Assembly (NCBI GenBank): GCA_963775425.1
Contig: CAVZJB010000007.1
Location: 96,001-160,000 of the forward strand
DNA length: 64,000 bases
Direction of reading: 5' to 3'
DNA from: an uncultured delta proteobacterium
GTDB lineage: Bacteria; Myxococcota; UBA727; VGSZ01
Shown here: piece after piece, positions 1 to 64,000 of the stretch
Layout: each line of letters opens with the position of its first letter
Numbering within the stretch: the stretch's first letter is position 1
Program-made: the position numbers and the translations under genes
The notes under the pieces: generated by a model
Told to the model about the DNA's origin: nothing
The model's input: only the letters and a program-made list of their open reading frames with translations
The model's database searches: none

Positions 1-8
1 GCAAGCGC

Positions 9-650
9 ATGACGTCCGACATCTCCGCGGGCGACGCCGGCCGGCGCCTGCGCGTCACCGCGCTGCACTTCGACATCGAGGGCTTCGGCGCGCGCGTGAG
101 CCGCGACCCGCCCGAGACCGTGGTGCAGTTGCTACACGAGGTCATGGGCGCCTGCGTCGCCATCGTCGAGGAGCATGACGGCCACGTGTCGCGCTTGATG
201 GGCGACACCTTGCTCGCCGTGTGGGGGCTGCCGAAGCCGGCCGAGGACGACGCGCTGCGCGCGGTGCGCGCGGCGTTCGCCATGATGGAGCGTTGCCGCG
301 CCGTCTCCGATGAGCGGCGCACGCGCGACGAGGAGGCGTTCACCGTCGGCATCGGCATGGCCACCGGCGACGCCGTCGTCGCCACCATCGGCAGCGCCGC
401 GCGGGCGGAGAGCGTCGTGGTCGGCGAGCCGGTGGCGCTGGCGCAGCGGGCGCAGGAGGAGGCCAAGGCCACCGGCTTCGGGCTGCTCGTCTCGGCCGAG
501 ACCTACGGCGCCGTGCGCACCGCGTTCGAGGGCGCAGCCACGCCGCCGATGCTCTTGCGCGGCTTCGGCGTGCCGCTGTCGTTGTTCCGCGTGCGCCCGC
601 GCGCCCCGAGCGGACCGCCGGGGCCGCTGTCGCCGCCGGCGGTCACGTGA
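9..650 (+). CDS. Class III adenylate/guanylate cyclase-like domain protein, probably degenerate
   Basis: FDIEGF and MGD metal-binding Asp motifs and GIGMATGDAVVATIG; the usual GDTVNxAxR motif reads GEPVALAQR. Confidence 0.8.
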   Translation: MTSDISAGDAGRRLRVTALHFDIEGFGARVSRDPPETVVQLLHEVMGACVAIVEEHDGHVSRLMGDTLLAVWGLPKPAEDDALRAVRAAFAMMERCRAVSDERRTRDEEAFTVGIGMATGDAVVATIGSAARAESVVVGEPVALAQRAQEEAKATGFGLLVSAETYGAVRTAFEGAATPPMLLRGFGVPLSLFRVRPRAPSGPPGPLSPPAVT

Positions 651-1324
651 CGACGTCGTTCGTGCGCGAGACCCGCTTCGGGATCCTCGCCGCCGTGCCC
701 GTCGAGCGCGCGCCCAGGGACGCGCTGTTGTCGGCGCTTCATCCGGACGAGGCGGCGTTGGCGTCGACGTGGGGCGAGCCTCGCGTGCGCACCTTCGCCG
801 CCGGACGGCGCGCGCTGCGGGAGGCGCTGGGGGCCCTGGCGTCGCCCGCCGCCGCGCGCGTGCTCGCGGGAGACACGGCGATCCTGCGCGACGACCGCGG
901 CGCGCCAATCCTGCCGGCCGGCGTGCGCGCCTCCGTCAGCCACAAGGACGACATCGCCGTCGCCCTTGCGTGCAGCGGTGACGGTTTCTTCCTCGGCGTC
1001 GACGTCGAGACGTTGCCGGGCCCGAGGGAGGACGTCGCGCGACACGTGCTCACACCCGCCGAGCGCGCGGAGCTCGCCCCCCTCACCGCAGAGGAGCGCA
1101 GGCGCGCGTTGGTGCTGCGCTTTTCGCTCAAGGAGGCCCTCTACAAGGCGCTCAATCCGTACGTCCGGCGCTACGTCGGCTTCCTCGAGGTGGAGGTGCG
1201 TCCCTCCGTCGACGACGCCGTCTTCACGCTCGCCCTCAAAGACGGCGAGGGCCCGTTTTCCACCGAGGCCATCCACCTCGCGGTGGAGGGGGCGTTCATC
1301 ACGGCCGTTCGCGTCTCGCAGTAA
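647..1324 (+). CDS. 4'-phosphopantetheinyl transferase (EntD/Sfp type)
   Basis: SVSH, LGVDVE and FSLKEALYKAL motifs; GTGA overlap with the upstream gene. Confidence 0.88.
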   Translation: MTTSFVRETRFGILAAVPVERAPRDALLSALHPDEAALASTWGEPRVRTFAAGRRALREALGALASPAAARVLAGDTAILRDDRGAPILPAGVRASVSHKDDIAVALACSGDGFFLGVDVETLPGPREDVARHVLTPAERAELAPLTAEERRRALVLRFSLKEALYKALNPYVRRYVGFLEVEVRPSVDDAVFTLALKDGEGPFSTEAIHLAVEGAFITAVRVSQ

Positions 1325-1333
1325 GCTCGAGGC

Positions 1334-2608
1334 GTGCCCAAGGAGCCGGGCGACCGCATCGGACGTTACGTGATCGACCGCCGCATCGGCGCGGGCGGGA
1401 TGGCCGAGGCTTATCGTGCGCACCAGGAGGGACCCGCCGGCTTCATGAAGCCCGTGGTCATCAAGGTCCTTCACCCCTGGCGCGCCACCGACGAAAAGAG
1501 CGTCGCGCAGTTCATGCGCGAGGCGCGCGTCGGCGCTCGGCTCAACCACACCAACGTCGTGCAGATCTTTGACGTGGGCGAAGAAGACGGTGAGCCGTTC
1601 ATCGCGATGGAATTCGTCGACGGGCTCACGCTCTTGCAGGCCACCAAGCGCTGTTGGGCCCTCGGCGACGGCATCGACGTCGACGTCGCCGTGCGCATCA
1701 TCGCCGCGGCCGCGTTGGGCCTCCACCACGCGCACTCGCTGAAGGACGAAGGCGGAACAGCCGTGGGGCTCGTGCACCGCGACATGAGCCCGGACAACAT
1801 CATGATCGCGCGCGACGGCACGGTGAAGCTGCTCGACTTCGGCGTCGCCAAGGTGTCCGGCGCCGACGCCACCCGCGGCGCCGACGTGAAGGGCAAGGTG
1901 CCGTATATGTCGCCCGAGCAGGTGAGCGCCGCCGACGTGGACCAGCGCGCCGACCTCTGGGGCCTCGGCGTCACGCTCTACTGGTGCCTCGCCGGCCGCC
2001 GCCCGTTCGCGGGCGTCAACGAGCTCGGTGTCATGCGCGCGATCATGGAAGACGCGCCGCCGCCGCTGCGCGCGCAGAACCCCGCGGTGTCGCCGGCGCT
2101 CGACGACGTCGTCATGGCGTGCCTCGAGCGCGACCGCGAAAAGCGCATCGGCTCCGCCGCCGAGCTCGCGGAGCGCTTGAGTGACCTGGTGCTGCCTACG
2201 CGCACGAACCCTGTGGCGCCGTTCATCGCCAGGCTGCTGACGTTCGACGACGACCCGCCCGAGCGGAAGCGCGCCACCGGCGGCTACCCGGCCGTGAAGC
2301 TGGAGCCCGACCAGACCGTGGTCCGGACGGCGCCGTCGCTGCCGCCGGCCGAGAGCGAAGCGCCCACCACGGGCTCCGGCGTGTTCGTCGCCCGCACGGT
2401 CGAGGACGGTCCCCTCGACGCCCCGAGCAGCGTCGTCGTCGCGCTGCCGGGCGTCGACCCCGACATCACCGAAGCCGACGTCTCCGCCACGATGCTCGCC
2501 ACGGTGCCCGCGCTGCGCCGGCGCCGCGCCGCCACCGCCGCCGCCGCCCTCGGCGCCGCGCTGATCGTCGTCGTCGTCGTCGTCGCGCTCGCGCTCGCCC
2601 TGCGCTGA
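1334..2608 (+). CDS. Hanks-type Ser/Thr protein kinase with C-terminal membrane anchor
   Basis: GAGGMA, VIK, HRDMSPDN, DFG, YMSPEQ; hydrophobic C-terminus. Confidence 0.93.
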   Translation: MPKEPGDRIGRYVIDRRIGAGGMAEAYRAHQEGPAGFMKPVVIKVLHPWRATDEKSVAQFMREARVGARLNHTNVVQIFDVGEEDGEPFIAMEFVDGLTLLQATKRCWALGDGIDVDVAVRIIAAAALGLHHAHSLKDEGGTAVGLVHRDMSPDNIMIARDGTVKLLDFGVAKVSGADATRGADVKGKVPYMSPEQVSAADVDQRADLWGLGVTLYWCLAGRRPFAGVNELGVMRAIMEDAPPPLRAQNPAVSPALDDVVMACLERDREKRIGSAAELAERLSDLVLPTRTNPVAPFIARLLTFDDDPPERKRATGGYPAVKLEPDQTVVRTAPSLPPAESEAPTTGSGVFVARTVEDGPLDAPSSVVVALPGVDPDITEADVSATMLATVPALRRRRAATAAAALGAALIVVVVVVALALALR

Positions 2609-2628
2609 CGCGGGGGACGAGCCCCGCC

Positions 2629-3657
2629 CTACGGGGAAACGGCGATCACAATCTTGCCCGCGTGCGCGCCCGCGGCGAGGTGCTCGAAGGCCGCCCGCGC
2701 GTCGTCGAAGGCGAAGACGCGGTCGATGATCGGGCGCACGCCTCCTTCCGAGAGCGCGCGGGCGCAGGCGACGAAGCCGTCGCGGTTGCCGACGAAGACG
2801 CCCTGCAGCCGGATGTTCTGCATGAGCACCGGGACCACGCTCACGTTGTCGGCGGCGCCGGCGAGCACGCCGATGACGAGGACGGTGCCGCCGACGGCGG
2901 TGGACTTGATGGAGCGCGAGAGCGTGCCGGCGCCGCCCACCTCGACGACGACGTCGGCGCCGTCGGGCCAGCGCGCGCGCACCTGCTTTTCCCAGTCGCC
3001 GTGCGCGCGGCGGTCGATGACGTCGTCGGCGAGGCCGCCGAGGGCCGCGCCGTCGGCGAAGCGCTCGGGCTTGGCCGTGACCACCGCCGTGCGCGCGCCG
3101 GCGCGCTTGGCGAGCTGCAGCGCGAACGTCGACACGCCGCCGCTGCCGAGCGCGAGCACGCGCTGCCCCGGCTGAACGCGCGCGTGCTCGACGAGGCCGC
3201 TCCACGCGGTGAGCGCCGCGCACGGCAGCGTGCTCGCCTCCTCGAAGCTCCAGCCCTCGGGGATGGGGGCGAGGCCGCTCTCCGGGAGGACGACGTGCGT
3301 CGCGAGCGTGCCCGGGAGCGGGCCGCCGAGCGTGTGCTTGATGCGCGCGCGCGACGGCGGCCCGCCGAGCCAGCCCTGCGCGAACATCGTGGCCACGCGC
3401 GCGCCGACGGCGCTGACGGCGGGGTCGCTGCAGCCGGCGCCGGCGGCGACGACCTCGCCGGCGCCGTCGGAGCACGGCACGAGCGGCAAGGGCTGCTTCG
3501 GGTTGTATTGCCCGCGCACCATCATCAGGTCGCGGTAGTTCAAGCTCACCGCGCGCACACGCACGAGCACGTGGCCCGGCGGCGGCGTGAGCTCGTCGAC
3601 GTCGACGCGCGCGAGGTTGTCGAGGCCGAACGCTCCTTGCACCTGCCACGCCTTCAT
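2629..3657 (-). CDS. NAD(P)-dependent alcohol dehydrogenase (MDR family)
   Basis: Start chosen at MKAWQVQG; SLNYRD, PCSDGAGEV, GSGGVS, GKIVI motifs. Confidence 0.9.
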   Translation of the reverse strand: MKAWQVQGAFGLDNLARVDVDELTPPPGHVLVRVRAVSLNYRDLMMVRGQYNPKQPLPLVPCSDGAGEVVAAGAGCSDPAVSAVGARVATMFAQGWLGGPPSRARIKHTLGGPLPGTLATHVVLPESGLAPIPEGWSFEEASTLPCAALTAWSGLVEHARVQPGQRVLALGSGGVSTFALQLAKRAGARTAVVTAKPERFADGAALGGLADDVIDRRAHGDWEKQVRARWPDGADVVVEVGGAGTLSRSIKSTAVGGTVLVIGVLAGAADNVSVVPVLMQNIRLQGVFVGNRDGFVACARALSEGGVRPIIDRVFAFDDARAAFEHLAAGAHAGKIVIAVSP

Positions 3658-4181
3658 CACGCTCCGCTGTCTACGTCCCCGGCATCCCCGGCGTCCACGT
3701 CGGCGACGCCGGCGTCGACGGGAGCGCGCGCTTTGTTCCGCAGGCGCTCGCCCTTCTTCAGGTTGCGCCAGAAGACCATCGTGGTCTCGTCGACGCCGCC
3801 GCGGGCCTCGACCGCGCGCAGCACGCTGACGCCGTCGGCGCAGTACGCCTTGGCGCGCTCGCGGGCGGCGCGCTCGTGCACCTTCAACGGGACACGCGGC
3901 TCGGTGGCGGTGGTGGTGACGTCGGCGAGGCGCACCACGCCTCCCGGCACCGGGCCCTCCACCACCTCGGCCTTCACGCGCGCCTCGCACACGCCGCTCG
4001 GTGCGCGATCGGTGTGAACGAGGACGCGCGGCTTCACGACCCGCTCCGGAGCCGTGACACACGCGCTCGCGATGACCAGGGCCGCGAGCGGCGCCGCGCC
4101 GAGGGTGCGTGCCGCGCCGTGGCGACCGCCGCGCGATGCGCGGCCCTGGCAGGGTGCGCGCCCCGCGACGGCCGGGGTCAT
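3657..4181 (-). CDS. Hypothetical lipoprotein
   Basis: C-terminal part of ORF 3657..5711; lipobox-like IASAC; start and stop overlap both neighbours. Confidence 0.6.
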   Translation of the reverse strand: MTPAVAGRAPCQGRASRGGRHGAARTLGAAPLAALVIASACVTAPERVVKPRVLVHTDRAPSGVCEARVKAEVVEGPVPGGVVRLADVTTTATEPRVPLKVHERAARERAKAYCADGVSVLRAVEARGGVDETTMVFWRNLKKGERLRNKARAPVDAGVADVDAGDAGDVDSGA

Positions 4182-6208
4182 CAGGCGCTCTTCTTGTGCT
4201 GCTGCGGCGCCGGCGGCGGCTTCGACTTCTTCCTCGCCGGCTTCCTTTTGTCCTCGGTGCGCGACTTCTCGAGGACGAGCTTCAGGTTCTCCACGGCCTC
4301 CACGGTCTGCTGCTTGTCGAGGCCGAGGATGTCGCGGAGCGCCTCGCCGATGGGGTCGAGGTAGCGGGTGATGTAGTCGCGCTTCTTCTGCTCTTCGGCC
4401 AGGTTCTTGCGGCGGCGCAGGAAGCGTTGCAGGCGGCGGCCCGCCTCCATCACCGCGAGGCGCATCTCCTTGAGCACCTCCGGGTAGTGCGCGATGGCCT
4501 CCTTGGACTCGCTCGTGTACGGCACCCACGCCGACGCGATGTGGATGAGGATGACCATCGGGCCCGTCGGCAGCGCGCCCTTCGCCTGCTGCACCTCGTA
4601 CGAGCGCCACGGCGCGCTCACCACCGCCTTGAACATCGCGCACCCGCTCGCCTGGTAGAGCAGCGGGACGCGGTTGGCGAAGCGGAACACCTTGGCGAGC
4701 TCGTCGCCGGGCAGCGTCTTGGAGTAGAGGATGCCGCACTCGACCTGGAACGGGTTGCCTCGATAGATGGCGGGCGGCCGCGTGACCGCGGTGACGAACA
4801 TGCTCTCGCCGAGGGCGATGACCTTGCCGCCGTCCTCGTCGTTTTGGATGCGCGCCTTGGCCGGCGCCGCCTGGCCATCGCCCGCCTCGCCGTCGCCCGC
4901 CTCGCCGTCGGCGGACGCGCCGTCGCCCGCCTGGCCGTCGGCGGACGCACCGTTCGCCGGCGCCGGCAGCGACGACGGCACCGCGCGCGCGAACGGGAGC
5001 TGGGGCAACGCTTCGCCCTTCTTGCGCTTGCCCGCCGCCTTGGCCGCGGTGGGCGGCGCAGGCGCAGGCGCGGGCTCCTCCTCGTCGGGGGCGACGGCGA
5101 CGGCCGGCTTTTGCTTGCCGAGGGTGAGGACCTCCTCGTCCTCCTCCTTGAGGTTGCCGATGTCGCCGTAGAGCGCGTAGAGCCCCTTGATCAACGCCTC
5201 CTCGCCGATGGGCGACAGGCAGTTGGTGGGCGGAGCCATCAGCTTCTGTTCCTGGATGGCGTTGAAGATCGACTCGCCCTCGGCGCGCGAGAGCTTGCCG
5301 CACTCGGCGTTCGGCGAGATCTTCGCGCGAGCGAGGATCTCGCCGGCGACGGCGGGCGTGACGCGCGAGAAGCTCGTGGTGAGGAACGCCTGCACCTTCT
5401 GCTTGCCGGCGTCGGCGAGCATGCGCTGGAGCGTGCCGAGCTCCACGCCGTGCGGGTGCGGGTTGATCTCCACCGGCTCCTTGGGCAGCTCGTCGATGAC
5501 GCGCACGAGGTCGAGCGTGTCCGTGCTCAGCGGGGGAGCGCCGCGCTCGAGCTGCGTCTTGCTCGCGAGCTTGTGCGTGCGGAAGAGGATGCGCGCGTGC
5601 GGGTTGGCCAGCGACGTCTGCTTCAGGTACGCCTCGATGCCGTGGCGGCCACCCTTCATCTGCGCCGCCATCAGAAGCTCGATGGAGGTGCCCGACGGCT
5701 TCTCCCGCCACCAGTCGCTCTCGGAGATCGCCTCGGACTCGACCTTGGGCTGGTTCTTCGCGGTGTCGATGAAGAGGTGGATGTGGTGCGGCTTGCCGCC
5801 CCGCATCTTGCTGATGATGTTGGCGGGCTCACCGGTGGTCATCTGGGCGTACATGACGGCGGCGGAGATGCCGATGCCCTGCTGACCGCGCGACTGCTTG
5901 AGACGGTGGAACTTGGAGCCGTACAAGAGCTTGGCGAAGATCTTCCCCATCTCGCTCTTGGGGATGCCCGGCCCGTTGTCCTCGATGCGCACCTTGTAGC
6001 GGCCCTCGCCGACCTCGGTGAGCTCGACGACGATCTCGGGCAGGATGCGCGCCTCCTCACACGCGTCGAGCGCGTTGTCCACCGCCTCGCGCACCGCCGT
6101 GAGGAGCGCCTTCTGCGGCGAATCGAAGCCGAGGAGGTGGCGGTTCTTCGAGAAGAACTCGCTCACCGCGATTTCGCGTTGGCGCGGCTGCTTTTCGGCG
6201 CTGGTCAT
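4181..6208 (-). CDS. top6B: DNA topoisomerase VI subunit B
   Basis: SEFFSKNRHLLGF, GHKL motifs EAVDNALDA / DNGPGI / SRGQQGIGIS, NPHA, RFANRVPLLY, VPYTSESKEAIA; start may be 6220. Confidence 0.96.
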   Translation of the reverse strand: MTSAEKQPRQREIAVSEFFSKNRHLLGFDSPQKALLTAVREAVDNALDACEEARILPEIVVELTEVGEGRYKVRIEDNGPGIPKSEMGKIFAKLLYGSKFHRLKQSRGQQGIGISAAVMYAQMTTGEPANIISKMRGGKPHHIHLFIDTAKNQPKVESEAISESDWWREKPSGTSIELLMAAQMKGGRHGIEAYLKQTSLANPHARILFRTHKLASKTQLERGAPPLSTDTLDLVRVIDELPKEPVEINPHPHGVELGTLQRMLADAGKQKVQAFLTTSFSRVTPAVAGEILARAKISPNAECGKLSRAEGESIFNAIQEQKLMAPPTNCLSPIGEEALIKGLYALYGDIGNLKEEDEEVLTLGKQKPAVAVAPDEEEPAPAPAPPTAAKAAGKRKKGEALPQLPFARAVPSSLPAPANGASADGQAGDGASADGEAGDGEAGDGQAAPAKARIQNDEDGGKVIALGESMFVTAVTRPPAIYRGNPFQVECGILYSKTLPGDELAKVFRFANRVPLLYQASGCAMFKAVVSAPWRSYEVQQAKGALPTGPMVILIHIASAWVPYTSESKEAIAHYPEVLKEMRLAVMEAGRRLQRFLRRRKNLAEEQKKRDYITRYLDPIGEALRDILGLDKQQTVEAVENLKLVLEKSRTEDKRKPARKKSKPPPAPQQHKKSA

Positions 6209-6241
6209 GCGCGTCGACATAGCGACACCGGTGATCGTCTG

Positions 6242-6991
6242 TCAACGCGCGCCGTGCCTTCCCTCTCCCGCGGCGAAGCGCTCCGCCCCTCGCTTCGCTT
6301 CGTCGAGCACGCGCATCCCGAGCGCGATCTCGTTGTGCATGGCGTCGTCGACGTCGAAGCTCTCGTGCGCGCTCTTGCGATCGCTCTTCATGCACGCCTG
6401 CGGGAACCGCGCGATCTCGCGCGCGAGCTCTTCCGCCGCGGCCCGCGCCTGCCCCCGCGGCACCACGCGGTTGGCGAGCCCGATGGCGAGCGCCTCCTGC
6501 GCGGCGACGGCGCGCCCGGTGAGGATGAGGTCGAGCGCGCGAGAGAGACCGATGAGCCGCGGCAGGCGCACGGTGCCGCCGTCGATGAGCGGCACGCCGA
6601 AGCGCCGGCAAAACACGCCGAGCACGGCGTCTTCCTCGACGACGCGGAGGTCGCACCAACACGCGAGCTCGAGGCCGCCGGCCACCGCGTAGCCGGCGAC
6701 GGCGGCGACGACGGGCTTTTGCAGGCGCATGCGCGTGGGGCCCATGGGTCCGTCGCCGTCGAGGGCGACGCGGTTGCCGGCTCCCGCGGCGAACGCCTTG
6801 AGGTCCGCCCCCGCGCAGAAGGTGCCGCCGTCGCCGAAGAGCACGGCGACCTTGGCGGTCTCGTCGGCGTCGAAGCAGCGGAAGGCGTCGGCGAGCGCCA
6901 GCGCGGTGGGCCCGTCGACGGCGTTCTTCACCTCGGGGCGCGACAGGATCACCGTCCAGATCTCGCCGCTCTTGTCGATGCGCACCGCCAC
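6242..6991 (-). CDS. Crotonase/enoyl-CoA hydratase family protein
   Basis: FCAGADL, GYAVAGGLELA, FCRRFGVPLIDGGT. Confidence 0.93.
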   Translation of the reverse strand: MAVRIDKSGEIWTVILSRPEVKNAVDGPTALALADAFRCFDADETAKVAVLFGDGGTFCAGADLKAFAAGAGNRVALDGDGPMGPTRMRLQKPVVAAVAGYAVAGGLELACWCDLRVVEEDAVLGVFCRRFGVPLIDGGTVRLPRLIGLSRALDLILTGRAVAAQEALAIGLANRVVPRGQARAAAEELAREIARFPQACMKSDRKSAHESFDVDDAMHNEIALGMRVLDEAKRGAERFAAGEGRHGAR

Positions 6992-7086
6992 GGGTCACCT
7001 CCGCGGCGGCGACGTTGCTTGCGGCCGCCGCCCTCGTCAACCGCGCACGCGGCGCGGAGGCGGAGCGCGCCGGCGCGACCGAACGA

Positions 7087-7683
7087 CTACGGCACGGTGA
7101 AGAAGAGGTCGCCGCTCTCGTCGCTCTCGGCGTCGAGGAGCGCGCCCTGCAGCGTCGCGGTGGCGGCGCCGCTGACGTTGATCTCGAAGGGGCCGCCCGC
7201 GCGCCCGTCGTAATTCACGGCCCAGGCCGTGTACGTGCCGGACTCGAGGCTGCCGTTGAAGAAGATGTTCTCCACGTGCGTGCCGGGGCCGCAGGAGAAG
7301 ATGCACTGGTCGACGTCGAGGAGCCCGCCGCCGGCCTCGGGGTTGCCGTAGTAGATCTCCTCGCCCTGCGGCGTCAGCACGTGCAGGTCGTAGTCCGCGT
7401 CGACCTCGAAGGTCAGCGTGACCTGAAGCACACCGATACCGACGCAGGTCCCGGCTTCGCACTCGGCGCCGGCGCCGCAGTCGTCGTCGGTGCTGCAGTC
7501 GTCGCCGGACGTGGTGGGCGGCGGCGGCTCCGGCGCCGCGGGCGGATCCGGCTCGGGGTCGGGCGCCGGATCCGGCGGCGGATCGGGGACGGAGACCAGG
7601 ACGTCGTCCGCGCACCCGGCGACGGCGGCCGCGGCTCCGAGGGCGATGACGAGGAAGGAGACGGCGCGGACCGGGTGGCGCAT
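7087..7683 (-). CDS. Lipoprotein with YfaP/DUF2135-like domain
   Basis: Lipobox VAGC; Pro-rich linker; Cys-rich module; LQVTLTF..D.DLHV.TP.GEEIYY...LDVD...ENI. Confidence 0.75.
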   Translation of the reverse strand: MRHPVRAVSFLVIALGAAAAVAGCADDVLVSVPDPPPDPAPDPEPDPPAAPEPPPPTTSGDDCSTDDDCGAGAECEAGTCVGIGVLQVTLTFEVDADYDLHVLTPQGEEIYYGNPEAGGGLLDVDQCIFSCGPGTHVENIFFNGSLESGTYTAWAVNYDGRAGGPFEINVSGAATATLQGALLDAESDESGDLFFTVP

Positions 7684-7788
7684 GCAGGGATTGTCGGCGC
7701 CGCCGCGGATGTCGGCTCCGGTCGTTCGGCGGACCGAGGCATCGGTCACACGGCGGGGGCGCGACCGTCCGCGCCCCCGCCGCGCGCG

Positions 7789-8292
7789 CTACTCGCCCTC
7801 TCCCTCGCCCTCTCCCTCGCCCTCGCCTTCGCCTTCACCCTCGCCTTCGCCTTCGCCGGCGGAGGGCGCACAGCTCTGGCCCGCGGGCGCGATGCCGTCG
7901 GCGCAGTCGCAATTCTGGTCGATGCCGTCGCCCTCGGGGTCGTCGGCGCCGGGGTGGATGGAGGCGTCGTCGTCGTTGCAGTCGGGGTTGGGCGCGAGGT
8001 TGTTGACGTCGTCGCAGGCCTCGACGCTGCCGTCCGCGGCCTTGCGGGTGGCGGTGAAGAAGCCGTCGCCGTCGCCGTCGACGGTGTCCGTGCACGGCGG
8101 CAACGGGGGCAGCCCGTAGCAGGCCATGAGCGTGACGGCGAAGGCGCTCCCCCCCGCGAGCATCGTCGCGATCCGGGTCACCCTCTTGAGGGCGCCTGCG
8201 GGCGGCGACGACGACGACGGGCAGCTCGGACAGCTCTGGCTCGACGACGGGATGAAGCCGCCGCACCTCGGGCAGCTCGACAACGAAGGCAT
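7789..8292 (-). CDS. Small Cys-rich lipoprotein with N-terminal zinc ribbon, CYG motif, acidic Cys repeat and (GE)n tail; candidate radical SAM substrate
   Basis: AGGAG RBS before ATG 8292; CPRC...CPSC; hydrophobic stretch ending LMACYG; DGDGDGF...DCND.DASIHPGA...DGIDQNCD repeat. Confidence 0.8.
   Translation of the reverse strand: MPSLSSCPRCGGFIPSSSQSCPSCPSSSSPPAGALKRVTRIATMLAGGSAFAVTLMACYGLPPLPPCTDTVDGDGDGFFTATRKAADGSVEACDDVNNLAPNPDCNDDDASIHPGADDPEGDGIDQNCDCADGIAPAGQSCAPSAGEGEGEGEGEGEGEGEGEGEGE
7792..7857 (-). repeat. (Gly-Glu)11 hexamer repeat
   Basis: 11 GGN-GAR hexamers with synonymous variation. Confidence 0.95.
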
Positions 8293-8521
8293 ATCTCTTC
8301 TCCTTGGATGAGCGCTCGCGCGCTGCCCCCGCCGACTCAAGGCACGTGCCACCTGCGCCTCACGGTCCACGCGCCGGCGTTCCCCGTCGGCGGCCTCGCG
8401 GAAAGTTGAGACGCGGCCGCCGCGCGCGACGCGGGTGTCGTGCGTGGGCGCACGCGAGGCCCGGCGCGCCTCGACGGGGGGCCGGCGCGCCGCCTGGCAT
8501 GCGCCGTGAAGAAACGACGGC

Positions 8522-9763
8522 ATGGTCAAACGCCGCCTCGAGGTTTTGCCCGACGAGCACTTCCCCGCGTACGTCGTCTGGGAGCTGACGCTGCGCTGTG
8601 ATCAGGGCTGCGCGCACTGCGGCTCCCGCGCCGGCGCGCGACGCCCCGACGAGCTCACCACCGACGAGGCGCTGCGCGTCGTCGACGAGCTGAAGGACAT
8701 GGGTGCGCAGGAGGTCGTGGTCATCGGCGGCGAGGCGTACCTGCACGAGGGCTTCCTCGACATCGTCCGCGCCCTCGCGCGCGCGGGCATCCGCCCGATG
8801 ATGACCACGGGCGGCCGCGGCGTCACGGCGGCGCTCGCGAAGCAGATGAAAGAGGCGGGCCTCATCGGCGTGTCCGTCTCCGTCGACGGCTTGCGCGAAC
8901 AGCACGACGCCATCCGCCGCGCCGCCGGCAGCTTCGATTCCGCCATGACCGCGCTCGATCACCTCGCCGCCGCCGGCATCCGCATCGCCGCCAACACCAA
9001 CGTCAACCGCAAGAACGCTCCCGTCCTCGAGGAGCTCTTCGTCCTGCTGCGCGACAAGGGCGTGCGCGCGTGGCAGGTCCAGATCACCGCGCCGCTCGGG
9101 CGCGCGGCCGACCGCCCGCAGATGCTGCTTCAGCCCTACGACCTCCTCGACGTCGTCCCGCGCGTCGCGGCGCTCAAGCGGCGCGCGTTCGCGAGCGGCA
9201 TGCTGCTCATGCCCGGCAACAACCTCGGCTACTTCGGCGTGCACGAGGCCGCGCTGCGCTCACCGCGGCAGGGCGGGCGCGACCACTGGCGCGGCTGCCA
9301 GGCGGGCAAGCTCGTCATGGGCATCGAGAGCGACGGCGCGGTGAAGGGCTGCCCCTCGCTGCAGCCCGCGTACATCGGCGGCAACGTGAGGCGGCGCGCG
9401 CTCCGCGACATCTGGGACGGCGCACCCGAGCTCGCATTCACGCGGCGCCGCGGCGTCGAGGACCTCTGGGGCTTCTGTCGCAGTTGCGACTTCGCCGACA
9501 CCTGCCTCGGCGGCTGCTCCTTCACCGCCCACGCCGTCTTCGGCCGCGCCGGAAACAACCCCTACTGCCACCACCGCGCCTCGATGTTCGCGAGGGAGGG
9601 GAAGCGCGAGCGCCTCGTGCCCGCGGCCGCGGCGCCGGGGACGCCCTTCGATCACGGCCTGTTCGACGTCGTCGTCGAGGACGCCGGCGCCCCCGAGCCC
9701 GTGGCCCACGCCGACCTCGTGGCCATCACACGGGCGCCGCGCAAGCGCCCCCGCGCCGCATGA
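8522..9763 (+). CDS. Radical SAM/SPASM peptide maturase (TIGR03913/PlpX splicease-like)
   Basis: VWELTLRCDQGCAHCGSRAG (CxxxCxxC), LLQPY, GNNLGYFG, SPASM GCQAG..GCPSL..CRSC..CLGGC..NNPYCHHR. Confidence 0.9.
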   Translation: MVKRRLEVLPDEHFPAYVVWELTLRCDQGCAHCGSRAGARRPDELTTDEALRVVDELKDMGAQEVVVIGGEAYLHEGFLDIVRALARAGIRPMMTTGGRGVTAALAKQMKEAGLIGVSVSVDGLREQHDAIRRAAGSFDSAMTALDHLAAAGIRIAANTNVNRKNAPVLEELFVLLRDKGVRAWQVQITAPLGRAADRPQMLLQPYDLLDVVPRVAALKRRAFASGMLLMPGNNLGYFGVHEAALRSPRQGGRDHWRGCQAGKLVMGIESDGAVKGCPSLQPAYIGGNVRRRALRDIWDGAPELAFTRRRGVEDLWGFCRSCDFADTCLGGCSFTAHAVFGRAGNNPYCHHRASMFAREGKRERLVPAAAAPGTPFDHGLFDVVVEDAGAPEPVAHADLVAITRAPRKRPRAA

Positions 9764-9772
9764 TGGCGACGA

Positions 9773-10510
9773 TCAGACCTTCAGCGAGAACGGCGTGAAG
9801 TTGGTGTCGCGGTCGTAATAGTCCTCGTGCTCCGCCTTCTTGAAGAACGCGACGATGCGATAGGTGAGCGGCGTGGCCACCGCCTCCCAGCCGACCTTGA
9901 CGCAGTAGTTGGCGATCATCACCTTCACGAGGAGCGAGTTGGGCATCCAGCTCTCACCGTAGAAGGCGAGGGGATAGAAGATGCAGGTGTCGACGGCCTC
10001 GCCCGCGATGGTGGAGCCGATGGTGCGCGTCCACAGCCAGCGGCCGCTCGTGAGCACCTTCATCTTGGCGAGCACGAAGGAGTTGGCGAACTCGCCGCAG
10101 AAGTAGCCGATGAGCGACGCGAGCGCGACGCGCCACGTGGAGCCGAAGGCCCACTCGATCATCGCCTGGTCCTTGAACTCCGCCGCCGGCGGCAGGTGCA
10201 CGACGACGAAGCTCTGGAGCGAGGCGAACGCGAGCGCCGCGAAGCCCGCCCACACCACGCGGCGCGAGCGCGCGTAGCCGTAGACCTCGGTGAGGATGTC
10301 GCCGAACAGGTAGCTGATGGGGAAGAACAGGTTGCCGGCGCCGAACGCGACCAGCCCGATCACCGGGAGATCCACCTGCGCGATCTTGCGGACGCCGATG
10401 AGGTTCGAGCACAGCAACACGCAGACGAACGCGCCGAGCACGAGGTCGTAGTACTTGTACTGACGACGCGCGGGCAGCGCGGGTTCCGGCGGCGGCGGGG
10501 TCGGCATCAC
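9773..10510 (-). CDS. yhhQ: Queuosine precursor transporter (YhhQ/VUT family)
   Basis: FPISYLFGDILTEVYG, RTIGSTIAGE.VDT; multiple TM helices. Confidence 0.88.
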   Translation of the reverse strand: MMPTPPPPEPALPARRQYKYYDLVLGAFVCVLLCSNLIGVRKIAQVDLPVIGLVAFGAGNLFFPISYLFGDILTEVYGYARSRRVVWAGFAALAFASLQSFVVVHLPPAAEFKDQAMIEWAFGSTWRVALASLIGYFCGEFANSFVLAKMKVLTSGRWLWTRTIGSTIAGEAVDTCIFYPLAFYGESWMPNSLLVKVMIANYCVKVGWEAVATPLTYRIVAFFKKAEHEDYYDRDTNFTPFSLKV

Positions 10511-10604
10511 CGCTCGTGTATCACCACGCCGTCAGGAATTCCGCCTCCGCGAGCGGATGGGACCCCGGTTTCATGGCCCCCCCGGCCGGAGCATACTGCG
10601 GCGC

Positions 10605-11132
10605 ATGAGCCTTCCTTCCGTCTTCAACTTCAAGCAGTGGATCGACGAGCACCGGCACCTGTTGAAGCCCCCGGTGGGGAACTACGAGGTGTACCCGAAC
10701 CACGAGTTCATCATCATGGTCGTCGGCGGACCCAACTCGCGCACCGACTACCACGTGGACCCCGCGGAGGAGTTCTTCTACATGGTCGAGGGCGACATGA
10801 CCTTGCGCGTCGTCGACGAGGGCAAGATCAAGGACATCGAGATCAAGCAGGGCGAGATCTTCCTGTTGCCCGCGAACGTGCCGCACTCGCCGCAGCGACG
10901 CGCGAACACGGTGGGGCTCGTCGTCGAGCGCGCACGCAAGTCCCTCGAGATCGACATGTTCCAGTGGTACTGCGAGAAGTGCTCGAGCAAGCTGTACGAA
11001 GAACGGCTTCAGCTCACGGACATCGTCAAGCAGCTCCCGCCCGTCTTCGAGCGCTACGAGTCCAAGCTGGACAACCGCACCTGCCGCGACTGCGGCTGGG
11101 TGATGCCCCCGAGGGCGGAAGCCGCCACCTGA
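10605..11132 (+). CDS. nbaC: 3-hydroxyanthranilate 3,4-dioxygenase
   Basis: WIDEHRHLLKPPVGN, VGGPNSRTDYH, EEFFY, PHSPQR, two CxxC motifs. Confidence 0.96.
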   Translation: MSLPSVFNFKQWIDEHRHLLKPPVGNYEVYPNHEFIIMVVGGPNSRTDYHVDPAEEFFYMVEGDMTLRVVDEGKIKDIEIKQGEIFLLPANVPHSPQRRANTVGLVVERARKSLEIDMFQWYCEKCSSKLYEERLQLTDIVKQLPPVFERYESKLDNRTCRDCGWVMPPRAEAAT

Positions 11133-11136
11133 GCCG

Positions 11137-12976
11137 ATGACCGAGGCGCCACCTGAGCCGGCCGACGGCTCGCGAGCGTTCACCGCCGCGCTGCTCGTCA
11201 ACGCCGTGATGCTGGCCGCGGTCGTGTGGGCGTGGGGCACGCCCATCGGCAACGACATCCCGCAGCACCTGTTCGCGGCGTTCGCGCGCAACCACTTCGA
11301 CGACCCCGCCCTCGGCTACGCGCGCTTCCTGACGCCGAACACGCCGGTGACGTCGCTGGCGGCGGTGTGGCTGTTGCGCGCCTTCGAGGTCCCCTTCGGG
11401 CCCTGGGGCGCCGCCCGCGCCGTCGCCGTCGTCCTGTGCGAGGGCTTCGCGCTCTCGTTCGCGCTTGTCGTCGTCGCGCTCGCACCGCGCCGCCGCGTCG
11501 TCGGCCTCCTCGGCTTCCCCCTGTCGCTGCAGCACGCGCTCTGGCTCGGCCTGTGGTCGTACGTCGCCGGCACCGCGCTCGCCTTGTGCGCGCTCGCCTG
11601 CGTGCTCGTCGTCACGCGCGCCCCGGCGCCGGCGCCTCGGCGCTCCGCCCTCGGGTGGGCGACCGCGTCCGCCCTCCTGTTCGCTTCCGCCCTCGCGCAC
11701 CCGCTGCCCGCCGCGGCCGCCGGCGTCGTCGCCGCCGCCGTCACGCTCGCACGCGCGACGAGGAGGGACGCGCCCCGCGCGCTGGCGCTCCTCGTCGTCG
11801 TCGGCGCGCCGGCGGCGGCGGTGGCGGCAGCGGCGGCGCTCGGCTTCTCGTCCGGGGGACGCGGCGGCGGCCTCTTCTGGGAGCCTGCGTGGCGCCGCAT
11901 CCTGCTCGTCGAGGACACCTTCCAGTCGGGCCCCGCGTGGCGGCCCGTGTTCGCGCTGCTCCTGGCCGGCGCCGGCGTCGCCTTCGCGCTCGTGCGCGCG
12001 CGAAGCAGACGGGCAGCCGCGGAGACCGCGCTGGCCGCCTGCGCGCTCGGCGGCGTCGTGCTGTCCATGGCGCTGCCGCGAGACGCCTTCGGCTGGCAGT
12101 TCGCGGGCGGCCGCCTCCTGCCCGTCGCCACGGCGTGCGCGCTCGTGCTCGTCGCCGTCGAGCGCGTCGGCGTGCGCGTGCGCCGCGCTCTGCTCGCCAC
12201 CGGCGCGCTCTATGCGCTGTGCTCGTACGCGTTCGCCGCCCGCTTCCACGACGACGTGCGCCGCGCGGAGTCGCCTTTGTTCGCCCAGGTGGACGCGCTT
12301 CACCCGATGCCGCGCACGTACGGCGAGGCCGTGCTCGAATCCGCCCGGCGCGGCCCCTCACGCGTGGCCCGTGCCCGGGTTCGACCCCGACCTCCACGCG
12401 GGGGCGCTCGCGGCCATCCGCACGGGCGGCGCGCCGCTGTACGGCCACGTGACGTCGCGCGCGCTCCACCACCTGCTGCTCACTCCGGAGGAGGCCGCGC
12501 TGCAGGCGCCGGGCGCCGCCTGGCGGGCGGCGGTCTCCGCGCAGACAGGCCAGGCGCGTCACGACGACCTGCGCCGCATGCTCGCGCAGCTCACCGCGGC
12601 GGACGGGCTCGTGCTCCTCGGCACCGACGACGACGTGCGCACCGCCGTCGAGGCAGGCTTCGACCGCGACGTCGCGGGCGGCCCGTTGTTCATCGGCCAC
12701 TTCCGCGGCTGCGCGGGGCGCGTCCGCGTCGAGGGCGCGCGCGGGACGTTCTCCGTCGAGGTGGGGCTGTGGCCGTCGCGGCACCCCAATCAGCGCCTCG
12801 TCCTCACCGCCGGAGACGACGGCGTCGCCGAGGCGCGCGTCGATCGCATCGCCTGCGGCGCCGTCTGGTTGCGCGGCCCCCGCCCGTGCGCGGGTGCGCC
12901 GCCCGGGATCCCCGCACGCGCGGACTTCGAACGCGACGGCGACAACACCGTCACGTGCCGACTCGCGCCGCCGTGA
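11137..12976 (+). pseudogene. Polytopic membrane protein split by a +1 frameshift near 12338 (may be a sequencing error)
   Basis: ORF 11137 looks protein-like to VLE; ORF 11465..12976 looks protein-like from NPPGAAPHAWPVPGF; removing one A at 12338-12339 joins them. Confidence 0.7.
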
Positions 12977-13067
12977 GCGAGTCCGGCTTCGAGCGCTCGG
13001 TCGCGTCGACGCAACCTCCCTTGCGCCGACCGGCCGACGGGGCATCTCTCGTGCAGGGGATCGCTTC

Positions 13068-15362
13068 ATGCAACTCGTCGTCACCCGGGCCCTGGCCGTC
13101 GGCGCCGCCGTCACCGCCATGGCGGTGAGCGTCGTCGTGCTCACCGGCTACGCCGTCGACGGAGCGGCCCTCACGCAAGGGCAAGCCGGCCTGCCGGCGA
13201 TGGCCCCCGGGAGCGCGGTCGCGGCCGCCTTGGCCGCCGTCGCCGTCGTCGTGGCGGCCACGGCGCGTGGGTCGGCGGCGCGCTGGGCGGTGCGAGCGTT
13301 GGCGTTGTTCGTCGTCGCGTCCGGGCTCGCGGCGATCGTCGAATACATCACTGACGCGGAGCTCGGCGTCGAGCTTTTCCTCTCGGGCGGCCTCGGCAAC
13401 CGCCGCCCGACCCTCCCGTCGGCGCTCGGCCTCACGCTCGTCGGCGCCGCCCTCGGCGTCATCGACGTCAAGCGTCCGGCGGCTCGCGTCCACCCCGCCG
13501 AGGCTTGCGCGCTGCTCGTCCTGCTGTTCACGTCGGTCGCGCTCGGCGCGTACATCTACGCCGGCGCCGCCCGCGAGGAGCTCGTGTTCCAACCGAGCCT
13601 GACGATGTCCTTGCCGAGCGCGGCGGCGCTCGCGCTCCTCGGCGTCGGCGTCCTCGCGGCGCGCCCCGAGCGCGGCTTCGCGGGGCTCGTCACCAGCAGG
13701 CTCATCGGGGGCCACGCCGCGCGCCGGCTCACCCTCGCCGCGCTCGCGGTGCCCGCGACCGCGATGATCGTCGCCGCGGGAGAGCGCGCAGGCCTGTGGA
13801 GCGAGCCGGCCACCGCTTCGCTCATCGCCACGTCGGCCTTCTCCATCACGGTGTTCCTCGTCTTCAACACGGCCTCGGTGTTGAATCGCATCGACCTCGA
13901 TCGCCGCCGCGGGGAGGACGAGCTGCGCCGCTCGCGCGAGGCGCTGCGCGTGAGCGAGGAGCGCACGCGTCGCTTGTTCGAGGACGCCGCCGAGCCCATC
14001 GTCGTCAGCGACAGCGCGGGCGTCATCAGCGAGGTGAACCAGGCCACGGTGGAGATCCTCGAGGTCCCTCGCGAGCAGATCATCGGGAAGCGCGCGACGG
14101 ACTTCGTGCCCTCGGCACAGGCGAGCGCCATCGAGGCGATGGTCGCGCGGCTGCGCAGCGGCGCCACCAACGTCGACGAGTGGGTCCTGCAGCGCAGCGA
14201 CGGCGCCCACGTGCTCGAGGTCCGCAGCGCACGGCTCTCCGACGGGCGGTGGGAGTCCTTCGCCCACGACGTCACGGAGCAGCGGCGCGCGGCGGCGGAG
14301 GTGGCGCGGTCGCGGGCTTGGCTGTCGGCGGTCCTCGATCAGATGCCGGAGGCCGCGGTCATCTACCGGCGCGACGGGGGCGCCGAAGTCGTCGAGGTGA
14401 ACAACGCCGCGCTGTGCTTCGCCTCCGACGCCGCGCAGCGGTCGACGGACACGGCGAAGGCGGAGGCGCTGCGCACGATTTTCGAGGTGCTGCGGCCGTC
14501 GGGCGAGCCGCTCGCGCTCGAGGAGCTCCCGATCATGCGCGCGCTCTCGGGTGATGCGGCGCTCGGTGACGAGCTGTTGATCGTGGCCGCGGACGGCTCG
14601 CGCTACCCGGTGCTCGCGAGCGCTTCCGCCGTGCGCGACGGCGACGGCGAGGTGCTCGGCGCCGTCGCCCTGTATCGCGACATCACGCCGCTCAAGGAGA
14701 TCGAGCGGCTGCGGGAGGAGTGGACGTCGGTGGTGGCGCACGATCTCCGTCAGCCCATCAGCGTCCTGCAATTGTCGACTTCGGCGCTCGAGCACCAGGA
14801 CCTCGACGACGCCGGCCGGCGGTGCCTGGAGCGCCTGCGCGCCTCCACCCGCAGCCTGCGTCGCATGATCGACGACCTCCTCGACGCTTCACGCATCGAG
14901 GCCAAGCGCATGACCCTTCAACCCGCCGAGCACGACGTCGCCGCGATGGTGCGGGAGATCGTCGAGCGGCAAGCGGAGCTCACCCAGGGGCACGCCGTTT
15001 TGGTGAGCACCTCCGACGGCGTGGGCGCCGCGCACGTCGACGCCGGACGCATGGAGCAGGTCCTCGCAAACCTCCTGTCGAACGCGGTGAAGTACGGCGA
15101 CGCCGGCGCGGACATCGAGGTCGTCGTCTCCGGAGACGCCGACAGCGTCACGTTCGCCGTCACCAACCGCGGACCGCCCATTCCCGACGACGAGATGCAG
15201 CACCTCTTCGAGCGCTTCAATCGGCTCCACCCCGCGGAGCACACCGGCGTCGGCATCGGGCTCTACGTCGTGAAGGGCCTCGTCGAGGCACATGGTGGAA
15301 GGGTCTCGGCGGAGAGCGCCGACGGGCGCACCACCTTCCGCTTCACGCTTCCGCGAGCGTGA
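13068..15362 (+). CDS. Membrane PAS-domain sensor histidine kinase
   Basis: TM helices, two PAS regions, H-box VAHDLRQP, NLLSNAVKY, GVGIGL. Confidence 0.92.
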   Translation: MQLVVTRALAVGAAVTAMAVSVVVLTGYAVDGAALTQGQAGLPAMAPGSAVAAALAAVAVVVAATARGSAARWAVRALALFVVASGLAAIVEYITDAELGVELFLSGGLGNRRPTLPSALGLTLVGAALGVIDVKRPAARVHPAEACALLVLLFTSVALGAYIYAGAAREELVFQPSLTMSLPSAAALALLGVGVLAARPERGFAGLVTSRLIGGHAARRLTLAALAVPATAMIVAAGERAGLWSEPATASLIATSAFSITVFLVFNTASVLNRIDLDRRRGEDELRRSREALRVSEERTRRLFEDAAEPIVVSDSAGVISEVNQATVEILEVPREQIIGKRATDFVPSAQASAIEAMVARLRSGATNVDEWVLQRSDGAHVLEVRSARLSDGRWESFAHDVTEQRRAAAEVARSRAWLSAVLDQMPEAAVIYRRDGGAEVVEVNNAALCFASDAAQRSTDTAKAEALRTIFEVLRPSGEPLALEELPIMRALSGDAALGDELLIVAADGSRYPVLASASAVRDGDGEVLGAVALYRDITPLKEIERLREEWTSVVAHDLRQPISVLQLSTSALEHQDLDDAGRRCLERLRASTRSLRRMIDDLLDASRIEAKRMTLQPAEHDVAAMVREIVERQAELTQGHAVLVSTSDGVGAAHVDAGRMEQVLANLLSNAVKYGDAGADIEVVVSGDADSVTFAVTNRGPPIPDDEMQHLFERFNRLHPAEHTGVGIGLYVVKGLVEAHGGRVSAESADGRTTFRFTLPRA

Positions 15363-15849
15363 AGCGCATGTTCTTGAAGTCCTTCACGACGCCGGGGAAG
15401 CGGAGCACCTGGTTGTGCATGGCGACGTAGACGCCGGGCTCGACGAGCTGCACGGCGAGGAGCGCCTCGGTGAGGTTCTGCACGGCGTCGGTGTTCCGCA
15501 GCTCGTAGGGGCGCATGGCGCCGGTGAGCACGATGGGCACGCGCGGGACGCCGAGCCGCTCCACGATGCGCTCGCCCGTGTACTGCAGGCGGTCGGTGCC
15601 GTGCGTGACGACGAGCCCGTCGTGGTTTTCGGCGTACAGGCCCGCCACCTCGGCGATGCGGTCGTGCTCGACGTCCGTCATCTGCTGCGAGTCCATGTTC
15701 ATCACGGGGACGCGCTCGATGACGACGCCGCGCAGGATGAGGGACGCGAGCATGATGTCGAGCACCGTGCTCTGGTTGGTGATGGTGCCGTCGCTCTCGT
15801 TGTAGGTCTTCTCGATGGTGCCGCCCGTCGAGAGAAGCGCGATCTTCAT
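15343..15849 (-). CDS. Short asparaginase N-terminal-domain protein
   Basis: TGGTIEK, THGTD, LTGAMRP, DA.QN. Confidence 0.88.
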   Translation of the reverse strand: MKIALLSTGGTIEKTYNESDGTITNQSTVLDIMLASLILRGVVIERVPVMNMDSQQMTDVEHDRIAEVAGLYAENHDGLVVTHGTDRLQYTGERIVERLGVPRVPIVLTGAMRPYELRNTDAVQNLTEALLAVQLVEPGVYVAMHNQVLRFPGVVKDFKNMRFTLAEA

Positions 15850-15919
15850 GGGGTGGACGCCCTCGGACGCCGACGCTGCCGGCCGTTTGAGCGGCGCGCA
15901 ATCGGGATACTCTCGTCCG

Positions 15920-16840
15920 GTGACCTCCCTGCCCGAGCTGCTCCGCGACGCCCGCGCGCGCTTCGCCCCCGAATACGAGGGGGGCCTCACCAACCACCTG
16001 CCCATGTGCCTGGTGGCGCTCCACCGCCTCGGCGCCCCCGAGGACCGCCTCGCTGCGTTCGCGGCCGCCTATGGCGCGCGCCTCGCGCCGGCGGCCCCCT
16101 GGCCGCGGGCGCTCGCGTTCGCCCATGAGGTGGGCGCCGAGGGCATCGACGGCGCGCTGCGCCGACACCTGCGGTCCCTCCTGCCGGGGCTGGCCGGCGC
16201 CGCGTTCCACGGCGTCATCCGCGTCGCATACGGCGCGCTGGCCAAGGACGACGACGAGGTGGCCACCGGCCTCGCGTACCTCGAGGACAACGCGTTGGTG
16301 CTCGAGGAGGGCTCAGGCCCGGCGGGGAGGGAGAGCGACGTCGGCGCGCTCGCGGAGCGACTGCGGGGCATCCCGAAGCCCGCGGGGCGCACCATCACGG
16401 AGCGCCTGAACGTCGTCGCCGCCGACCCGCGCTTTCAAGAGGCCGTGGGCGAGCTCGCCGTCGACAAGAGCACCCTGAGCCAGGTCTCCGGCCTCGGCGC
16501 GCGCTGGTATCTGAGCGCCGACGACTTCGCCTCGCTCCACGTGCTCACCGGCGCGCACGCCGTGCGCCTCCTGCGCCCCTGGACCCAAGACGAGCGCGCC
16601 GCCGACCGCGCGCTGGCGGTGGCGGCGCTCGCGTGCTTCGTCGTGTCCGGCTGCCCTCCCCGCGTCGACGCCCGCGGCCTGGCGCACGCAGACGACAAGG
16701 AGATCAAGGCGCGCGCGACGGCGTCCGACGACGACCACCTCGCCAAGCTGGCGCTCTCCTGCCTCGACGAGGAGGCCGCGTGCGACGACCGCATCTATCG
16801 CATCGTCGCCACCCGGGCCGCGCGCCGCGGCAACGCCTGA
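15920..16840 (+). CDS. Questin oxidase-like (DUF4243) protein
   Basis: TNHLPM.L.AL..LGA, AAFHGVIR.AYG, F..LH.LTG.HA, DDH.AK. Confidence 0.82.
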   Translation: MTSLPELLRDARARFAPEYEGGLTNHLPMCLVALHRLGAPEDRLAAFAAAYGARLAPAAPWPRALAFAHEVGAEGIDGALRRHLRSLLPGLAGAAFHGVIRVAYGALAKDDDEVATGLAYLEDNALVLEEGSGPAGRESDVGALAERLRGIPKPAGRTITERLNVVAADPRFQEAVGELAVDKSTLSQVSGLGARWYLSADDFASLHVLTGAHAVRLLRPWTQDERAADRALAVAALACFVVSGCPPRVDARGLAHADDKEIKARATASDDDHLAKLALSCLDEEAACDDRIYRIVATRAARRGNA

Positions 16841-16846
16841 GGCGAT

Positions 16847-17257
16847 TCAGTCGGGGAGCCAGTGCGGGCCCTCGCCTTCGTGCACCAGCTCCATGGCCAG
16901 CGTGTACATGACGACGCCGATCAAGGTGAAGAGCGCCTGCTGGATGCTCAACGGCCCGATGAAGATCATCTGTGCGGCGACCCACAGGACCAGGCATCCG
17001 CCGGCGAGCGCCGACAGCGTCGTCGCCAGGTGCATGTGCTTCACCATCTCCCACGCGGCCGCCAACTGCAGCACGCCGAGAGCGGAGAGGACCACGCCCG
17101 GCCACAGGAAGGTCTTGAAGACGCCTCCCATCGCAGCGACGTCGAGGCGCAAGAGGCTCCCGTCGGTGCGGACGAGGAGCGCGATGCCGCCCAGCAGGGC
17201 GAGGGTGCCCACGAGCAGCTCGAGGGCGACGAGGGTTCGGCGGATGATCGTGTGCAT
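16847..17257 (-). CDS. Small 4-TM membrane protein (paralog 1)
   Basis: Hydrophobic helices; aligns with 17373..17885; ends EGEGPH. Confidence 0.8.
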   Translation of the reverse strand: MHTIIRRTLVALELLVGTLALLGGIALLVRTDGSLLRLDVAAMGGVFKTFLWPGVVLSALGVLQLAAAWEMVKHMHLATTLSALAGGCLVLWVAAQMIFIGPLSIQQALFTLIGVVMYTLAMELVHEGEGPHWLPD

Positions 17258-17372
17258 GGCGACACGACAATCCACGTGTCGTGCCACCGCCTCTCCCGCG
17301 CTTTGTCGCAGACCGCCGCGATCGCGCCGTGCGGCGGGGGGCGCTTTTGCCCAACTCCGCGGGGAAAAACGC

Positions 17373-17885
17373 TCATGCGCGCCGGCGGCCAAAGAGCTGC
17401 AGGACGCGGAAGCTGTCGGAGCGGCGGTACGCGGGTGGCATGTCGCGGGCGTTCTTCAGGTCCAAATCCTCGAAGCCCTCCTCCATGCCAAGGTGCGGGC
17501 CCTCCCCCTCCCGCCACAGCTCGGTGGCCAGGTAGAACACCACCGTCCCGATGGCGAAGAACATGGGCTGCGTCCAGTTGTCGAAGCCCTCCACCGCCAC
17601 CTGCACCGAGATCCACAAGACCAGCGCGCCGGCGGCGACGGCGGACAAGACGTGGTCCCACATGAAGCGCCGCCACGTCATGAGCGCGGCCGCCAGGTTC
17701 AACAGACCCATGGCTACGAGGCTGATGCCCGGCACGAGGAAGCTCTCGAACACCTGGTGCAGCATGGAGACGTCGAAGCCGAGCACGGTGCCGTTCGGTC
17801 GCGCGATCAGCGCGACGCCGCCGGCGACGGCGAGCACGCCGACGATGAGCTCGAGAACGATGATGATGCGCCTCGCCGTGAGCAT
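17373..17885 (-). CDS. Small 4-TM membrane protein (paralog 2)
   Basis: LELIVG..A..GG.AL...G, F..FL.PG, LW...Q and EGEGPH shared with paralog 1. Confidence 0.8.
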   Translation of the reverse strand: MLTARRIIIVLELIVGVLAVAGGVALIARPNGTVLGFDVSMLHQVFESFLVPGISLVAMGLLNLAAALMTWRRFMWDHVLSAVAAGALVLWISVQVAVEGFDNWTQPMFFAIGTVVFYLATELWREGEGPHLGMEEGFEDLDLKNARDMPPAYRRSDSFRVLQLFGRRRA

Positions 17886-17961
17886 GGGACCTCCACCGCC
17901 CACGACCCTGCTTCGCGCGTGCCAGCGTCGTTCGTTCCGCCGCGAATGTCGCCACGCCGGC

Positions 17962-18735
17962 TCAGCCGGAGGCGCCGGTGTAGCTCTTCAGCGAGAAGCG
18001 CCAGAACGCGCGGCCGGCGACGAGCATGAGCGCGGCGAGCGCGACGCCGCCGACGAAGAACGCGGGGCGGCCGCGGCCGAGGAGCACCTCGGCGGGGACC
18101 GTGGTGAGGAACGCGACGGGGACCACGAAGGTGAACACGAAGCGGTACGCCGCGGGGTACGCGGCCATGGGGAAGCGGCCGGCGTCGAGGAGCCCGCGCA
18201 GCACCTCGGTGGCGTTGTAGATCTTCACGAACCAGATGCTGGTGGTGGCCACCATGAACCACAGCCCGTACAGGATGAGCACGCCGGCCACGAGCGGCAC
18301 CGCCGTGAGCATCACGTCGACGAGGTGCGCGTGGCTGCGGACGGCGCCGATGGCGACGATGGCGACGCCGAACAGCACGTCGGGGAGCCCCCAGGGGGAC
18401 AACACGCGCACGCTCACCTGAAGCTGCGCGTCCACGGGCTTGAGCAGCACGAAGTCGAGCGTGCCCTCCTCCACGTGGGCCACGATGCGCGACAGGTTGG
18501 GTGACAAGATCGTGGCGACGAGGCCGGTGAACAGGGTGAAGAGCCCGAGCACCACGAGCCCCTGCTCGAAGGTCCAGCCGGGGAAGCCGCCGCCGCCGCG
18601 GTAGAAGAGGGTGAGGGAGAAGACGCTGCCGCCGATGTTGCCGAGGCTCGACAGTCCGGCGACGACGAAGTTGCCCCGGTACTCGAGCTCGGCGTCGAGG
18701 GAGGCCTTCCAGAAGGTGAGCACCACCTTGAGCAT
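17962..18735 (-). CDS. ABC-2 type permease (DUF990-like)
   Basis: EYRGNF, GTLDFVLLKPVD, FTFVVPVAF, YTGASG end. Confidence 0.9.
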   Translation of the reverse strand: MLKVVLTFWKASLDAELEYRGNFVVAGLSSLGNIGGSVFSLTLFYRGGGGFPGWTFEQGLVVLGLFTLFTGLVATILSPNLSRIVAHVEEGTLDFVLLKPVDAQLQVSVRVLSPWGLPDVLFGVAIVAIGAVRSHAHLVDVMLTAVPLVAGVLILYGLWFMVATTSIWFVKIYNATEVLRGLLDAGRFPMAAYPAAYRFVFTFVVPVAFLTTVPAEVLLGRGRPAFFVGGVALAALMLVAGRAFWRFSLKSYTGASG

Positions 18736-19514
18736 CAGGCGCCTTGCGCCGAGAAGCGCTTGAGCCCGCGCACCCAGACGATGCGATTGACGACGAAGAT
18801 CGCGATGAACCAGGCCCCGCACACGAGCGCGGCGCGGGGGATGTCGATGTCGGCGCCGCCGACCACGAGGCGCGCGGGGACCCAGATGAGGTAGGGGAAC
18901 GGCGTGAGCATCACGATGTCCTTCACGGCCGGCGGAAAGACGTCGAGGGGCGCCACGGCGCCCGAGAGGAACATGTAGACGATGAACATGAGGCTCTCGA
19001 CGTTGCTGGCGCGCTCCGTCCAGAAGCTCAAGAGCGCGAGCGTGTACTGCAGCATGAAGCGCAGCGCGAACGCGACGACGCAGAAGGCGCCGGCGATGAG
19101 CGCGCTCTTGTACCCGGGCACGAAGAACGCCGGCGGGTAGATGACGAAGAAGCCCACCACGATGAGCGCGGAGAACGGCAGGCGCGCGAGGCGCTCGCTG
19201 ACGTGGCTGGCGACGTAGCGCCAGGCGGGGTCGATGGGTGTCAGCAGGTAGTGCGCGAGCCGGCCTCGCTGCATGTCCTCCTCGACCTGCCAGATGACCC
19301 ACACCACCGTGAGCTGGCGGACGACGAAGACGGCGAGGAAGTAGCGCACGACGTCGAGCGGCTGCACGCTGAAGGAGCCGCGCGAGGTGGCCTCGTACCA
19401 GGCGCCCATGAGGATGAACGACAGCGAGTTGGCCAGCGCCCACAGGATGAGCTCGGCCCGGAACTCCACCATCATGGCGTAATAGACGCTGAGGATGACG
19501 CGCACGCGGTGCAT
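18735..19514 (-). CDS. ABC-2 type permease (DUF990-like)
   Basis: G.L..YLL.P, LSGAVAPL..FP, TPFPY, FSAQG end. Confidence 0.9.
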   Translation of the reverse strand: MHRVRVILSVYYAMMVEFRAELILWALANSLSFILMGAWYEATSRGSFSVQPLDVVRYFLAVFVVRQLTVVWVIWQVEEDMQRGRLAHYLLTPIDPAWRYVASHVSERLARLPFSALIVVGFFVIYPPAFFVPGYKSALIAGAFCVVAFALRFMLQYTLALLSFWTERASNVESLMFIVYMFLSGAVAPLDVFPPAVKDIVMLTPFPYLIWVPARLVVGGADIDIPRAALVCGAWFIAIFVVNRIVWVRGLKRFSAQGA

Positions 19515-20548
19515 CACGTCGCTCCCTTGAGCACCCGCCCGATGACCTCTTCGATGGGCGGGTCCTGGACCGCGAAGTCGACGACGTCGAGCTCGGCGAG
19601 CACGCGGTTCACGGTGGACACGAGCGCGTCCGGCTCGACCGCGATGCGGGCGGTGTGGCCGTCCTGCGCGAGCACCTCGCCGTAGGACGCGAGCTTGGCG
19701 GCGTCCGCGGGCGTGCGCATCTGGACGCGCACCTCGCGGCGCGGGGCGAGGCGGTGCAAGAGCGCGTCGAGGCCGCCGTCGTGCAACAGCGTGCCCTCGT
19801 GGATGACGAGGACGCGCGGGCAGAGGGCGACGATGTCCGCCATGTAATGGCTGGTCATCAGGATGGTGGCGCCTTTGGTCTCGTTGTAGCGGCGGAGGAA
19901 CGAGCGCACCGCCACCTGGGCGTTGATGTCGAGGCCGAGCGTGGGCTCATCGAGGAAGAGCACCTTGGGCTCGTGCAGCAGCGCGGCGAGCAGCTCGGCC
20001 TTCATGCGCTCGCCGAGGGAGAGCTTGCGCACGGGCTGGGTGAGCTTGCCCTCGAGCTCGAGCATCTCCGACAGCTCGGCCACGCGCGCCTTGGCGTCCG
20101 CGTCGGAGATGCCGTAGATGGCCGCGTTCATGCGAAGCGTGTCGGCGGCCGGCAGGTCCCACATGAGCTGCTGCTTGTTGCCCATCACGAGCGTGATGTT
20201 CTTCAAGAACGCCCGCTCGCGCCGAAACGGGGTGTGCCCGTCGACGACGGCGCTGCCGCCCGTGGGGTGCAGCAGGCCCGTGAGCATCTTGAGCGTGGTG
20301 GTCTTGCCCGCGCCGTTGGCGCCGAGGAAGCCGACGACCTCGCCGGGCGCGATGCGGAAGGAGACCCCCTTCACGGCCTCGATGGTCCGGTAGCGCCGCG
20401 CCACGAGGTGCCGCAGCGTGCCGGTGAAGCCGGGCTCCTTCTGCGCGACGCGAAAGCTCTTCTCGAGGTGATCGGCGACGACGATCGCCTCCCGCGCCTC
20501 CCGCGCCTCGCCCGCGCCCGCGCCCGCGCCCGCGCCGGTGTCCGTCAT
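19514..20548 (-). CDS. ABC transporter ATP-binding protein
   Basis: GANGAGKTT, LSLGERM, LFLDEPT, TSH. Confidence 0.95.
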   Translation of the reverse strand: MTDTGAGAGAGAGEAREAREAIVVADHLEKSFRVAQKEPGFTGTLRHLVARRYRTIEAVKGVSFRIAPGEVVGFLGANGAGKTTTLKMLTGLLHPTGGSAVVDGHTPFRRERAFLKNITLVMGNKQQLMWDLPAADTLRMNAAIYGISDADAKARVAELSEMLELEGKLTQPVRKLSLGERMKAELLAALLHEPKVLFLDEPTLGLDINAQVAVRSFLRRYNETKGATILMTSHYMADIVALCPRVLVIHEGTLLHDGGLDALLHRLAPRREVRVQMRTPADAAKLASYGEVLAQDGHTARIAVEPDALVSTVNRVLAELDVVDFAVQDPPIEEVIGRVLKGAT

Positions 20549-20684
20549 GCGGCGGACGCTGCCGCGTTGCCGTGTGCATGTCGAGCGGCGGCGCGCTAAC
20601 GTCGACGGCACGATGCGGTCGCGCGCGGACCCGCCCCTCCTGCACCGGCCCCCTGCGGCGGATGGCGTATGCGCCGCCGGCCCC

Positions 20685-21929
20685 ATGCTCGCCGTCTTCA
20701 CCGTGCTCACCGTCGTGGCCCTCGCGCCGGGCGCGTGCGACTGCGGCGCGCCCGTCGACGGGCCGCCGCCGCCCATCGGGGCCGGCACGCCCATCGGCCC
20801 GCCCGACGCCGGCGACATCTACGAGGTCGACGCGGGCCCCAAGGTCTGCGACGAGGACGCCTTCGAGGACAACGACGCCCGCGCCGACGCCGCGCCCGTG
20901 ACGGGCGCCGACCCCGTGGAGGGCCGCTGCTGCGGCGGCGACGACGACTGGTTCTCCGTCGAGAGCCACCCCGGCTGCGACGTCGACGCGCGCATGTCGG
21001 AGGGGGACGGCGGCGACGTCGACCTCCTGCTGTTCGACCCCGACGGGCAGCTCGTCGGCTCCTCGGGCACCGCGGCCGGCGACGAGGCCATCCACGTGCC
21101 GACACAGACGGACGGCGCGTACGCGCTGCGCCTGCGCTGCGGCAGCCGCGACGACGTCGCCTATCAGCTCACGCTCACCTCCACCTGCGCCGCGGACCTG
21201 GTCTGTCCCGCCGACGATCCCCTCGAGGACAACGACAGCGCCGCGCAGCCCGCCGGCCTCGACGAGGGCGTGACCACGCAGGGCATCCTGTGCGGCCCCG
21301 ACGAGGACTGGTTCCAGAGCCCGGTGTCCCTCGGCTGCATCGCCGACGCCCGCCTCGACTTCAGCGACGCCCAGGGCGACATCGACCTCGAGCTGTACGC
21401 CGGAGACGGCGTCACGCGCATCGCGACCTCGAACGGCACCGGCGACGAGGAGCGCCTGCTGAAGGTGGTCACCCAGGGTGGCATGCGCTACCGCGCGTTC
21501 CTGTTCAACGCGGCCGCCGACGAACAGAACACCTACCGCTTCATCGTGAAGCAGATCTGCTCGGGCGAGCTCGCCTGCCCGAGCGATGATCCCTTCGAGC
21601 CCAACGACGCCCGCGCCGACGCCGTGGCATTGTTCGCCGCGGACGACGAGGCCGTCGGCGTCATCTGCAACAACGACGACTTCTACAGCCTCGCCCCGCA
21701 GTCGGGTTGCACGGTGCACGCCACGCTGTCCCTGGTGTCGGCCGAGGGCGACCTCGACCTCGAGCTGCAGAAGGCGGACGGCAGCCGCATCGACATCTCG
21801 CAAGGCACGGGCGACACCGAGAGCATCGACTTCACCTCGCCCGACGGCGCCCGCGTGGTGTTGCGCGTGCTCGGCTTCAACGCCGCCAGCAACCACTACC
21901 GGCTGCACGTGTCGCAGGACTGCCCGTGA
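20685..21929 (+). CDS. Exported lipoprotein with three PPC-like (pre-peptidase C-terminal) repeats
   Basis: Signal ending ACDCG; three repeats of C..DD.(F/L)E.ND...A...G..C..D.D(W/F)...GD.DL.L. Confidence 0.8.
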   Translation: MLAVFTVLTVVALAPGACDCGAPVDGPPPPIGAGTPIGPPDAGDIYEVDAGPKVCDEDAFEDNDARADAAPVTGADPVEGRCCGGDDDWFSVESHPGCDVDARMSEGDGGDVDLLLFDPDGQLVGSSGTAAGDEAIHVPTQTDGAYALRLRCGSRDDVAYQLTLTSTCAADLVCPADDPLEDNDSAAQPAGLDEGVTTQGILCGPDEDWFQSPVSLGCIADARLDFSDAQGDIDLELYAGDGVTRIATSNGTGDEERLLKVVTQGGMRYRAFLFNAAADEQNTYRFIVKQICSGELACPSDDPFEPNDARADAVALFAADDEAVGVICNNDDFYSLAPQSGCTVHATLSLVSAEGDLDLELQKADGSRIDISQGTGDTESIDFTSPDGARVVLRVLGFNAASNHYRLHVSQDCP

Positions 21930-22792
21930 CGACGCCACCGCCCGTCGACGGCGTCGACAGCGTCGACGCTGTCCGCCGCGCCGCCGCCGCCATCGCTGCG
22001 GCCAAGGGGCTGCTCGTCACCGCCGGCGCCGGCATGGGCGTCGACTCCGGCCTCCCCGACTTCCGCGGCGACGCCGGCTTCTGGCGCGCGTACCCGCCGT
22101 ACGAAAAGCTCGGCCTCGCCTTCGAGGACCTCGCCAACCCGCGCTGGTTCAAGGACGACCCGGCCCTCGCGTGGGGCTTTTACGGCCACCGCCTGAACCT
22201 CTACCGGCGGACCGCGCCGCACGCGGGCTTCGCCGTCCTGCGGGACCTCGGCGCGCGCATGGAGCGGGGCGCGTTCGTGTTCACGTCCAACGTCGACGGC
22301 CAGTTCCACAAGGCGGGCTTTTCGCGCGTGTGCGAGGTGCACGGCGCCATCGAGACGTTCCAGTGCACGAGGCGGGGCTGCCGCGGGCTGTGGGACGCGC
22401 CGCCCGGGGACATCGACGTCGACGAGGCCACGCTGCGCGCGCGCGCGCCGCTGCCGAAGTGCCCGCGCTGCGGCGCGCTCGCGCGGCCGAACATCCTGAT
22501 GTTCGACGACTGGGGCTTCGACGAGACGCGCAGCGCAGCGCAGCAGGAGGCGCTGGCGGCGTGGCTCGAGCGCGCGCCGGAGCTGGTGATCGTCGAGTGC
22601 GGCGCGGGCACGGCGCTGCCGACGGTGCGCCGCTTCGGCGAGCAGCTCGTGAAGGCGGGCGCCGTGCTCGTGCGCATCAACGTCCGCGAGGCGGAGCCCG
22701 CGCCCCACGTCGAGCAGACGCGCCAGATCGGCCTCCCGCTCGGCGCGCGCGCGGCGCTCGAGCGGATCGCCGCGCACCTCGCCGCACCTTGA
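21926..22792 (+). CDS. Sir2-family NAD-dependent deacylase
   Basis: GAGMGVDSGLPDFRG, TSNVDG, EVHG, CPRCG.LARPNILMF, ECGAG. Confidence 0.92.
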   Translation: MTTPPPVDGVDSVDAVRRAAAAIAAAKGLLVTAGAGMGVDSGLPDFRGDAGFWRAYPPYEKLGLAFEDLANPRWFKDDPALAWGFYGHRLNLYRRTAPHAGFAVLRDLGARMERGAFVFTSNVDGQFHKAGFSRVCEVHGAIETFQCTRRGCRGLWDAPPGDIDVDEATLRARAPLPKCPRCGALARPNILMFDDWGFDETRSAAQQEALAAWLERAPELVIVECGAGTALPTVRRFGEQLVKAGAVLVRINVREAEPAPHVEQTRQIGLPLGARAALERIAAHLAAP

Positions 22793-22851
22793 CGCACCTC
22801 TCCCGGTCGGCGGGCCGAGGCGCGCCGCCTGTTGACGGGTAGAATGACGTG

Positions 22852-23535
22852 ATGGTTGCGGATCCGGCGGCGATCGCACTCGAGCTCGCGGAGGCGCGGG
22901 CGGCGCACGCCAGCCTCGCGAAGCAGGTGACGAGCCGCATGCGCGAGCTCGACGAGCAGTGGCGTCAAGCCAAGCCCGCCGATCGCCTGCTCGCCGTGCA
23001 GCGGCTCCTGCAGACGGGGGCGCTGTCGCAGGCGCACACGGAGCTGCTCGAGGCGAAGAACGAGCGCGTCCGCACGTTGATGGGCCGGGCGCGCACGGAT
23101 CGAAAGAAGCTCGATCAGCTCCAAAGAGAGGGAGCGGTCACGCACGAGCTGCAGCACAACCTGTTTCGCCTCGAGCTCGACGCGCAGCGCGCGGAGCAGG
23201 ACCGCGACGAGGCCATCGACCAGTGCGACCTGCGCGGCCCGCTCTACTTCTGCGGCGAGACCTTCGTGCGCAACGCGCCGTTCGCCGCGGGGCAGCTCCC
23301 GCTCAAGGAGATGGCGGCCAAGCTGCAGGGCCTGGAGCAGCAGATCGGCGACCTCGAGAAGCTCGATCGCAAGGGCGTCCGCTTCACCAAGACGCTCCCC
23401 GACGGACGCGAGGCCACGCTCATCCGCATGCTGCCCGCGCTCACGCAGGAGGGCGAGCCCGCCCTCGACAGCGTCACCGACGACGAGCTCCCGCCGCCGG
23501 CGCCGGGCTTCGACGACCCCACCACCGTCGGCTGA
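22852..23535 (+). CDS. Hypothetical coiled-coil protein
   Basis: Plausible codon usage, heptad-rich sequence, TAGAAT box just upstream. Confidence 0.7.
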   Translation: MVADPAAIALELAEARAAHASLAKQVTSRMRELDEQWRQAKPADRLLAVQRLLQTGALSQAHTELLEAKNERVRTLMGRARTDRKKLDQLQREGAVTHELQHNLFRLELDAQRAEQDRDEAIDQCDLRGPLYFCGETFVRNAPFAAGQLPLKEMAAKLQGLEQQIGDLEKLDRKGVRFTKTLPDGREATLIRMLPALTQEGEPALDSVTDDELPPPAPGFDDPTTVG

Positions 23536-23563
23536 CCCTCGTCGTGCTCGGGACCGCCCGTGG

Positions 23564-24697
23564 TCACAGCGTCTCGAGGAACGCCGCGAGGGCCGCGCGC
23601 GCCGGGTCCTCGTCCTCGTCCCACCAGCTCAATTCGACGCCCGCGCCGTCGTCGAGGCGGCGCACCACGGTGGCCGCGGCGACGAGCCGCCCGCGGCCGG
23701 GCAGCGCGAAGGCGAGCTCGAGGACGGCGCCGGGCGGCGGCGGCGTGCGCCCGTCGGCGAACGACAGGAACGCGCCGCCGAGGCTGAGGTTGCGCGTGAC
23801 GCCGTGGGCCGTCGCGCGCCCGCCGCCCCACGCCACCTCGACGGGGACCTCGGCGTCCTTGCGCGGGTGCTTGCGCTCCGCGTGGTACGGCGGCTGAAGC
23901 TCGTCGACGACGGCGACCGGCTCGCCGCTCGGCCGGGTCATCTCGAAGAGCTGCCGCGCCTGCGGCGCGAGGAAGCCGTCGAAGCCGCGGTGGCGCTCGG
24001 CGATCTCGAAGTAGGCGTACGGCATGGTGCGCACCGAGCCGTCGTCGAGGATCACCGGGCACAGCGCCGCGTGCGTGGCGGTCTGCCGCAGGTCCCCGCC
24101 CGGCGCGCCCTCGATGTCCCGCTTCATCGGCACGCCGGCCTGCAGGAGCTTGAGCTGCCACAGCTCCACGTCGTCGACGGCGGCGGTGAAGTGGTTGACC
24201 TTCCGACCGAACGCCAGCAGCCACGCGCCGTACTGCGAGCTCTTCGCCAGCAGATCGACCCTGGCGCCGGAGACCGCGCGCGGGGCGCAGAACCACGCCG
24301 CGAGCGCGTCGATGTCGTCGGGGGCGGGCTCGACGACGGCGGCGTCGGCGAGCGCGCGGCGCGCGTCCTGCGGCAGGTGCTCGCTCAAAAGCTCGCTGAT
24401 GAACACGCGCGGAAAACCGTCGCGCTTGAGATACACGGCGCGCAGGTGGACGTCGGCGAAGTCGTAGCTGCCGCCGAGGGACCAGCCTTGCCGCTCGAAC
24501 ACCGTGGCGAAGCCGGCGATGCCCGGGCCCGGCGCCGCCAGCGTGCGCAGCGCGATGTGGTCGTTGTGCACCGGGCCTTCGTGCAGCCGGGCGAAGCGCG
24601 CGGCCCACGGGACGTCGACGACGTAGCGCGCCCACAGCCGATCGAGCAGCGGGTGGCTCGGCAGCGGCGCCGGCGCCGCACGCGCGAAGATGCTCAC
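23564..24697 (-). CDS. DUF1338 (HglS-like 2-oxoadipate dioxygenase/decarboxylase) fused to C-terminal PilZ domain
   Basis: NDHIALRT, PRVFISEL, SQYGAW, NHFT, LRQTA, EIAER, FDGF; then RKHPR and NLSLGG PilZ motifs. Confidence 0.85.
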   Translation of the reverse strand: MSIFARAAPAPLPSHPLLDRLWARYVVDVPWAARFARLHEGPVHNDHIALRTLAAPGPGIAGFATVFERQGWSLGGSYDFADVHLRAVYLKRDGFPRVFISELLSEHLPQDARRALADAAVVEPAPDDIDALAAWFCAPRAVSGARVDLLAKSSQYGAWLLAFGRKVNHFTAAVDDVELWQLKLLQAGVPMKRDIEGAPGGDLRQTATHAALCPVILDDGSVRTMPYAYFEIAERHRGFDGFLAPQARQLFEMTRPSGEPVAVVDELQPPYHAERKHPRKDAEVPVEVAWGGGRATAHGVTRNLSLGGAFLSFADGRTPPPPGAVLELAFALPGRGRLVAAATVVRRLDDGAGVELSWWDEDEDPARAALAAFLETL

Positions 24698-24794
24698 CTT
24701 CGCCCTCCCTCCCGGGGCGCGCACCCGGTCACGGCGGCGCACCGCAGTGCGCCTGCCACGGCGGGACACAGGCCCCCGCGGCGCGCGTGGCGTC

Positions 24795-26336
24795 TCACGC
24801 GTGCTCCTCGTCGACGTCGAATTGCACGCCTTGGGCGAGCGGCAGCGCGTCGGAGTAGTTCACGGTGCACGTCTGCCGGCGCATGTAGCTCTTCCACGCA
24901 TCGCTGCCCGCCTCGCGCCCGCCGCCGGTCTCCTTCTCGCCGCCGAACGCGCCGCCAATCTCGGCGCCCGACGTTCCGACGTTGACGTTGGCGATGCCGC
25001 AGTCGCTGCCCGCCGCCGACAAGAAGCGCTCCGCGTCCTTCATGCTCGCCGTGAAGATGGACGAGGAGAGCCCCTGCGGCACCTCGTTGTTCACGGCCAC
25101 CGCCTCCTCGAGCGACGACACCTCGATGACGTGGAGGATGGGCGCGAACACCTCCTCCTTCACGAGCGCCATGTCGCGCCGCGAGCGCACGAGCGCCGGC
25201 TCCACGTACGCGCCGCCGAGCGCGCGGCCGCCGAAGAGCACCTCGGCTCCCTCGGCCTTCGCCCGCTCGAGCGCGCGCATCATCATGGCGACGGCGTCCT
25301 CGTCGACGAGCGGGCCCATGAGCACGCCGTCCTCGAGCGGGTGGCCCACCTTCACCTGCGCGTACGCCTTGGACAGCCGCGCCGTCAGCGCCGCGGCGAC
25401 GTCCTTGTGCGCGAGCACGCGGCGCGTGGAGGTGCAGCGCTGCCCCGTGGTGCCGACGGCGCCGAAGGTGATGGCGCGGGTGGCGAGGGCGAGGTCGGCG
25501 TCGGGCATGACGACGACGGCGTTGTTGCCGCCGAGCTCGAGGAGCACGCGGCCGAAGCGCGCGTGCACGCGCTCCTGCACCGCGCGCCCCATGCGCGTGC
25601 TGCCCGTGGCCGACACGAGCGGGAAGCGGGCGTCGTCGGTGAGGGCGCGGCCGACGACGTCGTCGGCGCCGGCGACGAAGGCGAACGCGTCGGGCACGCC
25701 GAAGCGCGCGAGCACCGGCTGCGCGATGTTCATGCAGGCCGCGGCGGTGAGCGGCGCCTTCAACGAAGGCTTCCACAACACCGGGTCGCCGCACGCGAGC
25801 GCGACGAGCGCGTTCCACGACCACACCGCCGCGGGGAAGTTGAACGCGGTGATCACGCCGACGGGCCCGAGCGGGTGCCACTGCTCGAGCAGCCGGTGGC
25901 CGGGGCGCTCCGAGGGCAGCGTGCGCCCGCCCACCATGCGCGACAGGCCGCAGGCGTAGTCGGCGAGATCGACGACCTCCTGCACCTCGCCCTGCCCCTC
26001 GCTCTTGATCTTGCCGGTCTCGAGGGAGATGAGCGCGCCGAGCGGCTCCTTCTTGTCGCGGAAGGCGTCGCCGAGGGTCCGGCAGATCTCTCCGCGGCGC
26101 GGCGCAGGCATCTCTCTCAGCGTCGCGAACGCCGCCGCGGTGCGCGACGCCACCGCGTCGTAGTCCTCGCGCGTGGCGAGCCTCACGCGCGCGAGCACCT
26201 CGCCGGTGGCGGAGGTGCGCTTGTCGATGACGGCTCCGTGCGTGGGGAGCGAGGCGCCGTTGACGACGTCGGCGCCCGCGTCCACGAGGCCGAGCGCGGC
26301 GAGGACGTCCCGGGGGGTGGGCGAAGCGAGTGTCAT
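24795..26336 (-). CDS. Aldehyde dehydrogenase family 7 (aminoadipate-semialdehyde / P6C dehydrogenase-like)
   Basis: PAPRRGE, SERPGH, ITAFNFP.AVWSWN, LELGGNN, GQRCT, GTSGAEIGGAFGGEKETGGGRE. Confidence 0.93.
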   Translation of the reverse strand: MTLASPTPRDVLAALGLVDAGADVVNGASLPTHGAVIDKRTSATGEVLARVRLATREDYDAVASRTAAAFATLREMPAPRRGEICRTLGDAFRDKKEPLGALISLETGKIKSEGQGEVQEVVDLADYACGLSRMVGGRTLPSERPGHRLLEQWHPLGPVGVITAFNFPAAVWSWNALVALACGDPVLWKPSLKAPLTAAACMNIAQPVLARFGVPDAFAFVAGADDVVGRALTDDARFPLVSATGSTRMGRAVQERVHARFGRVLLELGGNNAVVVMPDADLALATRAITFGAVGTTGQRCTSTRRVLAHKDVAAALTARLSKAYAQVKVGHPLEDGVLMGPLVDEDAVAMMMRALERAKAEGAEVLFGGRALGGAYVEPALVRSRRDMALVKEEVFAPILHVIEVSSLEEAVAVNNEVPQGLSSSIFTASMKDAERFLSAAGSDCGIANVNVGTSGAEIGGAFGGEKETGGGREAGSDAWKSYMRRQTCTVNYSDALPLAQGVQFDVDEEHA

Positions 26337-26391
26337 GTCGGCGCGAGGCTACAGTGGGCCGGCCGGTCACGCCATGGTATCCACGACGTCG

Positions 26392-27348
26392 ATGAGCGAA
26401 TCCGGGCACGGCATCGGCCACATCATCCAGAGCCTCGCGGTGAACGTCGTCATCGCGCTCGCCAAGTTCGGCGCCGCCTTCTTCACGGGCTCGGGCGCGA
26501 TGCTGGCGGAGGCCATCCACTCCTTCGCCGACTGCGGCAACCAGGTGCTGCTCCTCGTCGGCGTGAAGCAGGCCAAGAAGCCTCCCGACGCCAAGCACCC
26601 GCTCGGCTACGGCAGGAGCGTCTACTTCTGGTCCTTCATGGTGGCGCTCCTGTTGTTCACGGGCGGCGGCGTGTTCTCCATCTACGAGGGCGCGCACAAG
26701 CTGCGCCACCCGGAGCCCGTCGATCACATCGGCTGGGCCATCGCCATCCTCGCGTTCTCGCTCTGCCTCGAGGGCTGGTCGACCTGGGGCAACATCAAGG
26801 ACATGAACAAGCGCCGGGGCAGCGTGGGCTTCCTTCGCTACCTGCAGGACACCAAGGACAGCGACCTCATCGTCGTGTTCGGGGAGAACGCCGCCGCGGT
26901 GCTCGGGTTGTTCTTCGCGCTCGCCGCGGTGGGCGCCTACGAGATCACCAAGGAGCAGCGCGCCGACGCGCTCGGCTCCCTCGCCGTCGGCGTCGTGCTC
27001 GTCGCCGTGGCCATCTTCCTGGCGAGCAAGGTGAAGTCGCTGCTCGTCGGTGAGAGCGCCGATCCGGAGATCGGCCAGGCCGCGCAGGACCTCGCCATCG
27101 AGGACCCGCGCATCGAGACCGTCATCAACTGCATCACCATGCAGCAGGGCCCGGGCGAGGTGCTCGTCGCGGTGAAGATCAAGTGCGAGCCCAACCTTAC
27201 GGCTCGCGACGTCAGCGCGCTGATCAACGACTTCGAGGCGCGCCTGCGTTCGCGGCGCCCCGAGTGCAAGTGGGTGTACGTCGAGCCCGATCTGCAGGAG
27301 TGGAAGGAGCGGGTGCCGCCGGGCTCCGCGACGGCCGCCACGGGGTGA
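26392..27348 (+). CDS. Cation diffusion facilitator family transporter
   Basis: AEAIHSFAD, HPLGYG, SLLVGE and C-terminal cytosolic domain. Confidence 0.9.
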   Translation: MSESGHGIGHIIQSLAVNVVIALAKFGAAFFTGSGAMLAEAIHSFADCGNQVLLLVGVKQAKKPPDAKHPLGYGRSVYFWSFMVALLLFTGGGVFSIYEGAHKLRHPEPVDHIGWAIAILAFSLCLEGWSTWGNIKDMNKRRGSVGFLRYLQDTKDSDLIVVFGENAAAVLGLFFALAAVGAYEITKEQRADALGSLAVGVVLVAVAIFLASKVKSLLVGESADPEIGQAAQDLAIEDPRIETVINCITMQQGPGEVLVAVKIKCEPNLTARDVSALINDFEARLRSRRPECKWVYVEPDLQEWKERVPPGSATAATG

Positions 27349-27395
27349 GCGCCCGCGGCGCGCCTGTGAGCAGCGCGCCGCGGGTCAGCCGCGGC

Positions 27396-27785
27396 TCACC
27401 AGCCGTGCTTCTTGGCCGGCTTGCCGGCGCCGGCGCCACCGCCGCCCCCACCACCGCTGCCGTCGCCGGCGCCCATGGCGCCCGCGCCTGCGGCCGCGCC
27501 TGCGCCTCCTGCGGCGGCCGCGGCGGCGTCCGCGCCGGCGGCGGCGGCGGCACCGGCGGCACCGGCGGCAGCGCCGGCAGCGTCACCGGCGGCGCCGGCG
27601 GCGTCCTTCGCGGCGTCGGCGGCCTTGGCGGCGGCGTCGCCGGCCTTGGCGGCGGCGTCGCCGGCGGCCTTGGCGGCGTCGTCCGCGGCCTTCATGGCGT
27701 CGCCGGTGTCGGCGGTCTTCTTGTCGTCAGGGCAGCCGACCGCGAAGAGGGTCAGAGCGGACACGGCGAGAGCGAGGCGAAGCAT
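27396..27785 (-). CDS. Ala/Gly-rich low-complexity lipoprotein
   Basis: GGAGG RBS; lipobox AVGC; AAKAAGD repeats; ends KPAKKHGW. Confidence 0.7.
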   Translation of the reverse strand: MLRLALAVSALTLFAVGCPDDKKTADTGDAMKAADDAAKAAGDAAAKAGDAAAKAADAAKDAAGAAGDAAGAAAGAAGAAAAAGADAAAAAAGGAGAAAGAGAMGAGDGSGGGGGGGAGAGKPAKKHGW

Positions 27786-27834
27786 GCAGTCCTCCGTTCG
27801 GGGGAGTTTTTCCCCGGGGGCGGCCGAGTGTATT

Positions 27835-27852
27835 GCCGGATCCGGATCCGGC
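27835..27852. promoter_or_regulatory. Perfect 18-bp palindrome in divergent intergenic region
   Basis: GCCGGATCCGGATCCGGC equals its own reverse complement; regulatory role is only inferred. Confidence 0.4.
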
Positions 27853-27877
27853 GCAAAATTGCCCCACCCCCCCGCGG

Positions 27878-29905
<2,028 letters not shown>

Positions 29906-29983
29906 CGCCGCCCGCGTCGTCGTCGTCGCCCGCGCGGGCCGCCGACCTCGCGCGCGTCCGCCGCATGCTACTGTCGTGTCTGC

Positions 29984-30835
29984 ATGACGACGATGCGACC
30001 CGCCGCACGCCGACTCCGGTGGATGCTCGCCGCCGGCGGGCTCGCCGGGTGCGCGCCGTCCCCCGAGCCGTCCTCCGAGCCGTCCTCCGAGGCGTCCGAG
30101 CCGGGGGCGCTGCCGGTGCTCGACGCGACGCCGGACGCGCCTGCCCCGTCTTGCGGCCCTTCCGTCGCCGGGGAGGCCGAAGACATCGGCACGCGCTGCG
30201 CCGGCAGCGCGCTCGACGAGCCCCTGTACGCGCTGCCCGTCGGAGACATTCATGCCGTCGGCGCCGGGCTTCCGGAGGGCACGGCGCTCGTCCCCGGGGC
30301 CGACGGCGTCGTCAGGCTCACGGGCACGGTGCCTCCGAGCGACAAGTTCCTCGACGCGTCCTTCGACGTCCGCGTGGACGCCGTCGCCGACGGCTGCGTC
30401 GAGAGCGCCGTCTTCTCCGTCGGCTTCGTCATCGACCCGTGCGACGGCGGCGACGGCAGTTGCGGCCCCTTCGCGCGCGCCGTCCCCGTCGGCGGTTTCT
30501 GCCTGCCGGATCACATCGACGCGGATACGCCGTTTGCCGTGGCCACCATCGCGGACGCCTGCCTCAGCTCCACCGCCACCGAGGTGCGCCCCGCGCTCTG
30601 CGACGTCCGGGTCCAGGGCCGCCACGTCACCGTCGACGGCGACGCCTGCGTCCGCGCGCGCAACGTCGATGCGTTCACGCAGGACTGCGGCGGCGGCGAC
30701 GGCGCGCCGTGCGAGGTGCCCGCGCTCCCCGCGGGCACCTACGACTTCGAGGCGGACGGCCGCGTGCTGCCCGTCACGGTCCCGTCGTCGACCACGGGCG
30801 GCGCGCGGTGCCTGTTCTGGGACGGACACCCGTGA
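29984..30835 (+). CDS. Cys-rich lipoprotein
   Basis: Lipobox LAGC; several Cys; overlaps the kinase start. Confidence 0.7.
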   Translation: MTTMRPAARRLRWMLAAGGLAGCAPSPEPSSEPSSEASEPGALPVLDATPDAPAPSCGPSVAGEAEDIGTRCAGSALDEPLYALPVGDIHAVGAGLPEGTALVPGADGVVRLTGTVPPSDKFLDASFDVRVDAVADGCVESAVFSVGFVIDPCDGGDGSCGPFARAVPVGGFCLPDHIDADTPFAVATIADACLSSTATEVRPALCDVRVQGRHVTVDGDACVRARNVDAFTQDCGGGDGAPCEVPALPAGTYDFEADGRVLPVTVPSSTTGGARCLFWDGHP

Positions 30836-33579
30836 GCACCGATCCCAAGAACCTCGTCGGCGTCACGCTGTCCGGGCGCTACAAGATCGAGCGCCCCATC
30901 GGCGAGGGCGGCATGGGCGCCGTCTTCGAGGCCACGCAGCTCTCGCTCGGGCGCCACATCGCCATCAAGGTCGTCAAGCCCGGCGACGGCGCCGACGGCG
31001 TCGTCCCCGACGAGAGCATCAAGCGCTTCGAGCGCGAGACCGAGGCCATCGCCAAGCTCGCGCACCCCAACATCGTCCAGGTCCTCGACGCCGGACGCGC
31101 CGACGACGGCACCACCTACCTGGCCATGGAGCTCCTCGAGGGCGAGAACGTGCGCCAGCTCGTGCGCCGCGAGCGCGCCGTCCCCACGCCGCGCGCGCTC
31201 GCCATCCTCGAGGACGTCGCCAGCGCCCTGGTCGCCGCCCACGGCGCGGGCGTCATCCACCGGGACCTCAAGGGCGAAAACGTCATGCTCGTCCGCGCCG
31301 CGGGCAAGGAGGAGACCGCCAAGGTCCTCGACTTCGGCGTCGCGAAGGTGACGTCGCAGACCGAGGCGCCGCCCGTCACCGGCTCCGGCTTCGTCGCGGG
31401 AACGCCCGGCTGCATCGCGCCCGAACAGATGCTCGGCAAGAGCGACGACCCGAGAAGCGACCTCTACTCCGTCGGCGTGCTCGCGTTCGAGATGCTCGCG
31501 GGCCGCGCCCCGTTCGTCGCGGGCTCCACCATGGAGCTCATGCTCAAGCACCTCTCCGAGCCCGCGCCCTCGGTGGCCGCCGTCGCGCGCCAGAGCGGCT
31601 TCTCGGTGCCCGCGCCCGTCGACGCGCTCGTCGCCTCGCTGCTCGAGAAGGATCCCGAGCGCCGGCCCCGCGACGCCCGCGCGTTCCTCGACGTCGTGCG
31701 CGGGCTCCGCGACGCCGACCGCGCCACCATCGCCGACGTCCCCATCGGCGGGCTCCCCACGCCCGGCGGCTTCCCCGGCCTGCCCACGCCGGAGCAGCAG
31801 ATGACGGTCGGCTCGCGGGTCGTCGCCACGGTGGAGCCGCCGACGGCGCCGGCGCATCCGGCCCCGCCGACGTCGCCGGCGTCGTCGACGTCGCCGACGA
31901 CGTCGATGCCGTCGGTGACGGCCGCTTGCGCGCCGCAGTTGAAGCGGGGGCGGCCGCTGCTGCGGCTCGCGCTCACGGTGGCCGCCGCCTTCGCTGCCTT
32001 CACGGGGTACTGGCGCTTCTCCGTCTGGCGCGCCAATCAGCCCTCGCGCGTCCCCGCGGCCGCCGCGGCCATCGAGCGCGCCGAGGACGATCTGTGGAGG
32101 CTCGACCTCGACAGCCTCGACCACGACACCCAGGCCGCCATCGCCGCCGACCCCGACGCCGCCCGGTCTCACCTGCTGCAAGCGGCGGGCAAGCTCATCT
32201 ACCGAAGCCCGCTCGTTCGCGTCGACGCCGACCTCGTCCTCGCCAAGGCCGCCGCCGAGCGCCGCGGCTCGATGCTCGCCGTGCGCACGCCCACGTCGAG
32301 CTTCATCGGCGTCTTGTCCCTGTTCTCCGCGAGCGAGATGACGCGCGCCATGGAGGTGCACGTCAAGAACTTCGGCTGCGAGCCGCTCGACACCGAGATC
32401 GTCGCGCTCAAGCTGATGGAGATCTCCGCGCCGCTCGACCTGCTCGACGAGGCGTTGAAGCACATCGGCGACGACGACCGACCGCTGGCGCTCTTCACGC
32501 GCGCGCGCATTGCGGAGCAGCACGGCAACCTCGACGAAGCGCACGCTCTCCTCGCGCGCGCCGAGGAGCAGGCGCCCGGCAGGCTGGCCATCGTCGACGC
32601 GCTCGCCGACGTCGATCTGCGCCGCGGCGATCGGGCTTCGGCCGAGGCGCGCCTCGAGAAGGTCGCAGCGCGCGAGGACGCCGCCGCCATCCGCCTCGCC
32701 GCGCTGCGCGCGCGTGACGGCCAGGCCGACGCCTTCGACGCCGTCACCGAGCGCGTGCACGGCCTGCCCGCTCACTCCGTGCAGCGCATCGACGAGCTCG
32801 CGTCCATCGGCTACCACCTCGCCGCCCTCGGCCGCTTCCGCGAGGCGGAGAAGCTCTGGCGCGAGAGCATCGCGGACCGCCCGCCCGGCGACGTGCTCGG
32901 CAACGCGCGCGCGCTCGAGCTCGCGGCGGTCGTCATGTTCTTCGGCCTCACCGCCGACGACGCGTCTTTGACGCAGCGCTGGAGCGACGTGCTCGGCGAG
33001 ATCCCGCTCGTGTCCGGCGCGGGCTCCGAGCGCCTCGCCGTGTTCACCATCACGTCCAGGGCGCTGAGCGTGATCATGAGCGGAAAGAAGGACCTGAGCG
33101 AGGCGCACGCCGACCTCGCGCTCCTCGAGAAGAGCAAGAACGACATCCCGCTGCTCGCCCACGAGGTGCGCTTCTACCTCGCGCTCGCGGAGCATCGGCT
33201 CGACGACGCCATTGCGGCGGCGTCGCAGGTCGATCCGTGCTTCCGTGAGCACAACATGGCCATGGTGGCCGCGCTCGAGGGCGACCTCGACGGACGGCGC
33301 GCCAGGCTCGACGTCGCGGTGAGCCCGGAGATCGAGCGCCGCTGCACGACGGGGGACGAGACCCTGAGCTACCTCGGGCAGGTGTCCTTCGCCTGCGCGC
33401 TCGGCGAGCGCGCGGCGTTGGCGCTGAAGAGCGGCGACGTCGACGGCGCGCGCGCGCTCGTCGTGCGCTACCACCGCTTCTGGCCGAGCGCCGACCCGCC
33501 GCCCGAGGGCTTCGGCGACGGTCGCGTCAGCGGCCGCTCTCTCATCCGCGACATCGAGGCCAAGCTGCCGCCCCCGTGA
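30832..33579 (+). CDS. Transmembrane Ser/Thr kinase with extracytoplasmic TPR-like region
   Basis: GEGGMG, AIK, HRDLKGEN, DFG, APE; TM segment; helical repeats. Confidence 0.92.
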   Translation: MSTDPKNLVGVTLSGRYKIERPIGEGGMGAVFEATQLSLGRHIAIKVVKPGDGADGVVPDESIKRFERETEAIAKLAHPNIVQVLDAGRADDGTTYLAMELLEGENVRQLVRRERAVPTPRALAILEDVASALVAAHGAGVIHRDLKGENVMLVRAAGKEETAKVLDFGVAKVTSQTEAPPVTGSGFVAGTPGCIAPEQMLGKSDDPRSDLYSVGVLAFEMLAGRAPFVAGSTMELMLKHLSEPAPSVAAVARQSGFSVPAPVDALVASLLEKDPERRPRDARAFLDVVRGLRDADRATIADVPIGGLPTPGGFPGLPTPEQQMTVGSRVVATVEPPTAPAHPAPPTSPASSTSPTTSMPSVTAACAPQLKRGRPLLRLALTVAAAFAAFTGYWRFSVWRANQPSRVPAAAAAIERAEDDLWRLDLDSLDHDTQAAIAADPDAARSHLLQAAGKLIYRSPLVRVDADLVLAKAAAERRGSMLAVRTPTSSFIGVLSLFSASEMTRAMEVHVKNFGCEPLDTEIVALKLMEISAPLDLLDEALKHIGDDDRPLALFTRARIAEQHGNLDEAHALLARAEEQAPGRLAIVDALADVDLRRGDRASAEARLEKVAAREDAAAIRLAALRARDGQADAFDAVTERVHGLPAHSVQRIDELASIGYHLAALGRFREAEKLWRESIADRPPGDVLGNARALELAAVVMFFGLTADDASLTQRWSDVLGEIPLVSGAGSERLAVFTITSRALSVIMSGKKDLSEAHADLALLEKSKNDIPLLAHEVRFYLALAEHRLDDAIAAASQVDPCFREHNMAMVAALEGDLDGRRARLDVAVSPEIERRCTTGDETLSYLGQVSFACALGERAALALKSGDVDGARALVVRYHRFWPSADPPPEGFGDGRVSGRSLIRDIEAKLPPP

Positions 33580-33704
33580 TCAGCGCGGCGCGGCCCCACG
33601 CTCGCTAAACGGGGCGCGATGTCGCTACCATCGCTCGGTGCGCACGGACACCCGCCCGGTCCTGGTTCGCTTTGTCCCCGACAGGCTGCGCGCGGCGTAC
33701 GACG

Positions 33705-34325
33705 ATGTTCAGCGCTGAAGAATTCCGCGAGGTCTACGCGCTCTTGAACGTCGACCAGACCGTCGACGACGCCGGCGCCGCGGTGGACTGCGGCGTGCGC
33801 TGCGACAAGCACTGCTGCCGTCCCGGGCAGACCACCAAGTACCTGCTGCCCGGCGAGCGCGGCTTCCTCAGCGAGGCGCTCGCGGACCGGGGGGAGCCGC
33901 CGTTCGCGTTCACGTCGCTCGGCTTCTTCGACTCCATCGTGGAGCCCCCGACGCGCGCGTGTGCCTGCGAGCCGCTGCGCGAGCTGCGCCCGTTCAACTG
34001 CCGCGTCTTCCCGTATTCGCCGCGCTTCGAGGGGCGGCGCGTGGTGGGCGTGAAGAAGGGCGACTTCAAGTACCTGGAGCCCTGTTGGATCACGACGCCG
34101 GCGCCGCGGTGGGAGAACAACGCCGTCGACGTGTGGCAGCGCGTCCTCGACGACACCGACAACCGCGCGTTCTTCGCGCGGCTCGGGACGCTGTGGGAGT
34201 GGCACAAGGCGGCCGAGCGGGGCGAAGAGCCCGGCCACGTGCTGACGGCGCTCGCGGCGCTGGACCAGGCGGGGGACGACGACGTATGGGAGTGCGCGGT
34301 GCGCTTCTTTTCGCGCACGGACTGA
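33705..34325 (+). CDS. YkgJ-like cysteine-cluster protein
   Basis: DCGVRCDKHCC, C...R..RP.NCR.FP, terminal C. Confidence 0.7.
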   Translation: MFSAEEFREVYALLNVDQTVDDAGAAVDCGVRCDKHCCRPGQTTKYLLPGERGFLSEALADRGEPPFAFTSLGFFDSIVEPPTRACACEPLRELRPFNCRVFPYSPRFEGRRVVGVKKGDFKYLEPCWITTPAPRWENNAVDVWQRVLDDTDNRAFFARLGTLWEWHKAAERGEEPGHVLTALAALDQAGDDDVWECAVRFFSRTD

Positions 34326-34335
34326 GGCTCGCGGC

Positions 34336-34935
34336 ATGAAGAAGCCCAACGTCGTCGTCGCCATCGTGCTCGGGTTGATCGCGCCCGGCGCAGGTCTGTT
34401 GTACGCGGGCTGGGCCAAGACGGCGCTCGTCGTGATCGTGCTGTTCGTGGCGTCGGCGGTGGGCCTGCCGTACCTCGCCACCGCGGGCACCATCGATCCC
34501 GCGCGGCTGCCGTCCCTGTGGGCCATCGACGCGCTCCTGCTCATCGGACCGGCCGCCGGCGCGGGCGCCGTCGCCGCGGTGCGGGCGCAGCCGTCGAAGC
34601 GGCCGCCATGGACGCACCCCTGGTGGGTGCTCGGCGTCGTCATCCTCACGTGGTTCTCCACGAGCCAGTTGCGCGCGCGCGTGGTGGTGCCGCACCTGGT
34701 CTCGTTCACCTACGCGGACGCCCGCTACGAGCCCGACATCAAGGAGGGCGCGCTCGTCGTCGTCAAGCGACGCTACGCGCCCGACGAGGTGCGGCCCGAC
34801 GCGCTGGTGCTCGTGTCCTCGCCGAAGGGCGACCACCTGCGCCGCGTCCGCTCCACCGACAGCGGCATCGTCCTCGACGACGACACCCGGGTGTCGCCCG
34901 CCGACGTCCTCGGCGTCGCCGTCCCCGCGCGCTGA
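34336..34935 (+). CDS. Membrane protein with degenerate signal peptidase I (S26)-like domain
   Basis: PGAGLLY.G N-terminus, TM helices, RYEPDIKEG (cf. SMxPTLxxG), LRRV (cf. IKRV). Confidence 0.6.
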   Translation: MKKPNVVVAIVLGLIAPGAGLLYAGWAKTALVVIVLFVASAVGLPYLATAGTIDPARLPSLWAIDALLLIGPAAGAGAVAAVRAQPSKRPPWTHPWWVLGVVILTWFSTSQLRARVVVPHLVSFTYADARYEPDIKEGALVVVKRRYAPDEVRPDALVLVSSPKGDHLRRVRSTDSGIVLDDDTRVSPADVLGVAVPAR

Positions 34936-35264
34936 ACGGCGGCGCGCCCCTCTCGCAGGGTCAGCGGATCATCGAGCACGATGGCTCGGCGTCGACGTAC
35001 AGCTCCATGGTGTCGTCGTCGTTTTCGAGGCCCGTGGCCTCGGCGTCGGGGGCGGTGACGGCGCGGCCGTCGATGCAGGTCACGACATCGTCCGAGATGT
35101 CGTCCGCCGAGCAGCGCGCGCGCCGGGTGCCCATGGGTCGATCGTGAATGCGAGACGCGTGCCCGCGCGCGTGCACCGCGCACACGCCGGTGCGAGCGCA
35201 CGCGGGCCGCTTTCTCCCTGCGATCTCGGGCGCGCGCTGCGGCCCGCAGGCAGCAGCAGCCTAG

Positions 35265-36011
35265 CTAGGCGGCGAGGGCGACGATGCGGGCGGCGCTGGC
35301 GTCGACGTCGAGGGCGCTGGTGTCCACCACCAGATCCGCGGCCGCGTACAGCGGGGCGCGGGCGGCGTAGAGCGCCTCGAGCTCTGCCCGGGCGCGGGCG
35401 CGCTGGTGCATGGGCCGCACGTCGCCCTGGGCGAGCACCCGATCCCAGTGCTCCTGCGGCGTCGCCTTCAGCCAGACCGTCAGCGCGCGCGACCGCAACA
35501 GGCCCCAGGACTCGTCGTGGGTGACGACGCCGCCGCCGGTGGCGATCACGGCCGGATCGGCCCGGCCGAGCAAGGTCATCAGCACCCTGCGCTCGAGCGT
35601 CCGATAATGAGCTTCGCCGTGGAGCGCGAACAGCTCGGCGAGGGACATGCCGGCCTCGCGCTCGATCTCTTTGTCGAGCTCCACGAAGGACCAGCCGAGC
35701 CCGCGCGCCACCCGCTTGCCCACCGCGGACTTGCCCGCGCCCCGCAGCCCGAGCAGCGCCACCGGGCGGGCGCTCTGCGCGCGCTCGAGGAGCCCGATGA
35801 CGTCGACGTCGAGGGCGCCGGCGAGATCGTGCAGCGATCCCAGCGACGGGTTGGCCCGGCCGCCCTCGACCTCGGCGAGGAAGCGCAGGGACAAGCCCGA
35901 GCGCTCGGACAGCGCCGCCCGCGTCAGCCCCCGCGCGTCCCGCAGCGAGCGGACGCGCTCGCCCAGCGAGGCCTTCCAGGGCGCGCCATGGGTCGGCGTC
36001 GGCGTGGACAT
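35265..36011 (-). CDS. boxR: XRE-HTH + shikimate kinase-like regulator (BzdR/BoxR family)
   Basis: LGERVR..R..RGLTR..L...SGLS.RFLA.VEGG.ANPS; GLRGAGKS; GGG; RVLAQGD.RPM; divergent from boxC. Confidence 0.92.
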   Translation of the reverse strand: MSTPTPTHGAPWKASLGERVRSLRDARGLTRAALSERSGLSLRFLAEVEGGRANPSLGSLHDLAGALDVDVIGLLERAQSARPVALLGLRGAGKSAVGKRVARGLGWSFVELDKEIEREAGMSLAELFALHGEAHYRTLERRVLMTLLGRADPAVIATGGGVVTHDESWGLLRSRALTVWLKATPQEHWDRVLAQGDVRPMHQRARARAELEALYAARAPLYAAADLVVDTSALDVDASAARIVALAA

Positions 36012-36014
36012 GGA

Positions 36015-36060
36015 TGCATCATAATGCGCTTGTGCCGCCTGGCGCAAGCAGTATAGTGCG
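36015..36060. promoter_or_regulatory. Two BzdR/BoxR-type operator boxes overlapping divergent -10 elements
   Basis: TGCA-tcataa-TGCG (36015-36028) and AGCA-gtatag-TGCG (36047-36060) resemble the TGCA-N6-TGCA operator of this family. Confidence 0.65.
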
Positions 36061-36065
36061 CCTCC

Positions 36066-37706
36066 ATGGACATCTCCTTCACCACCCGCCCCGACAAGTA
36101 CAAGCACTGGCAGCTCAGCTTCGACGGCGAGATCGCCAAGCTGGCGATGGACGTCGACGAGCGCGGCGGCCTCGGGGACTACGTCCTCAAGCAGAACAGC
36201 TACGACCTCGGCGTGGACATCGAGCTCGCAGACGCGGTGGAGCGTCTCCGCTTCGGGCACCCCGAGGTGAAGGCGGTGGTGATCACGGGGCTGAAGGACA
36301 AGGTGTTCTGCTCGGGCGCCAACATCTTCATGCTCGGGTCGTCGTCGCACGCGTTCAAGGTGAACTTCTGCAAGTTCACCAACGAGACGCGCCTCGGCAT
36401 CGAGGACGCGTCGGCGCACTCGGGCCTCAAGTTCCTCGCGGCGCTCAACGGCACCGCCGCCGGCGGCGGCTACGAGCTCGCGCTCGCCTGCGACGACATC
36501 CTCCTCCTCGACGACGCCAGCTCCGCCATCAGCTTCCCCGAGGTGCCGCTGCTCGGCGTGCTCCCGGGCACCGGCGGCCTCACGCGCATCACCGACAAGC
36601 GCAAGGTGCGCCGCGACCTGTGCGACGCCTTCGCCACCACCGCCGAGGGCGTGAAGGGCAAGCGCGCCATCGAGTGGAAGCTCGTCGACGCCATCGCTCC
36701 GAAGACCGGCTGGGCCGACGCCGTGAAGAAGCGCGCCGAGGCGCTCGCCGCCAGGTCCGATCGCCCGGGCAAGGGCGCGGTGGGCCTCGACCTCGACGAC
36801 GTCTCCCCCGTCATCGACGGCACCAGCTTCACCTATCGCCACGTCACCATGCTCGTGGACCCGAAGAAGCGCACCGCGGAGATCACGCTCAAGGCGCCCA
36901 CCGAGAAGCAGCCGAGCACCGGCGACGCGATGCTCAAGAAGGGCAACGACCTGTGGGGCCTGCGTGTGTGGCGTGAGCTCGACGACTGCCTGCTGCGGCT
37001 GCGCCTGAGCTTCCTCGAGGTCGGCCTCGTCACCGTGAAGACCGAAGGCGATCCCGCGTTCATGCTCGACTGGGAGGAGCACCTGCTCGCCTGCCAGGAT
37101 CACTGGTTCGCCCGCGAGGTGCTCGGGAAGACGAAGCGCGTGCTCAAGCGCGTCGACGTCACCAGCCGCACCTTCCTGGCGTTGGTGGAGCCCGGCTCCT
37201 GCTTCGCGGGCGCGTTCGCCGAGCTGCTCTTCTGCGCCGACCGCAGCTACATGCTCGACGACAGCGAGGCGGAGCACCCGGCGGTGGTCACGCTCACGGC
37301 GATGAACATGGGCCCGCTGCCGATGGGCAACGGCCTCACCCGCCTGCAGACCCGCTTCTTCGGCGACGACGAGGCGCTCGCGCGCCTGCGCACCCACGGG
37401 CGGCCCACGGGCCCCGACGTCGCCGAGAAGGTCGGCCTCGTCACCTTCGTGCGCGACGAGATCGACTACCCCGACGAGGTCCGCATGTTCATCGGCGAGC
37501 GCACGTCGCTGTCGCCGGACGCGCTCACGGGCATGGAGCAGAACCTGCGCTGGCCGGGCCCCGAGACCATGGAGACCCGGATCTTCGGCCGCCTGTCGGC
37601 GTGGCAGAACTGGATCTTCACGCGCCCGAACGCCACCGGCGACAAGGGCGCGCTCACGGTCTACGGCTCGCCGGACCGCCCGAGCTTCGACATGAGGCGC
37701 ACCTGA
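36066..37706 (+). CDS. boxC: 2,3-epoxybenzoyl-CoA dihydrolase
   Basis: YKHW.L, NSYDLGVDIELADA, FCSGANI.ML, KVNFCKFTNETR, ETMETRIFGRL.AWQNWIF.RPNA. Confidence 0.96.
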   Translation: MDISFTTRPDKYKHWQLSFDGEIAKLAMDVDERGGLGDYVLKQNSYDLGVDIELADAVERLRFGHPEVKAVVITGLKDKVFCSGANIFMLGSSSHAFKVNFCKFTNETRLGIEDASAHSGLKFLAALNGTAAGGGYELALACDDILLLDDASSAISFPEVPLLGVLPGTGGLTRITDKRKVRRDLCDAFATTAEGVKGKRAIEWKLVDAIAPKTGWADAVKKRAEALAARSDRPGKGAVGLDLDDVSPVIDGTSFTYRHVTMLVDPKKRTAEITLKAPTEKQPSTGDAMLKKGNDLWGLRVWRELDDCLLRLRLSFLEVGLVTVKTEGDPAFMLDWEEHLLACQDHWFAREVLGKTKRVLKRVDVTSRTFLALVEPGSCFAGAFAELLFCADRSYMLDDSEAEHPAVVTLTAMNMGPLPMGNGLTRLQTRFFGDDEALARLRTHGRPTGPDVAEKVGLVTFVRDEIDYPDEVRMFIGERTSLSPDALTGMEQNLRWPGPETMETRIFGRLSAWQNWIFTRPNATGDKGALTVYGSPDRPSFDMRRT

Positions 37707-37907
37707 TGCTCGACCACCTCGGCATCACCGTTGTGAATTTCGAGCGCATGCGCGCGTTCTACGAGCGCGCGCTCGCTCGGGCGCGGGAGCAAGCCCACGG
37801 AGCCGCGCGTGCACATCGCGCTGACGGCGTCGTCGCGTGCGGCCTGCGTGCTCGACCCGGAGGGCCACAACCTCGAGGCCGTCACCCACACGCCGGAGGC
37901 GGCGTGA
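37706..37907 (+). pseudogene. VOC/glyoxalase family gene remnant with internal deletions and a frameshift
   Basis: MLDHLGITV.NFER.RAFYERALA in one frame, then VHIALTASSRA / ACVLDPEGHNLEAVTH-stop in another; central segments missing. Confidence 0.75.
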
Positions 37908-38392
37908 CCGTCGGGGGGCTGCGCGCACCGCGCGTCGTCATCGCCGGCGCCGCCGTCGCCGCCGTCGTCGTCGTCGCGGCCGGGTGCACCCACCCTTCGC
38001 ACGAGGACGACGCGTACGACCTCGCCAAGGCGCAAGCCAAGAGCGACCTCGGATGCAGCGACGTCACCGTGCGCAAGATGGGTCAGCTCGACGACAACTA
38101 CGAGTACCAGGCCAAGGGCTGCGACGACGTCTACAGCTACGGCGTCGAGTGCGACGGGGGCTGCCGCATCGCCGCCGGCGTCCGCGGCCCCGGCCTCGCC
38201 GGCACGTGGCACAAGGCGGGGTCCATCATCGATCGCGCCATGGACTCGTGGGACGAGATGGATCGGCGCCAGCAAAAGATGCACGAAGACAACGAGGCGT
38301 TCCGCCGCGATGTCGAAGCGCGGCAGCGCAAGGTCTGGGACATGGTCGACCACAAGCTCGCCCAGCCCGCGCCCGAGGAGCCGGCGCGATGA
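37904..38392 (+). CDS. Cys-motif lipoprotein (paralog A)
   Basis: Lipobox AAGC; A..DLGC...Y.A.GC...Y.VEC..GC. Confidence 0.7.
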   Translation: MTVGGLRAPRVVIAGAAVAAVVVVAAGCTHPSHEDDAYDLAKAQAKSDLGCSDVTVRKMGQLDDNYEYQAKGCDDVYSYGVECDGGCRIAAGVRGPGLAGTWHKAGSIIDRAMDSWDEMDRRQQKMHEDNEAFRRDVEARQRKVWDMVDHKLAQPAPEEPAR

Positions 38393-38572
38393 GGGGCGCC
38401 GCGGGCACCGCCGGGCTCACGCTCACGCTCACGCTCACGGCGGCGGCGCCCGCGACGGCGGAGCCCGCGGTGGCGACCGGAGACGACGCCGCCGGCCACG
38501 AAGGCGATCGTGCTCGGGCACGTCGCCGGCGTCGGCCTCACTTTCTGTCCCACCACCTGCACCTGAGGACCC

Positions 38573-38944
38573 ATGACTCGTCGACCCGCGCTCATCCTGC
38601 TCTTGCTGTGTAGCGCCCTCGCCGGGCTCGCCGGGGGATGCGTGTCCACCAAGACGCTCATGTCGGAGTCGGTGCAACAACGAGCGGAGCAGGACCTGTT
38701 GTGCGACGCGGCGAGCACCAAGATTCGCCAGGTCGGCACCATCTCGCACTACCAGGGCGGCCGGCAGGGCAGCGTCGAGCGAGCGACGTTCTCCGCCGAG
38801 GGCTGCGGCGACAGCGAGGTCTACAACGTGGAGTGCATCCGCGGCGTGTGCTTCGCCAACCGAGACGTCCCTCCCAAGGACAAGAAGCACCCGAGCTACT
38901 ACGACGACAACAACGGCAACGGCGAAGCAGGAGCGCAACAGTGA
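38573..38944 (+). CDS. Cys-motif lipoprotein (paralog B)
   Basis: GAGGA RBS; lipobox AGGC; A..DLLC...F.A.GC...Y.VEC..GVC. Confidence 0.75.
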   Translation: MTRRPALILLLLCSALAGLAGGCVSTKTLMSESVQQRAEQDLLCDAASTKIRQVGTISHYQGGRQGSVERATFSAEGCGDSEVYNVECIRGVCFANRDVPPKDKKHPSYYDDNNGNGEAGAQQ

Positions 38945-40362
38945 CGACGACATCCGCGGTCAACAACGACAAGATCCCCAACAACGTCGACTTGTCGTCG
39001 GACAAGCGACTGCAGCGCGCGCTCGAGCAGTGGCAACCCGCGTTCATCGACTGGTGGAAGGAGATGGGCCCCGAGGGCTTCCAGGACAAGGACGTCTACC
39101 TGCGCACCGCGGTCAGCGTCGACGTCGACGGTTGGGCCCTCTTCGACCACGTGAAGATGCCGGACTACCGCTGGGGCATCTTCCTCGCCACGCGCGACCC
39201 CGAGCGCAAGGTGCCCTTCGGCGACCACGTGGGCGAGCCCGCCTGGCAGGAGGTGCCCGGCGAGCACAGAAACGCGCTCCGCCGCCTCATCGTCACCCAG
39301 GGCGACACCGAGCCCGCCAGCGTCGAGCAGCAGCGGCTGCTCGCGCAGACGGCGCCGTCGCTCTACGACATGCGCAACCTGTTCCAGGTGAACGTCGAAG
39401 AGGGGCGTCACCTGTGGGCCATGGTCTATCTGCTGCACAGCTACTTCGGCAAAGACGGCCGCGAGGAGGCCGAGGAGCTCCTGCAGCGCCGCTCGGGCAA
39501 CGTCGACAAGCCGCGCATCCTCACCACCTTCAACGAGCCCATCAGCGACTGGCTCAGCTTCTTCATGTTCACGATGTTCACGGACCGCGACGGCAAGTAC
39601 CAGTTGCTCTCGCTCGCCGAGAGCGGCTTCGATCCGCTCGCCCGCACGTGCAAGTTCATGCTCACCGAGGAAGCGCACCACATGTTCGTCGGGCAGACCG
39701 GCGTGCGCCGTATCGTCAAGCGCGCCTGCGAGCTGATGAAGGAGCATGACGTCGAGGACATCAAGCCGTTCGGCGGCGTCCCGCTCGCGCTCATCCAGAA
39801 GTACGTGAACTTCTGGTACTCGAGCTCGCTCGACCTGTTCGGCAGCGAGAAGTCCTCCAACGCCGCCAGCTACTTCGCCGCCGGCCTCAAGGGCCGCGCG
39901 CACGAGCAGAACTACGCGGACCACAAGGCCGCCGACGGCATCTACGCCATGGACGTCCTCGCCGCCGACAAGGTGGAGAAGGAAGAGGTCCCCATGCGCG
40001 TGGCCATGAACGAGGTGCTCCGCGACGGCTACGTGAAGGACAACGAAAACGGCGTGTCCAAGTGGAACACGGAGCTCGACGAGCAGGGCATGAAGGACTT
40101 CCGCTTCCGCCTGCCTTCGCGCCGCTTCAACCGCAAGGTGGGCATGTGGAGCGAGGCCCGCTTCGACCTCGACGGCAAGCTCATCACCGAGGCCGAGTGG
40201 GACAAGAGGAAGAGCGAGTGGCTCCCCACCGAGGACGAGAAGAAGTTCGTGCGCTCGCTGATGCAGCAAGTCGTCGAGCCGGGCAAGATCGCCGGCTGGA
40301 TCGCGCCGCCGCTCAAGGGCATCAACGACAGGCCCTTCGCGTTCGACTACGTCAAGCTCTGA
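38941..40362 (+). CDS. boxB: Benzoyl-CoA 2,3-epoxidase subunit B (diiron)
   Basis: KIPNNV.L..D..LQRALE.WQP, TQGDTEPASVEQQ, EEGRH, DRDGKYQL, EEAHH. Confidence 0.96.
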   Translation: MTTTSAVNNDKIPNNVDLSSDKRLQRALEQWQPAFIDWWKEMGPEGFQDKDVYLRTAVSVDVDGWALFDHVKMPDYRWGIFLATRDPERKVPFGDHVGEPAWQEVPGEHRNALRRLIVTQGDTEPASVEQQRLLAQTAPSLYDMRNLFQVNVEEGRHLWAMVYLLHSYFGKDGREEAEELLQRRSGNVDKPRILTTFNEPISDWLSFFMFTMFTDRDGKYQLLSLAESGFDPLARTCKFMLTEEAHHMFVGQTGVRRIVKRACELMKEHDVEDIKPFGGVPLALIQKYVNFWYSSSLDLFGSEKSSNAASYFAAGLKGRAHEQNYADHKAADGIYAMDVLAADKVEKEEVPMRVAMNEVLRDGYVKDNENGVSKWNTELDEQGMKDFRFRLPSRRFNRKVGMWSEARFDLDGKLITEAEWDKRKSEWLPTEDEKKFVRSLMQQVVEPGKIAGWIAPPLKGINDRPFAFDYVKL

Positions 40363-40485
40363 GGCGCGCGTGGTCGCCTCCGACGGACGGGACCGGGGAC
40401 GCGCGTGACGGAGCGGGCCCCGGGCTGACGACGGCGGCGCCGTCGACGTGAGCGGGCCTCACGCGCGCTGTGACTGCGTGCCCTG

Positions 40486-41639
40486 TCAGCGCGAGCAGTC
40501 GCAGGTGGTGCCTGCCGGACAAGCGACCCCGTTGCAGGTGCAGCTCGAGTCGATGGCGCACTCGAGCGAGCACCCCGCGCTCGTGCAGCTCATGCCGCAC
40601 GCCGATCCCCCGTGGCAGTGCATGACGGCGTCGTTGGCGTTGTGGATGTCGGGGACTTGGCAGTTGGAGCCCGTGTCGCAGTCGATGTCGACGAGCGAGA
40701 CGCCGGACGTCGTGATGGAGCAGACCGAGCCCGCCCGGCACACGAACGTGTTGAGGTTGCCGGAGCCGGTGACGGCGAAGGTGCACGCGGAGGCCTCGCA
40801 GGTCGACTCGCTCGCGTTGATGTTGCTGATGGTGACGTCACAGGTGGACGCGCCGGTGCAGGTGACGCTCGGGTCCCCATTCATGCTGAGGTCGCCGCGG
40901 CAGGTGGCGCCGTCGCACCGGAGGTCCACGGGCCCGCCCGAGCTGTTCTCCCGCACGGTGCACGCGGCGCCCCCCGTGCACGTGCTCTCGCAGGGGCTGC
41001 CGTCGACGCAGCGGGCGACGCAGGTCTCGCAGCCGGCGCCGCAGGCGACGACCTTCTCCGCGCAGCACGGCGCGCACTGGGTGGCGCAGTCGGCCGCGCA
41101 GGGAGCGCAGCCGCCCGCGACGGGGAGGCCGAGGCAGATGTGGTCCGCCTGGCAACGGTCGCCGGAGGTGCAGGTGATGTGGTCGTCGCAGGCGGCGCCG
41201 ACGGTGGCACAGGGGACGCCCTGCCGCGTGTCGCCCTCTCCTTCGCCTTCTCCTTCGCCCTCGCCCTCTCCTTCGCCCTCGCCTTCGCCCTCGCCTTCGC
41301 CCTCTCCTTCGCCCTCGCCTTCGCCTTCGCCCTCCTCGCCTTCGCCCTCTCCTTCGCCCTCGCCTTCGCCCTCTCCTTCGCCCTCTCCTTCGCCCTCGCC
41401 TTCTCCTTCGCCCTCGCCCGGCGGGCCCGCGTCGTCGGCGTCGACGCACGCGCCGTCGACGCACGTGGTCGTGCCGGGGCACGCGTCGCCCGCGGCGCAG
41501 GCGACGGCGCACAGGCCGCGCACGCAGCGGCCGTCGGCGCAGTCGCGCCCGTCGCGACAGGGGGCGAAGCCCGCACAGAAGTGACAGCTCGCGAGGAACC
41601 CCAGCGTCATCACCAGCAGCGGGCCGAGCGCGCCACGTG

Positions 41640-41643
<4 letters not shown>
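40486..41643 (-). CDS. Cys-rich lipoprotein with (GE)n linker
   Basis: Lipobox LASC; many Cys; long GE tract; C-terminal C.G...C.(V/I).C repeats. Confidence 0.8.
41233..41418 (-). repeat. (Gly-Glu) repeat, about 30 units
   Basis: Tandem GGN-GAR hexamers with one EE interruption. Confidence 0.95.
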
Positions 41644-43817
<2,174 letters not shown>

Positions 43818-43913
43818 GGGACCCAGGATAGCGGGCCCGCGGCCGCGACACGATTTGCCGGCGGGAGATCGGCCGCGGTTGCCCCCACCCTCGGGTCCAC
43901 CGACAATGCCGCC

Positions 43914-44738
43914 GTGCGCGTGCCGCTCCCACACCGCGCCTCTCGCTGTCCGCTGGCGGTCGTCGTCGCCGCCGTCGGCCTCGCCGCGCTCCCCTCCCTC
44001 GCGGCCGACGAGCACCTGCGCCTGGGTGTGCTCGCGGTCGAGGGTGACGCGCTGCCCTTCGACGTGCGCGCCCGCATCGAGGACGACGCGCGCGCCCTCG
44101 ACCGCTTCGACGTGCAGGACAGCGCCGCCGTCGACCGCGTCGTCGCCGACGTGCACAAGGCGGGCGTGGTCTGCTCCGTCTCCACCGTCACCGCGTGCGT
44201 CAAGCTCGCCATCAACGCCGGCTTCGACCTCGTCATCGTCTCCTCGGTGATCCGCGGCGACGACGGGGAGGTCTTCACGCTCCGCCTCGTCGACGCGCGC
44301 TACGGGGCGAGCCACGTCGGCGGCCGGGTGGTGCAGGACGCCGCCGACGTCGACGCCGCGGTCGCGGCGCTGTTCAACCCCGCGCGGCCTGCGTCGGCCA
44401 CGCTCCCCGCGCCCGCGAAGCCGCCGGCCCCCGCGGCGCCGCCCCCGTCTGCGCCGCCGCCTGCCGCGCCCGTGCCCCGCGCCGGGCACGGGCAGGCGTT
44501 CCTGGCCGGCACGCTCGCCGGCGTCGCCGGCGTCGCCGCCCTCGGCTGCGGCGCCGCCGCGGGCGTCTACGAGGCGCAGGCCGGGGCGACGTTGGCGGCG
44601 TGGCAGGGCGGCGCGCCCGTCGACGGCGCCGAGCTCGAGGGGGTCGAGGCCGCGGAGGAGGCGTTCGGCGCGTGCGCCGTGGTCGCCGGCGCCCTGGCGG
44701 TGGCGGGCGGCGTGGCGGCCTTCGCGCTCGCGGAGTGA
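43914..44738 (+). CDS. Hypothetical exported/membrane protein
   Basis: Signal peptide, C.....C module, Pro-rich linker, two hydrophobic C-terminal segments. Confidence 0.7.
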   Translation: MRVPLPHRASRCPLAVVVAAVGLAALPSLAADEHLRLGVLAVEGDALPFDVRARIEDDARALDRFDVQDSAAVDRVVADVHKAGVVCSVSTVTACVKLAINAGFDLVIVSSVIRGDDGEVFTLRLVDARYGASHVGGRVVQDAADVDAAVAALFNPARPASATLPAPAKPPAPAAPPPSAPPPAAPVPRAGHGQAFLAGTLAGVAGVAALGCGAAAGVYEAQAGATLAAWQGGAPVDGAELEGVEAAEEAFGACAVVAGALAVAGGVAAFALAE

Positions 44739-44809
44739 GGGACCCCACGCCACGAAGCGTGCGGTCTCCACCAGGATCACACTTCGCACACACGGTCGGA
44801 CGCGCGATC

Positions 44810-46822
44810 ATGACGCATCCCGCGGGCACGGCGGTTGCGCTACCGGCGGCCAAGATGCCGTCATTTCACGATTTCTTCGAGGTCCTTACCACCGGCGTCG
44901 CGGTCGCCGCGATCGCCGGCTGCGTCGCCCTCCTGCGCCGCGGACGCACGCGCGACGCCGCGCTGCTGGACTCGGAGCGGCGCTTCGCACAGGTGTTCCG
45001 GGCGATGCCCGTCGGCCTGACCATCGTGCGGCGCGGCGGCGAGCGCGAGTGGCTCGAGGTGAACGACGCCTTCGCCCGGCTCCTCGGCCGCCGGCGCGCC
45101 GATCTGATTGGCATGAACACCGGCGCCATCGGCCTGATGCCCGCCGACGAGCTCGCGCAGTTGCGCGCCGAGTACGACGCCCACGGCGGACGCCTCCGCG
45201 CGCGCGGCTGCACCTTCCGGGTGCGCGGCGGTGAGGAGCGCCGGGTGCTGTTCTCGTCGGAGCCGATCGTCCTCGACGGCGAGGAGGTGCTCCTGACGAT
45301 GTCGCTCGACGTCACCGACGCGGTCGAGGCCGAGGAGCAGCGCCGCGCCAGCGACGAGCGCTTCCGCCAGATCGCCGAGGGCATCAAGGAGGTGTTCTGG
45401 CTGACGTCACCGAGCCTCGACCGCGTCTTCTACGTGAGCCCGTCGTACGAGACGGTGTGGGGCCTGTCCGCGGAGGACCTCTACGCGTCGCCGCGCTCGT
45501 GGATGGAAGCCATCCACCCCGACGACCGCGAGCGCGTGCGCACCTGCGCGCGCCCCGACGGGGTCTACGCCGCCGACTATCGCATCGTCCGCCCCGACGG
45601 CAGCGTGCGCTTCATCCACGACCGCGGCTTCCCCGTGAAGAACGAAGCCGGTGACGTCATCCGCATCGCGGGCTTCGCCGAGGATGTCACCGAGAGCCGG
45701 AAGCTCGAGGACGAGATGCGTGAAGCGCAGAAGATGGAGTGCGTCGGCCGCCTCGCCGGCGGCGTCGCGCACGACTTCAACAACCTCCTCACCGTGATCG
45801 CCTCCGCGGTGGAGGTGCTCGACGAGAGCCTGGACGACGAAGGCCGCGAGGTCCTCGACGAAGTGCGGCAGGCGGTGACGCGCGCGGGCTCGCTGACCCG
45901 CCAGCTCCTCGCGTTTTCGCGTCACCAGATCGTGGAGCCGCGGGTGCTCGACCTGAACGCGCTCGTCGCCGACACCGAGAAGCTGCTGCGCCGCTTGGTG
46001 GGCGAGGACATCGCGGTGGAGACCGACCTCAGCGAGGAGCCGTGTCACGTGTGCTTCGACGCGGGGCAGCTCGTGCAGGTGCTGATGAACCTCGCGGTCA
46101 ACGCGCGCGACGCCATGCCCGGCGGCGGCACGCTGACCTTCTCCACGCACGTGAGCGACGCAGGGCCCGTGCTCAGCGTGAAGGACACGGGCACGGGGAT
46201 GTCCGCGGAGGTCCTCTCGCGCATCTTCGAGCCGTTCTTCACCACCAAGGGCGTGGGCGAGGGCACGGGGCTCGGGCTCGCCGTCATCCGCGGCATCGTG
46301 GACCAGGCCGGCGGCTCCATCGACGTCGACACCGCCCCCGGCGCCGGCGCCACGTTCCACATCAGCTTGCCCTGCGCCGCCCGCGAGGCGCCGCGGCCCG
46401 CGCCGCGGCCGAGGCGCGCGCGGCTGTTCGAGAGCGCTCACGTCCTGGTCGTGGAGGACGACGCCTCGGTGCGCAAGCTCACCGCGCGGATCCTCAGGGA
46501 GCACGGCTTCTCGGTGGAGACCGCCGCCGACGGAGAGGAAGCGATGCGCGTGCTCGCCCTGCAACAACCCGTCGACCTCCTCGTCACCGACGTCGTCATG
46601 CCCGGGATCAACGGCCGCGAGCTCGCCGACGCCGCGCGCCGCGTCCGCGGCGGCCTCGGGGTCCTCTACGTCAGCGGCTACACCGACGACGAGGTCCTGC
46701 GCCGCGGCGTGGTGCACCACGAGGTGGACCTGTTGCAAAAGCCCTTCAGCCGGGAGGAGCTCGTGGCGCGGGTCTGCCGCGTCCTCGACGGAAAGACGGG
46801 GTTGCGCACCGCGGAGGCGTGA
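44810..46822 (+). CDS. Hybrid PAS histidine kinase / response regulator
   Basis: PAS (IHPDDRERV), GGVAHDFNNLL, NARDAM, FEPFFTTK, GTGLGL, receiver LLVTDVVMP; start may be 44855. Confidence 0.94.
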   Translation: MTHPAGTAVALPAAKMPSFHDFFEVLTTGVAVAAIAGCVALLRRGRTRDAALLDSERRFAQVFRAMPVGLTIVRRGGEREWLEVNDAFARLLGRRRADLIGMNTGAIGLMPADELAQLRAEYDAHGGRLRARGCTFRVRGGEERRVLFSSEPIVLDGEEVLLTMSLDVTDAVEAEEQRRASDERFRQIAEGIKEVFWLTSPSLDRVFYVSPSYETVWGLSAEDLYASPRSWMEAIHPDDRERVRTCARPDGVYAADYRIVRPDGSVRFIHDRGFPVKNEAGDVIRIAGFAEDVTESRKLEDEMREAQKMECVGRLAGGVAHDFNNLLTVIASAVEVLDESLDDEGREVLDEVRQAVTRAGSLTRQLLAFSRHQIVEPRVLDLNALVADTEKLLRRLVGEDIAVETDLSEEPCHVCFDAGQLVQVLMNLAVNARDAMPGGGTLTFSTHVSDAGPVLSVKDTGTGMSAEVLSRIFEPFFTTKGVGEGTGLGLAVIRGIVDQAGGSIDVDTAPGAGATFHISLPCAAREAPRPAPRPRRARLFESAHVLVVEDDASVRKLTARILREHGFSVETAADGEEAMRVLALQQPVDLLVTDVVMPGINGRELADAARRVRGGLGVLYVSGYTDDEVLRRGVVHHEVDLLQKPFSREELVARVCRVLDGKTGLRTAEA

Positions 46823-46932
46823 TCTACCTCGCCCCGCAGCGGCGCCGTCCATAGACAGCCACCGGTCCGCCCCGTCGAGGTCGAGGGGGACAAGGTCCGG
46901 AGGCGACGGGGCCCGAAGAAGGAACGTAGACC

Positions 46933-47544
46933 ATGTCTCGCTACACGGGGCCCCGCCTCAAGATCATCCGCCGCCTCGGCACCCCCATCCCCGGTCTCAT
47001 GCGCACGGACCCGGACCTGCGCCGCCCGTATCCGCCCGGCCAGCACGGCCCCACCAAGCGCAAGAAGCTCAGCGACTACGCGCTCCGCCTCATGGAGAAG
47101 CAGAAGCTGCGCTTTCACTACGGGCTGTCGGAGCGCCAGCTCCGCCGCTACGTCGCCGAGGCCTTCGCCGGCAAGGGCAACTCGGGGCACATCCTGCTCC
47201 AGCTCCTCGAGCGCCGCCTCGACAACGTCGTGTTCCGCGCGGGCTTCGCGCCCACCATGGCGTCGGCGCGGCAGATGGTGCTCCACCGTCACATCACGGT
47301 GAACGGCAAGCGCGTCAACATCCCGTCGTACCAGGTGCGCCCGGGTGACAGCATCCAGCCGCACGAGAAGTCCAAGATGAAGGACAAGGTCGGCGAGGCG
47401 CAGAAGGACCCGAACAACCTGAAGGTCCCCGACTACCTCGATGCCGGCGACGGCGCGGCCAAGATGAAGATGCTGCCCGAGCGCGACGCCGTGCCGCTCG
47501 ACCTCGATCCCCAGCTCATCGTCGAGTACTACTCCGGCAAGTAG
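46933..47544 (+). CDS. rpsD: 30S ribosomal protein S4, Cys-free form
   Basis: MSRYTGP.., PPGQHG, EKQKLR..YG, LERRLDNVVFR.GFA, IVEYYS. Confidence 0.97.
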   Translation: MSRYTGPRLKIIRRLGTPIPGLMRTDPDLRRPYPPGQHGPTKRKKLSDYALRLMEKQKLRFHYGLSERQLRRYVAEAFAGKGNSGHILLQLLERRLDNVVFRAGFAPTMASARQMVLHRHITVNGKRVNIPSYQVRPGDSIQPHEKSKMKDKVGEAQKDPNNLKVPDYLDAGDGAAKMKMLPERDAVPLDLDPQLIVEYYSGK

Positions 47545-47551
47545 CCTCGCC

Positions 47552-47597
47552 CCCCGGGTCGCGGCAGGCCTCCGGGTGCCTGCCGGCGACGCCGGGG
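47552..47597. terminator. GC-rich stem-loop after rpsD
   Basis: CCCCGG-GTCG-CGGCAGGC pairs with GCCTGCCG-GCGAC-CCGGGG; no clear U tract. Confidence 0.45.
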
Positions 47598-47639
47598 AAA
47601 GACGTTGACGTCGGCGCCCTCCCGTCGCAGACACGGGGC

Positions 47640-48374
47640 ATGGGCTCCGACGTCATCGCCGTCAAGATCGCGGAAGCAGGTGAGGTCCCGTCGTCGTCGC
47701 TGTGGGCGACGGTGACGCACTCGGGTCCGCTCGCCTTCGCCGTGTTGCTCCTCCTCGTCGGTTTCTCCGTCGTGTCGTGGGGCATCATCCTCGTGAAGTG
47801 GCTGGCCATCCGCCAGGCGGGCAAGTCGAGCCTCGACTTCCTCGAGCTGTTTTGGCAGAGCAAGCGCCTCGACGAGATCTTCGGCAAGGCCGAGCAGATG
47901 CCCAACGCGCCGCTCGCGCAGGTGTTCCGCGCCGGCTACCAGGAGCTCGTCAAGGTCAAGCAGCGCGAGCAGAAAGAGAAGCACGACGCGGCGGAGAAGC
48001 CGCAGATCTCCGGCGGCGTCGAGAACGTCGAGCGCGCGCTGCGCCGCGCCGCCACCGCGGAGATGACGGAGCTCGAGCGCCTCATCCCGTTCCTCGCCAC
48101 GGTGGGCTCCACGTCACCGTTCATCGGCCTGTTCGGCACCGTGGTCGGCATCATGAAGTCCTTCGCCGAGATCGGCGCCAAGGGCTCCGCCAACCTCGCC
48201 ACCGTCGCCCCCGGCATCGCCGAGGCGCTCATCGCCACCGCCGCCGGCCTGATGGCGGCCATCCCTGCGGTCATCGCGTTCAACTTCTTCGGCAGCCGCA
48301 TCAAGGTGCTCGGCGCGGAGATGGAGAACTTCTCGCACGACTTCATGAACATCGTGCGCCGCCACTTCTTCTGA
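47640..48374 (+). CDS. tolQ: TolQ (MotA/TolQ/ExbB family)
   Basis: SVVSWGII, FLATVGSTSPFIGLFGTVVGIM, VAPGIAEALIATAAGL..AIPAV. Confidence 0.9.
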   Translation: MGSDVIAVKIAEAGEVPSSSLWATVTHSGPLAFAVLLLLVGFSVVSWGIILVKWLAIRQAGKSSLDFLELFWQSKRLDEIFGKAEQMPNAPLAQVFRAGYQELVKVKQREQKEKHDAAEKPQISGGVENVERALRRAATAEMTELERLIPFLATVGSTSPFIGLFGTVVGIMKSFAEIGAKGSANLATVAPGIAEALIATAAGLMAAIPAVIAFNFFGSRIKVLGAEMENFSHDFMNIVRRHFF

Positions 48375-48417
48375 TCAAGCGACCGGACGGAGCGGCCGCG
48401 CTGAGTCGAGGCGTACG

Positions 48418-49101
48418 TCAGCGATCGGGCGCGTCTTCGAGGGCGGTCTTGGCGGCGCCGCCGGCGACGATGCCGGCGACCGCCTCGCCGAGGAGGAGCC
48501 CCGCCGTGACGCCGGGCGCCACCACCGCGGTGACGACGAGCGCGGTGAACGTCGCGAGCCCCCAGGAGCGCTCGTCGCGGGCGAAGCGCACGAGGCGGTT
48601 CGAGAGGCCGCTGGCGAGCCGCTCCAGCGCGGCGCGCGCCTCCGCGGCCTTCCGCGACGACGACGGTCGCGACGAGGGGGCCCGCCCGTCGGCCGGCACC
48701 TCCCTGGCCGCCACCCAGACGGCGATGCGCGCCCGCAGCCCGGGGTGCTCCGAGGTCACCGCGCGATAGGTCTGGTCGTCGATGAGCCCACCCTCGAACG
48801 CGAGCCGGGCGTCCTCGATGCGGCGCGCGAGGCTGGTCTCGACCGCGACGGCGGCGGCGAGCTCCTTCACCGCGCGCTTGGCGTCGCGCGCCTCGCCCCA
48901 CGACAGCCCGCCCGTCGCAATCTCGTCTTGCGCGCGCCGGATGATCTTTCGCGCTACGCGCCGCTCGTCCGCCGTGATGGTGCCGGAGCCGAAGATGCGC
49001 CGGAGCTGCTTTGCGCTCACGAGCTGCTTGTCGACGAGCGCGGCGCCCGCCTTCTCCAGATTCACGCGCGCCGTCGACGGCGGCACAGCGCCGATCTTCA
49101 C
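48418..49101 (-). CDS. Hypothetical protein with C-terminal hydrophobic segments
   Basis: Plausible ORF; GTGA overlap with the upstream gene. Confidence 0.6.
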   Translation of the reverse strand: MKIGAVPPSTARVNLEKAGAALVDKQLVSAKQLRRIFGSGTITADERRVARKIIRRAQDEIATGGLSWGEARDAKRAVKELAAAVAVETSLARRIEDARLAFEGGLIDDQTYRAVTSEHPGLRARIAVWVAAREVPADGRAPSSRPSSSRKAAEARAALERLASGLSNRLVRFARDERSWGLATFTALVVTAVVAPGVTAGLLLGEAVAGIVAGGAAKTALEDAPDR

Positions 49102-49535
49102 GAGCCGCTCTTCTTCCTGGAATCGATCGCGGTCTGAAGGGGCGAGGCCGCGCCCGGCGCCGGCCCACCCGCGCCCACCGGTGTCATCGACGACACCTCG
49201 CCGATGAGCGCCCGGGCGCGCGCGCGTCCCTCTTCGCCCTTGCCGTGCCCGAGCACGATCTCGGCGCGCTCGAAATCACCGAGCGCGATTGCGGCGAGCG
49301 CGCTCAACTGCATGATGGCATCGTCGAATTCGTCGCGGGCTTCGCCGGCGGCGCGCACGGCGAGCCCCACGAGCTCCTCGGCGAGGCGCTCCGCGCGCCC
49401 GCCCACGGCGGCGCGGGCGATGGCGGCGGCGTGCTCCCGAAGCGGGCCGTCGTCGATGCGCACGGCGCCGTCTCGATGCTCGATGCTCGCGGCGACGGCG
49501 CGAACCAGCTCGTCCATGGTTTCGTCAGCGTCCAT
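49098..49535 (-). CDS. Hypothetical helical protein
   Basis: GAGGT RBS before MDADETMD; coupled to the downstream gene. Confidence 0.6.
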   Translation of the reverse strand: MDADETMDELVRAVAASIEHRDGAVRIDDGPLREHAAAIARAAVGGRAERLAEELVGLAVRAAGEARDEFDDAIMQLSALAAIALGDFERAEIVLGHGKGEEGRARARALIGEVSSMTPVGAGGPAPGAASPLQTAIDSRKKSGS

Positions 49536-49571
49536 GCACCTCGAGCATGGCACATGCGCTAACTTTCGCGC

Positions 49572-50915
49572 ATGTCCCACGACACGTTCGCGCTGCACAC
49601 CGACCTGTACCAACTCACCATGCTGGCCTCGTACTTTCACCAGGGGCGGCATCAGGAGCCCGCGGTGTGCGAGATGTTCGTTCGCCGCCTCCCGAAGAAC
49701 CGCCGCTTCCTCGTGGCCGCGGGCCTCGAAAAGGCCTTGCATTACCTCGAGGGGCTGCGCTTCACGGACGCGCAGATCGAGCGGCTGAAGGACGTCGCCG
49801 GCTTTCGCAAAGCGATGACGCAGTCGTTCGTCGAGTACCTGCGCAGCTTCCGCTTCACCGGCGACGTCGACGCCATGCCCGAGGGCACGGTGGCCTTCGA
49901 GAACGAGCCGCTGCTGCGCGTGCATGCCCCGCTCGGCGAGGCCCAGCTCGTCGAGACGTTCCTCCTGTCGGCCATCAATCACCAGACGATGATCGCGTCC
50001 AAGGCCGCGCGCGTGGTGCTCTCGCTGAAGGGCCGCACGGCGCTCGAGTTCGGCACGCGGCGCACGCACCCCGAGGCCGCCGTCGACGTCGCCCGCGCCA
50101 CATACATCGCCGGCTTCGACGCCAGCAGCAACGTCGAGGCGTTCGACGCGTTCGGCGTGCCCGCGCGCGGCACCATGGCGCACATGTACATCATGGGGTC
50201 GTCGTCGGAGCGCGACGCGTTCGCGCGCTACGCCCAACTGTTCGAGCGCTCGACGTACCTCGTGGACACCTACGACACGCTCGAGGGCGTGAAGAACGCG
50301 CTCGACGTCGTCGGCGAAGGCGTCGCCGCCGTTCGCCTCGACTCCGGCGACCTGGCCAAGCTCTCACGGGAGGTGCGGGCGCTGCTCAAGGCGCGCGGGC
50401 GGGAGGACGTGAAGATCGTGCTGTCCAGCGACCTCGACGAGTACGCCATCACCCGCCTCCTGGGCGACGGCGACTTCGACGTCGCCGGCGTCGGCACGCG
50501 CGTGGCCACGAGCGACGACGCCCCCTACCTCGGCGGTGTGTACAAGCTCGTGATGATCGGAGACCGCCCGGTGGCCAAGTTCTCCGAGAGCAAGGTGACC
50601 TACCCCGGCGCGCATCAGGTCTACCGCGCCGAGAAGGACGGCCGCTTCAGCGGCGACTCCGTCGGCCTGTTGAAGGAACCGTCGTTCGCGTTCGTGAGCA
50701 CCGAGCCGCTGCTCGTGCCGGCGATGCGCGCCGGCGAGGTCTGCCACGCCGAGGACATCCACAAGATGCGCGCGCGCTGCCGCGAGCACATCGCGAAGCT
50801 CCCCGACGAGCTGAAGGCCGTCGAGCGCACCGAGCGCCACGAGAGCCTGTATCCGGTGCGGCCGTCGGAGCAGCTCATGAAGCTCCTCGACGACGTCAAG
50901 CGCACGGAACACTGA
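49572..50915 (+). CDS. pncB: Nicotinate phosphoribosyltransferase
   Basis: TDLYQLTM, EFGTRR, GTMAH, VDTYDT, VRLDSGD, GVGT, GVYKL. Confidence 0.96.
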   Translation: MSHDTFALHTDLYQLTMLASYFHQGRHQEPAVCEMFVRRLPKNRRFLVAAGLEKALHYLEGLRFTDAQIERLKDVAGFRKAMTQSFVEYLRSFRFTGDVDAMPEGTVAFENEPLLRVHAPLGEAQLVETFLLSAINHQTMIASKAARVVLSLKGRTALEFGTRRTHPEAAVDVARATYIAGFDASSNVEAFDAFGVPARGTMAHMYIMGSSSERDAFARYAQLFERSTYLVDTYDTLEGVKNALDVVGEGVAAVRLDSGDLAKLSREVRALLKARGREDVKIVLSSDLDEYAITRLLGDGDFDVAGVGTRVATSDDAPYLGGVYKLVMIGDRPVAKFSESKVTYPGAHQVYRAEKDGRFSGDSVGLLKEPSFAFVSTEPLLVPAMRAGEVCHAEDIHKMRARCREHIAKLPDELKAVERTERHESLYPVRPSEQLMKLLDDVKRTEH

Positions 50916-50917
50916 AA

Positions 50918-51345
50918 GGCTGACGAAAAACAGGGCTCGTAGCAGCACTCGGCGAAGCCGCCCACAAGGTGGCTCGCGTCGGCGCGCAAGAACCGCTGCA
51001 GGTTGTGAGGAAACGGCGGGTCCGAGCGGTGTTGTGATCCCGCTATCAGCGCACGTGGCGGGTTCGTGCGGGTCGTGTGCGCGCGGACTTCAGGCGGTGA
51101 GCTTCGCGAGGTTCTGCAGCAGGTTGAAGGCCACGGCTGCCATCAGGGCGACCGAGCCGGGTGCTCGGGGCCGATGAGGTCGTCCACGGCCTGGGTCTTC
51201 AGCTCAACCTGTCGCCGTTCAGGTTCCTGGATTCGCACGCGGCGCTTGAGCTTCACCGTGCAAGGTGGATCAGCTCGAGCCGCACTTTTGGCGCGCAAAT
51301 CTCGGTGAGTTGCGAGTGCTTGGGCGCTCGGAATCAGCGAAGGCT
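50918..51345 (-). mobile_element. Internally deleted IS1182-family element (non-autonomous remnant); boundaries approximate
   Basis: Minus strand 51256-51152 reads VKLKRRVRIQEPERRQVELKTQAVDDLIGPEHPAR and 51152-51090 reads VALMAAVAFNLLQNLAKLTA-stop, resembling the N- and C-termini of IS1182 transposases; end-like TTTTTCGTCAGCC near 50919-50931; lower GC. Confidence 0.7.
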
Positions 51346-51363
51346 AGACAACGTCGCCACCGC

Positions 51364-51452
51364 CGGAGCGGAAAGGAGCGGAGAGCTCGGCGCCCCGGCG
51401 CTCAACTCGGCGCGCGTCTTCGTCGCCGAGCGCGGAGCTCCTTTCCGCTCCG
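51364..51452. repeat. Long inverted repeat / REP-like hairpin
   Basis: Perfect 16-bp arms 51364-51379 / 51437-51452 plus inner 8-bp arms 51385-51392 / 51424-51431. Confidence 0.85.
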
Positions 51453-51533
51453 CCGTGTGGCCGTAGCACCGTCCCCTTCCGGGTGGCTCGGAGCACGCAC
51501 GTGCCCTTTCCGACGCGGGGGACAAGCCGCGCC

Positions 51534-53636
51534 CTACTCGAGGCCGCGGTTCTTCAAGAGCGCCTTGACGTCGGGGTCGCGGCCGCGGAACGCGCGGTAC
51601 TGGGCGGCGAGGTCGACGGTGTGGCCGCGCGAGAGGATCATGTCGCGGAAGCGCTTGCCGTTTTTGCGGTTCATGCCGCCGTTTTCCTCGAACCACTCGT
51701 AGGCGTCGTCGTCGAGGACCTCGCTCCACAGGTACGCGTAGTAGCCGGAGGAGTAACCCTCGTACCAGATGTGGGCGAAGTACGTGCTGTGGTAGCGCGG
51801 CGGGACCAGCGGGTAGTCGACGCCGAAGCGCTTGAGCGACGCCGCCTCGAACGGCAGCGCGTCCTGCTTCTTGCCGCCGGGAGCGAGCGTGTGCCACGCC
51901 ATGTCGATGAGGCCGGCCTCGAGGTACTCCATGGTGGCGAAGCCCTGGTTGAACGTGTGGCTCTTCTTGATCTTCTCAATGAGCTCCGCGGGCATCGGCG
52001 CGCCGGTCTTGTAGTGACGCGCGTAGTTCTTGAGCACGGCGGGATACAGCGCCCAGTGCTCGTTGAACTGTGACGGGAACTCGACGAAGTCGCGGGGCGT
52101 CTGCGTGCCCGCGAGGGTGGGGTACTTCACGTTCGAGAACATGCCGTGCAGCGCGTGGCCGAACTCGTGGAACATGGTGGTGACGTCGTCGAAGCTCAAC
52201 AGCGCGGGCTGCCCCGGGGCCGGCTTGGTGAAGTTGCAGACGTTGAAGATCACCGGCTTTTGGTGAAGCAACCCGGTCTGGACGACGAAGTTGTCCATCC
52301 AGGCGCCGCCGGACTTGTTGTCGCGCTTGAAGTAGTCGGCGTACCAGAGCGCCAACGGCTTGCCGTTGGCGTCGCGCACCTCGAACACCCGCACGTCGGG
52401 CTGGTACACGGGGATGTCGTGGCGCTCCTTGAAGGTGATGCCGTACAGCTCGTGCGCGGCATAGAACACGCCGTCCTTCAGCACGCGGTTCAGCTCGAAG
52501 TACGGCTTGATCTGCGCCTCGTCGAGGTCGTACTCGGCCTTGCGCACGCGCTCCGCGTAGTACTGCCAGTCCCACGGCGCGAGCTTGAAGCCGCCCTTCT
52601 CCTTGTCGACGAGCGCCTGCATCTTGGCGGCCTCACCTTCGGCCTTTTTCCTGGCCGCGGGGACCATGTCGGTCATGAGCTTCTCCGCCGCCTCGGGCGT
52701 CTTGGCCATCTGGTCCTCGAGCGTGTAGTCGGCCCACGTCTTGAACCCGAGGAGCTTGGCCTTGTCCGCGCGCAACTGCGCGAGGCGCTCGATGATCGCG
52801 CGCGTGTCGTCGGCGTTGCCCTGGTCTGCGCGGTGCACCGACGCGTTGAAGAGCTTCTCGCGGATCGCGCGGTTCTTGAGGGAGGTCTGGTAGGGCTGCT
52901 GGGTGGTGTTCTGCAGGGCGAGGAGCCACTTGCCCTTCAACCCGCGCGCCTCGGCCGCCTGCGCGGCCGCGGCCACGTCGGCGTCGCTGAGGCCGTCGAG
53001 GTCCGCCTTCTTGTCGAGGACGAGGCCGCCGTCCTTGGTGGCCGCGAGCAGCTTGTTCTTGAACTCGGTGGAGAGCGACGACTCCTCCTTGTTGAGCGCC
53101 TTGAGCTTCTCCTTGTCGGCGTCCGAGAGGCCGGCGCCGGCGTGGATGAAGTCGTGCTCGTAGCGCTCGAGGAGCGCGAGCGACTCCGCATCGAGCTTGA
53201 GCTTGTCGCGCTGGTCGTAGACGGCCTTGACGCGCGCGTAGAGCTTGGCGTTCAGGTAGATGGCGTCGCTGTGGGCGGCGAGCTTGGGGGCCTCTTCCTC
53301 CTCGACCTGGGCGAGGGCGTCGTTGGTGTTGGCCATGGTGATGGCGAAGAACGCCTTGGAGGCGCGCGTGAGCGCCTGACCCGTGCGCTCCATGGCGACG
53401 ATGGTGTTCGCGAAGGTGGGCGCCGCCTTGTCGTCGGCGATCTTGGCGACCTCTGCGAGCTGCAGCTTCATGCCCTCTTCGATGGCCGGCTGGTAATCCG
53501 TGTCCTTGATCTTGTTGAAGGGCGGCGCCTGGAACGGCAGCGTGCTCGCCTTCAAGAACGGATTCTTGTGCTTGGGCGCGTCGTGGCCGGCGACGGTGAC
53601 GGTGAGGGCGACGAGGAGCAGGACGGGGAGGTGCAT
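51534..53636 (-). CDS. dcp: M3 family peptidyl-dipeptidase Dcp with signal peptide
   Basis: NPF...STLPFQAPPF, KSGGAWM, HEFGH, PRDFVEFPSQ.NE, PPRY.STYFAHI, GYSSGYYAYLW. Confidence 0.94.
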   Translation of the reverse strand: MHLPVLLLVALTVTVAGHDAPKHKNPFLKASTLPFQAPPFNKIKDTDYQPAIEEGMKLQLAEVAKIADDKAAPTFANTIVAMERTGQALTRASKAFFAITMANTNDALAQVEEEEAPKLAAHSDAIYLNAKLYARVKAVYDQRDKLKLDAESLALLERYEHDFIHAGAGLSDADKEKLKALNKEESSLSTEFKNKLLAATKDGGLVLDKKADLDGLSDADVAAAAQAAEARGLKGKWLLALQNTTQQPYQTSLKNRAIREKLFNASVHRADQGNADDTRAIIERLAQLRADKAKLLGFKTWADYTLEDQMAKTPEAAEKLMTDMVPAARKKAEGEAAKMQALVDKEKGGFKLAPWDWQYYAERVRKAEYDLDEAQIKPYFELNRVLKDGVFYAAHELYGITFKERHDIPVYQPDVRVFEVRDANGKPLALWYADYFKRDNKSGGAWMDNFVVQTGLLHQKPVIFNVCNFTKPAPGQPALLSFDDVTTMFHEFGHALHGMFSNVKYPTLAGTQTPRDFVEFPSQFNEHWALYPAVLKNYARHYKTGAPMPAELIEKIKKSHTFNQGFATMEYLEAGLIDMAWHTLAPGGKKQDALPFEAASLKRFGVDYPLVPPRYHSTYFAHIWYEGYSSGYYAYLWSEVLDDDAYEWFEENGGMNRKNGKRFRDMILSRGHTVDLAAQYRAFRGRDPDVKALLKNRGLE

Positions 53637-53734
53637 GGCGGGACCCTGCGGCGGATCGAGCGTCGATGCAACCGGTCGCCTGCCGCCACGGTGACGGGGT
53701 CGACAACGTCCCCGCAAGCGAGCATGGATCGCGC

Positions 53735-54301
53735 ATGACGCTCGGCATCCTCCTCGTCGATCCCCAATACGACTTCTTCCCCGGCGGCAGCCTCGCGGTG
53801 GCCGAGGGAGACCGGATCGTCGAGCCGGTGAACGCCCTGTTGCAGCGCTTCGAGGGCGCGCCGGTGTTCGCGAGCCGGGACTGGCACCCGGCCTCGACGC
53901 GGCACTTCAAGGAGCGCGGGGGCATCTGGCCACCGCACTGCGTCCAGGGCACCCGCGGCGCCGCGTTCCACGCCGACCTGAAGATGGAGCGGGCCCACGT
54001 GTTCTCCAAGGGCATGAACCCCGAGGACGACGCCGGCTACTCGGCCTTCGAGGCGGTGCGCGAGGAGGGCGGCAAGACCGTCGCCCTGCTCGACGCCCTC
54101 AAGGGCGCGCACGTCGACACGCTCCTCGTGGCGGGCCTCGCCACGGACTACTGCGTCAAGGCCACCGTGCTCGACGCGTTGAACAACGCCATCCCCACCT
54201 TCGTGTACACGCCCGGCGTGCGCGCGGTGGACGTCAAGCCCGGCGACGGCGACAAAGCCCTGCAGGAGATGAAGGCCGCGGGGGCGCTCCTCGTCACGTG
54301 A
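53735..54301 (+). CDS. pncA: Nicotinamidase/pyrazinamidase
   Basis: VD.Q.DF.PGGSLAV, DWHP, WPPHCVQGT.GA, YSAF, GLATDYCV. Confidence 0.95.
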   Translation: MTLGILLVDPQYDFFPGGSLAVAEGDRIVEPVNALLQRFEGAPVFASRDWHPASTRHFKERGGIWPPHCVQGTRGAAFHADLKMERAHVFSKGMNPEDDAGYSAFEAVREEGGKTVALLDALKGAHVDTLLVAGLATDYCVKATVLDALNNAIPTFVYTPGVRAVDVKPGDGDKALQEMKAAGALLVT

Positions 54302-54311
54302 GGCGCGCGCG

Positions 54312-54695
54312 TCACGGCCGCGGCGGCGCCGCGTCGAGCTCGGCCTGAACGCGCCACCACTGCGCCTCGTCCGCCGCGATGGCCGGCATCGCGCCGCCGG
54401 TGACGCGCTCGCGCACGAGCGCCTCGATGAGCTTCGCCCGGTCGAGCGCGCGCTCGTCGGCGGCGCGGCCGTCGCCGGTGCCCCGCTCGGCGTCGCGCCA
54501 GCGCTGCGACCACGTGAAGACGTCGTCGACGCTGCCCGCGCCTGCCTTCATGCGGCTCAAGGCCTGCTGGTACACCTTGGCAGCGAGCGCGAGCCGCTGC
54601 GCGCGCAGGCCCTGTGCGCCCGGCAGCGTGGTGGTGACCGGCGGTTCTGCCAGGGCGACGGTGGAGACCAGGAGCAACAAAGCGGCGAGACGCAC
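54312..54695 (-). CDS. Hypothetical exported protein
   Basis: GGAGG RBS, signal peptide, WS.RW..AE motif. Confidence 0.7.
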   Translation of the reverse strand: MRLAALLLLVSTVALAEPPVTTTLPGAQGLRAQRLALAAKVYQQALSRMKAGAGSVDDVFTWSQRWRDAERGTGDGRAADERALDRAKLIEALVRERVTGGAMPAIAADEAQWWRVQAELDAAPPRP

Positions 54696-54789
54696 GAGCC
54701 ACCTCCGCCGCGCAGGCTAGCGCGGGGCGCGCCGGCGTAGATCCCGCGGGGGGTCACACGCCGCGCCGCGGCGCCGTATCCTGCTCACG

Positions 54790-57010
54790 ATGCCCGCTCT
54801 CGCCGCGCTGTTCGCCCGCAGGCCCGAGCCGAGCTACCCGAAGCTGCCGCGGGTGGACGCCGATGGGCGCGCCAGCGTCCCCGGCGTCTTCGTGGTCGGC
54901 GACGCGGCGGGCACGCCGCTTTTGAAGCTCGGCATGAACGCCGGCGCGCACGTCGCCGGCGCCGTCGACGCCGAGCTCGGCCCCGGCGACCCCGACGGGA
55001 CCAATCCGCAAAGGGAGGTCCTCGACGTCGCCGTGATCGGCGCCGGCGCCGCCGGCCTCGCCTGCGCGCTGCGCTTGAAGAAGCGCGGGCGCAGCGTGGT
55101 GGTCCTCGAAGGCGGCAGCACGGCGCAGACCGTCGTGTCGATGACGAAGGGCAAGCACATCTTCGCCGAGCCCACGGCGGTGAAGAACGACAGCAATCTC
55201 TGGCTCTCCGAGTGCACCCGCGAGGAGCTCCTCGACAAGTGGCGCGCAGCCATCCGCGACGCCGGGCTCGACGTGCGCGAGCGGACGCGCGTGGAGAACG
55301 TGCGCCGCGACGGCGGCGGCTTCGTCGTCGAGGTCCGCGCGGCGGCGGGCGCGCCAGCGCCGGAGGCGCCGGTGCGCGCGCGGCGCGTCGTTGTCGCCGT
55401 CGGCAAGGCCGGGGCGCCGCGCAAGGCGGGCGTGCCCGGCGAGGCGGAGCACGCGGCCCGCGTGCGCTACGCCCTCGACGACGCCGCGGCCGTCTCGGGC
55501 AAGCGCGTGCTCGTCTACGGCGGCGGCGACGTCGCGTGCGAAGCGGCGCTCGCGCTGTGCGAACGGAACACGGTGACGCTCGCGACCATCGACGAGGCGC
55601 TCACGTTCCCCAAGAAGCGCAACCGCGACGCCGTCGTCGCCGCGGCCGGCGCGGGGCGGATCGATCTGCGGCTTCACGCGCGGCTCGGCGCGATCGGCGA
55701 GGCGTCGTGCCGATTTCAGGGGGGAGCCCACGCGGACGACGGTGCGGCGGGCGGAGCGGCCGACGTCGACGGCGACAGCGACGTCGAGGCCGACCTCGTC
55801 TACGTCATGATCGGCGCCGACCCGCCGGTGGCGTTCTTCAACAAGCTCGGCCTCGCCCTCGAGGGCGACTGGACGCCCAAGCGCTACGCCGTCGCCACCC
55901 TGATCTTCCTCGCCGTCTACTCGCTGTACGCGCTCAAGAAGTTCCCCGAGACGCCGTTTTCCTGGCCGTTTTCGCTCTTCCTCGACAAAGCCGCGTTCGC
56001 CGCCGCCGTCGGCCACGCCTTCGACGTCACCTTCGCTCCGTTTTCGTGGCTGTTCACACCGGCGGCGCGCGCCGACATCCAACGCACGCTCTGGTTTCAG
56101 CAGGGCTACCTCTACTCGCTCGCGTACACCGTCGTCATGGTCGTGTTCGGGCGCCAGGCGATGCTGCGCTGGACCGGCACCGCCAAGCGCCCCGCGTACC
56201 AGCGCTGGCGCTACGTCACGCTCCTCTCGTTCCAGGTGGGCTTCTTTGTCATCGCCAACGTCGTCGCCGTCCAGGCGCTGTCCATCCAGAACGCCTGGCG
56301 CGCGTGGGGGCTCTACCAACCGTGGCCGCTGTTCTTCCACACCTTCGACTGGTGGCAGCGCTCGGATCCCGCGGTGGTGAAGTGGGGGTTCATCGGCGCC
56401 GGCCTCGCCGGGACCTTCGTCGTCATCCCGCTCCTCGCGTGGAAGAACGGCAAGCGCTTCTGCACCTGGGTGTGTGGCTGCGGCGGCCTCGCCGAGACCC
56501 TCGGCGATCGCTGGCGGCACCTGGCGCCCAAGGGAACGCGCGCGCGCGCCTGGGAGTTCCAGGCCTTCGTCGTCCTCGGCGCCGCCACGCTCGCCACCGT
56601 CGTCACCGTCGGCGCCTACGGCACGCGCGCGGACAACGCGTGGGCGCTCGCATACTCCTACGTCGTCGACTTCTGGCTCGTCGCCGTCATCCCCGTGGCG
56701 CTCTACCCGTTCTTCGGCGGCAAAGTGTGGTGCCGCTACTGGTGTCCGCTCGCGGCGTGGAACCAGAATCCTCGCGCGCCTGTACGGCCGGCTCGGCATC
56801 GTGAGCACCGATCAGTGCATCTCGTGCGGCCAGTGCAGCAAGAACTGCGAGGTCGGCGTCGACGTCATGAAGTTCGCGCGCGTCGAGGAGCGCTTCGACA
56901 ACAAGAACAGCGCCTGCATCCAGTGCGGCATCTGCGTCGACGTCTGCCCCGTCGACGTGCTGTCGTTTTCGACGGCGCGGCCGCGCAAAAGTCTGCCCGT
57001 CGTGTCGTGA
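54790..57010 (+). CDS. FAD/NAD(P) thioredoxin-reductase-like oxidoreductase fused to membrane 4Fe-4S (polyferredoxin) domain; +1 frameshift at about 56768
   Basis: GVFVVGD, IGAGAAGL, GGGDVA.E.A; TM helices; FCTWVCGCG and WCRYWCP; after removing one A the frame continues NQILARLYG with CxxCxxCxxxC twice. Confidence 0.85.
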
Positions 57011-57016
57011 CGGGCG

Positions 57017-58417
57017 TCAGGGGACGCGGCCCACCCGGACGCCGGTCGCGCCGCCGCCGCCGCCCCCGCCGGCGCTCGGGGAGGTGCCGCTGCCGGGGTC
57101 GCCTTTGCCCGGGGGGGAGCCCCCGTTGCCGCCGCCGCCGCCGCCGTCGGCGCTGGCCGCGCCGCCCAGGCCCGCCGCGGGCACGGCGTCGCCGTCGTTG
57201 CCGCTCGGGCCCGGCTGCGCGGCGGTGCCGCCGGCGCCGCCGCCCCCGCCCAGGGTGATGATGGATCCCGAGAAGCTCTGCACGGCGGCCTCGAAGGCGA
57301 TCGCGCCACCGGAGCCGCCACCACCGCCGCCGAAGAGGGCCGAGTTGAGCCCGCCGCCCTGACCGCCGCCGCCCGCGGCGTCGATGACGCCGAGGCCCGA
57401 GAGGGTGCCGGCGACCGAGACCTGCAGCGCGCCGCCGCCCCCGCCGCCGGCGCCGCCACCGGCGGTGTTGCCGTTGCCCCCGCTGCAGCCGCCGGCGAGC
57501 ACCTCGGCGAAGAAGTCGTGTCCCTGCGCGACGGCGCTGCCGCCGTCGGCTCCCCCGCCCCCTTGGCCGCCCGCCGACGAGAATCCCCCGCCGCCGCCCC
57601 CACCGCTTACGAGCCCGGGCTGGCCTTCTCCGTCGGCGCAGAACGAGGCGCTCGACCCGCCCGGGCCGGCCTGGGGGCCGGTGGCCGAGACGTCGAGCGT
57701 GCCGCTGACGTCGGCGTCGCCGAAGACGAGGAAGAGGACCGCCGGCGCGCCGGTGACGACGCTGTCGGAGACGCGGAGCGTCGCGTCCCCCGGCAGCGTG
57801 AAGTCCCGCATCACGAGCACGCGGATCTCGGGCCCGCCGGCCTGCGCGATCAACATCGTAGGCACCGTTGCGCCGCAGAAGGTCGGCGCCGCGCTCGACG
57901 AGAAGATGGTGGTGGACGAGCCGAGGCCGCAGTGGACGTCGGGCGGGTCGCGCACGCCGGCGACCACGTTCGCGTCGAGGTGCGCCGGGGTGAACGGGAA
58001 GGAGCGCCAGCAAGCGTTCGCGGCGGGGTCGCAGCTGAAGCCCGCTGTGGGGACGCAGCCGGCGTCGCAGCCGTCGACGCCGTCGCAGGCCTCGGCGCCG
58101 TCGACGGAGCCGTTGCCGCAGTCGCCTCCGCCGTCTCCTTCGCCCTCGCCTTCGCCCTCTCCCTCTCCCTCTCCCTCTCCCTCGCCTTCGCCTTCGCCTT
58201 CGCCTTCGCCTTCACCTTCGCCTTCGCCCTCGCCTTCGCCCTCGCCTTCGCCCTCTCCCTCGCCGGCGTGGTCGAGGACGCAGACCCCGCCGCCGCAATG
58301 GGTGCCGTCGACGCAGTCCTCGTCGGCGATGCACTCGGTGGCGGGGCTGCACGCGGAGCACGCCCCCGTGAGCGCCAGGACGCCGAGCTCGGCGACGACG
58401 GCGATCGCGCGCTTCAT
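57017..58417 (-). CDS. Lipoprotein with (GE)n linker, myxobacterial Cys-rich repeat and Gly-rich C-terminal domain
   Basis: Lipobox TGAC; CGNGSVDGAEACD; GGGGG(A/S)GG-rich tail. Confidence 0.82.
   Translation of the reverse strand: MKRAIAVVAELGVLALTGACSACSPATECIADEDCVDGTHCGGGVCVLDHAGEGEGEGEGEGEGEGEGEGEGEGEGEGEGEGEGEGEGEGEGEGDGGGDCGNGSVDGAEACDGVDGCDAGCVPTAGFSCDPAANACWRSFPFTPAHLDANVVAGVRDPPDVHCGLGSSTTIFSSSAAPTFCGATVPTMLIAQAGGPEIRVLVMRDFTLPGDATLRVSDSVVTGAPAVLFLVFGDADVSGTLDVSATGPQAGPGGSSASFCADGEGQPGLVSGGGGGGGFSSAGGQGGGGADGGSAVAQGHDFFAEVLAGGCSGGNGNTAGGGAGGGGGGALQVSVAGTLSGLGVIDAAGGGGQGGGLNSALFGGGGGGSGGAIAFEAAVQSFSGSIITLGGGGGAGGTAAQPGPSGNDGDAVPAAGLGGAASADGGGGGGNGGSPPGKGDPGSGTSPSAGGGGGGGATGVRVGRVP
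58136..58264 (-). repeat. (Gly-Glu) repeat, about 21 units
   Basis: Tandem GGN-GAR hexamers. Confidence 0.95.
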
Positions 58418-58451
58418 GTCGAGAGCTTGCCACACCCGCGTCCGGGTGGCC

Positions 58452-58892
58452 TCACCGGCGCAGGTGCGGCGGCGCGAGCTCCTCGAGCTTCGCGTCGATC
58501 TTTTCGAAGGTCCACGTGTCCGGCCCGTAGCGCCCGAGCACCACGAGCGCGCCGGACGCCGCGCGGTGCAGCAGCCAGGGCCCCTTCACGCCCGGCTTCA
58601 CGGCGTAGTGCGCCACGGGCTTCACCACGTCGATGCGCCGATCCTTCGGGAGCGTCAGCGCGCCGCGGACGACGCGCTTGACCGCGAGCGTCACCCGTTG
58701 CGCGGGCGCGCCCTCGCCTTTCGCCGGCGGCGGCGCGCCCCTCGCCGCGTCCGGCGGCGCGGGCAGCGGGGCCACCGCGACGACGACGGCGTCGACGATG
58801 ACGTCGGTCTGCGGGAAGATCTCCTCGAGCGGCTCGGGCGGCCTGGCGCCCGCCACGAGCAGGCCGGCGACCACCACGGCGCCCGTGATCAC
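58452..58892 (-). CDS. Small exported hypothetical protein
   Basis: Hydrophobic N-terminus; GTGA overlap with the calpain stop. Confidence 0.65.
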   Translation of the reverse strand: MITGAVVVAGLLVAGARPPEPLEEIFPQTDVIVDAVVVAVAPLPAPPDAARGAPPPAKGEGAPAQRVTLAVKRVVRGALTLPKDRRIDVVKPVAHYAVKPGVKGPWLLHRAASGALVVLGRYGPDTWTFEKIDAKLEELAPPHLRR

Positions 58893-61072
58893 GGCGCGTC
58901 TTGCGTGACGAAGTACATGGTCTGGTAGAGCTTCATGAACGTGTCGAGCTTCAAGTAGAAGATGCCGTCGTTCTTGCCGTCGTCGTAGGGATACGGCTCG
59001 CTCTCACCCCACGGGTTGCGCAGGTGGACGTACTTCACGCCCTTGTCGTCCGTCTTGTAGCCGATGATCGAGTACGCGTGGTCCGCGTAGACGCCGGTGT
59101 TGGCGTAGAGCGCCTCCTGATCATCGCCGTGGGTGCCCGCGCCGATGGGCCGGTGCTTGTCGACGCTGTCCTTGATCTGGCTCCACACGCGGTCCTTGTC
59201 GTAGATGCCCATCGACGACGTCTTCAGCCCCAGGATGTCCTCGAACACCTGGCTCATCTGGCCGCCGTTGCCGATGGCCTCGTAGCTGTCGCCCTTCCAC
59301 TCCGCGTACGCCTTCTCGAGGATGGAGAACCACAGCTCCATGTCCTTGGGCGTGCGCACACCGTCGTCGGAGCCGTACAGCGGGCCGCCCCAACTGCGCA
59401 CGTAGAGGTCGCCGTCGACCTTCACGACCTCGTCCTTGAACTTGCTGGTCTGCCAGTCGTACTTCTGGAAGTGGACCTCGTACCAGACCTTCTCCTCGCC
59501 GGTGGTCTGGTCCACCTCGCGCTTTTGCTGGATGATCTTCTCGAACGTCCCCGGCTTGTGAAACGCGATGGTGGCGATGGACGCCGGGAAGTAGCAGTCG
59601 CCCAGGTTCCCCTGCGTGACGTCCTTGTAGTCGGCGCCGTCGGCGTCGAACAGCGGCCCCATGAACCGCTCCATGGAGAACTTGGGCTTGCCGTCCGCCG
59701 TCATCTCTTCGTGATGGAGCGTCGGGTCCTTCAGGTCGAAGCTGTTGAACGCCGGCTGCCCCGCCTCGCGCACGGTGAGCGTGGAGATCTCGTTTTGGAG
59801 ATCCTTGTCGTTGACGCCGTCGGTGATGCGGATGGAGAAGGTGTCGCCCGTCTTTCCCGGGATCCTGGCGCCGTCGGGCGGGTTGCCGACGTCGGTGAGG
59901 GTGATGTCGGTGGCCTCATTGGTGCGCTGGTTGACGAAGCGCATCACGGCGCCGGGCTCGCTGATGGGGCGGCTCGAGTTGATGTTGCCGAGGCTGATGG
60001 TGCCGTCCTTGTTGTCGACGAGCCCCACCCGGAACAACGCGGCCTCCGCGGGGCGCGTGTCGGGCCCGAGGCCGGCGGCGCGGACGTCGAGCGACGCGGT
60101 GGCGGTGCCGTCGGGCAGCTTCAAGCGCACGCGGATGATGTCGCCGGCGCGCATCTCGGCGTCGCCCGTGAAGGTGCCGTCGCTGCCGACCTTGCCGAGC
60201 GAGAGGAACTCGTCGGTGTGCAGGCGCTTGTTGGGGATGGTCGACATGTTGATGTACTCGACCTCGGCCCCGGGGACGCCCTTGAGCGAGAGCCGGCCCT
60301 GCCCGTCCGCCGCGCCGCTCTGGTCGCCGAGCATCGTGAGCTTGCCGTCCGAGGACACGCCGCCGCCGCCGGTGCGGCCCACGACGGCCGCCAGGAGCGC
60401 GCGCGCGTCGTCGTCGAGGGTGAAGCTGGAGCCGTCGAGCAGCCCGACGATGAGGACCTTCGTGTCGTCGCCGAGCTTGTCCTTGGCGAAGGCCGCGAGG
60501 TCGTCGCCCGGCTGCGGCGCGGCGGGCAGGAGCGCGGCGGTGACCAGCTCCTTGGCGCGAGCGGTGTCGACGGTGAAGCCCGGGTCCTGGCTCATCTCCT
60601 CCCGCCACCTGTCGAGGATCTTCTGTGCGTCCGGCAGCGCGTGCGACGACCACCCGCGGCGCGTGCGCAGGTCGAGCACCGACGCCGCCACCGCGTGGTC
60701 CATCGTGGTCTTCGCGAGCGACGGGGCCGACGGCGCGAGGCTGCCGAGCACGGACAAGCCCAGGAGCGCCGACATGGTCCCCCGCCGCAGCTTGCGCTTG
60801 ACGCCGTCGAAGAAGGACAGGCCGTGGACCGCGCTCCTGGCGCCTGCGCCGCGGGGCTTCTTCGGCGTGGACGCGAAGCCGAGCGCCCTCCTGGCTGCGG
60901 CCGTGGCGGTGCCTCCGTCGACCTCGGGCCGCTCGAGCGGCAGCGCGTCCGACGTCCCCTTCGCCTGGTCGGCGCCGTCGACGACGGCGGACGTCTGCGT
61001 CGAGACCTTCTTGGGCTCGATGCGGGGGGTCTTGTCGTAGCGCTTGCTGCCGAGGTCGTTCTTGATGGGCAT
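58889..61072 (-). CDS. Calpain-like cysteine protease (peptidase C2) with long N-terminal region
   Basis: Catalytic triad QGNLGDCYF, DHAYSI, LRNPWG; LEKAYA and GG motifs; DGIF. Confidence 0.92.
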   Translation of the reverse strand: MPIKNDLGSKRYDKTPRIEPKKVSTQTSAVVDGADQAKGTSDALPLERPEVDGGTATAAARRALGFASTPKKPRGAGARSAVHGLSFFDGVKRKLRRGTMSALLGLSVLGSLAPSAPSLAKTTMDHAVAASVLDLRTRRGWSSHALPDAQKILDRWREEMSQDPGFTVDTARAKELVTAALLPAAPQPGDDLAAFAKDKLGDDTKVLIVGLLDGSSFTLDDDARALLAAVVGRTGGGGVSSDGKLTMLGDQSGAADGQGRLSLKGVPGAEVEYINMSTIPNKRLHTDEFLSLGKVGSDGTFTGDAEMRAGDIIRVRLKLPDGTATASLDVRAAGLGPDTRPAEAALFRVGLVDNKDGTISLGNINSSRPISEPGAVMRFVNQRTNEATDITLTDVGNPPDGARIPGKTGDTFSIRITDGVNDKDLQNEISTLTVREAGQPAFNSFDLKDPTLHHEEMTADGKPKFSMERFMGPLFDADGADYKDVTQGNLGDCYFPASIATIAFHKPGTFEKIIQQKREVDQTTGEEKVWYEVHFQKYDWQTSKFKDEVVKVDGDLYVRSWGGPLYGSDDGVRTPKDMELWFSILEKAYAEWKGDSYEAIGNGGQMSQVFEDILGLKTSSMGIYDKDRVWSQIKDSVDKHRPIGAGTHGDDQEALYANTGVYADHAYSIIGYKTDDKGVKYVHLRNPWGESEPYPYDDGKNDGIFYLKLDTFMKLYQTMYFVTQDAP

Positions 61073-61483
61073 TCAGGCTCCCAGCGATCGCAGGATCTGC
61101 TCGAAGGCCTGGTCGGCCTTCGCGTGCGGCTTGTCGGTGCAGGTGACGGTGACGATGGCGACGCTGGCGCCGGCGTCGACGTAGGCCTGTCGCTGGCGCA
61201 TGGTCTCCCCCTGCGGCGAGCGGGCCTTGTGGTCGACGATGACGGCGGCGCGGTCGTTGACGCGCTCCTCCTTGCGGCCGCCGGCGGCGTAGCCCGGGAG
61301 CGAGCGCGCGAGGTCCTGGAGCTGCGCCTCGACGTACGGCCCGAAGGCGGTCTGGCCTCGGGGATCGTTGGCGAGGGTGATGGTGAAGGTGGGCGCCTCG
61401 GGGTTGTCCACCAGGGTGACCACGGTCTGGTCCACGAGGCCGGCGGGGACGTCGAAACGGAGGGAATTCCAGGTGTAAGACAT
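61073..61483 (-). CDS. DcrB/DUF1795 (PsbP-like, Eag adaptor-like) protein
   Basis: Y......F.VP....DQTV.., Y...Q...L...LPGY, M.QRQ, F..IL.S pattern; about 136 aa. Confidence 0.78.
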   Translation of the reverse strand: MSYTWNSLRFDVPAGLVDQTVVTLVDNPEAPTFTITLANDPRGQTAFGPYVEAQLQDLARSLPGYAAGGRKEERVNDRAAVIVDHKARSPQGETMRQRQAYVDAGASVAIVTVTCTDKPHAKADQAFEQILRSLGA

Positions 61484-61529
61484 CCCTGGACTGTATCGCC
61501 GCCCCGCGCTTTTTGGCGTCTCTCGAGCC

Positions 61530-62939
61530 CTACTTGATGGCGCCGAGGGCGCGGGCGTGCGCCACGATGCGGGCCACGGTGGCGGGGCCGTCGCGCCGGC
61601 CGTCCCTCGGCGAGGGGTGGGCGTCGGCCCAGGCCTCGAGCTCCTTCTGGCCCAGGTCCGGCACGGGCACCGCCCCGGGGGCGAGGTGGAAGTTGATGTC
61701 GCTCAGGCCAGAGGTGCAGCCGTCGGTGGCGTAGATGGCGTCGACGTCGACGTCGAGGGGCTCGAGCTCCGCCGGCGGCAGCGGCGTGCCGTCGAGCAGG
61801 AGCTGCTCGTCGAGGAGCCCCCACAGGTCGTTGGCGGCGTCGTCGCGCACGTTGAGGGGATCGAGCTCGTGCTGCCGCAGCACGCTCGCGATGACCGAGG
61901 TGTGGTCGAGCACCGTCGACGACACCTGCGGCCGCACGTACGGCGAGATGACCAGGCTCGGCACGCGGAAGCCGAGCTGCTGGAAGTCCTCGCGCTCGTC
62001 CGCCGTCTGCGGCGGCGCGACGTGATCGAAGAAGCCGCCGTGCTCGTCGTAGGTGACGACGAAGAGGCACTCGTGCCACTGCGGGCTCTTCGCGAGCGCG
62101 GCGTAGATGGCGGCGATGAGCACCTGGCCGGCCATGGGGTGCTCGGGCGGGTGGTCGTCGTTCATCCCGAAGACCGGGTCGAGGTGCACGAAGGGCGGCA
62201 GGGTGCCGGCGGCGGCGTCCTCGAAGAACGCATCGAGCTTCTTGTACTCGGGCTGCTCGAGCGAGTGCCCGGGGAAGATCATCTGGAACGGCAGGTTCCC
62301 GTAGTACTCGGCCCAGCGGACGCGGGCGTCGTCGAGCCGGGTGTAGATGGTGGGCAGCGTCTGGTCCTGCATCAGATCGTTGCTCTGGCCCCCGTCCGAC
62401 GACGCGAACAGCGAGAAGTAGCGGTTGGGCCACGTGGGGCCCATGACGCTCGCGAACCAGCGCTGGCACAGCGCGTAGTTGTCGGCGAGGGCGTAGCTCG
62501 TCGGGGCCATGGCGCGGTTCAGGTAGCCCATCACGCGGTGGGCCTCGTCGGTGCCGTGGGAGCGCTCGTGCACGCGCACAAAGCCGTCGTTTTGGCCGCC
62601 GTCGAAGCTCTCGTGCGAAGCGTTCCAACTGTGGTTCGGGTCCTCGATGCAGCTCGCGTCGGCGAGCGCGATGGGGATCTGGGTGCCGTCGGCGAGCGGG
62701 TTCTGCATGCCCGGCTTGAGGCCGTCGACGTCGTCGCGCCCCTCGAGCAGCGACAGCGAGCCGTAGACGTGGTCGAAGGAGCGGTTCTCCTGCATGAGCA
62801 CGACCACGGTCTTGATGCGCTGGCGCAACAGCGCCGGCGTCACCGAGGTGAACCCCGGCCGGCGCCCGACGCAGGAGACGGCGGGGGTGAGCGCGGCGGC
62901 CCCGAGGCCCTTCAAGACGGTGCGGCGATCGATGCGCAT
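61530..62939 (-). CDS. Phosphoesterase / phospholipase C family protein, Tat-exported lipoprotein
   Basis: DRRTVLKG Tat motif; MQENRSFDH, GPTWPNR, DDHP, TYDEHGGFFDHV.PP, GFRVP, DHTS. Confidence 0.92.
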   Translation of the reverse strand: MRIDRRTVLKGLGAAALTPAVSCVGRRPGFTSVTPALLRQRIKTVVVLMQENRSFDHVYGSLSLLEGRDDVDGLKPGMQNPLADGTQIPIALADASCIEDPNHSWNASHESFDGGQNDGFVRVHERSHGTDEAHRVMGYLNRAMAPTSYALADNYALCQRWFASVMGPTWPNRYFSLFASSDGGQSNDLMQDQTLPTIYTRLDDARVRWAEYYGNLPFQMIFPGHSLEQPEYKKLDAFFEDAAAGTLPPFVHLDPVFGMNDDHPPEHPMAGQVLIAAIYAALAKSPQWHECLFVVTYDEHGGFFDHVAPPQTADEREDFQQLGFRVPSLVISPYVRPQVSSTVLDHTSVIASVLRQHELDPLNVRDDAANDLWGLLDEQLLLDGTPLPPAELEPLDVDVDAIYATDGCTSGLSDINFHLAPGAVPVPDLGQKELEAWADAHPSPRDGRRDGPATVARIVAHARALGAIK

Positions 62940-63039
62940 GGATCCCCCATAGCAGGGCAAACCGTGACCCTACAGGCAGCTCATTATCGGAATATGCGTT
63001 CTGATCAACACCCGTCTCGCGGCGGGCCCGGCCGTCGGA

Positions 63040-63561
63040 CTACTTCTTTTCGAACGTGAACTTCTGGCCGCCGACGGCGGCGTCGGCCATGAGGCCCACC
63101 TTGGTGTAGGTCATCACGGCGACGCCGTTGTTGTAGCCGAGCGCGCCGCCGACGCCCTTGTCCGCGGCGACGGCGGTGGCGTGGGCGTCCATCTCGACGT
63201 TGCCCTGGATGAAGCGCTCGAGGGCCTTCTTATCCTTGAAGAACACGATCTCGGTGTACTGCTCCCCGCCGGCGCCGAGGCCGATGGAGAGCTGCATGAG
63301 CTTGCTCGTGCCGATCTCCTTGCCGCGCTGAAAGACCGCGCCCTCGCCGAAGGCGCCGCCGACGCCGAAGGCGCCGCGACCGACGCGTGGGAAGACCGCG
63401 TACGCGTAGGACGACTTGAAGTACGCCTTCAGCTCCTTCTTTCCCTTGAGCGTCTTGATGGTGGCGCCGAGCTCCGCCGTGCTCGGCGGCCCGGACGGCC
63501 CGTCGGCGAACGCCGCGAAAGAGAACAGCGACAGGACGATGGCGATGAGGAGCTGCTTCAT
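63040..63561 (-). CDS. Ysc84/SYLF lipid-binding domain protein
   Basis: Signal peptide; AYAVFP.VG.GAFGVGGA.GEG, GLMADAAVGGQKF. Confidence 0.85.
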   Translation of the reverse strand: MKQLLIAIVLSLFSFAAFADGPSGPPSTAELGATIKTLKGKKELKAYFKSSYAYAVFPRVGRGAFGVGGAFGEGAVFQRGKEIGTSKLMQLSIGLGAGGEQYTEIVFFKDKKALERFIQGNVEMDAHATAVAADKGVGGALGYNNGVAVMTYTKVGLMADAAVGGQKFTFEKK

Positions 63562-63616
63562 GCCGCGAGCATCCCGAGCGGCGCCGGCGCCACAAGGGGG
63601 CACACGGTGAGCGCGC

Positions 63617-64000
63617 TCACGCGCGGCCGAGCGCCTGGAGCTGCGCGAGCAGCGGCTGCATGAAGCGGTGGAACTCGTCCTGGTAGGGCTTCGGCACGGG
63701 CGCGGCGTTCGGGAACTTCTGCTTCGACGGATCGACGTGGACGCCGCTCTTGAACATCCCGAAGTGCAGGTGCGGCCCCGTCGACAGCCCCGTGGAGCCG
63801 ACGTAGCCGATGATCTGCTTCTGCGTGACGCGCGCGCCTTTCTTGATGCCGTCGGCGAAGCGCGACATGTGGAAGTACTCGGTCTCGAACCCGTTCATGT
63901 GCTTGATCTTCACCATGTTGCCCGCGCCACCGTTTCTGCGGGCGACCTCGACGACGCCGTCGGCGACGGTCCAGATGGGGGTGCCGATGGGGGCGCCGTA
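63617..64000 (-). CDS. M23 family metallopeptidase, C-terminal part (runs off the window)
   Basis: YGAPIGTP, Y.HMS, GSTGLSTGPHLHF. Confidence 0.9.
   Translation of the reverse strand, partial: YGAPIGTPIWTVADGVVEVARRNGGAGNMVKIKHMNGFETEYFHMSRFADGIKKGARVTQKQIIGYVGSTGLSTGPHLHFGMFKSGVHVDPSKQKFPNAAPVPKPYQDEFHRFMQPLLAQLQALGRA

Follow-up and report, generated by a model that had tools for sequence, protein, structure and literature searches.

To our knowledge, spliceases are the only route to ribosomal alpha-keto-beta-amino acids. The closest described systems are the type I tyramine spliceases of Pleurocapsa, PlpX/PlpA and PcpX/PcpA, which share with the locus described here a radical SAM/SPASM enzyme and an X-Tyr-Gly target. 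The X-Tyr-Gly rule has been reported for spliceases (PMC11414181, PMC9811515, PMC11626197), and the native products of their pathways are described as still largely unknown (PMC9811515). The binary type II systems of Rheinheimera (RhaX/RhaA and RcsX/RasX) consist, as here, of an enzyme and a substrate without a Y protein; AlphaFold models of these systems place the substrate's own leader element in the docking site of the enzyme (PMC11414181). In 189 genera, a survey by Scott et al. (Chem 2022) came upon PlpX-like enzymes with YG-rich neighbours, and it confirmed 27 pairs (PMC10849128). RiPP precursors have also been described on the lipoprotein pathway: the DAG-RiPPs (DybA and its relatives; MNIO enzymes ChrH/DybH) have a precursor with a lipoprotein signal and use the general Lgt, Lsp and Lnt enzymes instead of a dedicated protease and exporter (PMC13056109). 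The terms 'radical SAM', 'rSAM' and 'splice' do not occur in the text of that paper. No splicing at a Cys-Tyr-Gly site was documented in the literature searched, the survey of Scott et al. lying outside that scope, and no link of a splicease or spliceotide with lipoproteins was found among the 25 matches listed, of 965, in a full-text literature search. A full-text search found no paper naming TIGR04103 or TIGR03913.

The locus lies in a window of Myxococcota DNA (the whole stretch of 64,000 nt that was analysed) and comprises two divergent genes. P0002 (8522–9763, plus strand; 413 aa plus stop) encodes a radical SAM/SPASM enzyme assigned by its profile matches and by a tree to the splicease superclade, while P0001 (7789–8292, minus strand; 167 aa plus stop) encodes a predicted lipoprotein precursor led by a zinc ribbon. 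The intergenic region between them, put at about 230 bp in the initial annotation, measures 229 bp by coordinates (8293–8521). The start codon of P0001 is the ATG at 8292, with an AAGGAG sequence upstream at a spacing of 7 nt. The neighbouring genes code for a predicted lipoprotein of 220 aa, a crotonase-like ORF, a Vut_1/queuosine-precursor transporter and a 3-hydroxyanthranilate dioxygenase, none of which recurs at any other locus examined. Profile searches of these neighbours identified no RRE/PqqD, protease or exporter gene, in line with what had first been noted. The locus differs in this from the PlpX/PcpX type, since no separate Y/RRE partner protein is encoded next to P0002 and, P0001 apart, P0002 has no conserved neighbour. 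The missing Y partner does not exclude a splicease function, as binary types without it have been described (PMC11414181).

The layout first proposed for P0001 was found complete in its translation. All its elements lie on the minus strand: a zinc ribbon, CPRC-x10-CPSC (residues 7–24; 8221–8274); a segment (residues 25–57; 8122–8220) with a positive n-region (K36, R37 and R41) followed by a hydrophobic stretch of 16 uncharged residues, I42 to A57; the sequence LMAC-YG-LPP, in which L55-M56-A57-C58-Y59-G60 (8113–8130, codons checked) fuses a lipobox-like LMAC to an X-Tyr-Gly splice motif; an acidic, Cys-containing part; and an acidic tail of exactly 11 GE repeats (residues 146–167; 7792–7857). 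Residues 104–129 (7906–7983) contain a Cys/Asp motif of the MopE 'putative metal-binding' type, matched by PF11617 with 25.9 bits (E 1.2e-5), a score just under the gathering score of 27. P0001 is thus unlike PlpA and PcpA: it has no Nif11 or nitrile-hydratase leader and is a predicted exported protein of 167 aa that begins with the ribbon and the signal-like segment described above.

A search with P0001 returned 49 homologues at E<=0.01. Most carry a precomputed PF11617 assignment, and their only public annotation is 'putative metal-binding motif-containing protein'. However, it is the N-terminal module, not the MopE part, that is conserved. The recurring portion of P0001 comprises its first 66 residues (28 N-modules were aligned), which also supports the start codon chosen, whereas the C-terminus is replaced in relatives with small genomes; GE-rich tails are likewise present in two orthologues (L003 and L004). 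C7, C10, C21 and C24 of the ribbon, as well as A57-C58-Y59-G60, are invariant in all 28 aligned loci. CYG was present in 73 of the 77 sequences examined, preceded by TLMAC in 60 of these 73. In the family, the first ribbon Cys lies 39–59 residues from the lipobox Cys, the median net charge between ribbon and h-region is +3, and the median number of uncharged residues before the Cys is 17, with h-regions as short as 12–13 uncharged residues in 16 of 73 members. P0001 matches no NCBIfam family. The N-module, together with eight substrates of the sister clade described below, gave only sub-threshold zinc-ribbon matches in NCBIfam and Pfam, and a protein-atlas search with residues 1–70 of P0001 gave scores of 0.79–0.81, below the lead level. 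A Tat signal was considered and rejected, as no consistent twin-arginine motif was seen by eye in the 28 rows of the alignment.

The enzyme P0002 was compared with curated family models. Its best match is TIGR04103 (nif11-class maturase 3; 439.7 bits), a likeness to the PlpX type, followed by TIGR03913 ('GDL motif peptide-associated radical SAM/SPASM maturase'; 392.7 bits). These two models, to which the initial annotation had pointed, are by far the best, although both scores lie under the curated equivalog cut-offs (725 and 591.75, respectively). P0002 should therefore be regarded as a relative, not a filed member, of these families, and it differs in this from PlpX and PcpX. Its match to TIGR03913 covers profile positions 16–398 of 477, and is thus neither full-length nor inclusive of a C-terminal ribbon. 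The third-best NCBIfam match, TIGR04133 ('rSAM_w_lipo'), is far more distant (157 versus 440 bits); its short name suggests that these radical SAM enzymes have a lipoprotein as partner. TIGR04103 is taken here to correspond to InterPro entry IPR026482. PlpX has been described as a member of IPR026482 (PMC11002830).

P0002 is also matched by PF04055 and by PF13186, the latter over residues 259–323. The radical SAM cluster motif C26-x3-C30-x2-C33 (8597–8620, plus strand) was read from the codons, and its three Cys, together with the seven of the SPASM region (C259, C277, C319, C322, C328, C332 and C349; 9296–9568, plus strand), do not vary in any of the 44 relatives in the enzyme alignment. The motifs from which a likeness to the PlpX clade had been proposed (WELTLRCDQGCAHCGSRAG, LLQPY, GNNLGYFG and NNPYC) are all found in the translation. 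In the tree, P0002 falls within its own clade of 34 rows (SH-aLRT 100), which is nested in a clade of 109 rows (SH-aLRT 100) that also contains a true TIGR03913 member (P0176, 771 bits) and TIGR04103-like sequences; the other SPASM enzymes fall outside. The grouping that had been expected was thus recovered with TIGR04103-like and TIGR03913 sequences; as the tree contains no experimentally characterised splicease, the link between P0002 and PlpX runs via the family models. The identity of a non-peptide radical SAM enzyme of the heme d1/Ahb type, raised at the outset as a possible objection, was rejected, since those models score 116–156 bits against 440 (AhbD 156, NirJ 120). No close homologue of P0002 was found in the PDB, the best match being SkfB (E 7e-17).

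The gene for the substrate accompanies that for the enzyme across genomes. Among 34 orthologous loci, complete or partial, 28 have the two genes side by side, in divergent or co-directional orientation. Among related genomes it is adjacent at eight of nine loci, the ninth ending at a contig end, and among named genome records, whose enzymes are 60–68% identical, at 20 of 25 loci (14 co-directional and six divergent). Where the neighbouring copy is missing, the genome has a TLMACYG zinc-ribbon ORF at another site, as seen in five of five such genomes tested (53–73 bits). Further, when 41 related genomes were inspected, the substrate module was detected in ten, the same ten that contain an orthologous enzyme, in two cases as fragments. 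The neighbourhood survey proposed with the initial annotation therefore turned out in its favour: every orthologue-bearing genome tested has an ORF with the CxxC..CxxC-hydrophobic-CYG arrangement, adjacent or elsewhere. These data show the pairing by computation, and P0002 and P0001 are best explained as a two-gene enzyme-substrate module.

A predicted complex of P0002 and P0001 obtained a score of 0.96, which expresses model confidence and is no measurement, while the best of three controls obtained 0.00. Among solved complexes, 58 of 80 attain the mark used for this score, as do 2 of 110 mismatched pairs, a calibration that holds only roughly here because custom alignments and ligands were included in the runs. 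The runs agreed in at least 97% of contacts, with a partner pLDDT of at least 73. The modelled interface involves residues 48–66 of P0001, which are threaded into the enzyme barrel, and much of residues 1–25; Y59 and G60 contact residue 19 of P0002, just ahead of the cluster motif. Like the pairing and the motif conservation, this modelled docking was computed here. In the model P0001 docks, similarly to the Rheinheimera substrates, by an element of its own; this element, however, is the zinc ribbon plus the beta-strand-like end of the hydrophobic stretch instead of a leader helix. P0001 also differs from the Rheinheimera substrates in bearing a signal/lipobox and in its taxon, Myxococcota.

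A comparable ribbon is present in enzymes of the TIGR03913 type, which belong to the same 109-row clade as P0002: a C-terminal CxxC-x10-CxxC ribbon was seen in 12 of the 12 inspected. In that family the ribbon is on the C-terminus of the enzyme, whereas in P0001/P0002 it is on the N-terminus of the substrate. Comparison of the two ribbons with hhalign gave a probability of 95.9% (E 5.3e-9, 29 columns), run without a negative control and to be read with the caution that zinc ribbons are short and dominated by Cys. Pfam zinc-ribbon matches to the P0001 ribbon were weak. The earlier suggestion that the ribbon acts as the recognition leader gains from both the complex model and the similar ribbon fused to TIGR03913 enzymes.

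The sister enzyme clade provided information on the target itself. A total of 56 zinc-ribbon proteins, containing 136 YG sites, were collected from 43 of its 55 loci. These proteins combine a zinc ribbon and a lipobox with one to five separated [P/A]-X-Y-G-x-P-P sites: position -2 is P or A in 113 of the 136 sites, position +2 is P in 101, and position +3 is P in 83. Residue X is variable (L39, A32, P17, V16, R8, F6, E6, M5, I4 and others). Judged by sequence, this pattern agrees with the X-Tyr-Gly rule of spliceases cited above, and the YG-repeat sister clade may at least have been covered by the survey of Scott et al. (2022). In two paralogues (that of L004, ALTGC-TLPIA-AYG, and P0031, TSAC-FQTVVA-IYG) X is not Cys either, and the Cys stays with the h-region. 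Since X is variable and the Cys distant in the sister clade and in these paralogues, while Y-G-x-P-P is fixed, Tyr-Gly, not Cys, appears to be the common target.

For the splicing chemistry of P0002/P0001, lipidation, their order and their biological role, we infer the following sequence of events. In the cytoplasm, P0002 would recognise the precursor by docking on its N-terminal ribbon and on the terminal part of its hydrophobic stretch, and A57-C58-Y59-G60-L-P-P would thread into the active site. Acting like PlpX, the enzyme would then excise a tyramine equivalent (C8H9NO) from Tyr59. During export, the same N-terminal segment would serve as an oversized lipoprotein signal peptide, with the ribbon and basic residues as n-region, the 16 uncharged residues as h-region and LMAC as lipobox; Sec, Lgt, LspA and Lnt would export P0001, lipidate Cys58 and remove the ribbon-bearing leader. 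The general lipoprotein pathway would thereby replace a dedicated RiPP protease and exporter. The product would be anchored in the membrane through its first residue, which would be lipidated and also bear an electrophilic ketoamide; behind it would come a Cys/Asp-rich part that binds metal or calcium, and then the acidic tail. The cell may in this way obtain a lipoprotein that has a reactive keto-amide where it is anchored to the membrane. Splicing followed by lipidation is the explanation we favour as a whole, with a probability of roughly 0.55. Unlike the X of PlpX substrates, that of P0001 is an invariant Cys, which coincides with the residue predicted to be lipidated. The proposed use of the general pathway resembles that of the DAG-RiPPs, although these differ in enzyme class (MNIO instead of radical SAM), in having, as described in PMC13056109, modified residues apart from the lipidated Cys, which in P0001 would coincide, and in that no zinc ribbon is involved there.

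Two other explanations are, in our view, each unlikely. In the first, the pair is real but P0002 performs other chemistry at A-C-Y-G, such as a thioether or C-C cross-link involving Cys58 or Tyr59, epimerisation or hydroxylation. SPASM enzymes carry out many peptide chemistries, and among the families that match P0002 are maturases of the sactipeptide, ranthipeptide-like and PQQ kinds; in addition, P0002 lies under both splicease-related equivalog cut-offs in a clade of its own, in which Cys is invariant, unlike the X of known splice sites. Against other chemistry, the sister clade and the two paralogues vary X and keep the Cys distant while Y-G-x-P-P is fixed, and the difference between 440 and <=157 bits ties P0002 to the splicease-related models, not to cross-linking maturases.

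In the second, splicing would take place in a protein that is no lipoprotein: P0001 would be held by an uncleaved N-in signal anchor with the ribbon in the cytoplasm, and Cys58 would be a mere X residue where the helix ends on the outer side. As far as the sequence of P0001 goes, such an anchor fits it as well as a lipoprotein signal. The classical lipobox set is [LVI][ASTVI][GAS]C (PMC12462473). By pattern comparison alone, positions -3, -1 and +1 of L-M-A-C fit this set, while the Met at -2 is outside it. A lipobox Cys usually lies within about 35–40 residues of the N-terminus; that of P0001, at residue 58, is beyond this range, its distance being explained by the preceding ribbon. A folded zinc ribbon ahead of a signal peptide is itself unusual, and these features would suit a signal anchor. 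Support for the lipoprotein reading comes from the sister clade, where the h-region is closed by a Cys in 56 of 56 proteins. In 49 of these it conforms to a lipobox-like [..][..][AGS]C, the remaining seven failing the pattern because of a D or E beside the Cys, a point in favour of the anchor. The distance from this Cys to YG ranges from 1 to about 200 residues (maximum 202). Relatives thus keep the lipobox Cys while YG shifts downstream, which strengthens the lipoprotein reading first offered for P0001 and argues against Cys58 being no more than X. The h-regions of 12–13 residues in the family would also be short for a stable membrane span. The genome encodes the processing enzymes, with lspA (84.3 bits) and lnt (277.1 bits) over their cut-offs and an lgt-like gene (110.6 bits) slightly under its cut-off of 118.9.

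In another arrangement, which we regard as improbable, splicing and lipoprotein processing would exclude each other: Lgt/LspA would be blocked once Cys58 had become a beta-amino ketoamide, or splicing would be blocked by lipidation, and the enzyme would decide whether P0001 becomes lipid-anchored or is localised differently. The two motifs share one residue in 26 of 27 ORFs of clade A, the clade of P0002, and a beta-amino acid at +1 would be expected to alter the backbone beside the LspA scissile bond. In the sister clade, however, the two motifs are set apart by a median of 41 residues, which rules out competition as a logic common to the whole superfamily. Finally, that the adjacency is incidental and P0001 an unrelated secreted protein with a MopE motif, as the public description of its homologues might suggest, is scarcely credible given the co-occurrence in the same ten of 41 genomes, the persistence of linkage through two gene orders, the retention of both genes in all five unlinked cases, the conservation of the N-module rather than the MopE part, and the complex score of 0.96 against 0.00 for controls.

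Should splicing followed by lipidation be correct, the residue altered by splicease chemistry in this large, unannotated family would be the one that bears the lipid, and the RiPP-lipoprotein hybrid logic would extend from MNIO to radical SAM enzymes. It would also provide a natural case of splicing in a full-size exported protein, and protein engineering would gain a compact recognition tag made of the zinc ribbon and some 20 further residues. We further propose, more tentatively, a new type of lipoprotein N-terminus, with an alpha-amino-ketone/ketoamide membrane warhead, and the zinc ribbon as a portable splicease-docking module; this broader proposal is possible but we hold it to be somewhat doubtful. 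After LspA cleavage, such a warhead could trap nucleophiles covalently, or condense unless N-acylated. Evolution would have placed the docking ribbon either on the enzyme, as in the TIGR03913 type, or on the signal peptide of the substrate, as in the P0001 family, where it would also hold back export until the cytoplasmic enzyme had acted. Whether a beta-amino ketoamide at +1 can be processed by Lgt, LspA and Lnt is a testable question raised by this scheme. As to the biological role, we guess that the product, tethered to the membrane, covalently traps or inhibits Ser/Cys hydrolases that are secreted or located in the envelope.

P0002 has thousands of relatives in databases, those in named isolates including Sorangium, Archangium, Cystobacter, Polyangium and Corallococcus. 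The same genome contains, on another contig (C17), a second splicease-like gene; no zinc-ribbon-YG ORF was found by pattern within about 9 kb of it, and its product scores 685.2 bits against TIGR04103, also under the cut-off of 725.

P0001, the putative substrate, is a 167-aa protein encoded at positions 7789-8292 of the reverse strand, with an AAGGAG 7 nt 5′ of its ATG. The gene for P0002, a 413-aa radical SAM/SPASM protein, lies 229 bp away on the opposite strand (8522-9763, forward). Translation of P0001 revealed a zinc ribbon, CPRC-x10-CPSC (residues 7-24), a positively charged segment rich in Ser and Pro (K36, R37, R41) and an uncharged stretch of 16 residues (I42-A57) ending at L-M-A-C58, with Y59-G60-L-P-P following immediately. 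The remainder is Cys/Asp-rich; it contains a MopE-type motif that scored 25.9 bits on PF11617 (E 1.2e-5, slightly short of the gathering score of 27) and a tail of 11 GE repeats. Both the translation and the repeat count bear out the layout described in the initial annotation, and the motifs it listed for P0002 were all present.

Residues C26-x3-C30-x2-C33 of P0002 and its seven SPASM cysteines were invariant in 44 of 44 relatives. As the initial annotation had anticipated, its two best NCBIfam models were TIGR04103 (nif11-class peptide radical SAM maturase 3; 439.7 bits), which we take to be InterPro IPR026482, and TIGR03913 (GDL motif peptide-associated maturase; 392.7 bits), against 157 bits for the next family (heme-related AhbD, 156; NirJ, 120). 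Both scores fall under the curated cut-offs (725 and 591.75), so P0002 is related to these families without being a filed member of either. PlpX, the founding tyramine splicease (an enzyme excising tyramine from X-Tyr-Gly and leaving X as a ketoamide), is reported to be assigned to IPR026482 (PMC11002830). A quick maximum-likelihood tree was built from 119 rows: 88 enzymes cut from loci, P0002, and 30 representatives picked from the best 150 matches, with fragments and most low scorers omitted. P0002 fell within a 34-row clade (SH-aLRT 100). Beside this lay a weakly joined 59-row group (SH-aLRT 85), and P0176, a true TIGR03913 member (771 bits), was further out; all belonged to one clade of 109 rows (support 100), other SPASM enzymes lying outside. 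The tie to experimentally characterised spliceases is indirect, none being among the 119 rows. A PDB search found no close homologue of P0002, the best matches being SkfB (E 7e-17) and PqqE. Relatives at 65-80% identity are numerous in Myxococcota, including isolates of Sorangium, Archangium, Cystobacter, Polyangium and Corallococcus, and public records call them only 'radical SAM protein'. Enzymes of the superclade were detected in 26 of 201 sampled genomes of the phylum (E ≤ 1e-90 to TIGR03913). The window's own genome holds a second splicease-like radical SAM/SPASM gene (contig 17, 131653-132870, reverse strand; loci L021 and L118), 47% identical to P0002, which scored 685.2 bits on TIGR04103 (cut-off 725) and was placed in the 59-row group; a pattern search showed no zinc-ribbon-YG ORF within ~9 kb of it.

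The N-terminal part of P0001 (zinc ribbon, hydrophobic region and A-C-Y-G; the N-module) accompanies this enzyme in other genomes, as a survey of homolog neighbourhoods proposed earlier made clear. In related genomes, an N-module ORF adjoined the orthologous enzyme at eight of nine loci; the ninth locus ends at a contig edge, and its partner ORF is on the contig with the other enzyme fragment. Among named genome records with enzymes 60-68% identical to P0002, such an ORF lay <3 kb away at 20 of 25 loci, in 14 of these co-directional and just upstream of the enzyme gene, and in six divergent as in the window. All five genomes without a nearby ORF encoded a zinc-ribbon TLMACYG ORF elsewhere (whole-genome search, 53-73 bits). 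The N-module (E ≤ 1e-5) was present in 10 of 41 related genomes, exactly the 10 with an orthologous enzyme (eight full length, 511-939 bits, and two fragments); these cover four family groups, and since the 41 genomes are kin the co-occurrence is no statistical test. The window genome has one strong N-module copy. The window's four other neighbour genes recurred in none of the other loci examined, so the conserved unit consists of the P0001 and P0002 genes only. NCBIfam and Pfam searches of the neighbours upheld the earlier remark that no RRE, protease or exporter gene is next to the pair. At one locus (L010, G003 contig 81), the enzyme match is limited to residues 192-408 with an in-frame TGA, and the substrate frame becomes Arg-rich immediately past CYGL, which may reflect decay of the pair or errors of assembly.

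An alignment of 28 N-modules showed C7, C10, C21, C24, A57, C58, Y59 and G60 to be invariant. When 49 database matches were added, CYG was found in 73 of the 77 sequences, preceded by TLMA in 60 of the 73. Three of the four exceptions match the MopE part only; the fourth, P0031, has TSAC-FQTVVA-IYG instead. Conservation does not extend to the C-terminal part, which in low-GC genomes of 2-3.4 Mb is replaced by short unrelated tails. Three such low-GC genomes of 2.4-3.4 Mb, placed in the same order as the window genome (L006-L008; G019, G027 and G022), carry the two-gene module co-directionally, with substrates of ~96-103 aa devoid of the MopE motif. P0001 itself is covered by no curated NCBIfam or Pfam family.

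The sister clade of enzymes, 50-58% identical to P0002 (loci L050-L104), helps to interpret the Tyr-Gly. At 43 of its 55 loci the enzyme is flanked by zinc-ribbon ORFs, 56 in all, one to four per locus and often two to four in tandem just downstream. Each has a ribbon (typically CxxCxRHV...CPFC), then a hydrophobic stretch, then a Cys that ends it (56 of 56; lipobox-like, such as LAGC, LTGC or ALAAC, in 49). The YG sites, one to five per ORF, follow in low-complexity sequence at a median of 41 residues from the Cys (range 0-202). Over 136 sites the consensus was [P/A]-X-Y-G-[A/G/I/L]-P-P, with P or A at -2 in 113, P at +2 in 101, and a variable X (L39, A32, P17, V16, R8, F6, E6, M5, I4; D, H and C once each). 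Published splicease targets have the same make-up, with Tyr-Gly invariant and the preceding X free to vary (PMC11414181, PMC9811515, PMC11626197). Computation finds an enzyme-substrate pair, a conserved A-C-Y-G and, throughout the superfamily, a site grammar of the splicease type. Judged by sequence, the A-C-Y-G-L-P-P of P0001 is the same site as that of the sister clade, with a gap to the predicted lipobox of zero. Locus L004 (G009 contig 597) encodes two tandem substrates, one with the usual MTMMAC-YG and the other reading ALTGC-TLPIA-AYG-LPPC, where the lipobox Cys is six residues upstream and X is Ala. Both here and in P0031, X is not Cys and a Cys still ends the hydrophobic stretch, so P0001 superimposes two separate constraints, one for a Cys that closes the h-region and one for a Tyr-Gly. 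Pfam and NCBIfam hold no family covering the sister-clade proteins (examples at L073, L056, L063 and L098). Ribbon-less putative substrates also occur in Myxococcota: helical proteins with RPLYGVFI twice (L120 and L121), beside enzymes of about 580-590 bits on TIGR03913, and one with PPIAMRYGLP five times (L130).

P0001 is predicted to be a lipoprotein lipidated at Cys58. Across the family, a median of 17 uncharged residues leads up to the Cys, and the segment ahead of these has a median net charge of +3; beyond the Cys, P0001 is rich in Cys and bears a motif that typifies exported proteins of myxobacteria. Among the genes of the window genome are lspA (84.3 bits, above the cut-off), lnt (277.1 bits) and one resembling lgt (110.6 bits against a cut-off of 118.9). 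The hydrophobic stretch might instead be an uncleaved signal anchor: Met at -2 of a lipobox is unusual, the Cys comes only at residue 58, a folded ribbon is an odd thing for a signal peptide to carry, and D or E stands beside the Cys in 7 of 56 sister-clade proteins. Against this possible alternative, the Cys-terminated stretch that follows the net-positive segment is as short as 12-13 residues in 16 of 73 family members.

With the ribbon of one sister-clade substrate, TIGR03913 gave a weak match at profile positions 428-461 (E 0.003). A C-terminal CxxC-x10-CxxC ribbon of the same spacing, with a helical tail beyond it, was present in all 12 TIGR03913-type representatives inspected (P0176, P0180, P0183, P0186-P0188, P0193, P0195, P0199, P0203, P0206 and P0228). 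Aligning the 28 N-modules with these 12 tails in hhalign gave a probability of 95.9% (E 5.3e-9, 29 columns), in a run without a negative control and for zinc ribbons, which are short; the consensus lines were almost identical (..L..C..C..f......CPHC). If the match is real, one small domain sits on the enzyme in one family and on the substrate in another, as expected of a docking or activating element. Its placement would parallel the reported fusion of a leader-derived helix to a splicease, which yielded a leader-independent enzyme (PMC11414181).

A complex of P0002 (44-sequence alignment) and P0001 residues 1-66 (28-sequence alignment) was modelled with three 4Fe-4S clusters and SAM. The docking model is confident: its score, which expresses model confidence and not a measurement, was 0.96, whereas the best of three controls scored 0.00. 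Of 80 solved complexes, 58 attain the score mark, as do 2 of 110 mismatched pairs; this calibration is only rough here because our own alignments were used and ligands were included. Runs agreed in at least 97% of contacts, with a partner pLDDT of at least 73. The modelled interface comprises P0001 residues 48-66 and much of 1-25: residues 53-55 pair with the N-terminal residues 4-6 of P0002, Y59 and G60 contact residue 19, shortly ahead of the cluster motif, and L61 and P62 contact 93-95, 118, 156-158, 183-185 and 228-230. Solved radical SAM/SPASM-peptide complexes exist, and none in the PDB is close to P0002 in sequence.

Splicing at Tyr59 would precede export, since P0002 works in the cytoplasm, where the ribbon may retain the precursor. 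The precursor would then be exported, lipidated at Cys58 and relieved of its ribbon-bearing leader by LspA. The product would be an electrophile tethered to the membrane, which might trap or inhibit hydrolases that are secreted or reside in the envelope; inhibition of Ser/Cys proteases is reported for both synthetic and recombinant spliceotides (PMC9811515, PMC11626197). The module would work in the manner of binary (type II-like) spliceotide systems. A RiPP-lipoprotein logic like that proposed is described for the DAG-RiPPs, made by MNIO enzymes (PMC13056109), in whose text 'radical SAM', 'rSAM' and 'splice' are absent. The coincidence of splice site and lipidation site, and the zinc-ribbon leader, may be new: among the matches listed in a literature search that took in neither supplements nor the broad survey of Scott et al. 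(Chem 2022), no paper connected spliceases with a lipoprotein, a lipobox or a zinc ribbon. In that survey, the mining of YG-rich neighbours is reported to have covered 189 genera (PMC10849128), so the sister clade with its YG repeats may already be catalogued there.

Beside the P0002 gene are a queuosine-precursor transporter (9773-10510, reverse strand; TIGR00697, 112 bits) and a 3-hydroxyanthranilate 3,4-dioxygenase (10557-11132, forward; NF009763, 257 bits), which appear unrelated to the module. A 220-aa ORF 39 bp downstream of the P0001 gene (7087-7749, reverse), not kept beside the module in other loci, opens with a signal-like segment that ends in VAGC and also has a linker rich in Pro and Asp and a Cys-rich part; the ORF gave only a faint match, to DUF7107. 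A 679-aa ORF (4181-6220, reverse) resembles, by eye, DNA topoisomerase VI subunit B.
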